From NCBI GenBank assembly GCA_021802545.1, contig JAJZRS010000002.1, forward strand, positions 124,546 to 188,545: a DNA stretch of 64,000 nucleotides. The letters run 5' to 3'. The DNA is from Pseudomonadota bacterium. GTDB lineage: Bacteria; Pseudomonadota; Gammaproteobacteria; Burkholderiales; JABEVD01. Shown in pieces: positions 1 through 64,000 of this stretch (positions are counted from its first letter, which is position 1; the number at the start of each line of letters is the position of its first letter). The position numbers and the translations under genes are program-made. The notes under the pieces are model-generated. The model was not told the origin of the DNA. It ran no database searches and worked only from the letters and a program-made list of their open reading frames with translations.

Positions 1-221
1 CTTGACAGCACTTGTTCGGCAGCAGGGGTCAGCGGGCGGAGTCTGCCCGTGTAGATCACGCTCGATGCAAAAGCATAATCCTGCTTGAACACCACGAATC
101 CGCCGTGCCCGGCGTGCGATGCGATCGCCACGCCGTCGGCAAGCTTCGCCGGAAAGTAATTTTCCCATTTCGCATGTGCGCTGCAGGAAAAGAGCGCGAT
201 CAGAACCAGCCATTTTTTCAT
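1..221 (-). CDS. Small secreted protein of unknown function (N-terminal part only; 3' end is outside the window)
   Basis: Minus-strand ATG at 221 forms an ATGA overlap with the stop of the upstream helicase gene. The frame stays open to the window edge. N-terminus MKKWLVLIALFSCSAHA looks like a Sec signal peptide. Confidence 0.45.
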   Translation of the reverse strand, partial: MKKWLVLIALFSCSAHAKWENYFPAKLADGVAIASHAGHGGFVVFKQDYAFASSVIYTGRLRPLTPAAEQVLS

Positions 222-2158
222 GCCCACCCCTTCTTCAAGAACTCAACAGCTTCATCAAGCGCCCTGGTGCGCTTCATCGGCGGCAGGCTTTGCCAGATCT
301 TCCTGCCGTAGGATTTCGAAATCAATCTCGGATCGCAGATCATCAAGACCCCCGTGTCCGTCTCGCTTCTGATCAATCTGCCTGCCCCCTGCTTCAATGT
401 CAGCACTGCATGGGGAAGCTGGAATTCCATGAAGGCGTTCCCCCCTTCCCGGTTGATTTTCTCTATCCTGGCCGACAGCACAGGGTCGTCAGGGGGCGCG
501 AAAGGCAGCTTGTCGATCACGACGAGCGACAATGCCTCACCCCTCACATCCACGCCTTCCCAGAAGGACTGGCTGCCGAGCAGGACAGCATTTCCAAGCT
601 GCCTGAACGCATCCAACATGGCATGCTTGGCGCCTTCCCCCTGAACCAGCACGGGAAAATCCATGCCTTCTGCGGCAAAGCGTGCCTTGAGCAATTCGTG
701 CGCGAGACGCATCGCCTTCAGGCTCGTGAACAGCAGGAATGCTCTTCCGCCGCTCGCGCGAATCAGGGGAAGCGCCGATTCGACGACGGCTTCCGTGTGC
801 TCCCGCCTGTTGGGTTCAGGCAATGCTTCAGGAACATATAGGAGCGACTGGCTGGGATAATCGAACGGGCTGTCGAGGCAGAGCGTCTGTGCATCATCAA
901 GTCCCATCTGTTCAAGATAATGCGAAAAATTTCCCTTCATGGAAAGGGTCGCAGACGTGAATATCCAGGATTTCGGCCTCGCCTCGATCTGGTCCGCGAA
1001 CAGCTTCGCGATCGACATCGGCGTCGAGTTGAGCTGCAGCGACTGGCTGTAGACTTCGACCCAGCGGACATAGTCTCCCGAATCGTCGCTTATCCAGTTT
1101 TTCAGCTTGCGCAGTATGTCAAAGGCCCGGTCCCTGCAATTCGCCAGCCCTTCGCTGCGCTCCGCCTGGAGCTCCAGAAGCCCCAAAAATGCATCGAGGC
1201 TTTGCTGAAGACTGGATAGCGCTGCAAAAAAAGCCTTGTCGAGAGATGCGAAGGAAAGCCTGGATTCTGCATCCGGCGCGGCCAGCCTCAGATCCCTCGC
1301 GCATTTTTCGAATTTGGTCGCCGATTCAGGCAGTGCAGAAAAATCCTTGGCTGAAATCGCCGCCTCGATTTTCGCATCGCGCGCAAGCTCGACCATCTGC
1401 CCGACTCCCACTGCCTCGCCCAGGAAAAGGCTCGCAATCTCGGGCAACTGATGGGCCTCGTCGAAGATCACGGTATTGCAGGCAGGAAGCAGTTCGGCGA
1501 CGCCTTCGTCCTTGAGCATCACGTCCGCAAAGAAGAGATGGTGGTTGACCACGACAAGATCCGCCTGCATGGCTTTTTTTCTCGCCTCCAATACGAAGCA
1601 TTCCTGGTGATTCGGGCATTCAGAGCCCAGGCAGTTCTCTCGGGTGGACGTCACGAAAGGCCAGATTCCTGCATCTTCAGGCACTTCGACAAGCCCCGCC
1701 TTGTCCCCGCTCGTCGAATGTTCGGCATGGCGCGCGATGAGCGCGAGATAGGCCGCATCTTCCCGTGAAGGCAGGCGTCCCTCCTGCAGTGTACGGCCGA
1801 GATGATAATGGCATATGTAATTGGCGCGCCCCTTGAGGAGCGCCACCTCGAGCGATAGGCCGAGCGCCTTCAGCATGACCGGGATGTCGCGCGCATGGAG
1901 CTGGTCCTGGAGCGTCTTGGTTCCCGTCGAAACGATGATCTTTCCGCCCGAAAGAATGGCAGGCGCAAGATAGGCAAAGGTTTTTCCAGTCCCGGTCCCG
2001 GCCTCGATGACGATCACGCTGTTTTTCGATATGGCGTCCAGTACGGCTTGCGCCATTTCCGTTTGCTGGCTTCTCGAACTGAACCCTGCGACGGCCAGCG
2101 AAATGGGGCCATTCTCGGAAAAAACGGATTCGATGTCTGGAAAAGTCGGCAAAGGCAT
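218..2158 (-). CDS. dinG: ATP-dependent DNA helicase, DinG/YoaA (XPD-like Fe-S) family
   Basis: 646-aa ORF with Walker A AGTGTGKT and a DEAH box (FDEAHQL). A Cys cluster (C..H...ENCLGSECPNHQEC) is typical of the Fe-S domain of XPD/DinG/YoaA helicases. Confidence 0.85.
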   Translation of the reverse strand: MPLPTFPDIESVFSENGPISLAVAGFSSRSQQTEMAQAVLDAISKNSVIVIEAGTGTGKTFAYLAPAILSGGKIIVSTGTKTLQDQLHARDIPVMLKALGLSLEVALLKGRANYICHYHLGRTLQEGRLPSREDAAYLALIARHAEHSTSGDKAGLVEVPEDAGIWPFVTSTRENCLGSECPNHQECFVLEARKKAMQADLVVVNHHLFFADVMLKDEGVAELLPACNTVIFDEAHQLPEIASLFLGEAVGVGQMVELARDAKIEAAISAKDFSALPESATKFEKCARDLRLAAPDAESRLSFASLDKAFFAALSSLQQSLDAFLGLLELQAERSEGLANCRDRAFDILRKLKNWISDDSGDYVRWVEVYSQSLQLNSTPMSIAKLFADQIEARPKSWIFTSATLSMKGNFSHYLEQMGLDDAQTLCLDSPFDYPSQSLLYVPEALPEPNRREHTEAVVESALPLIRASGGRAFLLFTSLKAMRLAHELLKARFAAEGMDFPVLVQGEGAKHAMLDAFRQLGNAVLLGSQSFWEGVDVRGEALSLVVIDKLPFAPPDDPVLSARIEKINREGGNAFMEFQLPHAVLTLKQGAGRLIRSETDTGVLMICDPRLISKSYGRKIWQSLPPMKRTRALDEAVEFLKKGWA

Positions 2159-2191
2159 AGCATGCCGATTATACCCCGATGCGCCCTCGAA

Positions 2192-3832
2192 TCAGCGATG
2201 CGAATATTCCGGTTTCTTGTTGAAGAACTCGAAGCAGCGTTTGATCTCCCTGGTCTGGGATTCGCTCTGCCCGACGAACTCCACGCCGCACATCCTGTCT
2301 TCCCCGTCCATCCGTATCCATGCGATCCGTCCGGAAATCTTCAGCGGATTCTGCTTCATGTACGATTCGGCGTCGGCAGAAGGCAGGAGAATCTCCATGT
2401 CCAGATTTTTCCTCTCGTCGACTTCACCGGTAAGCATCAGCTTCAATCCGGTCAGGCTGAAATCCTTGGCGAGCGACTCGATCAGCCTGCCTTCCTGGAA
2501 GGCATGAACAAGGAGCGTATGGTTAGCGCGCGGATGCTTTCTCTTTTCGGAAACGAAACTTTCTTCCTGCTCCCGATGGTTGAAGACAAAACCCTGCATC
2601 AAGACGTTGAGGCTTTCCGTCACCTCGTACAAATTGTCGCCAATATGGGCAGTCGTTTCCACTTTCGCAGAATTCTCGCTCAGCACCTGAAACAGTTTTC
2701 TCAGGGTGGCATCCATGAACTGCAGGCGCTCCACCTGCTCCCGGCTGACGGTCGATATGCTGTTGTTGGCCCTGGCCGTTTCGGTGACGTTCGTGGACAT
2801 CAGTTCGATCACCTTGGCCGTTTCGTCCGCTTTTTCCTGGCTGAAGTGCACTTCCTCGACGACGGTATGCATGGTGGCCGTGACCTGCTCGACCTTTTCG
2901 CTGAGTTCACCGATGATGCTCGACACTTCGCCTGCGGAACTCGATGTCTTCTCAGCGAGCTTGCGTACCTCGTCCGCGACGACGGCGAACCCCCTTCCGG
3001 ATTCCCCAGCCCTGGCCGCCTCGATGGCCGCGTTCAAGGCGAGGAGATTGGTCTGCTCGGCTATCGCCTGGATCGCATCGATGATGCTGTGGATGTGTTC
3101 GGCCGCCCGCTTCAGTTCGAGGATTTCGTTTTCTGCCCGGTGAACCTGCTGTACGGTATGCCCCATTCTGGCAATATTGGTCTGAACGGTCTTGATGCCC
3201 TCGCGCGCCTGAATCTCCGTATTTTCAGCGCTTTTGCTGGCCTCCTCGGCCTGCTGCTGGACCATTTCGGAAATCCGCTTCAGTTCTTCGGTTGCCCTGG
3301 ATGCCTCTTCGGAGCGGCTGTTTTCTTCCTGTCCTATCTCGGCAATTTCGTGAGAAACGGTCGCAATCTGGTAGGCGGACTGCCCCATCTGCTTTCCGCT
3401 CGTCTCGATGCTGCGCATGATCGTGTTGAGCTTGCCGAGCATATCGTTGAAGCTGTGCTGCAATATTCCGAATTCGTCTTTGCTCCCCTCGACAACGCCC
3501 TTGGTAAGATCCCCTTTCTCGACCGATTTGAGCGCATCGCACAATGCCTGGATGGGTCTGACGAAAAGATTCGCCACGAAACCGATCACCATGAACTGGA
3601 TCACGAACTCGATGCCGGACTCCCAGAAGGAATTGAACACATAGGCGTCATGGTTCGCCTGAAGCTGGTCGACGATGAACGATGAGACATGATTGTTCCT
3701 TGCGATCACGACCAGATTTTCCAGCTCGTGTGCGGCGAGCATGCGGTTGTAAATCGTGGTGACCATCGTGACGACGAAGAAGCCGAGCTGAAATTTCCAG
3801 CGTATGCTCAATGACGAAATCCATTTCCCCAT
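2192..3832 (-). CDS. Methyl-accepting chemotaxis protein with C-terminal PilZ domain
   Basis: Two N-terminal TM helices bracket a loop of only about 45 aa, followed by a HAMP domain. The MCP signalling core is present ([36 protein letters not shown]). The C-terminal PilZ motifs are RKHPR (RxxxR) and DFSLTG (DxSxxG). Confidence 0.9.
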
Positions 3833-3938
3833 GCACCCCTCCGTTTTCTCTGTTATCGTCCGTCTTTGTCTTGATCTTTACGGCACCGGGTCGATTATGG
3901 AACTTGCCGTAGCAAATCGCAAGAAAGAGCGATCAAAT

Positions 3939-3957
3939 GAGAATGATTTGCATTTCT
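3939..3957. promoter_or_regulatory. Weak Fur-box-like site in the divergent MCP-PilZ / small-gene intergenic region
   Basis: GAGAATGATTTGCATTTCT matches the GATAATGATAATCATTATC consensus at about 12/19 by eye. It lies about 40 nt upstream of the 3997 start. It shares GAGAATGA with the site upstream of feoA. Confidence 0.2.
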
Positions 3958-3996
3958 ATAAAAAAGGGCTAGGATGAATCATTCCCCTGAAAGGAG

Positions 3997-4323
3997 GTGA
4001 TGATCATGACATCGACTGATCAATGGATCCCTGAACAGGTTATCGTGGAGCAGCTTCATGAGGTGGTGAAGAACTCGATCGACGCGATTGCCAGCGCGAC
4101 ATCCCTGCCGTCCGAAGAAGTCGTGCGGATACTCGAAGAAATAGACATGCCCAAATTCAGCAAAGCGCTGGAAACAGCTGTGCGCAAGATCTCGGTCGCA
4201 ACCGATCTCAATTCGGGCGAAATATGGGACATCTTTACCGAGAACCGCTCGGCAAGCCTCGACAACATCGTCATGAGGCTGCACGAAAAAAGCAAGTCGG
4301 ACCGGAGAAACCTGGCTTCATGA
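3997..4323 (+). CDS. Hypothetical small acidic cytoplasmic protein
   Basis: 108-aa ORF with a strong RBS (gaaaGGAGGtgatgatcATG) and a 13-bp hairpin immediately after the stop. I recognise no family. Confidence 0.6.
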   Translation: MMIMTSTDQWIPEQVIVEQLHEVVKNSIDAIASATSLPSEEVVRILEEIDMPKFSKALETAVRKISVATDLNSGEIWDIFTENRSASLDNIVMRLHEKSKSDRRNLAS

Positions 4324-4353
4324 ATGAAGCGGCCGGTGAGCCGGCCGCTTCAT
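4324..4353 (+). terminator. Stem-loop terminator after the small gene
   Basis: Perfect 13-bp stem atgaagcggccgg / ccggccgcttcat with loop tgag, starting right after the TGA. The downstream T-tract is weak. Confidence 0.55.
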
Positions 4354-4519
4354 TTCCTCGTTGACCCTGCCGAGTTTGACGACCTTCGTTTGCGTCTTTC
4401 CTGCATATTCCGCACGCCTCCCGCATTTTCCGGGTAGCCGATGCTGAACCTTTTTTTCAAGGACTCATGCACTGGCAATCCTGACTGGGTAAGAGTAAAT
4501 TGCTCGATTTGGAGGCAAG

Positions 4520-6517
4520 ATGAATCGGCTCGCGCAAGAAACCAGCCCCTATCTCAGGCAACACGCGGAAAATCCGGTCGACTGGTTTCCCTGGGGCAAT
4601 GAAGCGCTTGATCTCGCCCGAAAACTGGACAGGCCGATCCTGCTGTCGATCGGCTATTCTTCCTGCCACTGGTGCCATGTCATGGCACGCGAATGCTTCG
4701 AGGATTTTGAAATTGCGGCGCTCATGAATGCGCACTTCGTCAATATCAAGGTGGACAGGGAAGAGCGCCCCGATCTCGACCATATTTATCAACTCGCCCA
4801 TGCCATGCTGACGGGAAGAAGCGGCGGCTGGCCGCTCACCCTCTTCCTTTCCTCCGAAAAAACGCCTTTCTTCGGCGGAACCTATTTTCCCAAGGAAGCG
4901 GCTTACGGTCTGCCCGGCTTCAAAGAAATTCTGCCCAGGATCGCTGACGCCTACAGACAGAATCGAGGAGAAATCGAGGCCTATTCGGCAAGGTTGGAGG
5001 AAGCGCTCGAAGAATCCGTCCAAAAGCTTGCGCCTTCCGACAAGGCATTGGACGGCGGCCCTGTCGATGCAGCCCTTGCCTCGCTGGAGAAAAGACTGGA
5101 CCCAGTTTCAGGAGGGTTTGGCCTCGCTCCCAAATTTCCCAATCCAACCCTGCTCGATCTTTGCCTTTCCCATCCCCGGTACGCGCAACTTGCACTCTTC
5201 ACGCTGGAGAAAATGGCCGAAGGCGGCATCCGGGATCAGCTGGGAGGCGGGTTCTTCCGCTACAGCGTCGATGATACATGGACAATCCCGCATTTCGAGA
5301 AAATGCTCTACGACAATGCCTGCCTCCTGAGGCTTTATGCAGATGCCTGGGTCATCACGAAAAAACCAGTTTTCAGGGATGCCGCCTATGGCATCGCGAA
5401 CTGGACGATGCGGGAAATGCAATCGGCCGACGGCGGCTATTATTCCTCGATGGATGCCGATTCCGAGCATGTCGAGGGGAAATTCTATTGCTGGACGCGC
5501 GAGGAAATCGCATCGATCCTGGACAAGGATGAATTTGCTGCCGCATCGCTCCTTTACGGTCTTGATGCGCAGCCCAACTTCGAGCACAGTTACCATTTTC
5601 ACCTTGCCAGCGATTTGGACGCCATATCGCACAAGCTGGGAAAAGACGCCCAACCGGTTCTCGACTCGGCCAAGGCCAAGCTCTTCGATGCCAGAGCGCG
5701 CAGGGTAAGCCCCGAGCGTGACGAAAAAATCCTGGCGAGCTGGAATGCACTCATGATCGGTGCAATGGCCCATGCGCACAGGGTTTTCGGTGAAGCGGCC
5801 TGGCTGTACTCGGCAAGGCAAGCACTCGTTTTCCTGAGAACCGCGCTCTGGAAGACGGACAGGCTGCTCGCGACCTGCAAGGATGGACAAGCGAAGCTCA
5901 ATGCCTATCTCGACGATTACGCCTACCTTCTGGACGCCATGCTCGAATTCCTGCAGGCCGAATTTTCCGTCGAAGCATTGGACTTTTCCATTTCCGTTGC
6001 CGAAGCGCTGCTTTCCCGCTTCGAGGACAATGCAGAAGGCGGATTCTATTTCACCAGCCACGACCATGAAGCGCTCCTGATCCGGCAAAAGCCTGCCGAA
6101 GATGCCGCCATACCCTCGGGCAACGGCGTTGCCGCCTTCGCGCTGCAGCGGCTCGGGCATCTCCTTGGGGAGCCGCGTTATCTCGAGTCGGCCAGAAAGA
6201 CCTTGCTGCTCTTCCGGGAAGCAGCAGCTTCCCACCCGACCGCACATGCAGCGATGCTGAAGGCGCTCGTGGAGGCCATTTCCCCGCCCTCCATCCTGAT
6301 TTTGCAGGGAAAAGAGAACAAAACATGGCAGGAAGCGGTCTCCGAGCGCTACCTTCCCCATGTGACGGCGCTTGCCATTGAAGAAGGCACTGCAGACCTG
6401 CCCCAGGCGCTCGACAAGGGCAGGGCCGAAAAGACTTCGGCTTGGCTGTGCACGGGGACGACATGCCTCCCCCCTATTTTCGTCCTTTCTGAACTCCTGA
6501 GTGCCCTTTCATCATGA
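4520..6517 (+). CDS. Thioredoxin-domain protein, YyaL/DUF255 (SPATA20-like) family
   Basis: N-terminus NRLAQETSPYLRQHAENPVDWFPWG...SIGYSSCHWCHVM is the hallmark of DUF255/YyaL. The long C-terminal region looks like an alpha-toroid. Confidence 0.85.
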   Translation: MNRLAQETSPYLRQHAENPVDWFPWGNEALDLARKLDRPILLSIGYSSCHWCHVMARECFEDFEIAALMNAHFVNIKVDREERPDLDHIYQLAHAMLTGRSGGWPLTLFLSSEKTPFFGGTYFPKEAAYGLPGFKEILPRIADAYRQNRGEIEAYSARLEEALEESVQKLAPSDKALDGGPVDAALASLEKRLDPVSGGFGLAPKFPNPTLLDLCLSHPRYAQLALFTLEKMAEGGIRDQLGGGFFRYSVDDTWTIPHFEKMLYDNACLLRLYADAWVITKKPVFRDAAYGIANWTMREMQSADGGYYSSMDADSEHVEGKFYCWTREEIASILDKDEFAAASLLYGLDAQPNFEHSYHFHLASDLDAISHKLGKDAQPVLDSAKAKLFDARARRVSPERDEKILASWNALMIGAMAHAHRVFGEAAWLYSARQALVFLRTALWKTDRLLATCKDGQAKLNAYLDDYAYLLDAMLEFLQAEFSVEALDFSISVAEALLSRFEDNAEGGFYFTSHDHEALLIRQKPAEDAAIPSGNGVAAFALQRLGHLLGEPRYLESARKTLLLFREAAASHPTAHAAMLKALVEAISPPSILILQGKENKTWQEAVSERYLPHVTALAIEEGTADLPQALDKGRAEKTSAWLCTGTTCLPPIFVLSELLSALSS

Positions 6518-6954
6518 TCGAAAAAGCGTCAATCGAGGACATTCCCCAGCTTTGCGACCTGCTGGAAATGCTGTTCGACATGGAATCCGATTTTCTTCCC
6601 GACAGGACCAAGCAGACCGAGGGGCTCAGGCAGATCATCGGCAATCCGGAGGTCGGATGCATCCTCGTTTTCAGGGAAGGCAATGACATTTCCGGCATGG
6701 TGAACCTGCTTTATACTGTCAGTACAGCCTGCGGCGGGCGAGTCGGCATGCTCGAAGACCTGATCGTCAAGCCCGATAGGCGCAACATGAAAATCGGCTG
6801 CGACCTGCTGGATGCCGCCATCGACCATGCCAAAATTTCGGGTTGCCTGCGCATCACATTGCTGACCGATTCAGACAATCTGGGCGCGATTCGTCTCTAT
6901 CAGCGATTCGGATTTTCCCGCTCCGAAATGATTCCATTGAGGCTATTCCCATGA
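6514..6954 (+). CDS. GNAT family N-acetyltransferase
   Basis: 146 aa, with an ATGA overlap with the upstream gene. Acetyl-CoA motif A-like stretch LIVKPDRRNMKIGCDLL...ITLLTDSDNLGAIRLYQRFGF. Confidence 0.8.
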   Translation: MIEKASIEDIPQLCDLLEMLFDMESDFLPDRTKQTEGLRQIIGNPEVGCILVFREGNDISGMVNLLYTVSTACGGRVGMLEDLIVKPDRRNMKIGCDLLDAAIDHAKISGCLRITLLTDSDNLGAIRLYQRFGFSRSEMIPLRLFP

Positions 6955-7364
6955 GTGAAGAAATCTTCTACAGACCCCCTGTCCATTCCACGGAACAGCG
7001 CACCTTGCCGGCCGAGCTCTACAATCTCGCCAAGCTTTTGATTGCAAAAGGACCCGGGCATATCTTCGTCCCGATCAGGAGCATGCAGTATCTTGCCATC
7101 CTCGATCAGGAAGAATTCGTATTCGTCGACGGCGCGGGAGATCGGACCATAGCGATTGCCTGGCAGAAATTCAGGCCCGGCACCAGGAATGCATTGGGCG
7201 ACGTAGTGCCTTACGAAGCAGTCTATTATTCTGCGGATGCCGCCAAGATCATGCATCGTCTCCAGGGCGATTTCGCAAAAGCGCTCGAAGCCTTCGCCGC
7301 CAAGCAGCCCAGGCCGGAGGAAAAAGCCAGCGTCACCCTTCTCAAACCTAAAACTTCTGCCTGA
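6951..7364 (+). CDS. Hypothetical protein
   Basis: The start was moved to the ATG at 6951, which forms an ATGA overlap with the GNAT stop. 137 aa, no recognised motif. The 3' end overlaps the convergent kinase gene by 17 nt. Confidence 0.55.
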   Translation: MSEEIFYRPPVHSTEQRTLPAELYNLAKLLIAKGPGHIFVPIRSMQYLAILDQEEFVFVDGAGDRTIAIAWQKFRPGTRNALGDVVPYEAVYYSADAAKIMHRLQGDFAKALEAFAAKQPRPEEKASVTLLKPKTSA

Positions 7365-9675
7365 TGGCGAGCACAGCCTGATTCCGTACGGCCTTCAAAA
7401 GCGCCAGCTCCTTCGGTTCGATCTTCAGCTTGTTGGCTTCGGTGCAATCGGCATAGAGCGCGCCGACGAGTTTCTTGTCGACAATGATGGGGAAAAGAAT
7501 GAACGATTTCGCATCTATATTGGTCCTGTACCAAGTCGGGACCTTGTCCTTGATATTGTCGGCATCGACGTCTGAGATGAAGATGTCGACCCCTTCCTTC
7601 AGCGATACAAGAAAGACGTCAGTCGGTTCTGAGAACGAAAATTTGAAGCGCTTGGCAATTTCCTCGACATCCTGTCCGAAACCGAATCGGCCCGTCATGA
7701 CGTTCATCTTCGCGTCCTTGATCGCAAGCAGCACCCTCGAAAAATCCATGCTTCTGTAAATCGTCTCGAGCACCATGCGCAAAAGCGCGTTGAGATCGTA
7801 TTCTTCCAGGAGGACATTGGTGATGTCCTGAATGCCTGCCGCCAGAATACTCGCCGTATCCGGCTTGGAAGACTCGCGCTCGAGGGCTCTGTCAATCTTG
7901 ATCGTCGTCTCGAAGTCTTCTTCGGCAGGCTTTGTTTCGGGGCGCATGCCCGACCATGCGCCGACGTTCTGCAGAAAGTGGCTGTCCTTGCTGCTTAGAC
8001 CGAGTATTTTTGTCTCGACCATGAATTTCTTCATCGATTCCTCGATGACCCGGTCCAGCGTTCTTTCCGTGACCGGCAGCGCTGCGCGATAACGCGCAGC
8101 CAGTTTCTGCAGATCCTCGGGTTTTTCTTCCGATTTTCCGCGTTGGGCAATGCGCCTCAGTTCGTTGGAAAGATTGGACAGCACCCTGAGCTTGCCGGAT
8201 TCGGTCTGCTGCTCCCGCACTTTCTCGTCCACGATCTTGCGCATGCTGGAGACAATTGCATCAGGGAAATTCCAGCTCTGCGCGACCCCCACGCCAAGCT
8301 CCTCGTAGGAAAGACCGAGGATGGAGGAAGATGCATTGTCTTCCGCCATTTCTTCGGCGAGCCTTGCAATCTCCTGCGCCTCTTCCGGAAAGTAGAAACT
8401 CGCCAGCAGTTTGCCGAGATCATAGAACATGGTGCAGATGACGGCCTCTTCCACATTCCTCACCCCCATCCTGGGCGCGAATTCCCGTGCGAGCACACCG
8501 CTGAAGAAAGTGGAAATGATCGCATCCTTGAGCCTCGATGCCTGGGATTTGTTCTGCAGATGCTCGAAGAGCATCAGTGAAATTGCAACGCTCCTGACGG
8601 TATCGAAGCCGAGAATGACGATAGCGCGCGACACCGTGCTGATCGCTCCTCCGAACTGTCCATAGGTGGCCGCATTGACCAGCTTGATCAGCTTGTTTGT
8701 CAGCGAGAAATCCCTCAAGATGACATTCGAAAGGTTGGCCACGCTTTCCTTGTCGGATGCGGCGATCTGGTTGACTGCGCTGATCGCCTGAGAAAGCGCG
8801 GGAAAATCGGACTTGTGCCGCATCCTTCTCAGCAGAAAATCGAGTGTGCTCTGCTTTCCCTCGCCTTTCACATCGGCCGGGTTGAGGTAATTCTTCAGAT
8901 CGGCAATCATGCCCGCCGCATCCTTGTAGCGCGACATCGGGTCGATCGAAAGTGCCCGCAGGACGATGCTGTCCAGCTTCTCGTCCACGCTGGACGACAT
9001 GCCTGACGGAGGCGGAACAGGAACGGTTGCAATGCTTTGAAGAATCTCCTCCACGCTGTCCCCTGCTACAGGGTGCCTTCCTGTCAGCATCACGTAGAGG
9101 ATCATGCCAAGCGAGAAAATGTCCGATTGGGGGCTGGATTCCCTTCTCGCCACGTATTCGGGAGCCATGTAAAGCGGGGAACCGAGCAATTCGTCCGAAC
9201 TGCTGGGGCCGGCCAGGCGCTGCGCGATGCCGAAATCCATGATTCTCGGAACGCCCTGCTTGTCGATCACGATGTTTGCAGGCTTGATGTCCCGGTGAAT
9301 GATATGCTGGCCGTGCGCACAGGACAGCCCTTCCAAAATCTTGAGCGCAATATCGACCGCCTTGAAGATGGGAAGCGCCCCCTTTTTCTTGATTTCCTGG
9401 GCCAGCGTCATGCCTTCGACATACTCGAACACCAGATAGGGCAGGCCATCCTGCTCTCCAGCGTCAAAAAGCGTGACGATATTGGGATGCCTGAGCTTGG
9501 CCACGATCCTGGCCTCGTCGAGCAGGCTGGCTATGTCTGAATCGATGGCCAGCACCTTGATCGCCACCTGTCTGCCGAGATGAGGATCTCTTGCGAGATA
9601 AACCTTGCCCTGCCCTCCTTCACCGAGGAGTTTCTCGACCTGAAAACGCCCGATTGCTCCCGATGCTTTCACCAA
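7348..9675 (-). CDS. Ser/Thr protein kinase fused to HDOD and GAF domains
   Basis: Hanks kinase motifs are GEGGQGKVY, VAIKVL, HRDIKPANIV, DFGIA and MAPE. The central HDOD-like region reads FPALSQAISAVNQIA...LIKLVNAATYG...STVSRAIVILGFDTVRS. The C-terminal region is GAF-like. No TM segment. Confidence 0.85.
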   Translation of the reverse strand: MVKASGAIGRFQVEKLLGEGGQGKVYLARDPHLGRQVAIKVLAIDSDIASLLDEARIVAKLRHPNIVTLFDAGEQDGLPYLVFEYVEGMTLAQEIKKKGALPIFKAVDIALKILEGLSCAHGQHIIHRDIKPANIVIDKQGVPRIMDFGIAQRLAGPSSSDELLGSPLYMAPEYVARRESSPQSDIFSLGMILYVMLTGRHPVAGDSVEEILQSIATVPVPPPSGMSSSVDEKLDSIVLRALSIDPMSRYKDAAGMIADLKNYLNPADVKGEGKQSTLDFLLRRMRHKSDFPALSQAISAVNQIAASDKESVANLSNVILRDFSLTNKLIKLVNAATYGQFGGAISTVSRAIVILGFDTVRSVAISLMLFEHLQNKSQASRLKDAIISTFFSGVLAREFAPRMGVRNVEEAVICTMFYDLGKLLASFYFPEEAQEIARLAEEMAEDNASSSILGLSYEELGVGVAQSWNFPDAIVSSMRKIVDEKVREQQTESGKLRVLSNLSNELRRIAQRGKSEEKPEDLQKLAARYRAALPVTERTLDRVIEESMKKFMVETKILGLSSKDSHFLQNVGAWSGMRPETKPAEEDFETTIKIDRALERESSKPDTASILAAGIQDITNVLLEEYDLNALLRMVLETIYRSMDFSRVLLAIKDAKMNVMTGRFGFGQDVEEIAKRFKFSFSEPTDVFLVSLKEGVDIFISDVDADNIKDKVPTWYRTNIDAKSFILFPIIVDKKLVGALYADCTEANKLKIEPKELALLKAVRNQAVLAIRQKF

Positions 9676-9710
9676 TTGCCTATCCCTATTATCTTGTCTA
9701 GCATCATACC

Positions 9711-10079
9711 ATGACCATCCTTGCCGATTTCGTCGTCATTCTCCACCTCCTATTCATCGTTTTCGCCTTGTTCGGCGCGCTGCTATCGCTGAAATGGAAG
9801 AAAGCCGCCTATATACATGTACCTGCAGCGATCTGGGCGACGATGGTAGAGGTGGCCAACCTTCCCTGCCCACTCACGCCGATCGAAAAATGGCTCATCG
9901 AAAGGGAAGGGCTGTCAGCCTACAGGGGGAGCTTCGTCGAGCATTATATCCTTTCCATTCTCTATCCTGGACAACTCGACGCTTTAATGAGATGGATGCT
10001 CGGCGTGGCCGTTCTTCTTTCCAATGTCGGCATTTATGTTTGGATCTTGAGGCGAAAATCTAAAAACGGTCTAATATAA
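9711..10079 (+). CDS. Small membrane protein (DUF2784-like)
   Basis: 122 aa with 3-4 hydrophobic helices. The CPLTPIEKWL motif resembles DUF2784 proteins. Confidence 0.6.
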   Translation: MTILADFVVILHLLFIVFALFGALLSLKWKKAAYIHVPAAIWATMVEVANLPCPLTPIEKWLIEREGLSAYRGSFVEHYILSILYPGQLDALMRWMLGVAVLLSNVGIYVWILRRKSKNGLI

Positions 10080-10107
10080 CGATATCATTTGCAATTGGAA
10101 CAAACGA

Positions 10108-10527
10108 ATGAAGCCGAGTTTCCTTCCAGTCATCCGGGAATTGGCCCGCAGCTATCAGGCTTTCACCCATTATTCCGCGTCCCATATCCGTGAACTCGGT
10201 CTCACGCCGCCGCAATTCGACGTGATCTGCACACTCGGCAATACTCAGGGCATGCCGCTTTGCAAGCTGGCCGAAAAAACGCTCATCACGAAAGGGACGC
10301 TCACCGGCGTCATCGACAGGCTGGAAGACAAGGGACTCTTGAAGCGCGTCGTTCCGCCCGAAAACAGGCGCAGCTTCATCGCTGTCCTGACGCCTGAAGG
10401 CGAGAAGGTATTCAACAGCGCCTTTCCCGCCCATACCGAATATCTGGAAAAACGTCTCGGGAAGTTGAGCGCCGACGAACTCGATGAAATCCGCGCCGCT
10501 TTGGAGAAGCTGAGGAATGCCTTCTGA
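10108..10527 (+). CDS. MarR family transcriptional regulator
   Basis: 139 aa with a winged-helix region LTPPQFDVICTLGN...MPLCKLAEKTLITKGTLTGVIDRLEDKGLLKR, typical of MarR. Confidence 0.85.
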   Translation: MKPSFLPVIRELARSYQAFTHYSASHIRELGLTPPQFDVICTLGNTQGMPLCKLAEKTLITKGTLTGVIDRLEDKGLLKRVVPPENRRSFIAVLTPEGEKVFNSAFPAHTEYLEKRLGKLSADELDEIRAALEKLRNAF

Positions 10528-10532
10528 ATAAA

Positions 10533-10577
10533 TGTTTGCATTAGTAATTTTTCGCGCTATAATTGTTTGTGTTAGTA
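10533..10577 (+). promoter_or_regulatory. Sigma70-type promoter (TTTGCA-17-TATAAT) flanked by 14-nt direct repeats
   Basis: -35 TTTGCA at 10535-10540 and a perfect -10 TATAAT at 10558-10563, spaced 17 nt. Direct repeats tgtttgcattagta (10533-10546) and tgtttgtgttagta (10564-10577) match 12/14 and start 31 bp apart. Confidence 0.45.
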
Positions 10578-10595
10578 CATTATAAAGGAGCAAAA

Positions 10596-10817
10596 ATGAA
10601 GCACGAACCACTCGCCCTCGATCTCAAAGCCGGCACCTACTATTTCTGCGCCTGCGGCAAATCCAAGAACCTTCCCTACTGCGACGGGTCTCACAGTGGC
10701 AGTGAATTCGTTCCCTACAAGGAAGATTTGAAGGCGGACCAGAAAGTCTGGATCTGTCGCTGCATGAAATCGAAAAACAGGCCATATTGCGACGGCACCC
10801 ATTTGTCCATCGATTGA
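10596..10817 (+). CDS. CDGSH iron-sulfur domain protein (two CDGSH motifs)
   Basis: The start was moved to the ATG at 10596 (RBS aaaGGAGcaaaaATG). It carries two C-x-C-x...CDGSH/CDGTH motifs: CACGKSKNLPYCDGSH and CRCMKSKNRPYCDGTH. Confidence 0.85.
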   Translation: MKHEPLALDLKAGTYYFCACGKSKNLPYCDGSHSGSEFVPYKEDLKADQKVWICRCMKSKNRPYCDGTHLSID

Positions 10818-10827
10818 AGGAGACAGC

Positions 10828-11424
10828 ATGAAAAAAACCATACTGACGCTTGCCGCAGCGCTCGCCTTCCAAGGCGGATTCGCTGTTGCAGACACCTACA
10901 ATGTGCAGCATTCGAGCCCGGCAGGGACATTCAAGATCGATCCCCTGCATTCGGTCGCCCAGTTCTGGATCGGCCACATGGGCGTGAGCGAATTTCCGGG
11001 AAGATTCGATGCCATATCCGGCAGCTTCACCGTCGATGCATCGAACAAGGCGGACACCGTTTCGGTCGAAATCCCCATCGACAGCCTGGACACCAATTAC
11101 GACAAGCGCAACAAGGACTTGCTTGGGCCTGACTTCTTCAACGCCAAACAGTTCCCGAAGATGACCTTCGCCTCGACCAGCGTGAAAATGAAAAATGACA
11201 GCGAAGGAACGCTTACCGGCAATCTCACCTTGCATGGCGTGACCAAACCCGTCACGTTCAGCCTGAGGCATGTCGGCGCAGGCCCCGACCCGTGGGGCGG
11301 CTATCGATCCGGGTATGTCGCGAAAACCACGATAAAGCGCAGTGACTTCGGCATGAACTACATGCTGAACGGCATTTCAGACACGGTCGAAGTGCAGCTC
11401 AACATCGAGGGCAAGCGGCAGTAA
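10828..11424 (+). CDS. YceI family periplasmic (polyisoprenoid-binding) protein
   Basis: 198 aa with a signal peptide and a YceI-like core (HSVAQFWIGHMGVSEFPGRFDAISGSFTVD...LTLHGVTKPVTF). Confidence 0.85.
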   Translation: MKKTILTLAAALAFQGGFAVADTYNVQHSSPAGTFKIDPLHSVAQFWIGHMGVSEFPGRFDAISGSFTVDASNKADTVSVEIPIDSLDTNYDKRNKDLLGPDFFNAKQFPKMTFASTSVKMKNDSEGTLTGNLTLHGVTKPVTFSLRHVGAGPDPWGGYRSGYVAKTTIKRSDFGMNYMLNGISDTVEVQLNIEGKRQ

Positions 11425-12243
11425 ATGGGGCCTTTGCTCCTCTCGATGGCCAGGGAAACGGTTCTCTGGCCATTGGCGGCAAGCCTCCCGCTGCTTGTGC
11501 TGGCCTTGCTTTCAAGAAAGCATCTGCCGGTCCAAATTCCGGGCGCACTAGCGATATGCGCCGGCTTCCTGACGGGATATGCGCTGATATACGGCGCATT
11601 TTCCTTTCCGCCTGGTGAAGCTCAAGGCTGGATCCCCTACTTCCTCGCATTGAATATCGCGATCTTCTCTTACGACGACCTGGTCGGCTTTCCACCCAAA
11701 ACCAGGATCATCCTGCAAGCCATCCTGTCGATTCTGGGCGCGCTGCTGATTTTCTCTCCCCTTTTCAGGACAGGATTTCCCTTCTGGCTGTTCATTGCTT
11801 CGAGCGTGCTATGGTTCGGCCTGTGGGTGATGCTCGACGCAGAAAACAGCTTTGCGCTTTTTTTCGTGGCCATGGGCAACGCCATGGTCAGCGCAACCAC
11901 CGGCAGCACGATGCTCGGACAGTTCGGCGGTGTGCTGGCCGCAGTGCTGGGGATGCATGTTCTTTTCAACATTCCGAGAAGCCGCATTCCCTTGGGACAT
12001 GCAGGGGCAGCCGTCTCGCTAGCAATCCTCGCCAGCCTCATGCTGATCGGCCGCGCCTATGCCGAAACGGCACTCATCCCCAACCTGCTGTTGCTGGCCG
12101 CCTTCCCGATCGATTTCGCGGCAAGGCGGATCGTTGGAAAAAACGAAAAGCGCGCGCCCTATATCGGCGCAGCATTCGCCCTGATTCCGGTGGCCATCGC
12201 ATCAATCATGGCCGTCAAATCCTACCTGGCTCAACAGTACTAG
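11425..12243 (+). CDS. Polytopic inner-membrane protein of unknown function
   Basis: 272 aa with about 8 hydrophobic segments. It starts on the nucleotide after the yceI stop. It is not cytochrome b561-like, because it lacks the conserved His pattern. Confidence 0.6.
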   Translation: MGPLLLSMARETVLWPLAASLPLLVLALLSRKHLPVQIPGALAICAGFLTGYALIYGAFSFPPGEAQGWIPYFLALNIAIFSYDDLVGFPPKTRIILQAILSILGALLIFSPLFRTGFPFWLFIASSVLWFGLWVMLDAENSFALFFVAMGNAMVSATTGSTMLGQFGGVLAAVLGMHVLFNIPRSRIPLGHAGAAVSLAILASLMLIGRAYAETALIPNLLLLAAFPIDFAARRIVGKNEKRAPYIGAAFALIPVAIASIMAVKSYLAQQY

Positions 12244-12782
12244 CCCTTTTCGGGCTTCCAGAGCTTGTCGGGGCAGCCCTGCGCCCGGTTGACCATTCTG
12301 GCATAGACGAACAGCAGGTCCGAGAGGCGGTTGAGATACTTGAAACTGTCAGAACCGACCTTCTCGATTTTCGAAAGCTCGACCAGGGTACGTTCGGCCC
12401 GCCTGCACACCGTCCTCGCCACATGACACAAAGCCGCTGCTCTTGTCCCGCCGGGCAAGATGAATTCAGCCAGCGGAGGCAAGGTTGCGTTTGCGCTCTC
12501 GAGTCTTTCGTCGAGCCGCGCAATATGCCCTGCCCCTATCCTGATTTGTCCGGGTTGGCAAAGCTCTGCACCGAGTTCGAACAATTCGTGCTGGATTGCT
12601 TCTAACCCTTGCACGATGTCTTCCGGCAAGGACTCGGATAGGATGAGTCCGATCGAGCTGTTGAGCTCGTCGACATCGCCTATGGCGCAAATGCGCCTAT
12701 TTTCCTTTCCCACCCTGGATCCATCGGCCAGGCCGGTCTCCCCAGCATCACCCGTGCTTGTGCTGATTTTCGTCAGACGCAT
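12240..12782 (-). CDS. ATP:cob(I)alamin adenosyltransferase, PduO/MMAB type
   Basis: N-terminus KISTSTGDAGETGLADGSRVGKENRRICAIGDVDELNSSIG matches the PduO-type adenosyltransferase signature. Confidence 0.85.
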   Translation of the reverse strand: MRLTKISTSTGDAGETGLADGSRVGKENRRICAIGDVDELNSSIGLILSESLPEDIVQGLEAIQHELFELGAELCQPGQIRIGAGHIARLDERLESANATLPPLAEFILPGGTRAAALCHVARTVCRRAERTLVELSKIEKVGSDSFKYLNRLSDLLFVYARMVNRAQGCPDKLWKPEKG

Positions 12783-12791
12783 GTCTTTCCC

Positions 12792-15410
12792 CTAAGCGAA
12801 TACAGTGTCCCACAGATGCAATACCGCATCCTGCTGAATCGCGATTTCCTGTTTCTCGATGCGCGCATAAGCTTCCCCTGCCAGTCTCAATTTGTGCTGA
12901 AGCCGCCTGAATTCACGATAAGCCTCCTGGGCACGTGTTGCGGCATCCCGTGAAATCAGGCCGATCTCTCCCATTTTGCCGAGCAGCGCAATATTGCCGA
13001 CATTCTCGACCAGAACAGGATGATCGCATGCATAGGCAAGCACCAGATACTGCACTGCGAATTCGACGTCGACGATCCCGCCCCTGTCGTGCTTGATATC
13101 GAAAAGCGCGGTTTTATTCGGATGCCCATCGAGCATCTTCTGCCTCATGGACAGAACATCGGCTTTCAGCTTTTCCCTATTCCGTTCGATCATGAGCACC
13201 TTCCGCCTGATCGCCTCGAATTGCCCCCCTGTCTCTGCACTGCCCGCGACATAGCGCCCTCTCGTCAGCGCCTGGTGTTCCCAGACCCAGGCTTCATTCA
13301 TCTGATACGCTTCGAAAGCTGCAACCGGACTCACCAGAAGACCGCTTGCGCCATTTGGTCTCAGCCTGAGATCGGTTTCGTAAAGAATGCCCGAAGGCGT
13401 GACGCTCGTGAGCCAGGTATTGATGCGCTGAGCAAGCCTTGCATAAATCTCCTGGGCATTCGGATGATCGTCTTCATACAAAAAGACGAGATCGAGGTCG
13501 GAGGCATACCCGAGCTCCTTGCCCCCCAATTTGCCGTAGCCGATGACGGCAAATGCGTGCGCATCCCGGTGCCGGCCGCGCAATCCGCGCCAGCACAGAT
13601 CGAGCACCCTGGCCAGGATCAGATCGGCCAGATAACTCAGATGATCGCTCAGGATCTCGAGCCGCAGCAGACCGTTCATATCCTTGGCCAGGAGCTGGAA
13701 GACGGCGGCATGATGCGCATCTCGCAAGGCCCCCATCTGCGCCTCCACATCCCCTTCAGCGCCATCCAGCTTCGCATCGAGCAACGCTGCCCAGCCTGCC
13801 CAATCGACGGGCCCGTAAAGTGTCCTGGAATCGAGCAACTCGTCGAGCAGGATCGGATGGAGCCGCAGATATTCGCTAGCCCATGGGCTGGCGGACGCGA
13901 GCTTGGCAACCTGTTCCAGCGTATGCGGATATTCCTTGAGCAAAGCAAGATAGGAAGAGCGCCTGCTGACGGATTCCAGCAGATCGCTCATCCTTTTCAG
14001 GGTCAGATCGGGATGGCTCACCTTCGATGCTGCCTTCACCATCAAAGGAATCAGCTCGTCGACACGCTTCTGGCTGGAAGCCGGAAGATGCCGATAACGG
14101 CTGCCTTCCCTGATGCCATTCAACAGAGTGAGCATTTGCTCCGGATCCTTGAAGCCCAGTTCGGCAAGCTTCTCTTCCCCTCCCTGCGCCCAGGCCTGTA
14201 TCGTCTCCTGGTCGCCCGAATCGGCGAAGACGGATTCGAAATGGAACTCCACCTTCTGCCTTCTTTCATCCAGGTCATGCAGAAAAGCGGCATAATCGGG
14301 GAAACCCATCGATTGCGCGACGAGCAGCCTGTCTTCCTCGCTGCGTGGAAGCGTCTGGGTCTGCGCATCGTCAAGATACTGCAGCCTGTGCTCCAGGTTG
14401 CGCAGAAAGACATAGGCTTCTTTCAGCTCGTCCGCTACTTTTTCAGGAAGCATGCGTTTTGCAGCAAGAAGATCGAGCACCTTCAAGGTGGGACGTATCC
14501 TGAGCGTGCTGTCGCGCCCGCCGCGAATCAGCTGGAAAACCTGGGCAATGAATTCGATTTCCCTGATGCCGCCCGGGCCAAGCTTGATGTTGTCGCTCAT
14601 TTCCAGCCGCTTCACCTGCTGCCTGATCTGGGCATGAAGCTCGCGCATCGAACCGAACGCGCCGTAATCGAGATACTTCCTGAAGACGAAGGGATGGACG
14701 AGTTTCATCAGATCCTCGATTCGGTTTCCCGTCACCGATCTTCCCTTGATCCAGGCATAGCGTTCCCATTCCCTTCCCTGGGTCAGGAAATAATCTTCCA
14801 GCATGGCGAAGCTGGAAGCCAGCGCGCCGCTGTCCCCGTAAGGTCTCAGGCGCATATCGACCCTGAACACAAAGCCGTCGGGGGTCATGTCCTGCAGGCT
14901 GGAAATCAGGCGCTTGCCGAGTTTTGCAAAATATTCCTGACAGCTCATGCCCTGCGCGGTCTCACCGTCCTCCGGATAGACGAAAACGAGATCGATGTCC
15001 GAAGAAGCGTTGAGCTCGCGTCCGCCCAGCTTGCCCATGGCCACGACATGGAGATGCTGCGGCGTCCCGCTCGATTCACCGACGGGCAAGCCATAACGCT
15101 CAGTCATCCACGCCGCGTGCAGAGCGAGGGCATGCGCTATGGAAATTTCGGCCAGATCGGACATCGTGCCCACGACCTCTTCCATGTCGGCAAGCCCGGA
15201 AAGATCCCGTCCGATCGTGCGCAGCATCACCGCTTTCCTCAACTCCCTGAGATTGCGATTGAGCGCATCCTCGTCGCGAACCTCATTCAGGAACGAGGCC
15301 ATCTCCTCGCGACTGAAAGGCTTTTCGAAAAGGCAAGAATGCTTGCAGTCCTGCGCAAGTCTCGCGACATAACGGCTGTACTGCTCAGCACGCTCGAGCA
15401 CGTTCGACAT
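12792..15410 (-). CDS. glnE: Bifunctional glutamine synthetase adenylyltransferase/adenylyl-removing enzyme
   Basis: 872 aa with duplicated nucleotidyltransferase modules (GKLGGRELNASSDIDLVFVY and GKLGGKELGYASDLDLVFLY). Confidence 0.92.
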   Translation of the reverse strand: MSNVLERAEQYSRYVARLAQDCKHSCLFEKPFSREEMASFLNEVRDEDALNRNLRELRKAVMLRTIGRDLSGLADMEEVVGTMSDLAEISIAHALALHAAWMTERYGLPVGESSGTPQHLHVVAMGKLGGRELNASSDIDLVFVYPEDGETAQGMSCQEYFAKLGKRLISSLQDMTPDGFVFRVDMRLRPYGDSGALASSFAMLEDYFLTQGREWERYAWIKGRSVTGNRIEDLMKLVHPFVFRKYLDYGAFGSMRELHAQIRQQVKRLEMSDNIKLGPGGIREIEFIAQVFQLIRGGRDSTLRIRPTLKVLDLLAAKRMLPEKVADELKEAYVFLRNLEHRLQYLDDAQTQTLPRSEEDRLLVAQSMGFPDYAAFLHDLDERRQKVEFHFESVFADSGDQETIQAWAQGGEEKLAELGFKDPEQMLTLLNGIREGSRYRHLPASSQKRVDELIPLMVKAASKVSHPDLTLKRMSDLLESVSRRSSYLALLKEYPHTLEQVAKLASASPWASEYLRLHPILLDELLDSRTLYGPVDWAGWAALLDAKLDGAEGDVEAQMGALRDAHHAAVFQLLAKDMNGLLRLEILSDHLSYLADLILARVLDLCWRGLRGRHRDAHAFAVIGYGKLGGKELGYASDLDLVFLYEDDHPNAQEIYARLAQRINTWLTSVTPSGILYETDLRLRPNGASGLLVSPVAAFEAYQMNEAWVWEHQALTRGRYVAGSAETGGQFEAIRRKVLMIERNREKLKADVLSMRQKMLDGHPNKTALFDIKHDRGGIVDVEFAVQYLVLAYACDHPVLVENVGNIALLGKMGEIGLISRDAATRAQEAYREFRRLQHKLRLAGEAYARIEKQEIAIQQDAVLHLWDTVFA

Positions 15411-15541
15411 ATATCCATTGTCCCAATAAAACGCTAAAATTCAGTGTATCCGCATCGCAACCCGGGGTTCAAGCGGACGCGATGAACTTACCATCGTGAC
15501 GCCCATCGAAGAACCATGAATCCTTTTCAAGATCGCACGCC

Positions 15542-18500
15542 TTGCTGAAACTCCTGATCCTGACACACCGCTGGACCGTACGCCTGATCGCAGGATTGAC
15601 GATTACCGCATTCTTCATTGTCGCAATCACGATCCTGGCCCTGCGCTACTGGCTCCTCCCGAACGTCGAAAACTACCGGCCCGACATCGAATCTGCCGTC
15701 AGCAATGCGATCGGCGAACGCGTGGCCATCGGCAGAATCAGGGCGGACTGGAAGGGCATCTATCCCCATCTCGTCATGCGCGACATCCGGATATTTGATC
15801 GCTCCGGACAGGCCGCCCTCACCTTGGACAGGATAGAGAACAATCTTTCATGGATGACCTTTCTCACTGGAGAAATACGCTTTTCGTCGATTGAAATCGA
15901 CCAGCCCAGGCTCGCCATGCGTCGCGACAGGAACGGCGTGATCTATGTCGCGGGAATCCCGGTCAACCAGGGCCCCTCCAACCAGGGGTTGTCGGACTGG
16001 CTGCTGCATCAGAGCAAGGTGCTGATCAAGAACGGACTCATCCTTTGGGATGACGAAAAATCGGGCGCGCCGCAGCTCAAGGTCGAAGCAGTCGATTTCG
16101 CGCTTGTCAATTCCAGGGGACACCACCTTTTCGGGCTGCATGCCATACCGCCTGCCGAACTTTCCTCTCCGCTCGACATCAGGGGAAACCTTTACGGCAA
16201 TTCGCTGAACGACTTCAATTCCTGGCGAGGCAAACTTTACGCCAAGATAGATTATGCGGATACCGAAAAGCTCAAGAACTGGCTTCCTTCCCCGGAACAG
16301 CTTCTCGGTGGACGCGGCGCCATGCGCGTGTGGCTCGACTTTTCGAATGCAAAGCCGGAGGCCTTCACGGCCGACCTGGTCTTGTCCAATGTGCGCGCGA
16401 AGCTGGGAAAAAACCTGCCTGAAATCGACATGAAAAGGCTGCGCGGCCGCATCAATTGGCAAATACAGGACGGCGGAGTTGCCATAAGCACCCAGAATCT
16501 CTCGCTCGAAACCATGCAGGGGGAGCGAATCAGGCCCACCGAATTCGAACTGCGCGCCGTTCCGGCGCACGACATCAGCCCCATGGAAGGTGAAATGTCC
16601 GTCAATTCGCTCGACCTCGCCATGCTGGCGAGGCTTTCCGAACATTTCCCCATGCCCTCCAAAATCCGCGAAATGCTCTCGACGCTTGCGCCTCAAGGCA
16701 AAGTCAGCAATCTGCAGGTCAAATGGTCGGGAACTGCACCCGCATCATCCCTGCTTCCGTGGCAGTCCAAGCGCAAGGAGGAAACAGGCCAACTTCCCGA
16801 ACATTACAGCATCAAGGGCAGCTTCTCGAATCTGGGATTCCATTATTCAGGAAACGCCTTCAAGAATTTCAGCGGACATGTCGACGGCGACGAGAAAGGC
16901 GGCAGCTTCAATGTCGATTCCAGGCAAACCCAATTTACTCTTCCCAAGGTGTTCGTCCTGCCCATCACCCTGGACATGCTGACCGCCCAGGCAAAATGGC
17001 ATCACGACGACAAGGGACTGGCCGTGTCATTCGACAATGTCTCTTTCTCGAATGCCGATGTCGCCGGCAATGCATTCGGCACCTACAATACCGCAGGCCA
17101 ATTCGCAGATCTGACCGGAAAACTCTCAAGAGCCGAAGCCAGTCATGTCTGGCGCTATCTTCCGCTCGTCGTTGCCAAGAATGCGCGTGACTGGGTCAAG
17201 AATGCAATTGTCGGCGGCAACTCGGATGACGTCAAATTCAGGCTCAAGGGGGCAATCGACGACTTTCCCTTTACCAGTGGGAACGGGATCTTTCAGACAT
17301 CCATCCATGCCAGGGACGCCACCTTGCACTACGCGCCGGGATGGCCGGAAATGACTTCGGTTTCCGCGAACATTCTCTTCAAGGGCGCGATGATGGAAAT
17401 CACATCGCATCAAGGCAACATCCTCGGCGCGAAACTCAATTCGGTCCACGCACTCATCCCAGACCTCGATCACCCGCTTCTCGATATCGATGGCGAAGCA
17501 GGCGGGCCGACAGAAGAGTTCCTGAAATTCATCGAGCGCTCTCCCGTGACGCGTTACATCAACGGATTCACGTCCGGCATGAATGCCACGGGCACGGGCA
17601 ACTTGAAGCTCAAGCTCGGCATCCCACTGGATAAGGTGGAAGACACGAAGGTCTCCGGCACCTACCAGTTCATGGGCAACAAGGTGACAAGCGCCTTCAT
17701 GCCGGATATCGCCAATCTCAACGGCGCATTGAATTTTTCCGAGTCCTCGCTGGATGCAACAGCCGTCAGCGCAACGATACTGGGTGGCCCCGCCCTCATC
17801 AATGCCTCGACGGGAAACGGCGGCAGCATGAAAATCACGGCCACGGGCAAAATCAGCCCAGACCATATCGCCTCGTCTTTCGCGCGCCATTTCCACGGCA
17901 GCTCGGCCTGGCAAGGCGTGATTTCCGTCAGCAAAAAGACTTCAATCCAGATCAATTCAAGCTTGCAGGGCATCTCGTCTGACCTGCCCTATCCTTTCGG
18001 CAAGAAAGCCTCCGATTCCCTGCCTTTCAGACTCGAAAGGAAGGCGCTTCAGGATGAAGACGTCATGTCCATCTCCCTTGGCAAAGTCCTTGCGGCCGAA
18101 TTTTCAGGCGGCACCGAGGGCGGCTTCGCACGCATAGATCGCGGCACAATCCAGCTCAACGATGACGAGCGCATAGAGCTTCCTGAGGCGCCGGGCATCT
18201 GGCTCGTCGGCTCCTTGAAATCCCTGGACGTAGACAGATGGCGCGATATTCTTGACGAGATGGGCAGCGGGAAAACCCCGGTATCGCTCTCGGGCATCGC
18301 CCTCGATGTCGACTCGCTCGCCTTTCTCGGCAAGCAATTCGGCCAACTTGGCGTCTCGGCGAAGCAGATAGGGGGTAACTGGCAGGCCAACCTGTCCGGA
18401 GAAGATGTCGAAGGCAGCGTCACATGGATTCCGGAAGGCAAGGGACGACTGATTGCGAAGCTCAAGAAGCTCATCGTTCCCAACGAAAAGGGAGCTGTCG

Positions 18501-19339
18501 AGTCCAAGGCTGTTTTGGTGAAAGCATCGAGCCGCAATCTGCCCGCACTCGACGTCACGGCCGACAATTTCGTGCTGAAAAACAAGCATGCCGGCCGATT
18601 GGAGCTCGTCGCCATCCAGCAGAACAATGACTGGAAGATCCAGAAGCTGCGCATCAGCAATTCAGACAGCGTGCTCACTGCTGACGGGATCTGGCAGGGA
18701 TGGGCCATCCATCCGAGAACGAACATCAACATCAAGCTCGATGTATCGAGAATCGGAAAATTCCTGGCGCGCTTCGGTTATCCGGACAATATCATGCGAG
18801 GCAAAGGCAGCATGGAAGGAACGCTTTCATGGGCAGGCAGCCCGCAGTCGATCAATTATGCAAGCCTGAACGGCAATATCGTCCTGAAGGCAAGGCACGG
18901 GCAATTCAACCAGATCGACCCCGGAATAGGCAAACTGCTCGGCATATTGAGCCTGCAGGCCCTTCCAAGGCGGATCACGCTGGATTTCAGGGATATCTTC
19001 AGCAAAGGATTCGTCTTCGACGACATCTCGAGCAGCCTGAAGATTGCCGACGGAATCGCCCGTACGGACGACCTCAGTATCGTAGGGCCGGCAGCCGAAA
19101 TCGGCATGCAGGGCAGCGTCGATCTGGACAAGGAAACACAGGATCTCAAAATCATCGTGAGACCGCAGATCGGCGGCAGCGTCTCCGTCGCCAGCTCTCT
19201 GCTCGGCGGGCCCGTCGTCGGCATTGCCACCTGGGTGGTGGGGAAAGTGCTGCAGGATCCGCTCGACCAACTCGCCTCCTATGAATACAATGTTACCGGA
19301 AGCTGGATCGATCCCATCGTAACGAAGGTCCGTGAATGA
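15542..19339 (+). CDS. yhdP: YhdP/AsmA-like large envelope protein (TIGR02099-type)
   Basis: 1265 aa, TTG start, one N-terminal TM anchor and a long beta-rich periplasmic body. It is divergent from glnE, which is common in betaproteobacteria. Confidence 0.8.
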   Translation: MLKLLILTHRWTVRLIAGLTITAFFIVAITILALRYWLLPNVENYRPDIESAVSNAIGERVAIGRIRADWKGIYPHLVMRDIRIFDRSGQAALTLDRIENNLSWMTFLTGEIRFSSIEIDQPRLAMRRDRNGVIYVAGIPVNQGPSNQGLSDWLLHQSKVLIKNGLILWDDEKSGAPQLKVEAVDFALVNSRGHHLFGLHAIPPAELSSPLDIRGNLYGNSLNDFNSWRGKLYAKIDYADTEKLKNWLPSPEQLLGGRGAMRVWLDFSNAKPEAFTADLVLSNVRAKLGKNLPEIDMKRLRGRINWQIQDGGVAISTQNLSLETMQGERIRPTEFELRAVPAHDISPMEGEMSVNSLDLAMLARLSEHFPMPSKIREMLSTLAPQGKVSNLQVKWSGTAPASSLLPWQSKRKEETGQLPEHYSIKGSFSNLGFHYSGNAFKNFSGHVDGDEKGGSFNVDSRQTQFTLPKVFVLPITLDMLTAQAKWHHDDKGLAVSFDNVSFSNADVAGNAFGTYNTAGQFADLTGKLSRAEASHVWRYLPLVVAKNARDWVKNAIVGGNSDDVKFRLKGAIDDFPFTSGNGIFQTSIHARDATLHYAPGWPEMTSVSANILFKGAMMEITSHQGNILGAKLNSVHALIPDLDHPLLDIDGEAGGPTEEFLKFIERSPVTRYINGFTSGMNATGTGNLKLKLGIPLDKVEDTKVSGTYQFMGNKVTSAFMPDIANLNGALNFSESSLDATAVSATILGGPALINASTGNGGSMKITATGKISPDHIASSFARHFHGSSAWQGVISVSKKTSIQINSSLQGISSDLPYPFGKKASDSLPFRLERKALQDEDVMSISLGKVLAAEFSGGTEGGFARIDRGTIQLNDDERIELPEAPGIWLVGSLKSLDVDRWRDILDEMGSGKTPVSLSGIALDVDSLAFLGKQFGQLGVSAKQIGGNWQANLSGEDVEGSVTWIPEGKGRLIAKLKKLIVPNEKGAVESKAVLVKASSRNLPALDVTADNFVLKNKHAGRLELVAIQQNNDWKIQKLRISNSDSVLTADGIWQGWAIHPRTNINIKLDVSRIGKFLARFGYPDNIMRGKGSMEGTLSWAGSPQSINYASLNGNIVLKARHGQFNQIDPGIGKLLGILSLQALPRRITLDFRDIFSKGFVFDDISSSLKIADGIARTDDLSIVGPAAEIGMQGSVDLDKETQDLKIIVRPQIGGSVSVASSLLGGPVVGIATWVVGKVLQDPLDQLASYEYNVTGSWIDPIVTKVRE

Positions 19340-19656
19340 AAAGAATTGCCGCATTCCTTGTCATGATGACGATGAGCAGCGTGCTCCATGCAGCCTGCGT
19401 GATTCCGCAGTCGTTCTGGGACTGGCCGAGATCAGGTGAAACCCTGCTCTCCATGAAGGAGATCAAGCCCTGCATCGCTGCCTATCTTGCCGATTCCCAA
19501 TCGGACATCACCATCCATCACGGGAAAGATGTCGACAGCGCACTTCACGCGGATGAATTGCGCGCATGGCTGATTTCGCTTGCGATTTCTCCTGCCAGAA
19601 TCCATGACGCGGCCGATCTTTCAGCAGGCCTATCGATCGATAACCTCAAGCATTGA
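19336..19656 (+). CDS. Small secreted protein of unknown function
   Basis: 106 aa, with an ATGA overlap with the yhdP stop. Signal peptide MKRIAAFLVMMTMSSVLHA. Confidence 0.55.
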   Translation: MKRIAAFLVMMTMSSVLHAACVIPQSFWDWPRSGETLLSMKEIKPCIAAYLADSQSDITIHHGKDVDSALHADELRAWLISLAISPARIHDAADLSAGLSIDNLKH

Positions 19657-19662
19657 ACCATC

Positions 19663-20778
19663 ATGATCCTCATTCTGAATCAAAACACGAAGCAGGACAG
19701 CCCTGAATTCAAGCAGCTGACCGCGCATCTTGCCAATCTGCCCGGCATCACCACCCGCATCCACACCGAAAAAGGCGCAGCGCAAGTCCTGACCGAGATC
19801 TACCTGATCGGCAATACCCAGGCGCTCGACCTGGATGACATGAAAAACCTGCCATGCGTGGAAAGCGCGGTCAGGGTTTCCGAAGAATACCGGGTACTCG
19901 GCAGGCACAAGGATGACCACAGGTCCAGCCATTTCGAATACAACGGCGTGCGCTTCGGACAGGATAATCTGAACGTGTTCGCCGGATTGTGCGCCGTGGA
20001 CAACCCGGCGCATGTCGAAATGATGATGAAGGCCTTGCGGGACAACGGGCAGGCATGCACCAGGATGGGCGCATACAAGCCCAGGACGAGCCCGTATTCC
20101 TTCCAGGGACACGGCAGCGCATGCCTGCCCTATGTCTTCGAGCTCGCAGGGAAATACGGCATCAAAGTGATCGCCATGGAAATCACGCACGAATCGCACA
20201 TGGAAGAAATCGTGGATGCGCTGGAGAAGACGGGAAATCCGACCGGCGTGATGCTCCAGATCGGCACCCGCAATACCCAGAATTTCGAACTATTGAAGAT
20301 CGTCGGCCGCCAGAGCCGCTTCCCTGTCCTCCTGAAGCGCGGTTTCGGCATCACCCTGGATGAATCGCTCAATGCCGCCGAATATCTCGCTTCCGAAGGC
20401 AACAGGAAGGTGATCTTCGGGCTCAGGGGAATGAAGACCAATATGGGCGACCCGCACAGGAATTTCGTCGACTTTTCCCACGTGCCAGTGGTGAAAAGAT
20501 TGACGCGCATGCCGGTCTGCATCGACCCTTCCCATTCGGTGGGTTCACGCGCCAGCGGGCCGGAAGGCATACTGGACGTGATGCATGTCACGGCGCAGGG
20601 CGTGATTGCGGGCGCCAACATGATACTCGTCGACTTTCACCCTGCTCCGTCGAAAGCGCTCGTCGACGGTCCTCAAGCGCTCACATTGGCAGAGCTGCCC
20701 TATTTTCTGGAAGACGTGGCCATTGCGCGCGAAGCCTTCGAAAAACGCGTCGATCTCGGCAGAAGATTCAAAAGTTAG
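19663..20778 (+). CDS. 3-deoxy-7-phosphoheptulose (DAHP) synthase, type I-beta, with an N-terminal ferredoxin-like regulatory domain
   Basis: The core resembles KDO8P/DAHP-I-beta synthases (GAYKPRTSPYSFQG, LQIGTRNTQNFELL, CIDPSHSVG). An extra domain of about 90 aa sits in front of the barrel. Confidence 0.85.
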   Translation: MILILNQNTKQDSPEFKQLTAHLANLPGITTRIHTEKGAAQVLTEIYLIGNTQALDLDDMKNLPCVESAVRVSEEYRVLGRHKDDHRSSHFEYNGVRFGQDNLNVFAGLCAVDNPAHVEMMMKALRDNGQACTRMGAYKPRTSPYSFQGHGSACLPYVFELAGKYGIKVIAMEITHESHMEEIVDALEKTGNPTGVMLQIGTRNTQNFELLKIVGRQSRFPVLLKRGFGITLDESLNAAEYLASEGNRKVIFGLRGMKTNMGDPHRNFVDFSHVPVVKRLTRMPVCIDPSHSVGSRASGPEGILDVMHVTAQGVIAGANMILVDFHPAPSKALVDGPQALTLAELPYFLEDVAIAREAFEKRVDLGRRFKS

Positions 20779-21446
20779 GGCGATTCGACCTTGACCCAGA
20801 TCCTCTGATCATCTCCGCCCGCCTGGATACCTTCGTCTTCTTTACCCTGCCCTGAGCCTCCGATTTCTATCCACTCGCCCTTTCTGCCGGAAACCTTCGT
20901 GGACAGTCTCGACAGGTCGACGGTGCCCTCGGCCGGACGATCGAGCATGGGGCTGACATCGAGAAAGACCTGGCTGCCGTTCAAATGTGCAAGCACATAG
21001 AAACCGCTCGTCACCTCCCTCGTCACCGCAGACACGCCGCTGCCGTATGGGCCTGAGAAAACGGTATTATTCTCCTGGACCGTTCTCCCTACCCTGATGA
21101 ATGCCGGGCTTCCCTCAACTGTCCTGACATAGGAGGCACTGCCCAAGTCCGTGCTGTAACTTCCGTCGCCCGGCGGCCCTTCCGTGCTGGAGCCTTGGTA
21201 AACCGTGATTTTCAAGGTGGCCTGAGCCTTGTCGAGGCGTGCAACGAGCTTTTTGATGTCGCGCATGCGCCGCGTGCGCAAAATAAGCTGGTTTCCGCTG
21301 CCTGAAATCGCATCCCCCTTGGAAAGCATCGGCTGAATCAGGGGAATCATATCTTCCGCCTGCCTGTATTTGAGCGTGATGACCTCGATCGACTGGGCAA
21401 GCACAAGCACAGGCAGGAACAGCATTAGGAAAATCAGCGTTTTCAT
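20775..21446 (-). CDS. Secreted protein with a secretin-N (NolW-like) domain; possible mini-secretin
   Basis: 223 aa with a signal peptide. IEVITLKYRQAEDMIPLIQPML...GNQLILRTRRMRDIKKLVARLD resembles secretin N-domains. The short C-terminal stretch GEWIEIGG is reminiscent of the secretin core. Confidence 0.5.
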   Translation of the reverse strand: MKTLIFLMLFLPVLVLAQSIEVITLKYRQAEDMIPLIQPMLSKGDAISGSGNQLILRTRRMRDIKKLVARLDKAQATLKITVYQGSSTEGPPGDGSYSTDLGSASYVRTVEGSPAFIRVGRTVQENNTVFSGPYGSGVSAVTREVTSGFYVLAHLNGSQVFLDVSPMLDRPAEGTVDLSRLSTKVSGRKGEWIEIGGSGQGKEDEGIQAGGDDQRIWVKVESP

Positions 21447-21527
21447 GCAACACTCCCGAGGTTGAAACTTTCTACCGCTTTATGTAGTCTTAGTATCACG
21501 TTGAACGATTTTCCACAAGGAGCAAAG

Positions 21528-22211
21528 ATGCAACCCCAAATGCAATATTCGTCCATGCCCTATGCCCTGAACCAGAACAGGGTGTTGCGCAATACCTATG
21601 GACTGCTCGGACTCACCATGATCCCCACCGTGATCGGCGCGGTAGTCGGGATGAGCACGAATTTCGCGTTTCTCGCGCGATCCCCGCTGGTCGGCTCGCT
21701 CATGATGCTTGCCGTGATGTTCGGACTGATGTTTGCCGTGGGTGCCAATCGGAACAGCAGCCTGGGCGTCCTCTTCCTGCTGATTTTCACCGGCGTCGCA
21801 GGCTGGTTCCTCGGTCCCATCCTGCAGGTCGCACTGCACCTCAGGAACGGCCCTGAGCTGATCGGGATTGCCGCGGGCGGTACAGGCGCCATCTTCCTGA
21901 GCCTCGCTGCCGTTGCCACCGTGTCCAAGCGCGATTTCGGCTTCATGGGCAACTTCCTTTTCGTCGGACTGATCCTCCTCGTGATCGCGTCCCTGGCCAA
22001 CGTTTTCCTGCAAATCCCGGCTGCTTCGCTCGCCATTTCGGCGATCGCAGTGCTGATTTTTTCCGGATACATCCTGTTCGATGTGAGCCGTATCGTGCAA
22101 GGAGGCGAAACCAATTACATCATGGCAACCCTCGCGCTTTATCTCGACATTTACAACATCTTCATCAATCTGCTGAGTCTTCTGATGGCGCTCTCGGGCG
22201 ATAGAGACTAA
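21528..22211 (+). CDS. BAX inhibitor-1/YccA family membrane protein
   Basis: The start was moved to the ATG at 21528 (RBS caaGGAGcaaagATG). It has 7 hydrophobic helices, and the N-terminus NQNRVLRNTYGLLGLTM is typical of this family. Confidence 0.85.
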   Translation: MQPQMQYSSMPYALNQNRVLRNTYGLLGLTMIPTVIGAVVGMSTNFAFLARSPLVGSLMMLAVMFGLMFAVGANRNSSLGVLFLLIFTGVAGWFLGPILQVALHLRNGPELIGIAAGGTGAIFLSLAAVATVSKRDFGFMGNFLFVGLILLVIASLANVFLQIPAASLAISAIAVLIFSGYILFDVSRIVQGGETNYIMATLALYLDIYNIFINLLSLLMALSGDRD

Positions 22212-22232
22212 GCTGACATGCCCTGCAAGAAT

Positions 22233-22255
22233 GCCGCCTTCGGGCGGCTTTTTTT
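22233..22255 (+). terminator. Rho-independent terminator
   Basis: gccgcc-ttcg-ggcggc hairpin followed by T7. Confidence 0.8.
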
Positions 22256-22275
22256 GCAGGACACAGGAGAAAGCC

Positions 22276-22596
22276 ATGAAGAAATTCTGCATCGCGTCCC
22301 TGCTTCTTTCATTCAGTTCCTCAAGCTTCGCCGCAGACGTGACGACGTTGCAGGCCGCGCTCGAAGCCGCCAGGCAAAACATGGAAAGCGCGCAGTCCAA
22401 GTACACGGATGCCAAACGCCAGTTTGCCTATCAGAAAAACGTCGTGGCGAAGATCAGAGCCCATCTCGAGAAGGAGCAGCAACAGCTCTCAGCCGACCGC
22501 AAGCTGCTCGATGAAACCCAGAAGAGCTACTACAGTGCGAAAGAAAAGCACGACCGCGCGCAGGCCGTGCTGGACAAGGCCTGGAGCAACCATTGA
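22276..22596 (+). CDS. Secreted coiled-coil protein of unknown function
   Basis: The start was moved to the ATG at 22276 (RBS acaGGAGaaagccATG). Signal peptide MKKFCIASLLLSFSSSSFA, followed by heptad-like helical sequence. Confidence 0.55.
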   Translation: MKKFCIASLLLSFSSSSFAADVTTLQAALEAARQNMESAQSKYTDAKRQFAYQKNVVAKIRAHLEKEQQQLSADRKLLDETQKSYYSAKEKHDRAQAVLDKAWSNH

Positions 22597-22597
22597 C

Positions 22598-22780
22598 TCA
22601 CCGCGTATATCGGGTGAACCACATTTTGGAAAGCTTGAGGCAATAGCGGCAGCCCGTATGCCCGCAGTGGGAATGCCCAAAAAAAATGATGCTTTTCTTG
22701 CCTTGCGCAAGCATCGCATCGATCGTCAACATGATGGCCAGCAAGCCAAATCCCGCACCGAAATAGACTATTGCATGCAC
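22598..22780 (-). CDS. Candidate 60-aa membrane peptide with a Cys/His-rich tail
   Basis: GTG at 22780 lies 7 nt after GGAAGGAG. There is one TM helix (HAIVYFGAGFGLLAIMLTIDAML) and then GHSHCGHTGCRYC. This is the in-frame C-terminal part of a longer track ORF. Confidence 0.3.
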   Translation of the reverse strand: MHAIVYFGAGFGLLAIMLTIDAMLAQGKKSIIFFGHSHCGHTGCRYCLKLSKMWFTRYTR

Positions 22781-22892
22781 GATACCGCTCCTTCCAGGGA
22801 AACGCAAAAATTCTGATCCAGGAATATTGCAGGCATGTGATGGCAGGTGAAAATAAGCTAGAATTGCGTTTTGGACTATTTTGGAGAAATGC

Positions 22893-23813
22893 ATGTCGAT
22901 GGCTGACCGTGATGGTCTGATCTGGTTTGACGGAAAAATGGTGGAATGGCGCAACGCGACCATTCACGTCCTGACCCACACCCTGCATTACGGCATGGGC
23001 GTTTTCGAGGGGGTACGGGCCTACCAGACAGACAGAGGGACCGCCATTTTCAGGCTGAGGGAACACACCGAGCGATTCTTCAATTCCGCACACATCCTCG
23101 GCATGAAGATCCCTTTCGACGTCGAAACGCTGATGCAGGCGCAGATCGACGTCGTCTCCCAAAACAAGCTCGCATCCGGCTACATCCGCCCGATCGCCTT
23201 CTACGGGTCAGAAGCGCTCGGCATTGCAGCAAAAAATCTCTCCGTTCATGTCGCCATCGCTGCATGGCCTTGGGGAACCTATCTCGGCAAAGATGCGCTC
23301 GAGCAAGGCATCCGGGTCAAGACGTCCTCCTTCACGCGCCATCACGTCAACATCACCATGTGCAAGGCGAAAGCCACGAGCAGCTATGCGAATTCCATAC
23401 TCGCCCATAACGAAGCTGCCCAGGATGGCTACGATGAAGCCCTGCTGCTTGACGTCGACGGGTTCGTCACGGAAGGTTCCGGTGAAAACATCTTCATCGT
23501 GAAAAAAGGCAAGATCTATACCCCCGATCTCACCTCCGCCCTCGACGGCATCACGCGCGATTCGCTCATCCAGTTTGCAGCCGAGATCGGTATTCCAGTG
23601 ATCGAAAAACGCATCACGCGCGACGAAATTTATACCGCGGAAGAGGCTTTCTTTACCGGTACGGCTGCCGAAGTCACGCCCATCAGGGAACTTGACAACA
23701 GATTGATCGGCAGCGGCAGCAGAGGGCATGTCACAGCGAAGCTTCAGAAGATGTTCTTCGACTGCGTGACCGGCAAGAACGATGCCCGTAACGGCTGGCT
23801 TACTTTCGTTTGA
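22893..23813 (+). CDS. ilvE: Branched-chain amino acid aminotransferase
   Basis: The start was moved to the ATG at 22893 (GGAGAaatgcATG). The N-terminus MSMADRDGLIWFDGKMVEW and the fold-type IV core are typical of IlvE. Confidence 0.92.
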   Translation: MSMADRDGLIWFDGKMVEWRNATIHVLTHTLHYGMGVFEGVRAYQTDRGTAIFRLREHTERFFNSAHILGMKIPFDVETLMQAQIDVVSQNKLASGYIRPIAFYGSEALGIAAKNLSVHVAIAAWPWGTYLGKDALEQGIRVKTSSFTRHHVNITMCKAKATSSYANSILAHNEAAQDGYDEALLLDVDGFVTEGSGENIFIVKKGKIYTPDLTSALDGITRDSLIQFAAEIGIPVIEKRITRDEIYTAEEAFFTGTAAEVTPIRELDNRLIGSGSRGHVTAKLQKMFFDCVTGKNDARNGWLTFV

Positions 23814-23817
23814 GGGG

Positions 23818-24012
23818 ATGAGCATGAGCGAGATGAAAAACCGCCTGGTCGAAGTAACCGAAAAGGACCTGCCGCTGCATTGCCCGACCCCTTCCATGTC
23901 GCTCTGGGATGCGCATCCCAGGGTTTTCCTGCCCATCGAGGAAACGGGTGAAGCGCTCTGCCCCTATTGCGGCACGCTATACAAGCTCAAGGGAAGTGCC
24001 CGCCATCACTGA
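23818..24012 (+). CDS. Zinc-finger (zf-CHCC / NDUFS6-like) small protein
   Basis: 64 aa with LHCP...CPYCG Cys pairs. It follows ilvE by 4 nt. Confidence 0.7.
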   Translation: MSMSEMKNRLVEVTEKDLPLHCPTPSMSLWDAHPRVFLPIEETGEALCPYCGTLYKLKGSARHH

Positions 24013-24016
24013 CCCA

Positions 24017-25018
24017 TTGAAGAAGATCCTGATCGTTTCCCCCTCCTGGGTAGGGGATGCAGTGATGGCGCAGCCGCTCTTCAAGCGTCTGAAGGAGCGG
24101 CACCAGAACCTCCTCCTTGACGTGCTCTCCCCGCCCTGGTGCGCCCCGCTTTTTACAAGGATGAAGGAAGTCGATTCGGTTCTCGTCAACCCCTTCAAGC
24201 ATGGCGAACTCAAGATTCTCCAGCGCTACCGGTTCGCAAAATCCTTGAAGGGCAAATATGACCAGGTCATCGTCCTGCCGAACTCGTTCAAATCCGCCCT
24301 CGTTCCATTTTTCTCCGCCACTCCCCTGAGAACAGGATACATCGGCGAAATGCGCAAAGCGCTCCTGAACGATGCCAGGCCCCTGCAGAAATTGCGCTAT
24401 CCGCTGATGGTCGAGCGATTCGCCCTGCTTGCTGAAAACAGGAACGAATCGCTGCGGCGCCCGCTCAAATATCCATCCCTGACTTCGACGCCGGAGCAAA
24501 AAAAGGCTGCATTTGAGAAACTCGGGCTCAATCCTGAAAAAACCGTCGTTGCATTTTGCCCGGGCGCTGAATATGGACCGGCGAAACGCTGGCCTCCCGA
24601 ATATTTTGCGCAACTGGCCAAAATGCTCGTCCCCCGATACGACATCTGGCTCATCGGATCAAAAAAGGATCGCGAAATCGGCGATGAAATCAGGAAGCTG
24701 GGCGGTGATGCCTGTCTCAACCTGTGCGGCATGACCGAACTCGACGAAGCCATCGATCTCATTTCGGAAGCGGCCTTCGTCGTCAGCAACGACTCCGGCC
24801 TCATGCATGTGGCGGCCGCCCTGGGAAAACCCATGGTGGCGATCTACGGCTCTTCCAGCCCCGGCTTCACTCCTCCGCTGTCGGACAAGGCCAGAATCGC
24901 CAAGCTCGAAATAGAATGCAGCCCCTGCTTCGAACGGACCTGCCCGCTGGGGCACTTCGACTGCATGAAAAAGCTTCATCCCGATACCATCTTCAAAATG
25001 ATAGAGGAAATCGAGTGA
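24017..25018 (+). CDS. waaF: ADP-heptose:LPS heptosyltransferase II (GT9)
   Basis: A TTG start at 24017 gives MKKILIVSPSWVGDAVMAQPLF, matching the WaaF N-terminus. The upstream ORF extension overlaps the zf gene. Confidence 0.85.
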   Translation: MKKILIVSPSWVGDAVMAQPLFKRLKERHQNLLLDVLSPPWCAPLFTRMKEVDSVLVNPFKHGELKILQRYRFAKSLKGKYDQVIVLPNSFKSALVPFFSATPLRTGYIGEMRKALLNDARPLQKLRYPLMVERFALLAENRNESLRRPLKYPSLTSTPEQKKAAFEKLGLNPEKTVVAFCPGAEYGPAKRWPPEYFAQLAKMLVPRYDIWLIGSKKDREIGDEIRKLGGDACLNLCGMTELDEAIDLISEAAFVVSNDSGLMHVAAALGKPMVAIYGSSSPGFTPPLSDKARIAKLEIECSPCFERTCPLGHFDCMKKLHPDTIFKMIEEIE

Positions 25019-25962
25019 AAGGCTACGTCTCGCCTGCATGGCTCAAGGGTGGACACATGCAGACGATCTACCCGGCCAAGATGATCAAATTGCCTTCCAT
25101 CGACTACAGACGTGAGCGCTGGGACACACCAGACGGCGATTTCATCGACCTGGACTGGGTGGAAGGCAGCGGACCGTTATATGTCCTGTTTCATGGGCTC
25201 GAAGGCAGCTCCAGAAGCCATTATTCCCTTTCCCTGATGGATGCGGTGCGAAAGCGCGGAAGACAAGGCGTTGTCGTTCATTTCAGGGGATGCAGCGGAG
25301 AACCCAATCGCCTTCCCAGGGCCTACCATTCGGGCGACCATGAAGAAATCGACTGGATATTGCGCAGATTTCGCGATTCTGAAAAGGGAAAGATCTACGC
25401 CACAGGCGTCTCGCTTGGCGGAAACGCCCTGCTGAAATGGCTGGGCGAATCCGGAAAGGAAGCCGCTCATGTGATCGACAAGGCAGCCTCCATTTCCGCG
25501 CCTATGGACCTCGCGGCATCCGGAGAGGCGCTCGGGCGCGGATTCAACAAGACCTATACACGTGAATTCCTGAAGACGCTCAAGGAAAAAATCCTGTCCA
25601 AGCTGGGGCACTATCCTCACCTGGTGGAAAAAGAGGCGCTCTTCGCAGCGCAAAACTTCAGGCAGTTCGACGATCTCTATACCGCGCCCCAGCACGGATT
25701 TGCCGGCACGGATGATTACTGGGCGCGCGCAAGCAGCAAACCCGTCCTGAAAAACATCGCCACGCCGACCCTGATACTGAATGCGATAAACGACCCCTTT
25801 CTGCCCTGCGAAACGCTTCCCGGGATGAGTGATGTGTCCGAAAAAATCGTGCTTGAGTATCCTGAAGAAGGCGGGCATGCTGGATTTGTATCCGGAGCCA
25901 TTCCTGGCAACCTGGAATGGCTCCCTGAAAGACTGTTCACATTTTTCGAAAAGGGATGTTAA
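25015..25962 (+). CDS. Alpha/beta hydrolase, YheT-like
   Basis: The GTG start at 25015 forms a GTGA overlap with the waaF stop. It has HGLEGSS and the nucleophile elbow GVSLGG. Confidence 0.75.
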   Translation: MKGYVSPAWLKGGHMQTIYPAKMIKLPSIDYRRERWDTPDGDFIDLDWVEGSGPLYVLFHGLEGSSRSHYSLSLMDAVRKRGRQGVVVHFRGCSGEPNRLPRAYHSGDHEEIDWILRRFRDSEKGKIYATGVSLGGNALLKWLGESGKEAAHVIDKAASISAPMDLAASGEALGRGFNKTYTREFLKTLKEKILSKLGHYPHLVEKEALFAAQNFRQFDDLYTAPQHGFAGTDDYWARASSKPVLKNIATPTLILNAINDPFLPCETLPGMSDVSEKIVLEYPEEGGHAGFVSGAIPGNLEWLPERLFTFFEKGC

Positions 25963-27335
25963 TGCATTATCCAAAGGAGATATTCAAAGCCTACGACATC
26001 AGGGGAATCGTGGGCAAAACGCTCACGCCATCCGTTGCGGAAGGCATCGGGCAGGCGTTGGGGACTGAAGCAGCCGAGCGCGGGCAGAAAGCCATCGTCA
26101 TCGGACGCGACGGCAGGCTTTCGGGGCCTGAACTGTCTCAAGCGCTCGCCAAAGGCATCACGAAAAGCGGGATCGACGTGATCGACATCGGGCTCGTTGC
26201 AACGCCCATGGTTTATTTCGCGACCCACCATCTCGGCACGGGCTCAGGCGTCATGGTGACCGGCTCACACAATCCTCCGGAATACAACGGGCTGAAGATG
26301 GTCCTCGCAGGAGAAACGCTGTCAGGGGACACCATCCAGAAACTCTACGCACGCTGCGAATCGGGGAATTTCATGCATGGCGCGGGAAAATACCAAACCG
26401 CAAGCATCGAAAAAGCCTATCTCGAGCGCATCTCGAATGACGTCAAGCTTGCGCGTCCTTTGAAAATAGCGGTCGACTGCGGCAACGGCGCACCTGGGGC
26501 CTATGCCCCGGAACTCTACAGAATGCTCGGCTGCGAAGTTGAAGAACTCTATTGCGACGTGGACGGCAACTTCCCGAACCACCATCCCGATCCGTCCCAT
26601 CTCGAAAACCTGACCGATTTGATTGCAGCACTGAAAAACGGGGATGCCGAAATCGGCCTCGCCTTCGATGGCGACGGGGACAGGCTCGGCATCGTGACGA
26701 AGGATGGCAGCATCATCTTTCCGGACAGGCAGCTCATGCTTTTTGCAAGGGACGTGCTTTCCAGGAATCCCGGAGCGCAAATCATCTACGATGTCAAATG
26801 CACCAGGAATCTTTCCCCGTGGATCAAGCATCACGGCGGAATTCCGGTCATGTGGAAAACAGGTCACTCCCTCATCAAATCGAAGATGAAGGAAACGGGC
26901 GCACTGCTCGCCGGGGAAATGAGCGGCCACGTCTTCTTCAAGGAACGCTGGTACGGGTTCGACGACGGGCTCTATGCAGGGGCGAGGCTGCTGGAAATAC
27001 TCAGCCGCGAAGCGGACATGGAAAAGACGCTGCACGCGCTGCCGGATGCAGTCAGCACGCCAGAGCTGCAGATCAGGCTCAGGGAAGGTGAAAATTACGA
27101 ACTGATCGCAAGACTCCAGGCCACTGCCGTCTTCGATCATCCAGTGAACATCATCAAGCTGGACGGGCTGCGCGTCGAATACGAAGATGGCTTCGGCCTG
27201 GCACGCTCATCCAACACGACACCCGTGATCGTGCTAAGATTTGAGGCAGACAATGAAAGCGCATTGAAGCGCATCCAGGAAGACTTCAGGCGAGCCATTC
27301 TTCAGGAAAAACCGGAAGCCGTCTTGCCTTTCTGA
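25956..27335 (+). CDS. algC: Phosphomannomutase/phosphoglucomutase
   Basis: Active-site loop TGSHNPPEYNG and Mg site FDGDGDR. The start is either 25956 or 25962 (TAATG coupling). Confidence 0.9.
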   Translation: MLMHYPKEIFKAYDIRGIVGKTLTPSVAEGIGQALGTEAAERGQKAIVIGRDGRLSGPELSQALAKGITKSGIDVIDIGLVATPMVYFATHHLGTGSGVMVTGSHNPPEYNGLKMVLAGETLSGDTIQKLYARCESGNFMHGAGKYQTASIEKAYLERISNDVKLARPLKIAVDCGNGAPGAYAPELYRMLGCEVEELYCDVDGNFPNHHPDPSHLENLTDLIAALKNGDAEIGLAFDGDGDRLGIVTKDGSIIFPDRQLMLFARDVLSRNPGAQIIYDVKCTRNLSPWIKHHGGIPVMWKTGHSLIKSKMKETGALLAGEMSGHVFFKERWYGFDDGLYAGARLLEILSREADMEKTLHALPDAVSTPELQIRLREGENYELIARLQATAVFDHPVNIIKLDGLRVEYEDGFGLARSSNTTPVIVLRFEADNESALKRIQEDFRRAILQEKPEAVLPF

Positions 27336-27353
27336 TACGACTGTGGCCCGATA

Positions 27354-28574
27354 ATGGAAGAAGTAGACGATCCACATTATTTGAAGCGCGTGACCTCGCT
27401 CGGGGACACGCGCAGGGTCGTCACCAATCAGGACATTTTTTCAAAGACGGGCATCAAGCTGGCCACGATCGGCTCGCGCATCAACAGCTCCTTCTACGAT
27501 CGGCTCGCCAGGCACAAGCTGATGCCGCCGCTGGATCAGTGCATGACCGTGGAGGATGCGCTCACGGTGGACTTTCTCCTTGCGCAGGCGAAGCGCATTT
27601 TCGCAAGCGAAGCACGCTTCTCTGCAATGGAAAAACTCGTCGACATCGAAAACATCTGGTCGGCGATTTCAAGCATCAACCTGAACAACTCGCTTGCATT
27701 CAAGCTGACGGTTGCGCGCGAAATGCGCCCTGTCCTGCTTGACCACAGCCTGCGCATCGCGCTGATTTCGCTTTATCTCGGGTTGAGGTGCCGCCTGCCC
27801 GAAAAGGCACTCATCGAACTCGCAACAGCGGCCGTGTTCCACGATCTCGGGGAACTGCATATCGACCCGGATATCCTGGAGAAATCGAACGACCTCACGA
27901 TGCTGGAGCGCAGGCACATCTACGCCCATCCGATGGTCGCCTATGTGATCCTCAAGGATTTCCCTGAATATCATCCTGCGATCAGCACGACCGTGCTCCA
28001 GCATCACGAATGCCTGGATGGGAGCGGCTATCCCGCCGGGATTTCGAACATTGCCTTCACCGCACAGATCCTGGGCATGGCCGAAGTGGTCTCCGGCATC
28101 GCAAACAGGCACAAACTGGAAATCGTGCTCAAGCTCAACAAGCACAAGCTGAACACGGATCTCATCGGCTACGTGATCGGACTTTTTCGTTCCGAACAGA
28201 GCCAGAGCAGTCCGGGCAAAAGCATTGCCGAAATCGAAAAAAAACTTGTCCAGCTGGCCAAAGCTTTCGATGAATGGGACCGTATCAAGCAAAGGGGGAA
28301 CCCCTTGTTCACTTTTGCAGACCATCGCATTTTCGAACTCAGACAGGCGCTTTTCGATGCGGGATTCAATCCGCTTGAACTCGATCGGCTCACGCGCGGC
28401 ATTGAGGACGATCCCGAAAGCCTGCACGACGTCCATACCCTCGTCGACGAATCATTCTGGCAAATCAAGAACCTGGAAAGGGAAATGAACAGGCTTCCGG
28501 ATTACGGCAAGGCGACCGAAATGGAAAAAAGCATTTTGAAGGAATGGATCACCCGCAGCAGCATGGAGCATTGA
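27354..28574 (+). CDS. HD-GYP domain protein (putative c-di-GMP phosphodiesterase)
   Basis: FHDLGE ... HHECLDGSGYPAGI (HHExxDGxGYP). The N-terminal domain of about 130 aa is of the kind often found in front of HD-GYP. Confidence 0.85.
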   Translation: MEEVDDPHYLKRVTSLGDTRRVVTNQDIFSKTGIKLATIGSRINSSFYDRLARHKLMPPLDQCMTVEDALTVDFLLAQAKRIFASEARFSAMEKLVDIENIWSAISSINLNNSLAFKLTVAREMRPVLLDHSLRIALISLYLGLRCRLPEKALIELATAAVFHDLGELHIDPDILEKSNDLTMLERRHIYAHPMVAYVILKDFPEYHPAISTTVLQHHECLDGSGYPAGISNIAFTAQILGMAEVVSGIANRHKLEIVLKLNKHKLNTDLIGYVIGLFRSEQSQSSPGKSIAEIEKKLVQLAKAFDEWDRIKQRGNPLFTFADHRIFELRQALFDAGFNPLELDRLTRGIEDDPESLHDVHTLVDESFWQIKNLEREMNRLPDYGKATEMEKSILKEWITRSSMEH

Positions 28575-29809
28575 TGCACAACGAACCCCTGTTTCTCGGC
28601 AGGCAGCCGATACTCGACCGCAATCAGGACATTGTCGCATTCGAACTCCTTTTCCGCTCGGGCGATGTGGATCACGCGCAGATCAGCGACGACTTCACGG
28701 CAACCGCCACGGTGATCAACCATGCCTTCAACGAACTAGGCATCGAGGCGGCACTCGGCCCTTACCGTGGATTCATCAACATGAGCGAGTCTCTCCTCAT
28801 GAGCGACGTCATCGAGATCCTGCCGAAAGACAAGATCGTCATGGAGATTCTGGAGACGGTCAAGATCAATCACGCGCTCGTCGAACGCTGCAAGCTGCTT
28901 AAAAGCATGGGCTTCAAGATCGCGCTCGACGATTTTACGGCATACCATCCATCGATAGATCCTTTCCTGCAACTTGCCGATGTCGTCAAGATCGACATCC
29001 TGATGGTCGAGCCCGCCGAGCTCGAGACACTTGCCGCAAAAATCAAGCATTGGCCCGTCAAGCTCCTTGCCGAAAAAGTGGACAGCATCGAACAGTTCGA
29101 GCGCTGCATGGCGATCGGCTTTGATTTGTTCCAAGGCTATTATTTCGCCAAGCCTCAGGTCATCAAGGGGAAGCGCCTTTCCCATTCTGAGCTCACCTTG
29201 ATGAAACTGCTCGGGCAGGTCATGGCCGATGCACAAGAGCACGACATCGAGGAAACGCTCAAGGGAAACCCCCATTTGAGCCTCAATCTGTTGCGTCTCA
29301 CCAATTCGGTTGCCTGCGGAATGAAACAAAAAATCTCCTCCATCAGGATGGCGCTTGCCGTCCTGGGCAGACGGCAGCTGCAGCGATGGATACAGATCCT
29401 GCTCTATTCGAGCAGTTCGCAGGATCACACCTTCCCCAACCCGATCCTCCAGCTTGCAGCAACGCGCGGAAAGATGATGGAGCTGCTTTCGCCTAAAATG
29501 GGAAACAAGGAATTGGCAGACAACGCCTTCATCACGGGAATCATGTCGCTCATGGATACCCTGCTCGGCACGCCGATGAACGAGATTCTCACCACCATTC
29601 CCGTGAGCGATGAGGTGAAAGATGCGCTCATTGAGAGGCAAGGCATTCTCGGCAGGCTCCTCAATCTCGTGGAAAGCCTGGAAAAAGGCAACATGATGGA
29701 ACTTGAAGAACGTCTGAAAGAATGTACACGAATCACGCTTCACGATTTGAGCACGGCGCAAATCGAAGCCCTGAAGTGGTCGAACAGCATCTCCCAGTCC
29801 AATGAATGA
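28574..29809 (+). CDS. EAL (ELL variant) + HDOD signalling protein, COG3434/YuxH type, copy 1
   Basis: The start at 28574 forms a TGATG overlap. EAL landmarks are FELLFR, INMSE, EILET, LDDFTAY, VKID, AEKVDSIEQ and FQGYYFAKP. The HDOD-like C-terminal half reads LNLLRLTNS...LAVLGRRQLQRW. Confidence 0.85.
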   Translation: MHNEPLFLGRQPILDRNQDIVAFELLFRSGDVDHAQISDDFTATATVINHAFNELGIEAALGPYRGFINMSESLLMSDVIEILPKDKIVMEILETVKINHALVERCKLLKSMGFKIALDDFTAYHPSIDPFLQLADVVKIDILMVEPAELETLAAKIKHWPVKLLAEKVDSIEQFERCMAIGFDLFQGYYFAKPQVIKGKRLSHSELTLMKLLGQVMADAQEHDIEETLKGNPHLSLNLLRLTNSVACGMKQKISSIRMALAVLGRRQLQRWIQILLYSSSSQDHTFPNPILQLAATRGKMMELLSPKMGNKELADNAFITGIMSLMDTLLGTPMNEILTTIPVSDEVKDALIERQGILGRLLNLVESLEKGNMMELEERLKECTRITLHDLSTAQIEALKWSNSISQSNE

Positions 29810-31019
29810 ACCGCTTTTTCTCGGCAGGCAACCGATACTCGACCAAAGCCACAACCTGGTCGGCTACGAATTGTTGTTCAGGTCAGGCGACGGGAACAGC
29901 GCCCGTTTTTCCGACAATCTCGTCGCAACCGCCACGGTGATCAATCACGTCATCAGCGAGCTCGGCATCGATGTCGCACTCGGGCCCTATCAGGGGTTCA
30001 TCAATCTGAACGAGTCGCTCCTGATGAGCGACATCATCGAATTTCTGCCCAAGGACAAGCTGGTTCTCGAAATCCTCGAAACGGTCACCATCAATTCGTC
30101 GATCATCGAACGATGCAGGCAGCTCAAGACCGCAGGCTTCAAACTCGCCATCGACGACTTCATCGCCTTCAGCGAGGACATCTTGCCGCTGCTGGACATC
30201 GTCGATATCGTCAAGATCGACATGGCCCTTACCGACCCGCATCAACTCGACGAGATCATCGCCCGCCTCGGCAAATGGCCGGTCAAGCTGATCGCGGAAA
30301 AGGTGGAAACGGAGGAACAATTCGACCGATGCGTTCAGCTCGGCTTCAATTTGTTCCAGGGCTATTATTTTGCCAGACCGCATATCATTTCCGGGAAGCG
30401 CCTTTCTCATTCCGAAATAACGCTCATGAAGCTGATGGGCCTGATTACAGGAGACGCCGAGCTCAAAGAGATAGAAGAGGCGCTGAAGGGCAATCCCGTT
30501 CTGAGCTACAACCTGCTGAAGCTGGCCAACTCCGCCGCGAGCGGACTGGGCAGGGAGATCGGCTCGATCCGCGCCGCAATCACCCTGCTTGGCAGGAAGA
30601 AACTGCAGCGGTGGATACAGATATTAATCTATTCAAACTCGGGTTCGAAGGCGAAATTTCCGACCCCGCTGCTGCAGATGGCGGCAATGCGCGGCAAAAC
30701 CATGGAAAACCTCGTGGCCAGAAAAAAGGAAGCCGGATTCGTGGACATGGCATTCATGACAGGCAGCATGTCATTGCTCGATGCCTTGCTTGCCATTCCG
30801 CTGCCGGAAATCATCTCCTCTCTCGTTCTCGACCGCGGCGTCAAGGAAGCACTGCTCAACCGGGAAGGTGAACTGGGGAAACTGCTTTCCGTCGTCGAGA
30901 ATCTCGAGATGAAATCTCTCCCGGAAATCGACCTGTCAGAACTGCCTTACCTCACGCTGCACGATCTTTCAATCGCCCATGCGGAAGCGCTCTCCTGGGC
31001 AAACGAGTTAGGACGCTAG
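29802..31019 (+). CDS. EAL (ELL variant) + HDOD signalling protein, COG3434/YuxH type, copy 2 (tandem paralog)
   Basis: It overlaps copy 1 by 8 nt. It is collinear with copy 1 over its full length and shares blocks such as [43 protein letters not shown] and LQRWIQIL. Confidence 0.85.
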
Positions 31020-33629
31020 CTTACCCTTAACCCAGTCTTGTACGCTCGCTAGCGCCGAATCAAGCTTTGCAGGATCGGTTCCCCCGGCCTGGGCCATGTC
31101 CGGACGGCCGCCCCCTTTTCCGCCCACCTGCTGTGATACGAAGTTGACGAGTTCCCCCGCCTTGACCTTGCCGGTGAGATTCTGGGTTACCCCTGCAATC
31201 AGGACGACCTTGCCATCGACGACCGAACCGAAAACGATCACAGCCGATGCGACTCTGTCCTTGATTCTGTCCATGGTCTCGCGCAAGGCGGCCGCATCAA
31301 CTCCCTGAATTTTGCTTGCGAACAGCTTGACCCCATTCAAATCTACGGCTTTGTCCAGGAGTTCATCGAACCCGGCTTGAAGCACCTTTGACTTCAACGC
31401 GGCAATTTCCTTCTCCAGCAGCTTCGCATGCTCGATCAACTGGGATACCCTGGCGGCAGCTTCGTTCGGATGGCTTCTCAGGAGCGCCGCCACATTGCCG
31501 AGCATGTCTTCCTGCTTCTGAACGTTGGACAGCGCGACTTCCCCTGTCACCGCTTCGATCCGCCTGATTCCGGCAGCAACGCCCGATTCCGAGACGATCC
31601 TGAACAGCCCGATGTCGCCCGTGCGATTCACGTGCGTCCCGCCGCAAAGCTCTCTTGAAGTGCCGATGTCGAGCACCCGCACTTCGTCCCCGTACTTTTC
31701 CCCGAAAAGCATCATCGCCCCGGTCTCGCGCGCATCCTCGATCTTCATCACGCGCGCGCTCGTATCGGTATTCTCGAGTATCTCCGCATTCACGATGGCC
31801 TCGACGCGCCTGATCTCGTCGTGTGTCACCGGCGCGTTGTGTACGAAATCGAAGCGCGTCTTGTCCTGATCGACCAGGGATCCCTTCTGCTGCACGTGAG
31901 GTCCCAGCACTTCCTTCAAGGCCTTGTGCATGATATGGGTGACGGAATGGTTGCGCTGGGTCGCCCTGCGCGCCGCTTGATCGACCCGTGCGGCAACACC
32001 ATTGCCTACCGTGAGCTTTCCCGTCTTGACAGTGCCGTGATGGCCGAACACGTTCGCCTGGATCTTCTGGGTGTCTTCCACCGCGAAAATGCCGTGGCTG
32101 CCGCGCAACTCGCCGTTGTCCCCGACCTGGCCGCCGGATTCCGCATAGAAAGGCGTGTCGTTGAGCACGACGACCCCCTGCTCGCCTTCAACGAGTTCGT
32201 TGACGGATGCACCTTCCCTGTACAGCGCCAGGATATTCCCCTTGTGCTCAAGTGTCTCGTACCCGTGGAAATGGGTGGCGGGGCCCTCGTATTCCAGGGT
32301 CAAAGCCATCTTGAACTTGCCGGAAGCGCGCGCCTGGGCCTTTTGCCTGGCCATGGCCGCATCGAATGCTGCGGTATCGACCAGAACGTCATGCTCCCTG
32401 CAGACGTCCTGGGTGAGGTCCAAAGGAAAGCCGAACGTGTCGTGCAGTTTGAATGCTGTTTCGCCGTCGAAAAGTCTGCCCTTTTCCATGTCTGCAAGAT
32501 CGGATTCGAGAATCGCCATGCCATGCTCGATGGTCTGGAAGAAGCGTTCCTCTTCCTGCTTCAAAATTTCCATCACCCGCGTTTGGCTGCCCGGAAGCTC
32601 GGGATAGGCCAGCCCCATCTCGTTCACCAGATCGGGAACGAGCTTGTGGAAAAAGGGCGAACGGACGCCGAGTTTGTAGCCGTGGCGGATGGCGCGCCGG
32701 ATGATCCTTCTCAACACGTAGCCGCGCCCTTCGTTGCCTGGGATCACGCCGTCGGCGATCAGGAAGGAGCAGGCTCTGATATGGTCCGCGAGCACCTTCA
32801 GCGAAGGAGAATCGAGATCCGCGCAGCCTGTCTCGCGGGCAGCCGCCCTGATCAATGCCTGGAACAGATCGATCTCGTAATTGGAATGGACACCCTGCAA
32901 TACTGCGGAAATCCGCTCGAGCCCCATTCCCGTGTCGACCGAAGGCTTAGGCAAGGGATGCATCACCCCGGCTTCGTCCCGGTTGAACTGCATGAACACG
33001 TTGTTCCAGATTTCGATGTAGCGGTCCCCGTCCTCGTCAGGCGAGCCGGGCGGGCCGCCCCAAATATCCTCTCCGTGGTCGAAGAAGATTTCGGTGCACG
33101 GGCCGCATGGCCCGGTATCGCCCATCATCCAGAAATTGTCGGAAGCGTAGCGGGAACCCTTGTTGTCGCCGATCCTGATCACGCGCGAAGCCGGGATCCC
33201 GATCTCCTGTGTCCATATGTCGTACGCCTCATCATCCTCTGCATAGACGGTGATCCACAATTTTTCTGAAGGAAGCTTGTAGACTTCGGTCAAGAGCTCC
33301 CATGCATAGCGGATGGCGTCACGCTTGAAATAATCGCCGAAGCTGAAATTGCCCAGCATCTCGAAGAAGGTGTGGTGCCTTGCGGTATAGCCCACGTTCT
33401 CCAGGTCGTTGTGCTTTCCACCTGCCCTGACGCATTTCTGCGACGTGGCGGCCCGCGTGTAGGGGCGCTTGTCGAATCCGAGGAAAACGTCCTTGAACTG
33501 GTTCATGCCCGCATTGGTGAAGAGCAACGTCGGGTCTCCTGCCGGTACCAGAGAACTGGAGGGTACGACCGCGTGTCCTTTGGATGCGAAGAAATCGAGG
33601 AATTTCTGCCGTATTTCGCTGCTTTTCAT
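31008..33629 (-). CDS. alaS: Alanine--tRNA ligase
   Basis: The start was moved to [19 protein letters not shown] (33629), matching the AlaS N-terminus. It has full-length class II aaRS, editing and C-Ala regions. Confidence 0.95.
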
Positions 33630-33645
33630 GTTGTCTCTTGCTCGT

Positions 33646-34072
33646 TCAATCTTCAAAATGGCCGATCAGCTTCATGATCTCGCCCAAGGAAAAACCCCTG
33701 CTTTGCAAAAATCTCGCTTGGCGCCCAAGTTCTTTCCTGTCGCAAGGCTTCCTCCCGAATTTCTTTTCCCAGACGGATTTCAAAGCGCCGGCTTCCATCT
33801 CCACGATCCTCGGCAATGCGCCCTCGATCAGTGTTTCTGAGACGCCCTTGGACCTCAGCTCGTGCACCACATGCTCGCGCCCGTAGCGCCCCAGCCGCGC
33901 ATTCAGGATCTGTTCGACATAGCGTCTATCGGAAAGCCATCCCTCGGATTCAAGCTCGGAAAGCGCTTCATCGATAGCCTCGATGTCCTCGCCTTTCTCG
34001 GCGAGCCGCGACCTCAGTTCCCGCTTCGAATATTCTCGTCTGGCGAGAAACTTGAGCGCCTGCTTCTTGAGT

Positions 34073-34086
<14 letters not shown>
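33646..34086 (-). CDS. recX: RecA regulator RecX
   Basis: 146 aa from [28 protein letters not shown]. It lies directly downstream of recA, overlapping its 3' end. Confidence 0.85.
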
Positions 34087-35095
<1,009 letters not shown>

Positions 35096-35211
35096 GTTTT
35101 CACACCTCTTGTCAGATGGTGAATTATGGCATGGCTTGATCGATTCAGCCAGTTCCTGAAATCCTCCTGAACTGGGCTATAAATGAAGAACCCACACACG
35201 AGGAGGAGACC

Positions 35212-35859
35212 ATGGCCAAAACAGAACAACTGCTCGAAAACAACAAACAGTATGCCGAAGGCAAGGCGACCCACAAGCCTAATCATCCCGGAAAGCAGCC
35301 GATCAGGCCATCCAAGCGGGTGGCGGTGGTGGCCTGCATGGATGCGCGAATCGACGTCGAGGATCTTCTGGGGCTGCAGACCGGGGAAGCCCACATCATC
35401 CGCAACGCGGGCGGCGTGGTGACGGAAGATGCGATCCGCTGCCTGATCATCTCGCATCACCTGCTCGACACAAACGAGATCATCCTGATCCACCATACCC
35501 GATGCGGCATGCTCGCCTTCACCGACGACCTGCTGAAGGCGGGACTGGAAGGAGACCCGGGCTCCGAAAAGCTGCTCGGGCAGGCGACGGCAAGAAAATT
35601 CACAAGCACAGGCCAGTCCTCTTCCAGCCCCCAAGCCTTTCACGCCTTCAGGGGACCCATCGAACCGCTCGATTCGCCCCCCAACGTGCAGAGCCAGGAG
35701 CGGCTGGAATGGGACGTGAGAAGAGGCATGTCGATCATTCATCACCATCCCTGGATCCCGACGTCAGGGCCGGACGCGGTCAGCGTTCGCGGCTTCATCT
35801 ACGACGTCGACACGGGGAAGCTCAACGAGGTGGCCTATCCTGGCCAGATGGGCGGATAA
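35212..35859 (+). CDS. Beta-class carbonic anhydrase-like protein
   Basis: Zn ligand motifs CMDAR and HHTRCG. An insertion sits in the C-terminal half. Confidence 0.8.
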
Positions 35860-36001
35860 GAAACTGCAGGAAATGTCCCCACTCTGATATAATTGGCGCA
35901 GCGGCATCGATCCAGTCCCTGCGCCGCCTTCGATAACACCCCATCCGCCTGCCAAGACTGGCGCCGAATCCGGCGACAGGCCGATTTTTTTCAGGAACAT
36001 C

Positions 36002-37210
36002 ATGAGCTTTTCTTCCCTCGGCCTGTCCGATCCCATCCTCCGCGCAGTTTCCGAGCGCGGCTATACTGAACCCACCCCCATCCAGAGGCAGGCGATCCCT
36101 GCCGTGTTATCCGGAGGCGACCTGCTGGCAGGCGCGCAAACCGGCACGGGCAAAACGGCGGGATTCGTTTTGCCCATCCTGCACCGGCTGTCCGACAAGT
36201 CGGTCAAGGGGCCTTCCGAAGGGCGCCCCCCGATAAGGGCGCTGATCCTTGTGCCCACCCGTGAACTTGCATTGCAGGTCGAGGAAAGCGTGCGCGAATA
36301 CGGCAAACACCTGAAGCTCGCTTCGATGACCATGATCGGCGGCGTCAACATCAACCCGCAGATCACCCGATTGAGATCCCGCGTCGACATTCTGGTGGCA
36401 ACCCCGGGCAGGCTGCTCGACCACGTAGGACAGAAAACGCTTGATCTTTCCAAGATCGAGATCCTGGTGCTGGATGAAGCTGACCGCATGCTCGACATGG
36501 GCTTCATCCGCGACATCAAAAAAATACTCGCCCTGCTGCCTGCAAAGCGGCAGAACCTGCTCTTCTCGGCGACCTTCTCGGACGAGATCAAGGCGCTTGC
36601 CGACGGACTGCTCAATGCGCCAGAGACGATCGAGGTAGCGAAGCGCAATGCCACGGCGGAAACCATCGAACACAAGGTCCATCCCGTGGACCGGGACAAG
36701 AAGCGCCCGCTTCTTGCCAAGCTCGTGAAAATGCACAACTGGTTTCAGGTGCTCGTCTTCACGAGAACCAAGCACGGCGCCAACCAGCTCGCCGAATACC
36801 TGACCAAGAACGGCATCCCATCGCTCGCCATCCACGGCAACAAGAGCCAGGCGGCCAGGACTCGAGCGCTTTCTGAATTCAAGGACGGCAGCCTGCAGGT
36901 GCTGGTCGCGACCGACATCGCTGCGCGCGGCATCGACATCGCCGATCTTCCCCATGTGGTCAACTACGAGCTGCCCAACGTGCCGGAGGACTATGTGCAC
37001 CGTATCGGCCGAACAGGGCGTGCTGGGCAATCAGGCGAAGCGGTGTCGCTCGTCTGTGTCGACGAGCTGAAGCTGCTTGCCGCAATCGAAAAAGTGATCA
37101 AGAAGAAAATTCCCCAGGAAATCATCGAAGGCTTCGAGCCAGACAAGAACGCGAAGCCCGAACCGATCCAGAAGCAGCGTAGCCAGGGCAGGCATCCCCC
37201 TCGCCGCTAA
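36002..37210 (+). CDS. rhlE: DEAD-box ATP-dependent RNA helicase
   Basis: Q-motif, [12 protein letters not shown] (VLDEADRM), SAT and [10 protein letters not shown]. Confidence 0.92.
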
Positions 37211-37240
37211 ACCGAACCCCAATCCGGAAAATCGCCGAGG

Positions 37241-37285
37241 TTGATGCGGTTCCCTGGACCTGATATATTTTTGCACAAATATATC
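37241..37285 (+). promoter_or_regulatory. Promoter-like TTGATG-17-TATATT overlapped by a 24-bp hyphenated palindrome (candidate operator)
   Basis: -35 at 37241-37246 and -10 at 37264-37269. The palindrome gatatattt-ttgcac-aaatatatc spans 37262-37285 and ends 47 nt upstream of the ATG at 37332. Confidence 0.35.
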
Positions 37286-37331
37286 TCAGGTGCTCTCAAA
37301 CGCACCCATCGCAAGCCTGCCGGAGAACCTC

Positions 37332-38702
37332 ATGAGAAACGCACGCAAGATCGCCCTGTTTCCCGAAAGATACCGCGCCTTTTCGCTGAACAATTTCCGC
37401 GACATACCGCAGATGAAGCACCTTTCCGAAGAACAGAAATTCGACATCGAGGTGGTCGGCAATGTGTTGCCGTTCAAGGCCAACAATTTCGTGGTCGACG
37501 AGCTGATCGACAGGGAAAATTTTCAAAATGACCCCATCTATACCCTGACCTTCCCGAAGAAGGAAATGCTGCTTCCCGAGCATTTCGATGAGATGGCGAA
37601 CCTGCTTAGACGCAGCGCAGACAAAACGAAGATCAAGATTGCCGCGAACAATATCCGGATGCAGCTCAATCCCCATCCCGCCGGGCAGATCGACCACAAT
37701 GTCCCTCACCTGCATGGCGAACCCCTGCACAACATGCAGCACAAATACAAGCAGACCGTGCTGTTCTTTCCGAGCCAGGGGCAAACCTGCCATGCCTACT
37801 GCACGTTCTGCTTCAGGTGGCCGCAGTTCGTCGGCATGTCCGACCTCAAGTTCGCGAGCCGCGAGATCGAAAAGCTGGTCGACTATCTGAAGGTCCATCC
37901 TGAAATCAGCGACGTGCTGTTCACCGGGGGAGACCCGCTCATCATGTCGGCGAAAAATCTCGCAGGCTATATCGAGCCCCTGCTGAAAGCGGATCTGCCC
38001 AATCTGAAGCGCATCAGGATCGGCACCAAGGCGCTCAGCTACTGGCCTCACCGGTTCGTTTCGGACGAAGATGCGCAAGCATTGCTGAATCTGCTCGGGC
38101 ACGTGACGAAATCGGGAAAGCAGCTCGCGATCATGGCCCATTTCAACCACCCCAGGGAACTCGAACCCGAAATCGTGGGCACCGCCATTTCGGCCTTGAG
38201 AAAAATCGGCGCCGAAATCCGCACCCAGTCCCCGCTGCTGCGCCACATCAACGACGACCCTGCGGTCTGGTCGGCCATGTGGAACAGGCAGGTGGACCTG
38301 GGATGCATCCCCTATTACATGTTCATGGCGAGGGATACCGGCTCACGCCATTACTTCTCCGTGCCGGTGGTGCGCGCCTGGGAGATCTTCAGGCAGGCCT
38401 ATCAGCAGGTCAGCGGACTTTGCAGGACGGTCAGGGGACCCAGCATGTCGGCGAACCTCGGCAAGATCCAGGTACTCGGAGAAGCTGCTGCCGGGGGAGA
38501 AAAAGTGATCGTGATGCGCTTTCTTCAGGGCAGGGATCCCGACTGGGTGCAACGTCCCTTCTTCGCAGCCTGGGACGATCAGGCCACCTGGATAGACGAG
38601 CTCAAGCCTGCATTCGGTGAGAAGCAATTCTTCTTCGAAGCGGAAATGGAGAATCTTTACCAGGAGAGGCTGGACGCCAGCACAGCCGAAGACTTCGAAT
38701 AG
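37332..38702 (+). CDS. KamA-family radical SAM protein (lysine 2,3-aminomutase-like)
   Basis: The start was moved to the ATG at 37332 (GGAGAacctcATG). It has the CHAYCTFCFRW (CxxxCxxC) cluster and the KamA-like core FTGGDPL...RIGTKAL. Confidence 0.85.
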   Translation: MRNARKIALFPERYRAFSLNNFRDIPQMKHLSEEQKFDIEVVGNVLPFKANNFVVDELIDRENFQNDPIYTLTFPKKEMLLPEHFDEMANLLRRSADKTKIKIAANNIRMQLNPHPAGQIDHNVPHLHGEPLHNMQHKYKQTVLFFPSQGQTCHAYCTFCFRWPQFVGMSDLKFASREIEKLVDYLKVHPEISDVLFTGGDPLIMSAKNLAGYIEPLLKADLPNLKRIRIGTKALSYWPHRFVSDEDAQALLNLLGHVTKSGKQLAIMAHFNHPRELEPEIVGTAISALRKIGAEIRTQSPLLRHINDDPAVWSAMWNRQVDLGCIPYYMFMARDTGSRHYFSVPVVRAWEIFRQAYQQVSGLCRTVRGPSMSANLGKIQVLGEAAAGGEKVIVMRFLQGRDPDWVQRPFFAAWDDQATWIDELKPAFGEKQFFFEAEMENLYQERLDASTAEDFE

Positions 38703-39182
38703 TCACTCGAGGATGTCGAGCACGCCCGTAAGGGCCGTCATGACCGCTTGACGGCGCACCGCCTCGCGCTCTCCTTCGAAGTGACGTCTTGAAGTTTCCA
38801 GCTTTCCGCTTTTCAAGGCCCAGGCGAAGCAGACCGTTCCAACCGGTTTGTCGCCGCTTCCTCCGCCCGGTCCTGCGATGCCTGTGACGGCAAGCGACAC
38901 TTGCGCACGGCTGTGGCGGAGTACCCCCAATGCCATTTCCCTTGCCGTCTCCAGGCTCACCGCACCGCATTCCTTCAGGATGTCCGGATTCACGCCGAGC
39001 ATCTCCCGCTTGGCCAGATTGGAATAGGTGATGAAACCGCGCTCGAACCAGGCTGAGCTTCCCGGTACGGCGGTGAGCGCCTCGCCTATCCATCCGCCCG
39101 TGCAGGACTCGGCCGTGGCGAGAAGGAAGCCCTTCCGCTCAAGCAGTTCACCGACTTGGCGAGCAATTTCAAAAAGTTCCAT
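38703..39182 (-). CDS. pncC: CinA C-terminal domain / nicotinamide-nucleotide amidohydrolase
   Basis: The start at 39182 forms a TGATG overlap with the pgpA stop. Signature LATAESCTGGW. Confidence 0.85.
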   Translation of the reverse strand: MELFEIARQVGELLERKGFLLATAESCTGGWIGEALTAVPGSSAWFERGFITYSNLAKREMLGVNPDILKECGAVSLETAREMALGVLRHSRAQVSLAVTGIAGPGGGSGDKPVGTVCFAWALKSGKLETSRRHFEGEREAVRRQAVMTALTGVLDILE

Positions 39183-39679
39183 CAGCCCAGGAATGACTTG
39201 ATGAGCGCCAGACAAAGCAAGGCATAAAACGCTGCGAGCAGGTCATCGAACATCACGCCGAAACCGCCGCGCAACATTCTGTCATAATAGGCTATCGGCG
39301 GCGGTTTTAAAATATCGAAGAAACGGAAAAGCAGGAATGCGCTCGCTTGCCAGAAAAAGCCTGCCGGCGTGAAAAAGAGCACCAGCAAGAAGGCGACAAT
39401 CTCGTCGAAGACGATGCCAGAATGGTCCTCCTCCCCGATATCTCTCCCCGTCTTGCCACAAAGCCAGATCCCCAGAAGAAAAAGCTGCCCGATGAAAATC
39501 AGGAAAAGCAGTTCGGATTGCCCGAACCAGTCCTTGAGATAGGAAAAGATAGGAAATGCGACCAGCGTCCCCATCGTTCCGGGTGCGATTCTTGAAAGCC
39601 CGGAACCGAACCCGAAAGAAAGGAAATGGACCGGATGGGAAAGCACGAAACGCCAGGTCGGCCTAACCGAAGTGCTCAT
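39182..39679 (-). CDS. pgpA: Phosphatidylglycerophosphatase A
   Basis: FGFGSGLSRIAPGTMGTL...FDILKPPP are typical PgpA motifs. Confidence 0.88.
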   Translation of the reverse strand: MSTSVRPTWRFVLSHPVHFLSFGFGSGLSRIAPGTMGTLVAFPIFSYLKDWFGQSELLFLIFIGQLFLLGIWLCGKTGRDIGEEDHSGIVFDEIVAFLLVLFFTPAGFFWQASAFLLFRFFDILKPPPIAYYDRMLRGGFGVMFDDLLAAFYALLCLALIKSFLG

Positions 39680-40613
39680 ACCCCGCCTTCCCTATCACCA
39701 TCCTTCTGTCCTTGTCGTCCAGCACGGCAAGCCCTTTCCCTGCTCCAATCCTGCCCACCCGGGTAAGCCTGATTCCCAGGGCATGGCCCAGGTCCTCGAT
39801 GGCCGACCTGTTGTCGGTGGAGGCCGTAAAGCACAGTTCGTAGTCGTCACCGCCGGAAAGGATGGCTGATTCTCCAATAGATTCCATCCTGTATTGTTCC
39901 ATCGCATGCGACACTGGAAGCGCGGCATAGTCGACCTCTGCGGAAACATTGGAACCCTCCAGAATGTGCAAGAGGTCTGCGCAGAATCCGTCTGAAATAT
40001 CGATCGCGCATCTCGAAATCCCGCACAGCGCAAGCCCGAGTTCAACCCTGGGAACGGGATCGTGAAGCGCGCTCAGGCAGAACAAGGCATCCTGATCTTC
40101 CAGCCTGATCTCTCCTTTGGCATGGGCGAGCCCCAGGGCCGCGTCCCCGATCGTGCCCGAGACCCAGATGTCTTCCCCCGCCCTGGCCCTATCCCGCCTC
40201 AATGCCAGCTCCGCATCGACTTCGCCCATGATCTGGACGCAGAGGGCAAGCGCGCCCCTTGTCGTATCGCCGCCGACGAGATCGACAGAATAGCGCCCGG
40301 CCACCTCGAAAAAGCCTTTCGAGAAAGCATCAAGCCAGTCTTCGTCAACGCAAGGCATCGAGAGGGCGAGCATCGCCCATCTGGGCTTCGCCCCCATCGC
40401 GGCGAGATCGGAAAGATTGACGGAAAGCGTTTTCTTGCCGAGCAGGAAGGGATCCGCTTTCGGAAAAAAATGCGTGCCCTCGACCAGCATATCCATTGAT
40501 GCGGCGATGGTTTTTTCAGGCTCAAGCAGCGCGCAATCGTCGCCCACGCCGAGCCGCGCGGAAGGCGAAGCCTTCGTGAAATAGCGTGAAATGAGTTCGA
40601 ATTCCGCCGTCAA
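39663..40613 (-). CDS. thiL: Thiamine-monophosphate kinase
   Basis: EFELISRYF...GVGDDCALL is the N-terminal AIR-synthase-like signature. Confidence 0.9.
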   Translation of the reverse strand: MTAEFELISRYFTKASPSARLGVGDDCALLEPEKTIAASMDMLVEGTHFFPKADPFLLGKKTLSVNLSDLAAMGAKPRWAMLALSMPCVDEDWLDAFSKGFFEVAGRYSVDLVGGDTTRGALALCVQIMGEVDAELALRRDRARAGEDIWVSGTIGDAALGLAHAKGEIRLEDQDALFCLSALHDPVPRVELGLALCGISRCAIDISDGFCADLLHILEGSNVSAEVDYAALPVSHAMEQYRMESIGESAILSGGDDYELCFTASTDNRSAIEDLGHALGIRLTRVGRIGAGKGLAVLDDKDRRMVIGKAGYEHFG

Positions 40614-41038
40614 GGGCGATTGCCGAACTCGGATGACCTGAGACGCGATGCAAGCTTGTCGAGCACCCCGTTCACGTACTTGTGTCCATCCGTCCCGCCG
40701 TACCGCTTGGCGAGTTCCACCGCCTCATTGATCACCACCCGATAGGGAATATCCGCCTGATGGACAAGCTCGTATGCGCCCATGAGCAAAATGGCGGCTT
40801 CCACAGGGCTCAATTCAGAAAAAGGTCGGTCGAGACAAGGCTGCAGCGCTTCCTTGAGCTGCTCGGATCCGCCTATCGTCCCCTCGAGCAGGGTCGAAAA
40901 ATAGGGAATATCGAGTTTTCCGAACTCTTCTTCCTGCTCAAGATAAGAAGCAATCGCTTTCGCTTCCATCCCGGCAAGCTGCCACTGGTAAAGCCCCTTG
41001 AGCGCCGCTTCCCTGGATTTGCCGCGTTTTCCCTTCAT
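40610..41038 (-). CDS. nusB: Transcription antitermination factor NusB
   Basis: The start at 41038 forms an ATGA overlap with the ribH stop. [16 protein letters not shown]...VNGVLDKL is typical NusB. Confidence 0.9.
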
Positions 41039-41511
41039 GACAGTCGTCGCAGGAGATTCGCCATTTCGATTGCAACGATCCCGGCCTCTTTCCCCTTTTC
41101 GTTCATTCTCGAAAGCGCCTGGTCGTCGTCCTCGGTGGTGAGTATGCCGTTGGCGATGGGAATGCCGGTTTCCACCTGCACCGATGTGATGCCGCTCGCC
41201 GACTCGTTTGAGACGACCTCGAAGTGGTAGGTTTCCCCCCTGATCACGGCGCCGAGGGCGACGAGCGCATCGTACTTCCCTGACTTGGCAAGCTTCTTGA
41301 GCGCAACGGGCGCTTCCAGCGCGCCCGGCACGGTCACGAGGATCATGTCTGCCGGGTCCACGCCTTGATGGGTGAGGGAGGCGACGCATGCGCTCAGGAG
41401 ACCTTCGGAGATCTCGATGTTGAAGCGGCTCATGACGATGCCTACCTTGAGCCCTGCGCCTTCGAGATTCCTTTCGATTTCTTCAATGCCTTCAAATTTC
41501 GCCATGATCAT
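41035..41511 (-). CDS. ribH: 6,7-dimethyl-8-ribityllumazine synthase
   Basis: GIVMSRFN...VPGALE...[14 protein letters not shown]. Confidence 0.93.
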
Positions 41512-42614
41512 CCTTTCCTGATTTCATCGATCGCCCCGACGAATCCGGTCACTTCGAGGTCGAAACCGGTCATGCTGGGCATCTTTCTGGGAACGGCCAG
41601 GAGGCGCATTTTCTTCACCCCGAGATCCTTCAGGATCTGCGCCCCTATCCCGTAATTCCTCAAATCGACCTTGGTTTCCTTCCTTGGTTCGATGGCCATG
41701 GCGCGCTCCATGAGATCGCCGTCGCATTCCTTGCGCCACAAAAGCACGATGACGCCTGATTCGAGGCTGGAGATCACTTCCATGGCCTCGCTCAGCCTCC
41801 ACGAATGGGTGCCGCTTTCGATATCGAGCAGATCCATGACTGAAATCGGCTCGTGAACCCTGACATAGGTTTCCTTTTCCGGATCGATCTTGCCGTGAAC
41901 CAGGGCAAGATGGGTCTGGTTCGAGTTCTTGTCGAGATAGACGACCAGCCTGAATTTGCCGTGGGGCGTCTGGATTGGACGCTCCGCCTGCCGGCTCACC
42001 AGGGATTCGGTCTGATTGCGGTAATGGATCAAGTCCGCAATCGCGCCGATCTTGAGCCCGTGCGTTTCGGCGAAAACAAAGAGGTCTGGAAGACGCGCCA
42101 TTTCTCCGTCTTCCTTGAGAATTTCGCATATCACGGCAGCAGGAGAAAGCCCAGCAAGCGCAGCCAGATCGCACCCCGCCTCGGTGTGGCCGGCCCTGAC
42201 CAGGACGCCGCCCTTCTGGGCCATGACGGGAAAGATGTGTCCCGGCTGGACAATGTCTTCGGGCCTCGCGTCCTTCGCCACGGCCACCTGTACCGTTCTG
42301 GCCCTGTCCGCCGCCGAGATGCCGGTCGTCACCCCCGTGGCAGCCTCGATGGAAACCGTGAAATTGGTTCCCATGGGCGCGCGGTTGGCCGAGACCATGA
42401 GCGGCAGATTCAGCTGCCTGCAGCGGTCTTCGGTAAGCGTGAGACAGATCAGCCCACGGCCGTATCGGGCCATGAAATTGATCGCCTCGGGCGTGACGAA
42501 GTCCGCTGCCATGACGAGGTCACCCTCGTTTTCCCTGTCTTCCTCGTCGACGAGGACGACCATCTTCCCGGCCTTCAGGTCTTCGACAATATGCTGTATT
42601 GGGCTCAGTGTCAT
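41508..42614 (-). CDS. ribBA: Bifunctional 3,4-dihydroxy-2-butanone-4-phosphate synthase / GTP cyclohydrolase II-like protein
   Basis: The start was moved to [33 protein letters not shown] (42614), which lies 1 nt after the ppa stop codon. Confidence 0.9.
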
Positions 42615-42615
42615 G

Positions 42616-43164
42616 TCAGAACATCGGCTTGTTTTCTGTCTGCCTGTAGCGTTCCGCCCCATCCACGATTTCGGCTTCAGCCTCGGCAATGCCCACCCAT
42701 CCGTCCACCTTTACCCATTTTCCCTTCTCGAGATCCTTGTAATGCTCGAAAAAATGGGAAATCTGGGAAAGCATCAGCTCGGGCAGATCGGAATGCGTAT
42801 GCACATTGCGGTAGAGCGTGCAGAGCTTGTCGATCGGCACGGCGAGCACCTTGCCGTCCTGGCCGGACTCGTCCGTCATCTTGAGCATGCCGATCGTGCG
42901 GCAGCGCACCACGACGCCCGTCATCAGCGGAACCGGGCTCAGCACCAGCACGTCGACCGGATCGCCGTCGTCGGATAAGGTATGCGGAATGTATCCGTAA
43001 TTGCAAGGATAATGCATCGCGGTCGACATGAAGCGGTCGACGAACATCGCGCCGGTTTCCTTGTCGACTTCGTACTTGATGGGGTCCCCATTCATCGGGA
43101 TCTCGATGATGACGTTGAAGTCGCGCGGAATGTCCCGCCCCGAATTGACCCTGTCCAGATTCAT
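42616..43164 (-). CDS. ppa: Inorganic pyrophosphatase
   Basis: NVIIEIP...KYEVDK...DGDPVDVLV is the family I PPase signature. Confidence 0.93.
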
Positions 43165-43261
43165 GAAAAAAGCCCTTTGGAATTATGGAAAATCGTTATT
43201 ATATAATGGGCGTCATGAGAAATCCGCCTAATTTATCCAAACCAACCCGATCAGGCCCGCT

Positions 43262-44095
43262 TTGACTCCAGACCAGTATTGCCAGGAAAAGGCCGCGAAA
43301 AGCGGATCGAGCTTCTATTACAGCTTCCTTTTCCTGCCGCCTGAGCAGCGGCGCGCCATCATGGCGCTTTATGCCTTTTGCAGGGAGGTCGACGACATCG
43401 TCGACGAATGCAGCGATCCCTTCGTCGCAAAAGCCAAGCTCGATTGGTGGCGACAGGAAATCGAAAGCGTTTTTTCAGGCACGCCAGAGCACCCCGTGGG
43501 GCGCGCACTGCAGCGTATCGTGCCTGAACGCGATCTGCCCATCGAGCTGTTCAACGAGATCATGGACGGCATGGAAATGGATCTCACGGTGGCCCGCTAT
43601 CCCGATTTCAAGTCGCTCCAGCTCTATTGCTACCGCGTAGCCAGCGCAGTCGGCCTGCTCTCTGCCGAGATCTTCGGCTTCTCGGACAGGAGAACGCTGG
43701 ATTACGCGCACGATCTCGGCATCGCCCTGCAGCTCACCAACATCATTCGCGATATCGGGGAAGACGCCAGACGCAACCGGATCTATCTTCCCATGGACGA
43801 AATGGCCGAGTACGGCGTGGCCGCCTCCAGCATCCTCAATGCGCAAGCGTCGGAAAACTTCGAGAAGCTCATGGCTTTCCAGATCGACAGGGCGCGAAGC
43901 TATTATGCCAAAGCGTTGGACGCACTGCCTGAGCAGGACAGGAAGAGCCAGCGGCCGGGACTCGTCATGGCCGCCATTTATGCCGCGCTGCTCGACGAAA
44001 TCGCGAAGGACCCAGCCAGCGTCCTCAAGTGCAGAACCTCGCTCACGCCGGTCCGCAAGATCTGGATAGCCTGGAAGACATGGCAATGCGCGTAG
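43262..44095 (+). CDS. hpnD: Presqualene diphosphate synthase HpnD
   Basis: TTG start. The N-terminus MTPDQYCQEKAAKSGSSFYYSFLFLPPEQRRAI is characteristic of HpnD. It has the two Asp-rich motifs REVDDIVDE and RDIGEDARRNRIYLP. Confidence 0.85.
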   Translation: MTPDQYCQEKAAKSGSSFYYSFLFLPPEQRRAIMALYAFCREVDDIVDECSDPFVAKAKLDWWRQEIESVFSGTPEHPVGRALQRIVPERDLPIELFNEIMDGMEMDLTVARYPDFKSLQLYCYRVASAVGLLSAEIFGFSDRRTLDYAHDLGIALQLTNIIRDIGEDARRNRIYLPMDEMAEYGVAASSILNAQASENFEKLMAFQIDRARSYYAKALDALPEQDRKSQRPGLVMAAIYAALLDEIAKDPASVLKCRTSLTPVRKIWIAWKTWQCA

Positions 44096-45324
44096 CGGTA
44101 GTGGGCGCTGGCTATGCCGGCATGGCCGCCGCCATGACACTCGCAGAATCAGGCATTCCCGTCACCGTTTTCGAGTCTTCAAAGACTCTCGGCGGCCGCG
44201 CAAGGGGAATCAAATACAAGGGCGTGATTCTGGACAATGGTCAGCATATCCTGCTTGGCTGCTACGTTGAGACGCTTGCCCTGATAGAAAAAACATGCGA
44301 TGTTGAAAAACCATTCGTCAGGATGCCGCTCGCGCTCGACATCGACCATTTCAGCATGCGCGCGCTGCCTCTCCCGCCACCGCTCGACCTGCTCTTCGGC
44401 CTGCTTTTTTCGAAAGGGCTTGCCCTGTCTGCGAAGCTGGGCGCGATCAGGTTTCTCGCCCTGACGAAGATCCTCAAGCTGGAAAAAGACATGGCTGTCG
44501 CAGCGCTGCTCGAACTGTACGGCCAGAAAAAACAGGCAGTCGATTGCCTCTGGGAGCCGCTTTGCGTATCGGCGCTCAACACGCCGATCGCCAAGGCCTC
44601 GGCGAAAGTTTTCCTTGCCGTGCTCAAGGATGGGCTGAACGGCAGGGGAAGCGATATCGTCTTGCCCGATGTCGATCTCTCCTCCCTGTTTCCGAACGGC
44701 GCCGCCAAGATCATCCTGAAAAAGGGGGGGAGCATACTGACATCGACCGCTGTCAGCGCTGCCAGGAAAACGGACGAGGGATTCGAACTCATGACGGAAA
44801 ACGGCAGCCATATCTTTTCCCATCTCATCCTCGCTACAGCCCCTCAGCACGCAAAAAAACTGGCCAGGAATTTCCCCGATGTCGAAATTCCCGATTTCGC
44901 CTATCAGCCGATCGTGACTATCTACTCCCGGTACCCTGAACAGGTTCGCTTGCCCAAGAAAATGATCGGCGCATCGCAAGGCCTGGCGCACTGGTTTTTC
45001 GACAGAGGCGACGGCCTGATTGCGGCGGTGATCAGCGCCGAGGGCAAACATGTCGGGCTTTCGCAAGCAGAACTGGCCTCGAGAATCCAGGCAGAGACCA
45101 AAAAAATCGTTCCCGACCTTCCTCTGCCATTGTGGCAGAAAGTCGTGCATGAAAAGCGCGCCACATTCTCGTGCGATGTCGATGTCAGAAGACCGGAACG
45201 GATGACGTCCGTGCCCGATCTCTATCTCGCCGGAGACTATACGGCAGGAAGCTATCCTGCGACCCTGGAAGGCGCGGTCGCAAGCGGCCTCGCCTGCGCC
45301 AGGATGATCGCTGAAACCATTTGA
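44086..45324 (+). CDS. hpnE: Hydroxysqualene dehydroxylase HpnE (FAD-dependent)
   Basis: The start was moved to MRVAVVGAGYAGMAAA (GxGxxG). It overlaps the hpnD 3' end. Amine-oxidase-like fold. Confidence 0.8.
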   Translation: MRVAVVGAGYAGMAAAMTLAESGIPVTVFESSKTLGGRARGIKYKGVILDNGQHILLGCYVETLALIEKTCDVEKPFVRMPLALDIDHFSMRALPLPPPLDLLFGLLFSKGLALSAKLGAIRFLALTKILKLEKDMAVAALLELYGQKKQAVDCLWEPLCVSALNTPIAKASAKVFLAVLKDGLNGRGSDIVLPDVDLSSLFPNGAAKIILKKGGSILTSTAVSAARKTDEGFELMTENGSHIFSHLILATAPQHAKKLARNFPDVEIPDFAYQPIVTIYSRYPEQVRLPKKMIGASQGLAHWFFDRGDGLIAAVISAEGKHVGLSQAELASRIQAETKKIVPDLPLPLWQKVVHEKRATFSCDVDVRRPERMTSVPDLYLAGDYTAGSYPATLEGAVASGLACARMIAETI

Positions 45325-45352
45325 TTGCTATGGTTATTTAAAGAAAAACCGC

Positions 45353-45381
45353 TTGCCGCCCTGCAATGATCGTGCTAAATT
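45353..45381 (+). promoter_or_regulatory. Sigma70-type promoter with extended -10 (TTGCCG-17-TGcTAAATT)
   Basis: -35 at 45353-45358, TG at 45373-45374 and -10 TAAATT at 45376-45381. It lies in the hpnE-distal intergenic region. Confidence 0.35.
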
Positions 45382-45387
45382 GGGACC

Positions 45388-45461
45388 GAAGTTTGAGTGG
45401 GGCGGAGCAACTAGAAAACCATCGACAGGAAATAAGGAAGGGGCGCTACACGCGCCCTTTT
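45388..45461 (+). ncRNA. Candidate small RNA (promoter-to-terminator unit of about 75 nt)
   Basis: It is bounded by the promoter above and the hairpin+TTTT at 45441-45461. It contains no ORF with an RBS. The call rests on sequence signals only. Confidence 0.25.
45441..45461. terminator. Shared (bidirectional) terminator hairpin between hpnE and the convergent 121-aa gene
   Basis: gggcgc-tacac-gcgccc is followed by TTTT on the + strand. The reverse strand reads hairpin + ttccttattt. Confidence 0.55.
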
Positions 45462-45826
45462 CAATGCAGGCTCAGGCTGGATACATGCATGTTGGCGAAA
45501 TCGTCTTCCACCATGTCGGTCACCATGGAATGGATTTCGACGTCAAACCACTCCTTGAAAAGCTTGAGTGACCGCTGAACAGGCCAAAGCCGCTCATCCC
45601 CGATCCAATCCTCGAGTTCTCGCTCAAAAAGCTCGTCATAATTCGAATAAACGAAGTGCAGCGCGCTTTCCTCGTCGTCGAATTCCGGAATCAGGATCGC
45701 CGTTGCATCCCTTCTCATCTCCTCCAAGGTCATTTCCTGTGGAGCGGGTTCGATAACGCCAGTCAGCCAATCCACAAACTGCTGTCTGGGTTTGATGATG
45801 GCAAGACTGCGGTTGATTTCGTACAT
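45461..45826 (-). CDS. Hypothetical acidic cytoplasmic protein
   Basis: 121 aa from MYEINRSLAIIKPRQQFVDWL. It lies downstream of, and on the same strand as, the YcgR-like gene. Confidence 0.55.
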   Translation of the reverse strand: MYEINRSLAIIKPRQQFVDWLTGVIEPAPQEMTLEEMRRDATAILIPEFDDEESALHFVYSNYDELFERELEDWIGDERLWPVQRSLKLFKEWFDVEIHSMVTDMVEDDFANMHVSSLSLH

Positions 45827-45879
45827 GCTGTTTCCCGAAAAGCAGAGCATCTATTGTACTCGCAAAACGGCATCCATTC

Positions 45880-46533
45880 CTAGACCATGCGGCCAGACGC
45901 AATTCTCTGGAAAACCATGCACTTCAGCCATACCTTGTCTTCCTCGGAAAGATCAAGGAAAGCGATGCCGTATTTCATCATGCCCTCTTCCGCACTCCCC
46001 TCATGCCTGATGCGCGCATCCAGGCCGAAACCGCGTTTCATATCGTCGAGCTCGATCTGGAATGACACTCTGAGCTGATCGTTTTCCGCGCCGATGGACG
46101 ACGGCGCGTCGAGTTGCGCACCATCTTCGCTCAGATTGGTGATGAGAACGAGCTTCCTGGATCCGTCTCGGCAATGCGCGATTCCCGGAAGGCTCACGCG
46201 TACCCAGGGAGAGCGTCGCAAAGGCTGAATCCTTGTTCTTCTGGGATAGCTGAGGTGAAGGTAGTGAACAGGCGCAACGCATACTCGCTCTATCGTGGAT
46301 TCGAATGCGTAGATGTCCGTGCCTGAAAACATGCGCACCTCGACTGATTCACCTTCGAAAAAGTCAATTCTTCTGCCGCGCTCGACGGGTTCGGTGACCA
46401 GCAGGCTCACTCCCTTGATGCAGCCGATCAGCCTTGCATCAAAGCGCGCCTCCCGCTTGCAAATCTGGATCCTCTCCCAGACCTGCGGCAGGATGTTGCC
46501 CGACTGAAAGAGACCGAGATTCATGACTGGCAT
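45880..46533 (-). CDS. YcgR-like PilZ protein (flagellar brake family architecture)
   Basis: The N-terminal half is PilZN-like. The C-terminal PilZ has NLSEDG (N/DxSxxG), and an upstream LRRSPWVR in place of canonical RRxxxR. Confidence 0.75.
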   Translation of the reverse strand: MPVMNLGLFQSGNILPQVWERIQICKREARFDARLIGCIKGVSLLVTEPVERGRRIDFFEGESVEVRMFSGTDIYAFESTIERVCVAPVHYLHLSYPRRTRIQPLRRSPWVRVSLPGIAHCRDGSRKLVLITNLSEDGAQLDAPSSIGAENDQLRVSFQIELDDMKRGFGLDARIRHEGSAEEGMMKYGIAFLDLSEEDKVWLKCMVFQRIASGRMV

Positions 46534-46640
46534 CCTGAATTTTAATCCAATATAGCATCACCTCCGAAATCCGCATTCCCGCGACAATTTGCCGCATCGA
46601 CAACATCGATTGCAGCAGACAAATCGCATATAATCGCCGG

Positions 46641-47102
46641 ATGAAGCGCACCGCCTTCCTGATCATCGCCCTGTTCATGCTTGCGACTCATGCCATGGCG
46701 TCGAATGCGTGGTCCCTGCTTGAAGTGTCGGGCAAACCGCTCAATCTTGCTGCCTACAAGGGAAAATGGGTGCTCGTCAATTTCTGGGCGACATGGTGTC
46801 CGCCCTGCCTTGAAGAAATTCCCGATCTCGAAGCCCTCTACAAGGAAGGCAAGCTCGTCGTCATCGGTGTCGCCATGAACTACAAGAACGCCTCCGAAGT
46901 GCTCGATTTCGCCAGGAAAAAAGGCATCACCTACCCTGTCGTTCTGGGCAACGAGGATACGGCATCCCAATTCGGCGACCTTGACAGCCTGCCGACAAGC
47001 TTTCTTTATTCCCCGGACGGCAAGCTTGCCGGAGAACACGCGGGGATGCTCTCGAAGCAGAGCCTCATCTCCGCCCTGCAAGGATCACCTCTACCCGACT
47101 AG
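46641..47102 (+). CDS. TlpA/ResA-family periplasmic thiol:disulfide oxidoreductase
   Basis: Signal peptide and WATWCPPCLEEIP active site. The TAG stop (47100-47102) is formed with the first base of the adjacent repeat element. Confidence 0.88.
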   Translation: MKRTAFLIIALFMLATHAMASNAWSLLEVSGKPLNLAAYKGKWVLVNFWATWCPPCLEEIPDLEALYKEGKLVVIGVAMNYKNASEVLDFARKKGITYPVVLGNEDTASQFGDLDSLPTSFLYSPDGKLAGEHAGMLSKQSLISALQGSPLPD

Positions 47103-47392
47103 GGCGTGTTAACGCTATTTTCGCATTTGCGACGGTGGCAATTTGGGATGCTATCCAAGAAGCAAGTCGCGCGGTATTGCCAGTTACTACAAGCGACTTG
47201 CGACAAAGGAGAGCGCCCAAATCGCCACCGCCCCGTACCGCATGAAAAGAATTATTGAGGGTTACAGCGGGAAGGCCGCGTCTACGGTGTTGCAAGACTT
47301 GCGAATGGAATAACCATTCGCTGCGCCTTGCGCCTGGCATCCACGACCTTCCCGCTGTAACGCAGATGTGAAAATAACGTTAACACGCCCTA
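47100..47392. mobile_element. MITE-like TA-flanked inverted-repeat element / possible structured RNA
   Basis: The 32-nt terminal inverted repeats (47100-47131 versus the reverse complement of 47361-47392) match 29/32, and TA is present at both ends. Internal nested stems are 47133-47147/47216-47230, 47162-47170/47193-47201, 47261-47275/47347-47361 and 47301-47308/47314-47321. There is no credible ORF. Confidence 0.5.
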
Positions 47393-47710
47393 AATGTGCT
47401 CGAATTCCAGGGTGAGCATGAAGCCGCCGATGACCATCATCGAAAGCCCTGCGAGAAAGAACATGTCGGCAAGCTTTTCCATTTTGCCGGCGCGATGCGG
47501 CGTGCGCATCGACGTATAGGAAAGGAAACAGCTGATCAAAAAGACGAGGCCGGTTACCGCAAACAGATTGTCGGTGAGCGTGCTGATATGGCGCGTCGCT
47601 TCTGTCAACCTGACGATGCTGATGACCGTGACGCAAACACCTGTCATGGTTGCCGCTGTCGGCAGAATGTGATTGGCGATGCCTGAATTCGAATTTCTAT
47701 CCACATGCAT
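47390..47710 (-). CDS. Small membrane protein of unknown function (3 predicted TM helices)
   Basis: 106 aa. The TAG stop (47390-47392) is formed with the last base of the repeat element. Confidence 0.55.
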   Translation of the reverse strand: MHVDRNSNSGIANHILPTAATMTGVCVTVISIVRLTEATRHISTLTDNLFAVTGLVFLISCFLSYTSMRTPHRAGKMEKLADMFFLAGLSMMVIGGFMLTLEFEHI

Positions 47711-47736
47711 GAGACTGCAGGAATAGCGCGAGGTTC

Positions 47737-47772
47737 AAAAAATAAGGCCCGGTGAGGGATGTCGACCGGGCC
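47737..47772 (-). terminator. Rho-independent terminator downstream of the histidine kinase gene
   Basis: On the minus strand, the 8-bp stem ggcccggt/accgggcc is followed by TTATTTTTT. Confidence 0.7.
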
Positions 47773-47845
47773 CGAAGGAGGGTTCGTTACCATGAAAATT
47801 AGATAACGATTATATTCTAATTTTATTTTCTTCCTTCGTCAAGCA

Positions 47846-48448
47846 TCATGGCAGCCACATCTCAAAAAGAGCGCCGCCTTCTCCTGCATTTTCGAGCGTG
47901 ATGTGCCCTTTCAATCCCGACCTGACATGCGCCGCAGCAATGGCGCGGCACAATTCCGTGCCCAGCCCGGTGGAAAGCGCGCCTTTCTCTGCTCCCAGAC
48001 CCGGACCATCGTCCCAGACCGAGAACACCAGGAAATCGCCTTCCTTTCTCGCCTTGAGGACGATTCTTTCCTTGGCAAAGTGGAGCGCATTCTGGATCGC
48101 GGCTTCAAGCGCAAGCTGGATGAGCCTTTCATCGAAAAACCAGATGAGGGGCGTGCCGGGTGAGATTTCCACTTCGATCGAGGGAGGATCTTGCGGAAGA
48201 ACGGCAAGATCCCGCGCTTCGAGCAGAAAATCCTCAGGACACACGTCGCTCACGCGCGCGACCATGTGTCCCTTGTAGAGCGTCAGAAAACCGATGAGTT
48301 TCTGACGCAGCGACGCGCACAATGCGTATGGTGCGCCGATTTCAGGATAGGTGTGGCTCAATGTAGCCAGTTGCCCCTCGAGCACACCCAGCGCATTCTT
48401 CATGTCGTGGACAACGGCAGCAGTCAGTTTGTCGTCCATGTCATGCAC
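47846..48448 (-). CDS. Minimal cytoplasmic histidine kinase (DHp + HATPase_c only, no sensor domain)
   Basis: 200 aa with H-box AAVVHDMKNAL, N-box AIQNALHFA, G1 DDGPGL and G2 GLGTELC. It overlaps the upstream REC-TPR gene by 8 nt. Confidence 0.8.
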   Translation of the reverse strand: MHDMDDKLTAAVVHDMKNALGVLEGQLATLSHTYPEIGAPYALCASLRQKLIGFLTLYKGHMVARVSDVCPEDFLLEARDLAVLPQDPPSIEVEISPGTPLIWFFDERLIQLALEAAIQNALHFAKERIVLKARKEGDFLVFSVWDDGPGLGAEKGALSTGLGTELCRAIAAAHVRSGLKGHITLENAGEGGALFEMWLP

Positions 48449-49733
48449 CCCCGATTCTTTCAGCGAGCGCCGATTTGGCGACGCTCTCTATCATCCTGAT
48501 TCCGGATTTTTTCCGAAGCGCTTCTTCCATGAACTTCAAGCCTTCCTCCTTTTCTCCCGATGCCAATAATGCCTTGCCCATCAGGACGGTTTCAAGATTC
48601 GCCCCCGGGTGCGCCAGCAGATTGCCAGCGCGAACGAGCATTTTCTTCGCTGCCGCAACATTGTCTTCTTTCAGAAAGGCCTGCGCCTTGACGGACGCCT
48701 GCCCTCTGCCGAACAATCCCGCATCGCCGAATGCCTCCTCGCCCGCTTCGAGCACCTGGAAGGCGAGCTTGGGATTCCCAGCCTCGACGTGGGTCTGGGC
48801 CAGAAGCAGATAGTCTGTTTCCTGCGCGGTAATGGAGCCTTTCGTCCTGCGGATGGCGAACTCGAAAGCGCTCCGTGCAATGTCGAAGCGAGACAACCTG
48901 TAGGCCGCTTCGGCGAGGAGTCGAAAACGCCTCGCGCTGGGCACGACAGTGGATGCCTGCTCGAGCTGATCGATCGCCAACGCCGCATTGCCTGCATCCT
49001 CTGCAATTTCGGCAAGGAGATCGTAAGCGAGGACGAATGCGCCGTTGGATTCCAGCACATCATTTGCGATCTTTTCCGCTTCACCTAGCCTGCCCTGCGC
49101 AAAATAGGCTCTCGCCGTACCGAGCCGCGCCCAGCCCAGATCGCCGCGCATCGCAAGCGCTGACCCGAAGACTGCAGCAGCTTCCTCATGCCTGCCCAGC
49201 CTGAGCAGCGCCTCTCCCTTGCGCCTCAGGGCGTCCATGAGCCACTTCGAATTCGCCTTGATGAGTTTGTCGCTTTCGGCAACAGCGCCATCGAAATCCT
49301 TTTTGGCCATGCACAGCAACAGGTTCTGAAGGGCATCACGCTTGTCGATGAGGCGCTCCAGCCTGGACCTGATTTTGACGGCAGTGAAGGGTTTGAGCAG
49401 GTAGTCGTCAGGCTGGAATTCGGCCGCGCTCACCACCGCGCCGTACTCGGCCTCCGCCGTCACCATGATGAAAACAGTCCGGGCCGGAAGCAAATCCATG
49501 GATTTCAAATATTCAAGGAATTGCTGTCCGCTGGTTGCTCGATTGAGATTGTAGTCACAGAAGATGACATCGTATTCGACCCGGGATTCGACCATCCGCA
49601 GCGCATCTTCCGCATTTCCCACCTGATCGACATTGACGATATCCATTTCGGCAAGCTGCACCTTGATGGCCGAGCGCATGGCGCCCATATCGTCGATGAC
49701 CAGAACACGGAGACTGGAAAATTTACTTAGCAT
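48441..49733 (-). CDS. Response regulator receiver domain fused to TPR repeats
   Basis: REC landmarks are VLVIDD, VIFCDYNL (the phospho-Asp position) and LLKPF. About 300 aa of TPR-like helical repeats follow. Confidence 0.85.
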   Translation of the reverse strand: MLSKFSSLRVLVIDDMGAMRSAIKVQLAEMDIVNVDQVGNAEDALRMVESRVEYDVIFCDYNLNRATSGQQFLEYLKSMDLLPARTVFIMVTAEAEYGAVVSAAEFQPDDYLLKPFTAVKIRSRLERLIDKRDALQNLLLCMAKKDFDGAVAESDKLIKANSKWLMDALRRKGEALLRLGRHEEAAAVFGSALAMRGDLGWARLGTARAYFAQGRLGEAEKIANDVLESNGAFVLAYDLLAEIAEDAGNAALAIDQLEQASTVVPSARRFRLLAEAAYRLSRFDIARSAFEFAIRRTKGSITAQETDYLLLAQTHVEAGNPKLAFQVLEAGEEAFGDAGLFGRGQASVKAQAFLKEDNVAAAKKMLVRAGNLLAHPGANLETVLMGKALLASGEKEEGLKFMEEALRKKSGIRMIESVAKSALAERIGGA

Positions 49734-49852
49734 AGGAATCTCGATTCCTCCTGATCCATTATTCCCCGAATCCGCAAGATACGCAACCAGGCGCCTTGTC
49801 AGGTTGCCGCAAACGAGCTAAATTCTGGAGGCGACCATACAGAGCGACTTTC

Positions 49853-51010
49853 ATGAACCGAAATGCAGGAAAACGTCAGCGCATCATCCTCGTCGCGCTG
49901 GTGCTGTTTGCGCTTGCCGGAGCCTTGATCTGGAAATTTGCCGCGCCGAAGCCCGTTCCCGTGGTTCTCGCGAAAGTTGAAAAGGGCACGGTCGAATCGA
50001 GCGTATCCAACACGCGCGCAGGGACGGTCAAGGCCTGCCGCCGTGCAAAGCTTGCGCCGAGCAGCGGCGGGCTCATCTACCGGCTCAAGGTCAAGGAAAG
50101 CGATCGGGTGAAAAAGGGGCAAGTCCTGATCGAATTGTGGGACAAGGACCTGCTCGCCCAGAAAAACCTCGCCACGCAGCAAATGGCTTCTTCACTGGAC
50201 CATGCCAAGGAGATCTGCACGCTGGCAACGGCTGCCGCGAGCGACGCAAGGCGAAAATCGATCTTGCGCGAGAAAGGCTTCATTTCTGCCGAAGCACTGG
50301 AAAATGCGCAGAGTCAGGCGAAGTCCAAGCAGGCGTCTTGTGACGCCGCTCATGCTGCCATCAAGGAAGCCCGTGCGCGCATCGCACTGGCGGAAGCCGG
50401 GATAGAGAAAAGCACCGTCGTCGCCCCTTTCGACGGCATCGTGGCCAAGGTGAGCGGCGAACTCGGCGAATTCACCACCCCTTCTCCGCCTGGCATCCCG
50501 ACGCCTCCCGCAATCGACCTCATCGACGACAGCTGCCTTTACGTGACCGCCCCGATGGACGAAGTCGATGCGCCAGCCATACATCTTGGCATGCCTGCCA
50601 GGATCACACTGGACGCTTTTCCGGGCCGGCATTTTTCTGGCAAGGTATCCAGAATTGCACCCTATGTGCTCGATGTTGAAAAACAATCCAGAACCGTCGA
50701 CGTGGATGTCGATTTTGTCGACAAAGAGGACGCGAAGAGGCTGCTCGTCGGTTACAGCGCCGACGCGGAGGTGATACTGGGCAGCCATCCGGATGTCTTG
50801 CGCATACCCACGCGCGCGCTGTTCGAAGGTAACAAGGTGCTCGTCCTGGAAAACGGCACCCTAGAGGAAAAGAAGGTGAAAACAGGCCTCTCGAACTGGG
50901 AATATACGGAAGTTCTCTCCGGATTGGATGCAGGCCAGGAGGTCGTCGTTTCCCTGGAGCACAGCGGCGTCAAGTCGGGCGCTCGTGCAGTGCCCGATAC
51001 CGGGAAATGA
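49853..51010 (+). CDS. Efflux periplasmic adaptor (HlyD/MacA family)
   Basis: The start was moved to MNRNAGKRQRIILVALVLFAL (49853). It has a TM anchor, a coiled-coil hairpin and barrel-sandwich motifs. Confidence 0.85.
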   Translation: MNRNAGKRQRIILVALVLFALAGALIWKFAAPKPVPVVLAKVEKGTVESSVSNTRAGTVKACRRAKLAPSSGGLIYRLKVKESDRVKKGQVLIELWDKDLLAQKNLATQQMASSLDHAKEICTLATAAASDARRKSILREKGFISAEALENAQSQAKSKQASCDAAHAAIKEARARIALAEAGIEKSTVVAPFDGIVAKVSGELGEFTTPSPPGIPTPPAIDLIDDSCLYVTAPMDEVDAPAIHLGMPARITLDAFPGRHFSGKVSRIAPYVLDVEKQSRTVDVDVDFVDKEDAKRLLVGYSADAEVILGSHPDVLRIPTRALFEGNKVLVLENGTLEEKKVKTGLSNWEYTEVLSGLDAGQEVVVSLEHSGVKSGARAVPDTGK

Positions 51011-51678
51011 TCCGACTCGAAAACATCAGCCGGTTGTTCCAGGTCGGAGAACAGACCGTATCCGCACTGAACGAAGTCAGCCTGGAGATCAACCCGGGCG
51101 AATACCTGTCCATCATGGGGCCTTCCGGTTCCGGAAAGTCCACCCTGCTCAACCTCATCGGGCTGCTCGACAGGCCGTCTTCAGGTCTCTACACCTTCGA
51201 TGGCGAGGACGTCACGCATCTTTCCGAAGCGCTCCAGGCCAAGGTCAGGCAAGAGAAAATCGGCTTCGTCTTCCAGTTCTTCCATCTCATCCCGCGCCTC
51301 ACCGCAAGCGAGAACATCGAACTGCCGATGATGCTCGCCGGCATAGACAAGGCCGAGCGCATGGCGAAATCGCATCGGCTGCTCCAGGATTTCGGGCTTC
51401 TGGATCGCGCCAGCCACAAGCCCGAGCAGCTTTCCGGGGGACAGCGGCAGCGCGTGGCGATCGCAAGAGCAACCGTCATGCAGCCCCGCATTCTGCTCGC
51501 GGACGAACCGACAGGGAACCTCGATCGAGCGAGCGGCATGGAAGTGATCTCTCTCCTGGAAGCGCTCAACGCGCAGGGCATGGCCCTGGTCGTCGTCACC
51601 CACGACCCTGAAATCGGGAAAAGGGCAAAAAGGCAGGTCCACATGATCGACGGCAAAATCGTATCAGGCGGATCATGA
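51007..51678 (+). CDS. ABC transporter ATP-binding protein (MacB/LolD type)
   Basis: Walker A GPSGSGKST, signature LSGGQRQRV and Walker B LLADEPTGNLD. ATGA coupling with the upstream gene. Confidence 0.92.
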   Translation: MIRLENISRLFQVGEQTVSALNEVSLEINPGEYLSIMGPSGSGKSTLLNLIGLLDRPSSGLYTFDGEDVTHLSEALQAKVRQEKIGFVFQFFHLIPRLTASENIELPMMLAGIDKAERMAKSHRLLQDFGLLDRASHKPEQLSGGQRQRVAIARATVMQPRILLADEPTGNLDRASGMEVISLLEALNAQGMALVVVTHDPEIGKRAKRQVHMIDGKIVSGGS

Positions 51679-52883
51679 AGCTGATCGACATTGCATCGTT
51701 CACTTCAAAGAGCCTCGTCGGCGCCAAAACACGCACGGCCCTCATGATACTCGCCATGTCCATCGGGGTTGCAGCCGTGGTCGTTCTGACCGCCTTGGGC
51801 GAAGGGGCGCGCCGCTACGTCGTCGACCAGTTTTCATCGCTCGGGACCAACCTGCTGATCGTTTTTCCAGGACGAACGGAAACCAAAGGCAACATGCCCG
51901 GCATGCTGATCGGCGAAACCCCGCGAGATTTGACGCTGGATGATGCTCTGGCGCTATTGAGAAGCAGACATGTCAAGCGCATCGCTCCCTTGACGCTGGG
52001 TTCCGGGCTCGTCTCGTTGGGACGCAGGAACCGGGAAGTGCCCGTCATCGGCTCGACATCCGACCTGCTCGAAATCAGGCATATGACGCTCCTCGAAGGG
52101 CGATTCCTGCCCCAAATCGACCCGAGGAATGCCGTCCCGGTTTGCGTATTGGGCATGCGCGTGAAGGAGGAGCTTTTCGGCTCAAGCCAGGCGCTGGGAA
52201 GATGGGTCAGGATAGGCGACAGGCGTTTTCGCGTAGTGGGCATTCTCTCAGCCCAGGGGCAATCCCTGGGATTCAACACGGACGAGCTCGCCATCGTTCC
52301 TGTCGCCTCGGCTCAGATGCTGTTCAACATCCCGTCGCTCTTCAGGATCCTGGTCGAAGCAAGAAGCCGCAACGATATTCCGCTTGCGCAAAAAGATGTC
52401 GAGCGCATTTTCGCAGCGCGCCATGAAGGCGAGCGCGACGTGACGGTCATCACCCAGGACGCCGTGCTTTCCACCTTCGACAAGATATTGCGCGCCCTCA
52501 CCCTGGCCGTTGCAGGCATTGCCGGCATCAGCCTGGCTGTTGCAGGCATCCTGATCATGAACGTGATGCTGATCGCGGTGGCGCAGAGAACGCGGGAAAT
52601 CGGACTCTTGAAGGCGATCGGCGCAACCGGCAATCAGATCAGACGCCTGTTCTTCTTCGAAGCGGCCATCCTGTCATTGGTCGGCGCGATATCGGGCTGG
52701 CTGCTGGGCGAATTCGGCGCCAAGGTGATCGCCGGACTCTATCCTTCGCTTCCCATCGCGCCCCCCTGGTGGGCGATAGCTGCAGCGTTCGCGACATCGC
52801 TCGCCACGGGCGTACTGTTCAGCCTCTTGCCGGCCAACCGGGCGGCCCGCCTCGATCCCGTCCAGGCCCTCTCGAGAAGATGA
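51675..52883 (+). CDS. ABC transporter permease (MacB_PCD + FtsX)
   Basis: 402 aa with the typical topology of TM1, a large periplasmic domain and 3 further TM helices. C-terminus PANRAARLDPVQAL. Confidence 0.88.
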   Translation: MKLIDIASFTSKSLVGAKTRTALMILAMSIGVAAVVVLTALGEGARRYVVDQFSSLGTNLLIVFPGRTETKGNMPGMLIGETPRDLTLDDALALLRSRHVKRIAPLTLGSGLVSLGRRNREVPVIGSTSDLLEIRHMTLLEGRFLPQIDPRNAVPVCVLGMRVKEELFGSSQALGRWVRIGDRRFRVVGILSAQGQSLGFNTDELAIVPVASAQMLFNIPSLFRILVEARSRNDIPLAQKDVERIFAARHEGERDVTVITQDAVLSTFDKILRALTLAVAGIAGISLAVAGILIMNVMLIAVAQRTREIGLLKAIGATGNQIRRLFFFEAAILSLVGAISGWLLGEFGAKVIAGLYPSLPIAPPWWAIAAAFATSLATGVLFSLLPANRAARLDPVQALSRR

Positions 52884-54085
52884 TGCCGATTCGAGACTTT
52901 CTCCGTTTCACTTTTGCGTCGCTCCATGCACATCGCCTGAGAACATGGCTCACGGTGACGGGCATCGGCGTCGGAATCGCCGCGGTCATCATGCTCACTT
53001 CCATAGGCGAGGGTCTGCACCGCTTCGTCATAGCCGAATTCACGCAGTTCGGCACCAACATCATCGGCGTCAGCCCGGGAAAAGCCCAGACCCGCGGTGG
53101 TCCGCCGATCGGCATATTCGGAAGCGTTCGCCCCCTTACCCTTGAAGACGCACAGGCATTGCAGAGAATCCCCTACGTCGAATATTCGGACCCGAGCCTG
53201 TCGGGCAATGCCGAAGTCAAGGCCAACGGGAAAAGCCGCCGCGTTCTGGTGTCGGGTGTCGGGCCGGATTTCCCGGCAGCCCTGCACATGAATGTCGCAG
53301 TGGGGCGATTCCTCCCCCATGAGCCGCTGCAGACAGCCAGGGCCTTCGCCATTCTCGGCTCAAAAACCAAGCATGAACTCTACGGCAACACCAACCCGCT
53401 CGGTACCCGCATCCGTGTCGGCGGAAACCGCTACACGGTGATCGGCGTCATGGAATCCAAGGGGCAGATTCTGGGATTCGACATGGACGACACGGTTTTC
53501 ATTCCCGCTGCCCGTGCGCTCGAACTGTTCAATCGGGATTCACTGATGGAAATCCATGTTGTTTACGATCCCGACGTTCCCGTCGACAGGGTCGTGGACG
53601 AAATTTCAGGGATGCTCAAAGCCAGGCACGGCAGGGAAGATTTCACCATCACGCCCCAGGAGAAGATGCTGGACGTATTGGGGTCGGTGCTCGACGTGCT
53701 GACTTTTGCCGTGGCAGCGATAGGCGGCATATCGCTCGTCGTGGGCGGGGTCGGCATTCTCACCATCATGACGATTTCGGTAGCCGAAAGAACAGCCGAA
53801 ATCGGCCTTCTGCGCGCGCTCGGCGGCAAGGGCACGCAAATCCTATTCCTTTTCCTGCTGGAAGCCATCGCCCTGTCGACTCTTGGGGGGCTTTTCGGGC
53901 TCGCCGCGGGTTATCTCCTGCTGCAGCTGCTGCATGCCGCCTTCCCGGCCTTGCCCGTTCATACCCCCTGGTCCTATGCCGCTCTCGCGGAATTCGTCGC
54001 CGCATCCATCGGCCTCCTCGCGGGAGTGATGCCGGCAAGGCGCGCAGCCCGCCTCGATCCCGTGGAAGCCCTTCGAACAGAATGA
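52880..54085 (+). CDS. ABC transporter permease (MacB_PCD + FtsX), second copy
   Basis: The start at 52880 forms an ATGA overlap. It has the same architecture, with C-terminus PARRAARLDPVEAL. Confidence 0.88.
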   Translation: MMPIRDFLRFTFASLHAHRLRTWLTVTGIGVGIAAVIMLTSIGEGLHRFVIAEFTQFGTNIIGVSPGKAQTRGGPPIGIFGSVRPLTLEDAQALQRIPYVEYSDPSLSGNAEVKANGKSRRVLVSGVGPDFPAALHMNVAVGRFLPHEPLQTARAFAILGSKTKHELYGNTNPLGTRIRVGGNRYTVIGVMESKGQILGFDMDDTVFIPAARALELFNRDSLMEIHVVYDPDVPVDRVVDEISGMLKARHGREDFTITPQEKMLDVLGSVLDVLTFAVAAIGGISLVVGGVGILTIMTISVAERTAEIGLLRALGGKGTQILFLFLLEAIALSTLGGLFGLAAGYLLLQLLHAAFPALPVHTPWSYAALAEFVAASIGLLAGVMPARRAARLDPVEALRTE

Positions 54086-54190
54086 TATTCCACCCGAATA
54101 CGGAAAAGCGTATACTTAATTTAATAGAGTAATTCTATTGTTATCCACGTAACAAAAGCGCCTGAAAATCGCATCCAGGAGAATAAGATT

Positions 54191-56398
54191 ATGGCGCATG
54201 CAAAAGCAACCAGGTCTTGCAAGAACTTGAGCTTCCCCGAACGGGAAGATATGGAAGGACTGATTCGCTTCCAGAGCTCAATACTCGAAGCTGTAGCCTT
54301 CGGATATGAAGACAGGGAAATCTTAGACCGCATTTGCCTGCTCGGTGAAAAAATGGTGCCCGATTCCGTCGCCACCATCATGCTGCTCGACAACGCGGGC
54401 AGGCTCAACATCCATGCTGCACCAAGCGCGGGCGAGGAAATCACATCGCGCCTCGTCGGCCTTATACCCGGCCCGGAAGCCGGCTCCTGCGGCAACGCCG
54501 CCTACCGCAAGGAACCTGCTTTCGTGGCGGATACCTTTCACGATCCCAGATGGAACGGACTCAAGGGACTCGCCCGGGAGCATAACCTTCATTCTTGCTG
54601 GTCGATGCCGGTATTCTCGGCAGGCAGGAAAGTCATCGGCACCTTTGCCCTGACCGGCTTCGAAACGCGCTCCCCTTCTCCCTTCCAGATACGGCTGATG
54701 GAAATCGCCTCATCCATCATCGCCATCGTCCTCGAGCGCATGGAAAGAAGCAATGCATTGAAGCAGAGCGAAGAGCGGTTCCGAATTCTCTTCGAGGAAG
54801 CTACCGATGCAAAAATGCTGATCTCAGAAGAAGGGCGCATCATCGACATCAACAAAATCGGACATGAGCGGCTCGGCTATGCGAAAGAGGAGATGATAGG
54901 CAGACTCGTCTCCGAATTCGTGACCCGTGAAAACGTCGACAAGGTCGCGCAAAGGCTCACGAGGGTTAAAAAGGAAGGCCATGCCACCTACGAATCGTCC
55001 CAAGCGCGCAAGGACGGGACGGTCATGCCGATCGAAATCAGCACGATCATCATCGAACTGGATGGCAAATCCATCTATTACAGCATCCTGCGCGACATCA
55101 CCGAGCGCAAGAAGACGGAAATGTCTTTGCATGAAAGCGAAAAGCGTTTCCGCGATCTCGTCGAAACGACGACGGACTGGATATGGGAAACGGATGCCGA
55201 TTTTCGCTATAGCTATGCCAGCCCGAGGATCAAGGATCTTCTTGGCTACAGGCCGGAGGAACTGATAGGCAAGACTCCTTTCGACATGATGCCTGATGAA
55301 GTGGCAAGTCAGCAGGCGCAAAATTCCAGAATTTATATTGAGAAGCGGGCGCCCCTCGACCAGATCCAAACCGTCCGCCTGCATCGCAATGGACAAAAGA
55401 TTCATGTCGAAACGAGCGGCCTGCCGATCTTCGACAGCTCTGGCAAGCTGATCGGCTATCGGGGAGTGACACGGGACATCACCCGGCGCAAGGAAATGGA
55501 AAATGCATTAAGGGAAAGCGAGGCGCATCTACGGGACATCGTGTTGCATGCACCGATCGGGCTTGCCACCGTCTCCCTGGAAGGGCGTTTCATGGATGCC
55601 AACCAGTCACTTAGCATCATCACCGGCTACTGCAAGGAAGAACTCCTGGCGCTTACCTTCCAGGAAATCACCCATCCCGAAGATCTCGAGTCGGATCTCG
55701 ACAATGCGCGCAAACTGATCTCGGGCGCAATTCCTTTCTACAAGATGGAAAAGCGCTACATCAGAAAAGACGGAAGCATCGTATGGATCCAGTTGACCGC
55801 ATCGCTGCTACGGGATCCTGAAGGTGCCCCAATGCATTTCATCGCACAGATCGAGGACATCTCGGAGCGAATCGAAACCAAGCAGCGCCTCAACCATCTC
55901 GCCTATTATGACACGCTGACCGATCTGCCCAACAGGCGTTTTCTCATTGAAAAGCTCGAATGGGCACTCGTCCAGGCAAAGCGCCACAGCAGATCCCTTG
56001 CGATCATGTTCCTCGACCTCGACGGATTCAAGCAGGTCAACGACGGGCTGGGGCACGACATCGGCGATGAACTGCTCAAGGCAGTTGCAGTCAAGCTGAC
56101 TTCATGCGTGCGCAAGGGAGACATCGTATCGCGCCAGGGCGGCGACGAGTTCATCATCGTCCTGCCGGAAATCAGCCATCCAAACGATGCAGCACTGGTC
56201 GCCGAAAAAATCATCGACTCCTTCAAGATGCCTGTCGAAGTCGACAGGCATCTTATCAGGATCGGCACCAGCATCGGCATCGCTACTTATCCCATCGCCG
56301 GCAACGAGGGTGTGGGTGATCTGATGAAGAAAGCCGACAAGGCGATGTATGCCGTCAAGGCATCCGGGAAAAACGGCTATCGACTCTTCGGCAGCTGA
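54191..56398 (+). CDS. GAF-PAS-PAS-PAS-GGDEF diguanylate cyclase
   Basis: N-terminal GAF, three PAS/PAC units, and a GGDEF domain with an intact GGDEF. An RKGD I-site (RxxD) lies five residues upstream. Confidence 0.9.
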   Translation: MAHAKATRSCKNLSFPEREDMEGLIRFQSSILEAVAFGYEDREILDRICLLGEKMVPDSVATIMLLDNAGRLNIHAAPSAGEEITSRLVGLIPGPEAGSCGNAAYRKEPAFVADTFHDPRWNGLKGLAREHNLHSCWSMPVFSAGRKVIGTFALTGFETRSPSPFQIRLMEIASSIIAIVLERMERSNALKQSEERFRILFEEATDAKMLISEEGRIIDINKIGHERLGYAKEEMIGRLVSEFVTRENVDKVAQRLTRVKKEGHATYESSQARKDGTVMPIEISTIIIELDGKSIYYSILRDITERKKTEMSLHESEKRFRDLVETTTDWIWETDADFRYSYASPRIKDLLGYRPEELIGKTPFDMMPDEVASQQAQNSRIYIEKRAPLDQIQTVRLHRNGQKIHVETSGLPIFDSSGKLIGYRGVTRDITRRKEMENALRESEAHLRDIVLHAPIGLATVSLEGRFMDANQSLSIITGYCKEELLALTFQEITHPEDLESDLDNARKLISGAIPFYKMEKRYIRKDGSIVWIQLTASLLRDPEGAPMHFIAQIEDISERIETKQRLNHLAYYDTLTDLPNRRFLIEKLEWALVQAKRHSRSLAIMFLDLDGFKQVNDGLGHDIGDELLKAVAVKLTSCVRKGDIVSRQGGDEFIIVLPEISHPNDAALVAEKIIDSFKMPVEVDRHLIRIGTSIGIATYPIAGNEGVGDLMKKADKAMYAVKASGKNGYRLFGS

Positions 56399-57771
56399 AC
56401 GAGATCCAATACTAAGGCAACCTTGTCGAGGGCGGCCAGCGCACGATCGATCACAAGCGCCCCCTGTTTGACGCCCTCGACGACCAGCCGCGCACTCGAG
56501 CAGATTCTGAGTGCGCCGCTCGCAACGGGCTGCCCCAGGCTGCAACGCGTGGCCGCTGCCTCATGACTGGAAAGTGCGGAAAGATCCAAACGCAGCATGT
56601 CATGCACGATTTTCGCCTCGTGCATTTCGAGCATTTCGCCTTTCATTTTCAGCCTGAAGGGAAAGATCGTCTGCATGCCGTCCCAGGATGCAGCGAGATG
56701 CAGCGCGCTTCGATCGATCTCGGGCACGTCAATGGGAACGAAGCGAGGGTCTTTTTCCAGCCTTGCCTCTACGGCCTCCGAAAAGCGCGCGAGGAACCGC
56801 GCGACTTCGATCTCAGGAATGCTTTGAAACGCGCGCAATTCGGACAAGGCCGCTTCCCATCGCAGCAGAAGACCGAAGTTGTCTCCTGAACCCAGTTCCT
56901 GCCGCATGCCTTCCGGCCATTCGTGACTTGAGGCATAGGAAGAAAGGGCAGCGCCCGCCCTTTTCAAGCCGATGCTCCCTGGAATCACGAGCGCGCCAGA
57001 AAATGTCGGCCCGGTGAGAAATTTGGATCCGGTAAGCGCCACCATGAAGCCCTTTTCAAGATAGGCTTTCAGGGTTTCCCGTGCCAATCTGAACTGGCAG
57101 GCGTCGACCAGCACTTCGAGCGACTCCCCGCATTGTTCCTTCAGGCGGAGCGCGCAGGCTATGCTGGGTGCGATCATGCCCGTTTTTGAAACATCGGTGA
57201 GGACAAGCAGCATTTTTTTTCCGCTTGCAAGGCCGGCAGCGATCTTTTCCGAAAAGGCTGCGTCGATCTGACCGCTGTCTATGGGGCGCCCTTCCTCGTC
57301 CCTGACCTCAACGCTAGACAATTCAGGCAGCACGCCATCCGCAATGGGGCCGCCTTTGACAAGCCGCTTGCTGTAGGCCGATCTTGAACTGAAATGACGC
57401 CCGGAAAGCGCATCGGGAACGCCGCGCCCAGTCTCGGAAGCTTGTGCCATGACGACAAGCTGAGGCGCGGTCAATTGGGAAGCGATCATATGGATGTCCG
57501 TTCCGGAAGGCGCGAACAGCACTGCGTGATCGTCGATCCCGCATAGTGCTGAAAATTCGCGCCTGATGCGACTGAATTCGCGTTCGCAATCCGGATCGGC
57601 ATAGAGCTTCCCGCGCAGCGCATCGGCCGCATCGAAAGCCGCTTCAGAGATGGTGGAAGCGGTCGAAGAGCCGAATTCGAGCAAACCGGGATCGGGAAAA
57701 ACCGTGCAGCCGTATTCGTTCCTGCCTGATTCGATGGCGATTCGGGCATCCCCGCCCGCCGAGAGCAGCAT
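56377..57771 (-). CDS. Fold-type I PLP enzyme, aminotransferase class V-like, unknown specificity
   Basis: The start was moved to MLLSAGGD (57771) to avoid overlapping the upstream gene. VLVDACQF and ALTGSKFLTGPTFSGAL resemble the class V Asp and PLP-Lys motifs. Confidence 0.6.
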   Translation of the reverse strand: MLLSAGGDARIAIESGRNEYGCTVFPDPGLLEFGSSTASTISEAAFDAADALRGKLYADPDCEREFSRIRREFSALCGIDDHAVLFAPSGTDIHMIASQLTAPQLVVMAQASETGRGVPDALSGRHFSSRSAYSKRLVKGGPIADGVLPELSSVEVRDEEGRPIDSGQIDAAFSEKIAAGLASGKKMLLVLTDVSKTGMIAPSIACALRLKEQCGESLEVLVDACQFRLARETLKAYLEKGFMVALTGSKFLTGPTFSGALVIPGSIGLKRAGAALSSYASSHEWPEGMRQELGSGDNFGLLLRWEAALSELRAFQSIPEIEVARFLARFSEAVEARLEKDPRFVPIDVPEIDRSALHLAASWDGMQTIFPFRLKMKGEMLEMHEAKIVHDMLRLDLSALSSHEAAATRCSLGQPVASGALRICSSARLVVEGVKQGALVIDRALAALDKVALVLDLVQLPKSR

Positions 57772-57805
57772 GGCGGTATCGGGAAGGCAATGGGCGTCCA
57801 GATGC

Positions 57806-58984
57806 TTAAGCGCCCTCACGCCTCGCCCCCAACAACATGTCCCGGAAAGCGGAAAACACTTTCTGCATTTGCGGCACCTTGTACGGAAAAATGTCGGCCG
57901 GATCCATGGCATGAACGACCGCGCCGGTGTCGATCTCGAAAACAAGCAATTTTCCGTCGCGGGTCTCTGCGCAATCGATGACCAGGTAGTCGAGTCCCAA
58001 GGCCTCGTGCATGCCCTTGAACGCTTCAGCATGGCGCTTTGCGAAATCCTCGTCGAAATCCTTCATGAAGCGCTCTTCTTCTTCGCGCTTCTGCATGCTT
58101 GCGTTCATGCCTGCGTTGGCATAGTGGATCATCCAGTGGTCGGATATGCCCATGTGGGCGGCAAAGGGCTTCCCGCCAATCAGCACGACGCGGTATTTCC
58201 TGTAAAGACCGTCCTGACTGCGATAGTCGATGAAAGGGGAGACATAGAATTCCGGCTGCGGCATTTCTTCGAGATAGCCTGCAATTTGCTCGATGCTGTC
58301 GATTTTGGCGAGTCCATGCCCGGCATGGGAATCGATGGGTCTTACGATGAACGGGACATCCCGGATACGCTGCAGTGCCTCCCGCTTGACGCGTATCGCC
58401 CCGGGAATGGCGAGCCCAGGAACCTTTGCGAGGAAAAATGGAGCCGATTCCCGCGATGTTTTGAGGATATTGGCTGGACGATTCAGCACCGGGCAGGGCC
58501 AGGATTTGAGCGCCGACCCGAGTTCCTGCAGAACGGGCCTGGTGCCGGTCGATTCCCCGATCGCGACGAAAAGCAGGTCATGCTCGGGAAGCGGAGGGAC
58601 GGGGGGAAGCCCCTCTCCGACATAGAGCATGTAGAGCGAAATGTCCGAGCCTTCGACCAGAAACTCGAGCGGCGTGTTGGTCATCAGATCGCCGGGCGCC
58701 ATGATCGCGAGCAGTCTGACCGCCGGATTCATTGTTGACGGGAGATGATAGAGAATCTCGTTCGAGAGCGCCTGTTTTTGCACGCCGAGCGCAACTTCCT
58801 TGCTGTTTCTCAACTGAAGCAGGATGGAAAGATCCATGAATGCCTCGGCATCTTGCGGATTGGCCTCTGCCCGCTGAATCAGCGCATCGCCTACAGGCGC
58901 AAGGTCGATGCCGTCGAAAGCCATCTTCATCAGCTTGGCAAGACCCATCAGACCTTCACCGCGAATTTCATTGTCCATGCTCAT
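57806..58984 (-). CDS. ATP-grasp ligase-like protein with a helical N-terminal region
   Basis: 392 aa. The C-terminal 220 aa resemble RimK/glutathione-synthetase-type ATP-grasp (FIVRPIDSHAGHGLAKI..., YRVVLIGGKPFAAHM, LVFEIDTGAVVH). Confidence 0.6.
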   Translation of the reverse strand: MSMDNEIRGEGLMGLAKLMKMAFDGIDLAPVGDALIQRAEANPQDAEAFMDLSILLQLRNSKEVALGVQKQALSNEILYHLPSTMNPAVRLLAIMAPGDLMTNTPLEFLVEGSDISLYMLYVGEGLPPVPPLPEHDLLFVAIGESTGTRPVLQELGSALKSWPCPVLNRPANILKTSRESAPFFLAKVPGLAIPGAIRVKREALQRIRDVPFIVRPIDSHAGHGLAKIDSIEQIAGYLEEMPQPEFYVSPFIDYRSQDGLYRKYRVVLIGGKPFAAHMGISDHWMIHYANAGMNASMQKREEEERFMKDFDEDFAKRHAEAFKGMHEALGLDYLVIDCAETRDGKLLVFEIDTGAVVHAMDPADIFPYKVPQMQKVFSAFRDMLLGARREGA

Positions 58985-60410
58985 CCCTTGTCAATGCGTT
59001 TCCGATTTGAAGCGCAGCCTCGACGAACGCATCGATATCTTCAATGCGTGTGCGATGATTCACGATCGCCGCCCGGATGGCCAGCATGCCGTTCAATGTC
59101 GTCGTCGATGGGGCGGCAATGCCGGATTCCTGCAGTCGCGCCACGATTTCCGCATTCACCCTGTCGGATTCATCGCACCGATATCTGAAACAGACGATAT
59201 TGAGCGAGACCGGCGCAAGCAGTTCGAGACGATCTTCCTGATTGATGCGCCTCTCCAGATAGTTCGCCACCTCGCACGTTCCCGAAATCGCCTCACCCAG
59301 TTTTTTCGAACCAAATACCTTGATCGTGAACCATGTCTTGAGCGCCCTGAAACCACGGGAAAGATCCGGGCCGAAATCGCAGGGCCATGGAGAACCGGCG
59401 GCCAGCGCCCTGGACTCGCGCCTCAGGTAGGATTGATTCGACTCGAACGTCCTGAAATGAAGCTCGCCGTTTTTCACCAGGATGAATCCTGCATCATAGG
59501 GCACTTGCCCCCACTTGTGGAAATCGAACGCGATGGAATCTGCGCGCTCGATGCCGGAAAGTCTCTGCGCGACATCGGGAGAAAGCATGCCGAGCGCCCC
59601 TAGGGCACCGTCGACATGGAACCACAGGCCGTGGCGCTTTGCGCAATCGGCGATCCCATCGAGATCGTCGACCGCGCCGGTATTGACTGTCCCCGCCGTC
59701 CCTGCGACGAAGAAAGGTTGAACGCCCGCTTTCTTGTCTTCTACGACCATGGCTTCGAGCGCATCGAGATCCATTTCGAACCGCTCGTTGACAGGGACGA
59801 TCCTGAGCATATCCATCCCCATCCCGGCAAGATCGAAGGATTGCGCGATGCTGCCGTGAGCGCTTGAGGATGCGTACGCGGCCAGATGCGCCTCTCCCAC
59901 CCCTTCCGTACGGACGCGGCTGCCGAAACGCGCCGTTCTCGCCACGAGCAGCGCAATATAATTCGCCATTGAAGTGCCGGTCACGAAAAGACCGCTCGCT
60001 GTCTCCGGAAAACCGAACAACGCGCGCACCCATTTGAGCACCTGCTTCTCGACTTCGATCGGCATCTGGTCCCGCCCGCCCAGATTGGCGTTCATTCCTG
60101 CTGCGAGCATGTCGGCAAGCATGCCTACCGGCGTTCCGCCGCCGTGGACCCATCCCATGAATCCGGGATGCACGTTGCCCGCCGCATAGGGGAGCACGGC
60201 GCGCATGAATATTTCATGCACGCTCTCAAGGGATGCAGCGCCTTCGGGCAAAGGCTCGCCGAACTGTGCACGCGCTTCTTCCGGTATGGGGCGCCAGACG
60301 GGGCGCTCTCGGATGTGCTCGACATAATCGATGATGTCGTCGAGCATGCGGTGCGCATCCTGCCTGAATTTTCCCCAGTCTTCCGGATCGAGCGTAGAGC
60401 GTTTTTCCAT
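58968..60410 (-). CDS. Group II pyridoxal-dependent amino-acid decarboxylase
   Basis: 480 aa with HPGFMGWV, TGTSMANYIAL and the PLP-Lys motif DSIAFDFHKWGQVP. Confidence 0.85.
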   Translation of the reverse strand: MEKRSTLDPEDWGKFRQDAHRMLDDIIDYVEHIRERPVWRPIPEEARAQFGEPLPEGAASLESVHEIFMRAVLPYAAGNVHPGFMGWVHGGGTPVGMLADMLAAGMNANLGGRDQMPIEVEKQVLKWVRALFGFPETASGLFVTGTSMANYIALLVARTARFGSRVRTEGVGEAHLAAYASSSAHGSIAQSFDLAGMGMDMLRIVPVNERFEMDLDALEAMVVEDKKAGVQPFFVAGTAGTVNTGAVDDLDGIADCAKRHGLWFHVDGALGALGMLSPDVAQRLSGIERADSIAFDFHKWGQVPYDAGFILVKNGELHFRTFESNQSYLRRESRALAAGSPWPCDFGPDLSRGFRALKTWFTIKVFGSKKLGEAISGTCEVANYLERRINQEDRLELLAPVSLNIVCFRYRCDESDRVNAEIVARLQESGIAAPSTTTLNGMLAIRAAIVNHRTRIEDIDAFVEAALQIGNALTRDEHGQ

Positions 60411-60572
60411 CGAATCAAATCCATATGGCGTGCCCGTGCTTGCCGAAAGGCCTGGGGCACTGCCTGATCATAACACGCCATTGCTTTCGATTCCCCATTC
60501 GGTTATCTTGAAACTGTCGGCCTCCATGCCTTTTACGGCATCCCCGCCGGATACTTCAGCACGAGGAATCCA

Positions 60573-61001
60573 TTGGATTTTGAAAAAAGCTTGAAAGACA
60601 GGCTCGATCCCTTGCAATACCACGTCACGCAGGAATGCGGGACCGAACCGCCATTTTCGAATGCCTACTGGGACAACAAGCGCCCCGGGATTTACGTCGA
60701 CATCGTCTCGGGCGCGCCGCTCTTCAGTTCGCTGGACAAGTTCGATTCCGGAACGGGATGGCCGAGCTTCACGAAGCCGCTGGATGAGGGAAATCTCGTT
60801 CTCAAAACCGACCATTCGCATTTCATGACCCGTACCGAGGTCAGAAGCAGCCTCAGTCATCTCGGCCACGTGTTCGATGACGGCCCGGCGCCTACCGGCA
60901 AGCGCTACTGCATCAATTCAGCCTCGCTGCGCTTCGTTCCGCTTGAAGACATGGAGAAGGCGGGTTACGGGAAATACCTCGAGCGCTTCGCGAAGAAATA
61001 A
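60573..61001 (+). CDS. msrB: Peptide-methionine (R)-S-oxide reductase
   Basis: TTG start. [21 protein letters not shown] and the catalytic RYCINS are present. It lacks the CxxC zinc pairs. Confidence 0.9.
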
Positions 61002-61118
61002 ATCCACCCGCTTAATTCCACGATAATCTTCCTGGATTACCATTCTCCTGCTGCCAGTCGACGATCCAATACGTCTCGAATGGCTCGCCTTCACAACCTC
61101 TACAAGAAGGAAATTGAA

Positions 61119-61655
61119 ATGAAAAAAGCGATTGCTGTTGCACTTCTTTCCATCGCCACCGCCCCGGCCTTTGCCGACAGCGGGTTTTATATCGGCGGCA
61201 CGCTTGGGCGCGCCAGCACAAAAAGCTTCGGAACAACCCTGACCAGCTCCTCCGCCTCGGTTTACGGCGGTATAGTCGGCTATCAGCTCAACCAGAATTT
61301 CGGGATAGAAGCGCAATATACCGGGGCAGGGAAATTTTCCACCGCCACCATGAGCGGCAAGAGCGATGTTCTCGCCCTTGATGCCGTCGGCAGCATGCCT
61401 GTTTCGGACAGCCTTTCCCTCTACGGCAAAATCGGCGTGGGCAACTCCAAGACCAAGGTTTCCGATACTACGGCAACCTATCAAAACGCCAGCCGCACTG
61501 CGGCCACCTATGGTCTTGGCGTCCAGTACGCCGCCACGCCGAATGTCGGCATCCGCTTCGGCTGGGACAGGTACGGCTCGGCGATCAGCAACGCCGGCGT
61601 CAAAACCAACTTCAATTCCAATGTCTGGGCAGCCGGCGTCGTCTACGGATTCTGA
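61119..61655 (+). CDS. Small outer-membrane beta-barrel protein (OmpA-beta/opacity-like)
   Basis: The start was moved to MKKAIAVALLSIATAPAFA (RBS aGAAGGAaattgaaATG). The body has alternating beta-strand patterns and ends in a C-terminal YGF. Confidence 0.8.
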   Translation: MKKAIAVALLSIATAPAFADSGFYIGGTLGRASTKSFGTTLTSSSASVYGGIVGYQLNQNFGIEAQYTGAGKFSTATMSGKSDVLALDAVGSMPVSDSLSLYGKIGVGNSKTKVSDTTATYQNASRTAATYGLGVQYAATPNVGIRFGWDRYGSAISNAGVKTNFNSNVWAAGVVYGF

Positions 61656-61661
61656 TCGACA

Positions 61662-62588
61662 TCAGTTTGCAGGGAAATTTCCCGGGATCAGCATTTCCTG
61701 GGAAATTTCCAGTCTCAAAATCAAACTCCTGAGTTCTCGCAGTGCCTCGCTCTGGATCTGACGTATCCGTTCACGGGTCAATTCCAGGCTCTTCGCTATC
61801 TCGTCGAGCGTTTCGATTTCGTTGCCGTTAAACCCATAGCGCCGCTCGATAACCAGCCTGTGCTTCTCGGTGAGTCTGCCCAGCCAATCGTTCACAAGCT
61901 TCTCCATTTCTGCATTCTCGATCAGCAAATCAGGCGGCAAATTGTGGTCGTCTGGAATGGATTCACCGATGGAGAGCATGGGGTCGATGTCCAATGGCGC
62001 GTCCAGGGAAAGCATTTTCTCGTTCTGGTGTATCACCCATTGCACCTCTTCCCGGGTCATGCCGGTATTGCGCGCAATCTTCTCGACATTCGCATCGTCA
62101 CCATGCGACTCAAGCTCATGGATGACGCGCAGGATGAGGTTGATGTCCTTCACGACATGCACGGGTAGACGTATGGTTCTCGACTGGTTCATGATCGCCC
62201 GCTCGATGTTCTGCCGGATCCACCATGTGGCATAGGTCGAGAATCGGTATCCCAGTTCGGGGTCGAATTTCTCAAGGGCATGGATCAGCCCAAGATTTCC
62301 CTCCTCGATCAGATCGAGCAAGGCGACGCCCCGATTGACATAATGCCTGGCGATTTTCACCACGAGTCTGAGGTTATGCTCGATCATTTTCTGCCGAGCG
62401 TCGAAATCCCCCAGTTTCACGGCTCTGGTCAGGAGTAGTTCCTCGTCTGCTTTCAGCAGAGGCCTTTTCCTGATCTCGTTGAAATAGATCTGTATCGCAT
62501 CAAATACCGGGTCTTCCGTTGTGTCCACATGCACTTCTTCGACATGCGCTTGTTCGTCCGTGGACAAGTCTTCTGTATTGGAGATCAT
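61662..62588 (-). CDS. rpoS: RNA polymerase sigma factor, RpoS-like (group 2 sigma70)
   Basis: The start was moved to MISNTEDL (RBS aGAAGGGAaatcATG). Regions 1.2-4.2 are present ([43 protein letters not shown]). Confidence 0.85.
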
Positions 62589-62781
62589 GATTTCCCTTCT
62601 TTGCTCGCACCGTTCATGGAAGATTCTAGGGTAGTTCGAATACGTACACAATGTTATGGATCAAATCTAAACTTACACCCCCTCTATTTGCCCCTATTAG
62701 AGTGAAGAGCATACCTCAAAGTTCTGACCATTTCCTGGTTGCCGCAAAACCCTTTTCAAAGCATTTGAATTCTGCAACAAT

Positions 62782-62800
62782 AAGAACCATTCTCATTCTC
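62782..62800. promoter_or_regulatory. Fur-box-like site upstream of feoA
   Basis: The reverse strand reads GAGAATGAGAATGGTTCTT, which matches GATAATGATAATCATTATC at about 13/19 by eye. It ends 10 nt before the feoA ATG. Confidence 0.35.
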
Positions 62801-62810
62801 GATATTGTCG

Positions 62811-63044
62811 ATGACTATCATCAAACTTTCAAACCTGACGCAGGGCGAGTCCGGCGTGATCGCAGCGTTGCACACGGAAGGCGATCTTTACCACAGGCTC
62901 GCTGCCATGGGCTTCCGCATCGGCAAGCGGGTCGAGATCCTCAGGCTTGGCCGGTTCTCCGGCCCGCTCCATTTGCGCATCGGAACCACTGATCTCATGC
63001 TGAGACGCAATGACGCAAGCAAAATCGACGTGACCCAGGAATGA
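62811..63044 (+). CDS. feoA: Ferrous iron transport protein A
   Basis: 77 aa from the ATG at 62811. L..L..GESGVIAAL...LAAMGFRIGKRVEIL is typical FeoA. Confidence 0.88.
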   Translation: MTIIKLSNLTQGESGVIAALHTEGDLYHRLAAMGFRIGKRVEILRLGRFSGPLHLRIGTTDLMLRRNDASKIDVTQE

Positions 63045-64000
63045 AGCGCATTGCCATTCTGGGGATGCCCAATACGGGCAAATCCACTTTCTTCAACCGG
63101 ATCACAGGCGCGTCTTCAAGAACCGGCAACTGGCCGGGCGTGACGGTCGATCTGCTGGGCTCGAAGGTGCTGATCGGGTCAAGCATGGTTGAAATCGTGG
63201 ATCTTCCCGGGATCTACGATCTTCACGGTTTTTCAGAAGACGAGCAGGTGGTGCGCCATTTTCTGGAGAACAACAGCGTCGATGCCGTGCTGATCATTCT
63301 CAATGCATCCCAGATCGAGCGGCAGCTCTCCCTGGTGCTTCAGATCAAGCAACTCGGGCTTCCCGCCATGCTGCTCCTCAACATGGCGGACGAAGCCAAG
63401 AAATTCGGCATCACCGTCGATGCGGAAAAGATGGCCGACTTGCTCGATCTTCCCGTTCAGCTCATGAGCGCGAAATACGGAAAAGGCTACAAGGAGGCAC
63501 GCAGCCTGCTCGAAAGAATGCTGAATGAAAGCAGCCCGTTGAGGCTCGAGGATCTGCAGGCGAAGCTCTCCCAGTACGACAGGCTGGAATCCGAAATGGA
63601 GCATGTGCTGAAAAGCACGGTACAGGTGCCCGTTCAGCTCTCCGACAACCTGACCACGCGACTGGACAGCCTTCTCCTCCATCCCTGGCTGGGGTTGCCG
63701 CTTTTTTTCTTCGTGATGTATCTCACCTTCCAGGCGATATTCCTGTTCGGCAAACCGCTCCAGGATGGCGTCGCTTGGCTGCTCGACGCTTTCAGGCACG
63801 CAGCCCTAGAGCCGCTGCTTTCCGCTCTGCCTGCATTTGCCAAGGGATTGTTGCTCGACGGCATTTACAATGGCCTGGGGACGGTGGCCACGTTCGTGCC
63901 CATCATCATTTTGTTCTTCCTGTTCATGGCCATCATCGAAGATACCGGCTATCTTTCCAGGGCGGCGTTTCTGATGGATGCGCTGATGTCGCGTCTTGGG
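63041..64000 (+). CDS. feoB: Ferrous iron transporter FeoB (5' part; continues past the window end)
   Basis: ATGA overlap with feoA. G-domain motifs GMPNTGKST and DLPG (in DLPGIYDL) are present, followed by the start of the membrane domain. The frame is open to position 64000. Confidence 0.92.
   Translation, partial: MKRIAILGMPNTGKSTFFNRITGASSRTGNWPGVTVDLLGSKVLIGSSMVEIVDLPGIYDLHGFSEDEQVVRHFLENNSVDAVLIILNASQIERQLSLVLQIKQLGLPAMLLLNMADEAKKFGITVDAEKMADLLDLPVQLMSAKYGKGYKEARSLLERMLNESSPLRLEDLQAKLSQYDRLESEMEHVLKSTVQVPVQLSDNLTTRLDSLLLHPWLGLPLFFFVMYLTFQAIFLFGKPLQDGVAWLLDAFRHAALEPLLSALPAFAKGLLLDGIYNGLGTVATFVPIIILFFLFMAIIEDTGYLSRAAFLMDALMSRLG

Follow-up and report, generated by a model that had tools for sequence, protein, structure and literature searches.

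A 293-bp MITE, very probably with IS5-family (IS427-group) ends, in the overlapping stop codons of two convergent genes, and its folded interior

The 293-bp inverted-repeat element that separates a TlpA-like redoxin gene from a convergent membrane-protein gene in this Pseudomonadota genome is very probably a non-autonomous MITE that bears the ends of an IS of the IS5 family (IS427 group) and that was inserted in the TA at which the two stop codons overlapped. The element is a genuine MITE of an ordinary kind, unusual only in its well-preserved folded interior: it has terminal inverted repeats, a target duplication with a single-TA empty site in relatives, a small size without transposase, and ends that match those of an IS.

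Anatomy of the element

The element and the two genes that flank it have the following positions in the window, which is the whole stretch of 64 kb that was analysed:

46641-47102, plus strand: gene of a TlpA-like AhpC/TSA-redoxin of 153 aa (PF00578, 5.5e-19; PF08534), with its TAG stop at 47100-47102
47100-47101: left copy of the TA target, which together with the element's first G forms the redoxin TAG stop
47102-47131, plus strand: left terminal inverted repeat, the first 19 nt or so of which read GGGCGTGTTAACGCTATTT
47133-47230: left internal hairpin arm, with an outer stem (47133-47147/47216-47230) and an inner stem (47162-47170/47193-47201)
47231-47260: A/T-rich linker between the arms, variable, and missing from the subfamily B copies in the alignments
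47261-47361: right internal hairpin arm, with an outer stem (47261-47278/47344-47361) and an apical stem (47301-47308/47314-47321)
47361-47390, minus strand: right terminal inverted repeat, located by the repeat finder and by the end-pattern search
47391-47392: right copy of the TA target; the element's last C plus this TA gives CTA, the TAG stop of the minus-strand gene
47390-47710, minus strand: gene of a conserved, hydrophobic, convergent protein of 106 aa; positions 47390-47392, read on the minus strand, are its stop codon

According to the repeat finder, the two 32-nt terminal arms (47100-47131 and 47361-47392) are 91% complementary, with 29/32 positions paired and two G.U and one A.C mismatches on the plus strand (pairs 24/276, 28/271 and 16/284). 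Inside them, the left arm pairs at 14/15 positions of its outer stem and at 9/9 of the inner stem that this encloses, and the right arm at 17/18 positions of its outer stem, which contains the 15/15 stem of the initial annotation, and at 8/8 of its apical stem. A direct repeat of 9 nt, GACTTGCGA, occurs at 47195 and 47296. All coordinates first described for this anatomy (the 29/32 ends, the four internal stems, the 9-nt direct repeat and the TA extremities) were reproduced. The predicted fold is a multibranch junction composed of the terminal stem, the two long arms and a weak small hairpin in the linker. Its RNA MFE amounts to -154.7 kcal/mol for the plus strand (z = -11.8) and to -168 kcal/mol for the minus strand (z = -14.0), with 0/200 shuffles as stable in either case, and the MFE as single-stranded DNA is -89.9 kcal/mol (z = -11.7).

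The element is present as a single copy in the 64-kb window, in which the 23-nt end pattern is found at two places, both of them the element's own ends (expected 0.00). A small internal ORF (ATG at 47253, 23 codons) was discarded as a candidate gene because by eye its frame is lost in the L007 copy described below and its region is deleted in subfamily B; in the same comparison by eye, internal ORFs are not kept in frame between copies of the element.

Source of the ends

A scan of metagenome contigs for AGGGCGTGTTAACRYTATTT returned at least 120 stretches which, read from the end inwards, are nearly all preceded by T and mostly by cT. Inward of the ends listed, the sequence continues either as ATGGAAATCACCGAAGAGCAG, the start of a transposase (MEITEEQ...), or as the reverse complement of the 3' end of the gene. 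The 94 IS ends among the matches listed give the consensus TA-GGGCGTGTTAACACTATTT, with which the window element agrees at 20/21 positions, TA included. The first 19 nt or so of its left terminal repeat (GGGCGTGTTAACGCTATTT) match this end consensus, and some IS copies among the matches listed carry exactly GTTAACGCTATTT. A complete IS is exemplified by L023:489-1307, which is 819 bp long, has perfect inverted repeats of 17 bp and TA on both sides, and is bounded as c-TA-GGGCGTGTTAACACTAT...ATAGTGTTAACACGCCC-TA-g. Its two ORFs overlap, OrfB being in the -1 frame relative to OrfA, and an A8 run lies at 855-862; OrfA is a DUF4096 protein (2e-20) and OrfB a DDE_Tnp_1 protein (2.6e-12), and the OrfA and OrfB halves both match the NCBIfam model NF033580, transpos_IS5_3. 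Complete IS copies, of 808-877 bp, number at least about 45 among the matches listed, all of them flanked by TA. The targets reconstructed among these matches are CTAG (24), CTAA (9), TTAA (4), TTAG (3) and TTAC (1), so that 40/41 conform to YTAR. The same ends, in the same c-TA...TA-g context, bound copies annotated as 'IS5 family transposase' on plasmid 3 of Variovorax sp. SRS16 and on plasmids of Burkholderia thailandensis.

Members of the IS427 group, such as IS1248, ISPaes1 and ISPpa6, measure 832-865 bp; their inverted repeats span 13-21 bp, the direct repeat is 2 bp long, and their two ORFs come with a frameshift motif (PMC3281130). The ends were assigned to this group because size, inverted-repeat length, 2-bp duplication and the two-ORF frameshift layout agree with that description. 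In the mechanism that we propose, the OrfAB transposase of an IS427-group IS, supplied in trans, would bind the terminal 20 bp or so of the element and integrate it at a YTAR site, thereby duplicating TA. The source IS would be about 0.82 kb long, with its DUF4096 and DDE_Tnp_1 ORFs presumably joined by -1 frameshifting at the A8 run. A tblastn search with the partner transposase gave nothing in the 64-kb window, in agreement with the earlier description of the element and its surroundings as devoid of transposase, and none turned up in the 8-13 kb around other copies of the element.

The initial annotation had proposed a MITE of IS630/Tc1 (mariner) type on the basis of the TA at both ends. 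TA duplication is also typical of IS630/Tc1 elements, and the part of this proposal that stands is that of a TA-duplicating MITE. The family does not: all transposases found between such ends among the matches listed are of the DUF4096 plus DDE_Tnp_1, transpos_IS5_3 type, and no IS630-type gene adjoins these ends among the roughly 120 loci listed. An IS630/Tc1 origin is accordingly very hard to credit, and the family assignment is corrected here from IS630 to IS5/IS427. The element shares with the IS427-group ISs the terminal 20 bp or so (TA-GGGCGTGTTAAC[A/G]CTATTT), the TA duplication and the YTAR context. It differs from them in having no transposase, in its length (289 bp vs about 0.82 kb) and in its longer inverted repeat (about 30 nt vs 17). 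BLAST matches between the element and the IS are confined to the ends, with none in the interior.

Structured copies in other genomes

When GTDB representative genomes were scanned for the end, complete homologous copies came to light in three MAGs (L007, L009 and L013), all at loci unrelated to this one. In total there are six complete structured copies, of 270-296 bp, and the terminal inverted repeats are kept in all six. The copies fall into two subfamilies:

Subfamily A: the window element (293 bp), L007 (296 bp), L009 (287 bp) and L018 (288 bp), the last three about 84-85% identical to the window element
Subfamily B: L013 and L029 (270 bp each), with about 70% identity to the window element over the BLAST-aligned interior
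Partial copies of subfamily B: L103 and L113

Structured copies occupy at least eight distinct sites with unrelated flanks, each flanked by TA, in betaproteobacterial MAGs and metagenomes. Each comes from a different MAG or sample, with one copy seen per MAG or sample. A segmental duplication carrying shared flanks looks excluded as the origin of these copies, as judged from flanking sequences that are unrelated. The mobility suggested by the initial annotation is supported by the copies at unrelated loci in other genomes (L007, L009, L018, L013 and L029).

A covariance model (R1) run over the window and about 140 loci gave no further full copies, its other matches being limited to partial copies, scars and IS ends. 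No match was obtained with PLSDB plasmids by BLAST of the element or with viral contigs scanned for the element ends, and a literature search for the terminal sequence gave nothing relevant. Several candidates were set aside. L010, L011 and L012 (Acidobacteriota, Chromatiaceae and Agriterribacter) match a 20-mer by chance, differ at 2-3 positions of the 22-mer and lack a partner end, and the model matches in L125, L126, L086 and L028 are unrelated hairpins.

Other short derivatives with the same ends also exist, namely L052:8340-8583 (244 bp) and L050:10176-10249 (74 bp), both TA-flanked. These internal-deletion MITEs keep subterminal sequence of the IS, including the start of OrfA, whereas the window element has a foreign, structured interior. 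The structured element is a family of its own, distinct from the internal-deletion derivatives of the IS.

Insertion site and its history in relatives

The 106-aa convergent protein had no match in a Pfam search; 46 homologs of it were found, and its synteny with the redoxin gene is seen at orthologous loci. When the element is removed in silico with one TA left in place, the junction reads GACTAAATG. The target would have been a CTAA/CTAG tetranucleotide within which the redoxin and membrane-protein genes had overlapping stops. The G at the start of the element and the C at its end restore the two TAG stops, so that neither protein is altered. Orthologous loci, collected by means of homologs of both flanking proteins, show the following states of the junction:

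L147/L148 (redoxin 69% and membrane protein 85% identical): pristine, gct gaC TAG agatgctcgaattcc
L144-146 (redoxin 65%): empty, with TGA, then tct, then CTA
L001-L006 (redoxin 99-100%): filled, same as the window
L135 and L143 (redoxin 88%): filled, on Logan contigs that stop 25-27 nt into each element end
L134 (redoxin 90%): scar, gac-TAGGGCGTGTTAACACGCCCTA-aatgtg
L136-138 (redoxin 84%): decayed scar, TAGGGC[A/G]TGTTGATACGCTCTAG, with about 4/22 positions off the clean scar

A 15-nt TA-flanked spacer is present at the junction in L139 (78%). In L147/L148 both stop codons overlap within one CTAG with a single TA (gaCTAGag), and CTAG is the commonest target of this IS group among the matches listed. 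This is the overlapping-stop architecture that had been predicted for an empty site, and it supports a TA-duplicating insertion exactly into the TA common to two overlapping convergent stops.

Given the copies at other loci and the empty orthologous site, it is exceedingly improbable that the element is a palindromic intergenic sequence specific to this locus and not mobile, for example a bidirectional terminator that arose in place. Its single copy in the window and its position between convergent genes would suit such an origin. Homologous copies with unrelated flanks in other genomes, the absence of the element from the L147/L148 junction, ends that are IS ends, and the lack of any U-tract or terminator-like site all speak against it.

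The scar of L134, which comes from the same sample as the filled L001, is a 22-bp palindrome in which the outer 8 nt of each end are joined via one GTTAAC. Because GTTAAC is palindromic, it constitutes a direct repeat in the two inverted ends, and loss of the element by deletion between the two GTTAAC copies would leave exactly this 22-bp palindromic scar. The same scar would be expected had a full-length IS occupied the site. Remnants of 'nearly precise excision' of Tn10 were reportedly described by Ross, Swan and Kleckner in 1979 and by Foster et al. in 1981, two studies cited in 10.1101/2023.06.07.543989. The likeness lies in a deletion between short direct repeats inside inverted ends that yields a small palindromic remnant; the remnant of Tn10 is about 50 bp long vs 22 bp in L134, where the event is deduced from natural alleles. 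The history is most economically read as a single insertion that postdates the separation from the L147 lineage, with two or more independent losses thereafter, although repeated insertion, or allele exchange between co-occurring relatives, could also have produced the observed states.

Between the window and the 88% lineage (L135/L143), the element ends differ at 1/58 available positions, while third codon positions of the flanking genes are 17-21% different (binomial P of about 2e-5 for the ends at the third-position rate). Such slow divergence may reflect constraint in place, a more recent arrival or exchange, or a site that was hit more than once. A neutral relic would be expected to drift more, and a difference of 1/58 fits it poorly.

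Placement on stop codons

Real genes end exactly on the element's TAG in 5/6 copies: both flanking genes in the window, HemF in L007, an RluF/RsuA-like synthase in L009, a GST in L013 and a MoxR-like ATPase in L029. The additional genes that would make the placement two-sided on the right of L007 and on the left of L009 are arginine-rich antisense artefacts without a Pfam match. TA is three-fold depleted in the window, which has about 66-70 YTAR sites. Of 66 such sites, 28 (42%) already end an open frame of at least 100 codons on one strand or on both, the latter being the case for 7. A special stop-codon-seeking mechanism was rejected in view of this 42%, and targeting together with selection against disruptive insertions is sufficient for the placement. 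Insertion at such stops does no harm, as the element re-creates a TAG at either end.

Conservation of the interior structure

The interior of about 230 nt, which is unrelated to the IS, would be a structured passenger with two arms, in whose stems complementarity persisted while the family diversified. In a structure-aware alignment of the six copies, which was fitted to the model and includes two copies 96% identical to each other, 94.6% of 588 cells hold standard pairs, and 26/98 pairs are changed on both sides, vs 1-6 when partners are slid by 1-3 columns; 0/500 shuffles reached the observed values. The stems, for which the initial annotation had asked for a covariation test, covary strongly in this alignment. 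Helices 2-4 of the left arm are conserved with 11 pairs changed on both sides, and helices 5-8 of the right arm with 13. Compensation is evident even within subfamily A, in which the 5' strands of helix 5 read ACAGCGG, GCTGCTG, GGCTCTG and GCAGCTG, each with a matching partner. Stems are invariant at 49% of positions vs 31% for loops. The refolded alignment has energies of -128 kcal/mol (plus strand) and -135 kcal/mol (minus strand), with similar G.U usage. An apparent bias towards the plus strand as the functional one, read from G.U vs A.C pairs (30 vs 6 in the inner stems), was discarded as an artefact of the structure having been predicted on that strand.

A plain MITE model leaves this conserved, covarying interior unexplained, and the structure could have an RNA role, serve a DNA-level need of transposition, or result from mutational quasipalindrome correction. 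RNA-level and DNA-level constraint are not separable here, given folds of equal quality on the two strands and the lack of an Rfam match.

The first of these readings, in which a functional structured RNA, formed by the whole element or by its interior, spread by transposition and is kept by host-level selection, appears unlikely. Such an RNA might work in cis, as a 3'-UTR module by which both convergent transcripts are stabilised or insulated, or exist as a separate small RNA. The pronounced compensatory variation of every internal helix and very stable RNA folds agree with it, as do the ends that changed in place at 1/58 positions while synonymous sites of the flanking genes diverged by 17-21%, the contrasting decay of the scar in the 84% lineage (4/22), and the position of 5/6 copies directly after the stop codon of a real gene. 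This last argument is weakened by YTAR targeting, from which such placement is expected (28/66 window sites end a long frame), and the element was lost at least twice at the tlpA junction. There is furthermore no strand signature, since both strands fold equally well (-128 vs -135 kcal/mol), and loops are less conserved than stems (31% vs 49% invariant). The comparison with Rfam suggested at the outset proved negative, as cmscan gave no relevant match even at E <= 10 and, over 46500-48000, placed inside the element only a chance-level GHRLOS match (E = 9.2). No promoter-like site was found at the element, and no terminator-like site on either strand of 46900-47600, with no T-run after the stems. 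The suggestion that the element would act as a bidirectional terminator is not upheld, given the lack of a U-tract and of terminator-like sites. It is likewise doubtful that the interior of about 230 nt is a functional module (an RNA 3' end or insulator, or a ncRNA) for which the IS427-type ends are the vehicle and which is under purifying selection. If true, this would explain the stem covariation across subfamilies only about 70% identical, the 57/58 identical end positions despite a synonymous-site difference of about 20%, and the one copy per genome.

Somewhat better placed, though still short of an even chance, is the reading in which the interior structure is a property of the DNA without RNA function, which is compatible with the MITE explanation. 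In one form, a hairpin or cruciform brings the ends together for transposition and is selected among element lineages; in the other, template-switch 'quasipalindrome correction', an established mutational mechanism, keeps the stems complementary by mutation alone. The symmetry of the fold on both strands, the highly significant fold of single-stranded DNA (-89.9 kcal/mol, z = -11.7), conservation that resides in stems and not in loops, and the L134 scar, which indicates that the palindrome takes part in DNA rearrangement, all point in this direction. However, quasipalindrome correction would preserve complementarity and not sequence identity between diverged lineages (1/58 differences), and we know of no experimental evidence for folded single-stranded substrates in IS427-group transposition.

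Likeness to other bacterial MITEs

The Correia elements of Neisseria (CREE/NEMIS) and the enterobacterial ERIC/IRU sequences are bacterial MITEs. Like the present element they are short, TIR-bounded and non-coding, with TA duplication in the case of Correia elements, and they are placed at gene ends, so that they are co-transcribed as stable hairpins. The present element is about twice as long as a Correia element, has a two-arm branched interior where Correia and ERIC/IRU have a single hairpin, and can be traced to an identifiable parent IS family. Those sequences are present in tens to hundreds of copies, in contrast to apparently one per genome here, and the element also differs from them in that no promoter-like site was detected in it; a comparison by eye likewise gave no match to an IHF site. 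The occurrence of one copy per MAG or sample is unlike that of classic high-copy MITE families.

Concluding remarks

In all, a single locus provides a clean natural series composed of the pristine target, the filled site and the palindromic deletion scar, and it illustrates that a YTAR-targeting element can enter overlapping convergent stop codons and leave both proteins unchanged. The TA-GGGCGTGTTAAC signature and the 22-bp scar can be used as search keys for this IS group in metagenomes. The covarying interior and the slow divergence of the ends are the only features that go beyond the ordinary. If the interior is functional, the family would represent a transposon-borne structured RNA or DNA module; otherwise it is one more family of bacterial MITEs.

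Gene neighbourhood and inferred deletion scar at the orthologous junction

The neighbourhood of the 293-bp element (window:44029-45324 and upstream) is kept in all relatives and comprises squalene/phytoene synthase, FAD oxidase, PilZ protein, redoxin, small membrane protein, HATPase_c protein, response regulator with TPR repeats and RND-MFP gene; the SQS_PSY and amino-oxidase genes were found both in the filled allele L001 and in L142. This conserved synteny around the junction allowed the orthologous loci to be compared. In the intergenic DNA that separates the 106-aa ORF from the HATPase_c gene, window:47741-47819 on the minus strand gives a weak Rfam match to CyaR_RyeE (25.6 bits, E = 0.056), which is sub-threshold (gathering score 47) and probably due to chance.

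Orthologs that differ in redoxin identity to the window carry the following sequences at the junction:

L134:1390-1411 (90% ortholog), 22-bp perfect palindrome TAGGGCGTGTTAACACGCCCTA
L136, L137 and L138 (84% lineage), decayed form of the scar directly after positions 2962, 2962 and 1819, respectively
L139:1287-1306 (78% ortholog), aaC-TA-GGGGTCAGCTGGTCC-TA-Gat, separating the two stop codons

We infer that the palindrome of L134 was left behind when an element with ends of the window type was deleted, and an identical scar would be expected from a full-length IS at this site. The spacer of L139 could be a very decayed scar, the scar of another element or unrelated sequence.

Other elements and contig breaks at element ends

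Further non-autonomous or truncated elements carry the same ends or a single such end:

L052:8340-8583, 244-bp internal-deletion MITE, same ends, reverse complement of the OrfA start kept
L050:10176-10249, decayed 74-bp non-autonomous mini-element, same ends
L008:~5930-6151 (Sulfuricellaceae MAG_148), solo or truncated element, same end, as CAGGG, different hairpin-rich interior
L096:1-161, solo or truncated element, same end, different hairpin-rich interior

The L008 and L096 elements have no partner end within reach and may represent further passenger types or rearranged copies.

Logan contigs repeatedly break just inside the element ends, 25 nt in for L135 and 27 nt in for L143 (both 88% lineage), and 33 nt past the stop codon for the filled allele L003. 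These contigs break there even though the inverted repeat does not reach the length of k = 31; a strong hairpin that lowers coverage, or heterogeneity among strains, may be the reason. At least 11 contigs (L017, L020, L030, L046, L057, L070, L081, L089, L090, L112 and L127) from the samples Ga0210005, Ga0210019, Ga0210044 and Ga0210050 break exactly 106 nt into an IS right end whose sequence they all share. Because the outside flank differs in each, these breaks indicate that a high-copy IS of the IS427 group interrupts the assemblies of these metagenomes.

A palindrome within the IS ends

The ends of all IS copies are 17-bp inverted repeats that each contain a 10-bp palindrome with an HpaI site in it, GTGTTAACAC, as exemplified by the complete copy in L023:

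L023:491-507, 17-bp inverted repeat with the palindrome
L023:1289-1305, 17-bp inverted repeat with the palindrome

Since the palindrome is present in both repeats, the IS ends are inverted and at the same time share a direct repeat, which gives the element a built-in microhomology for deletion of the intervening DNA.
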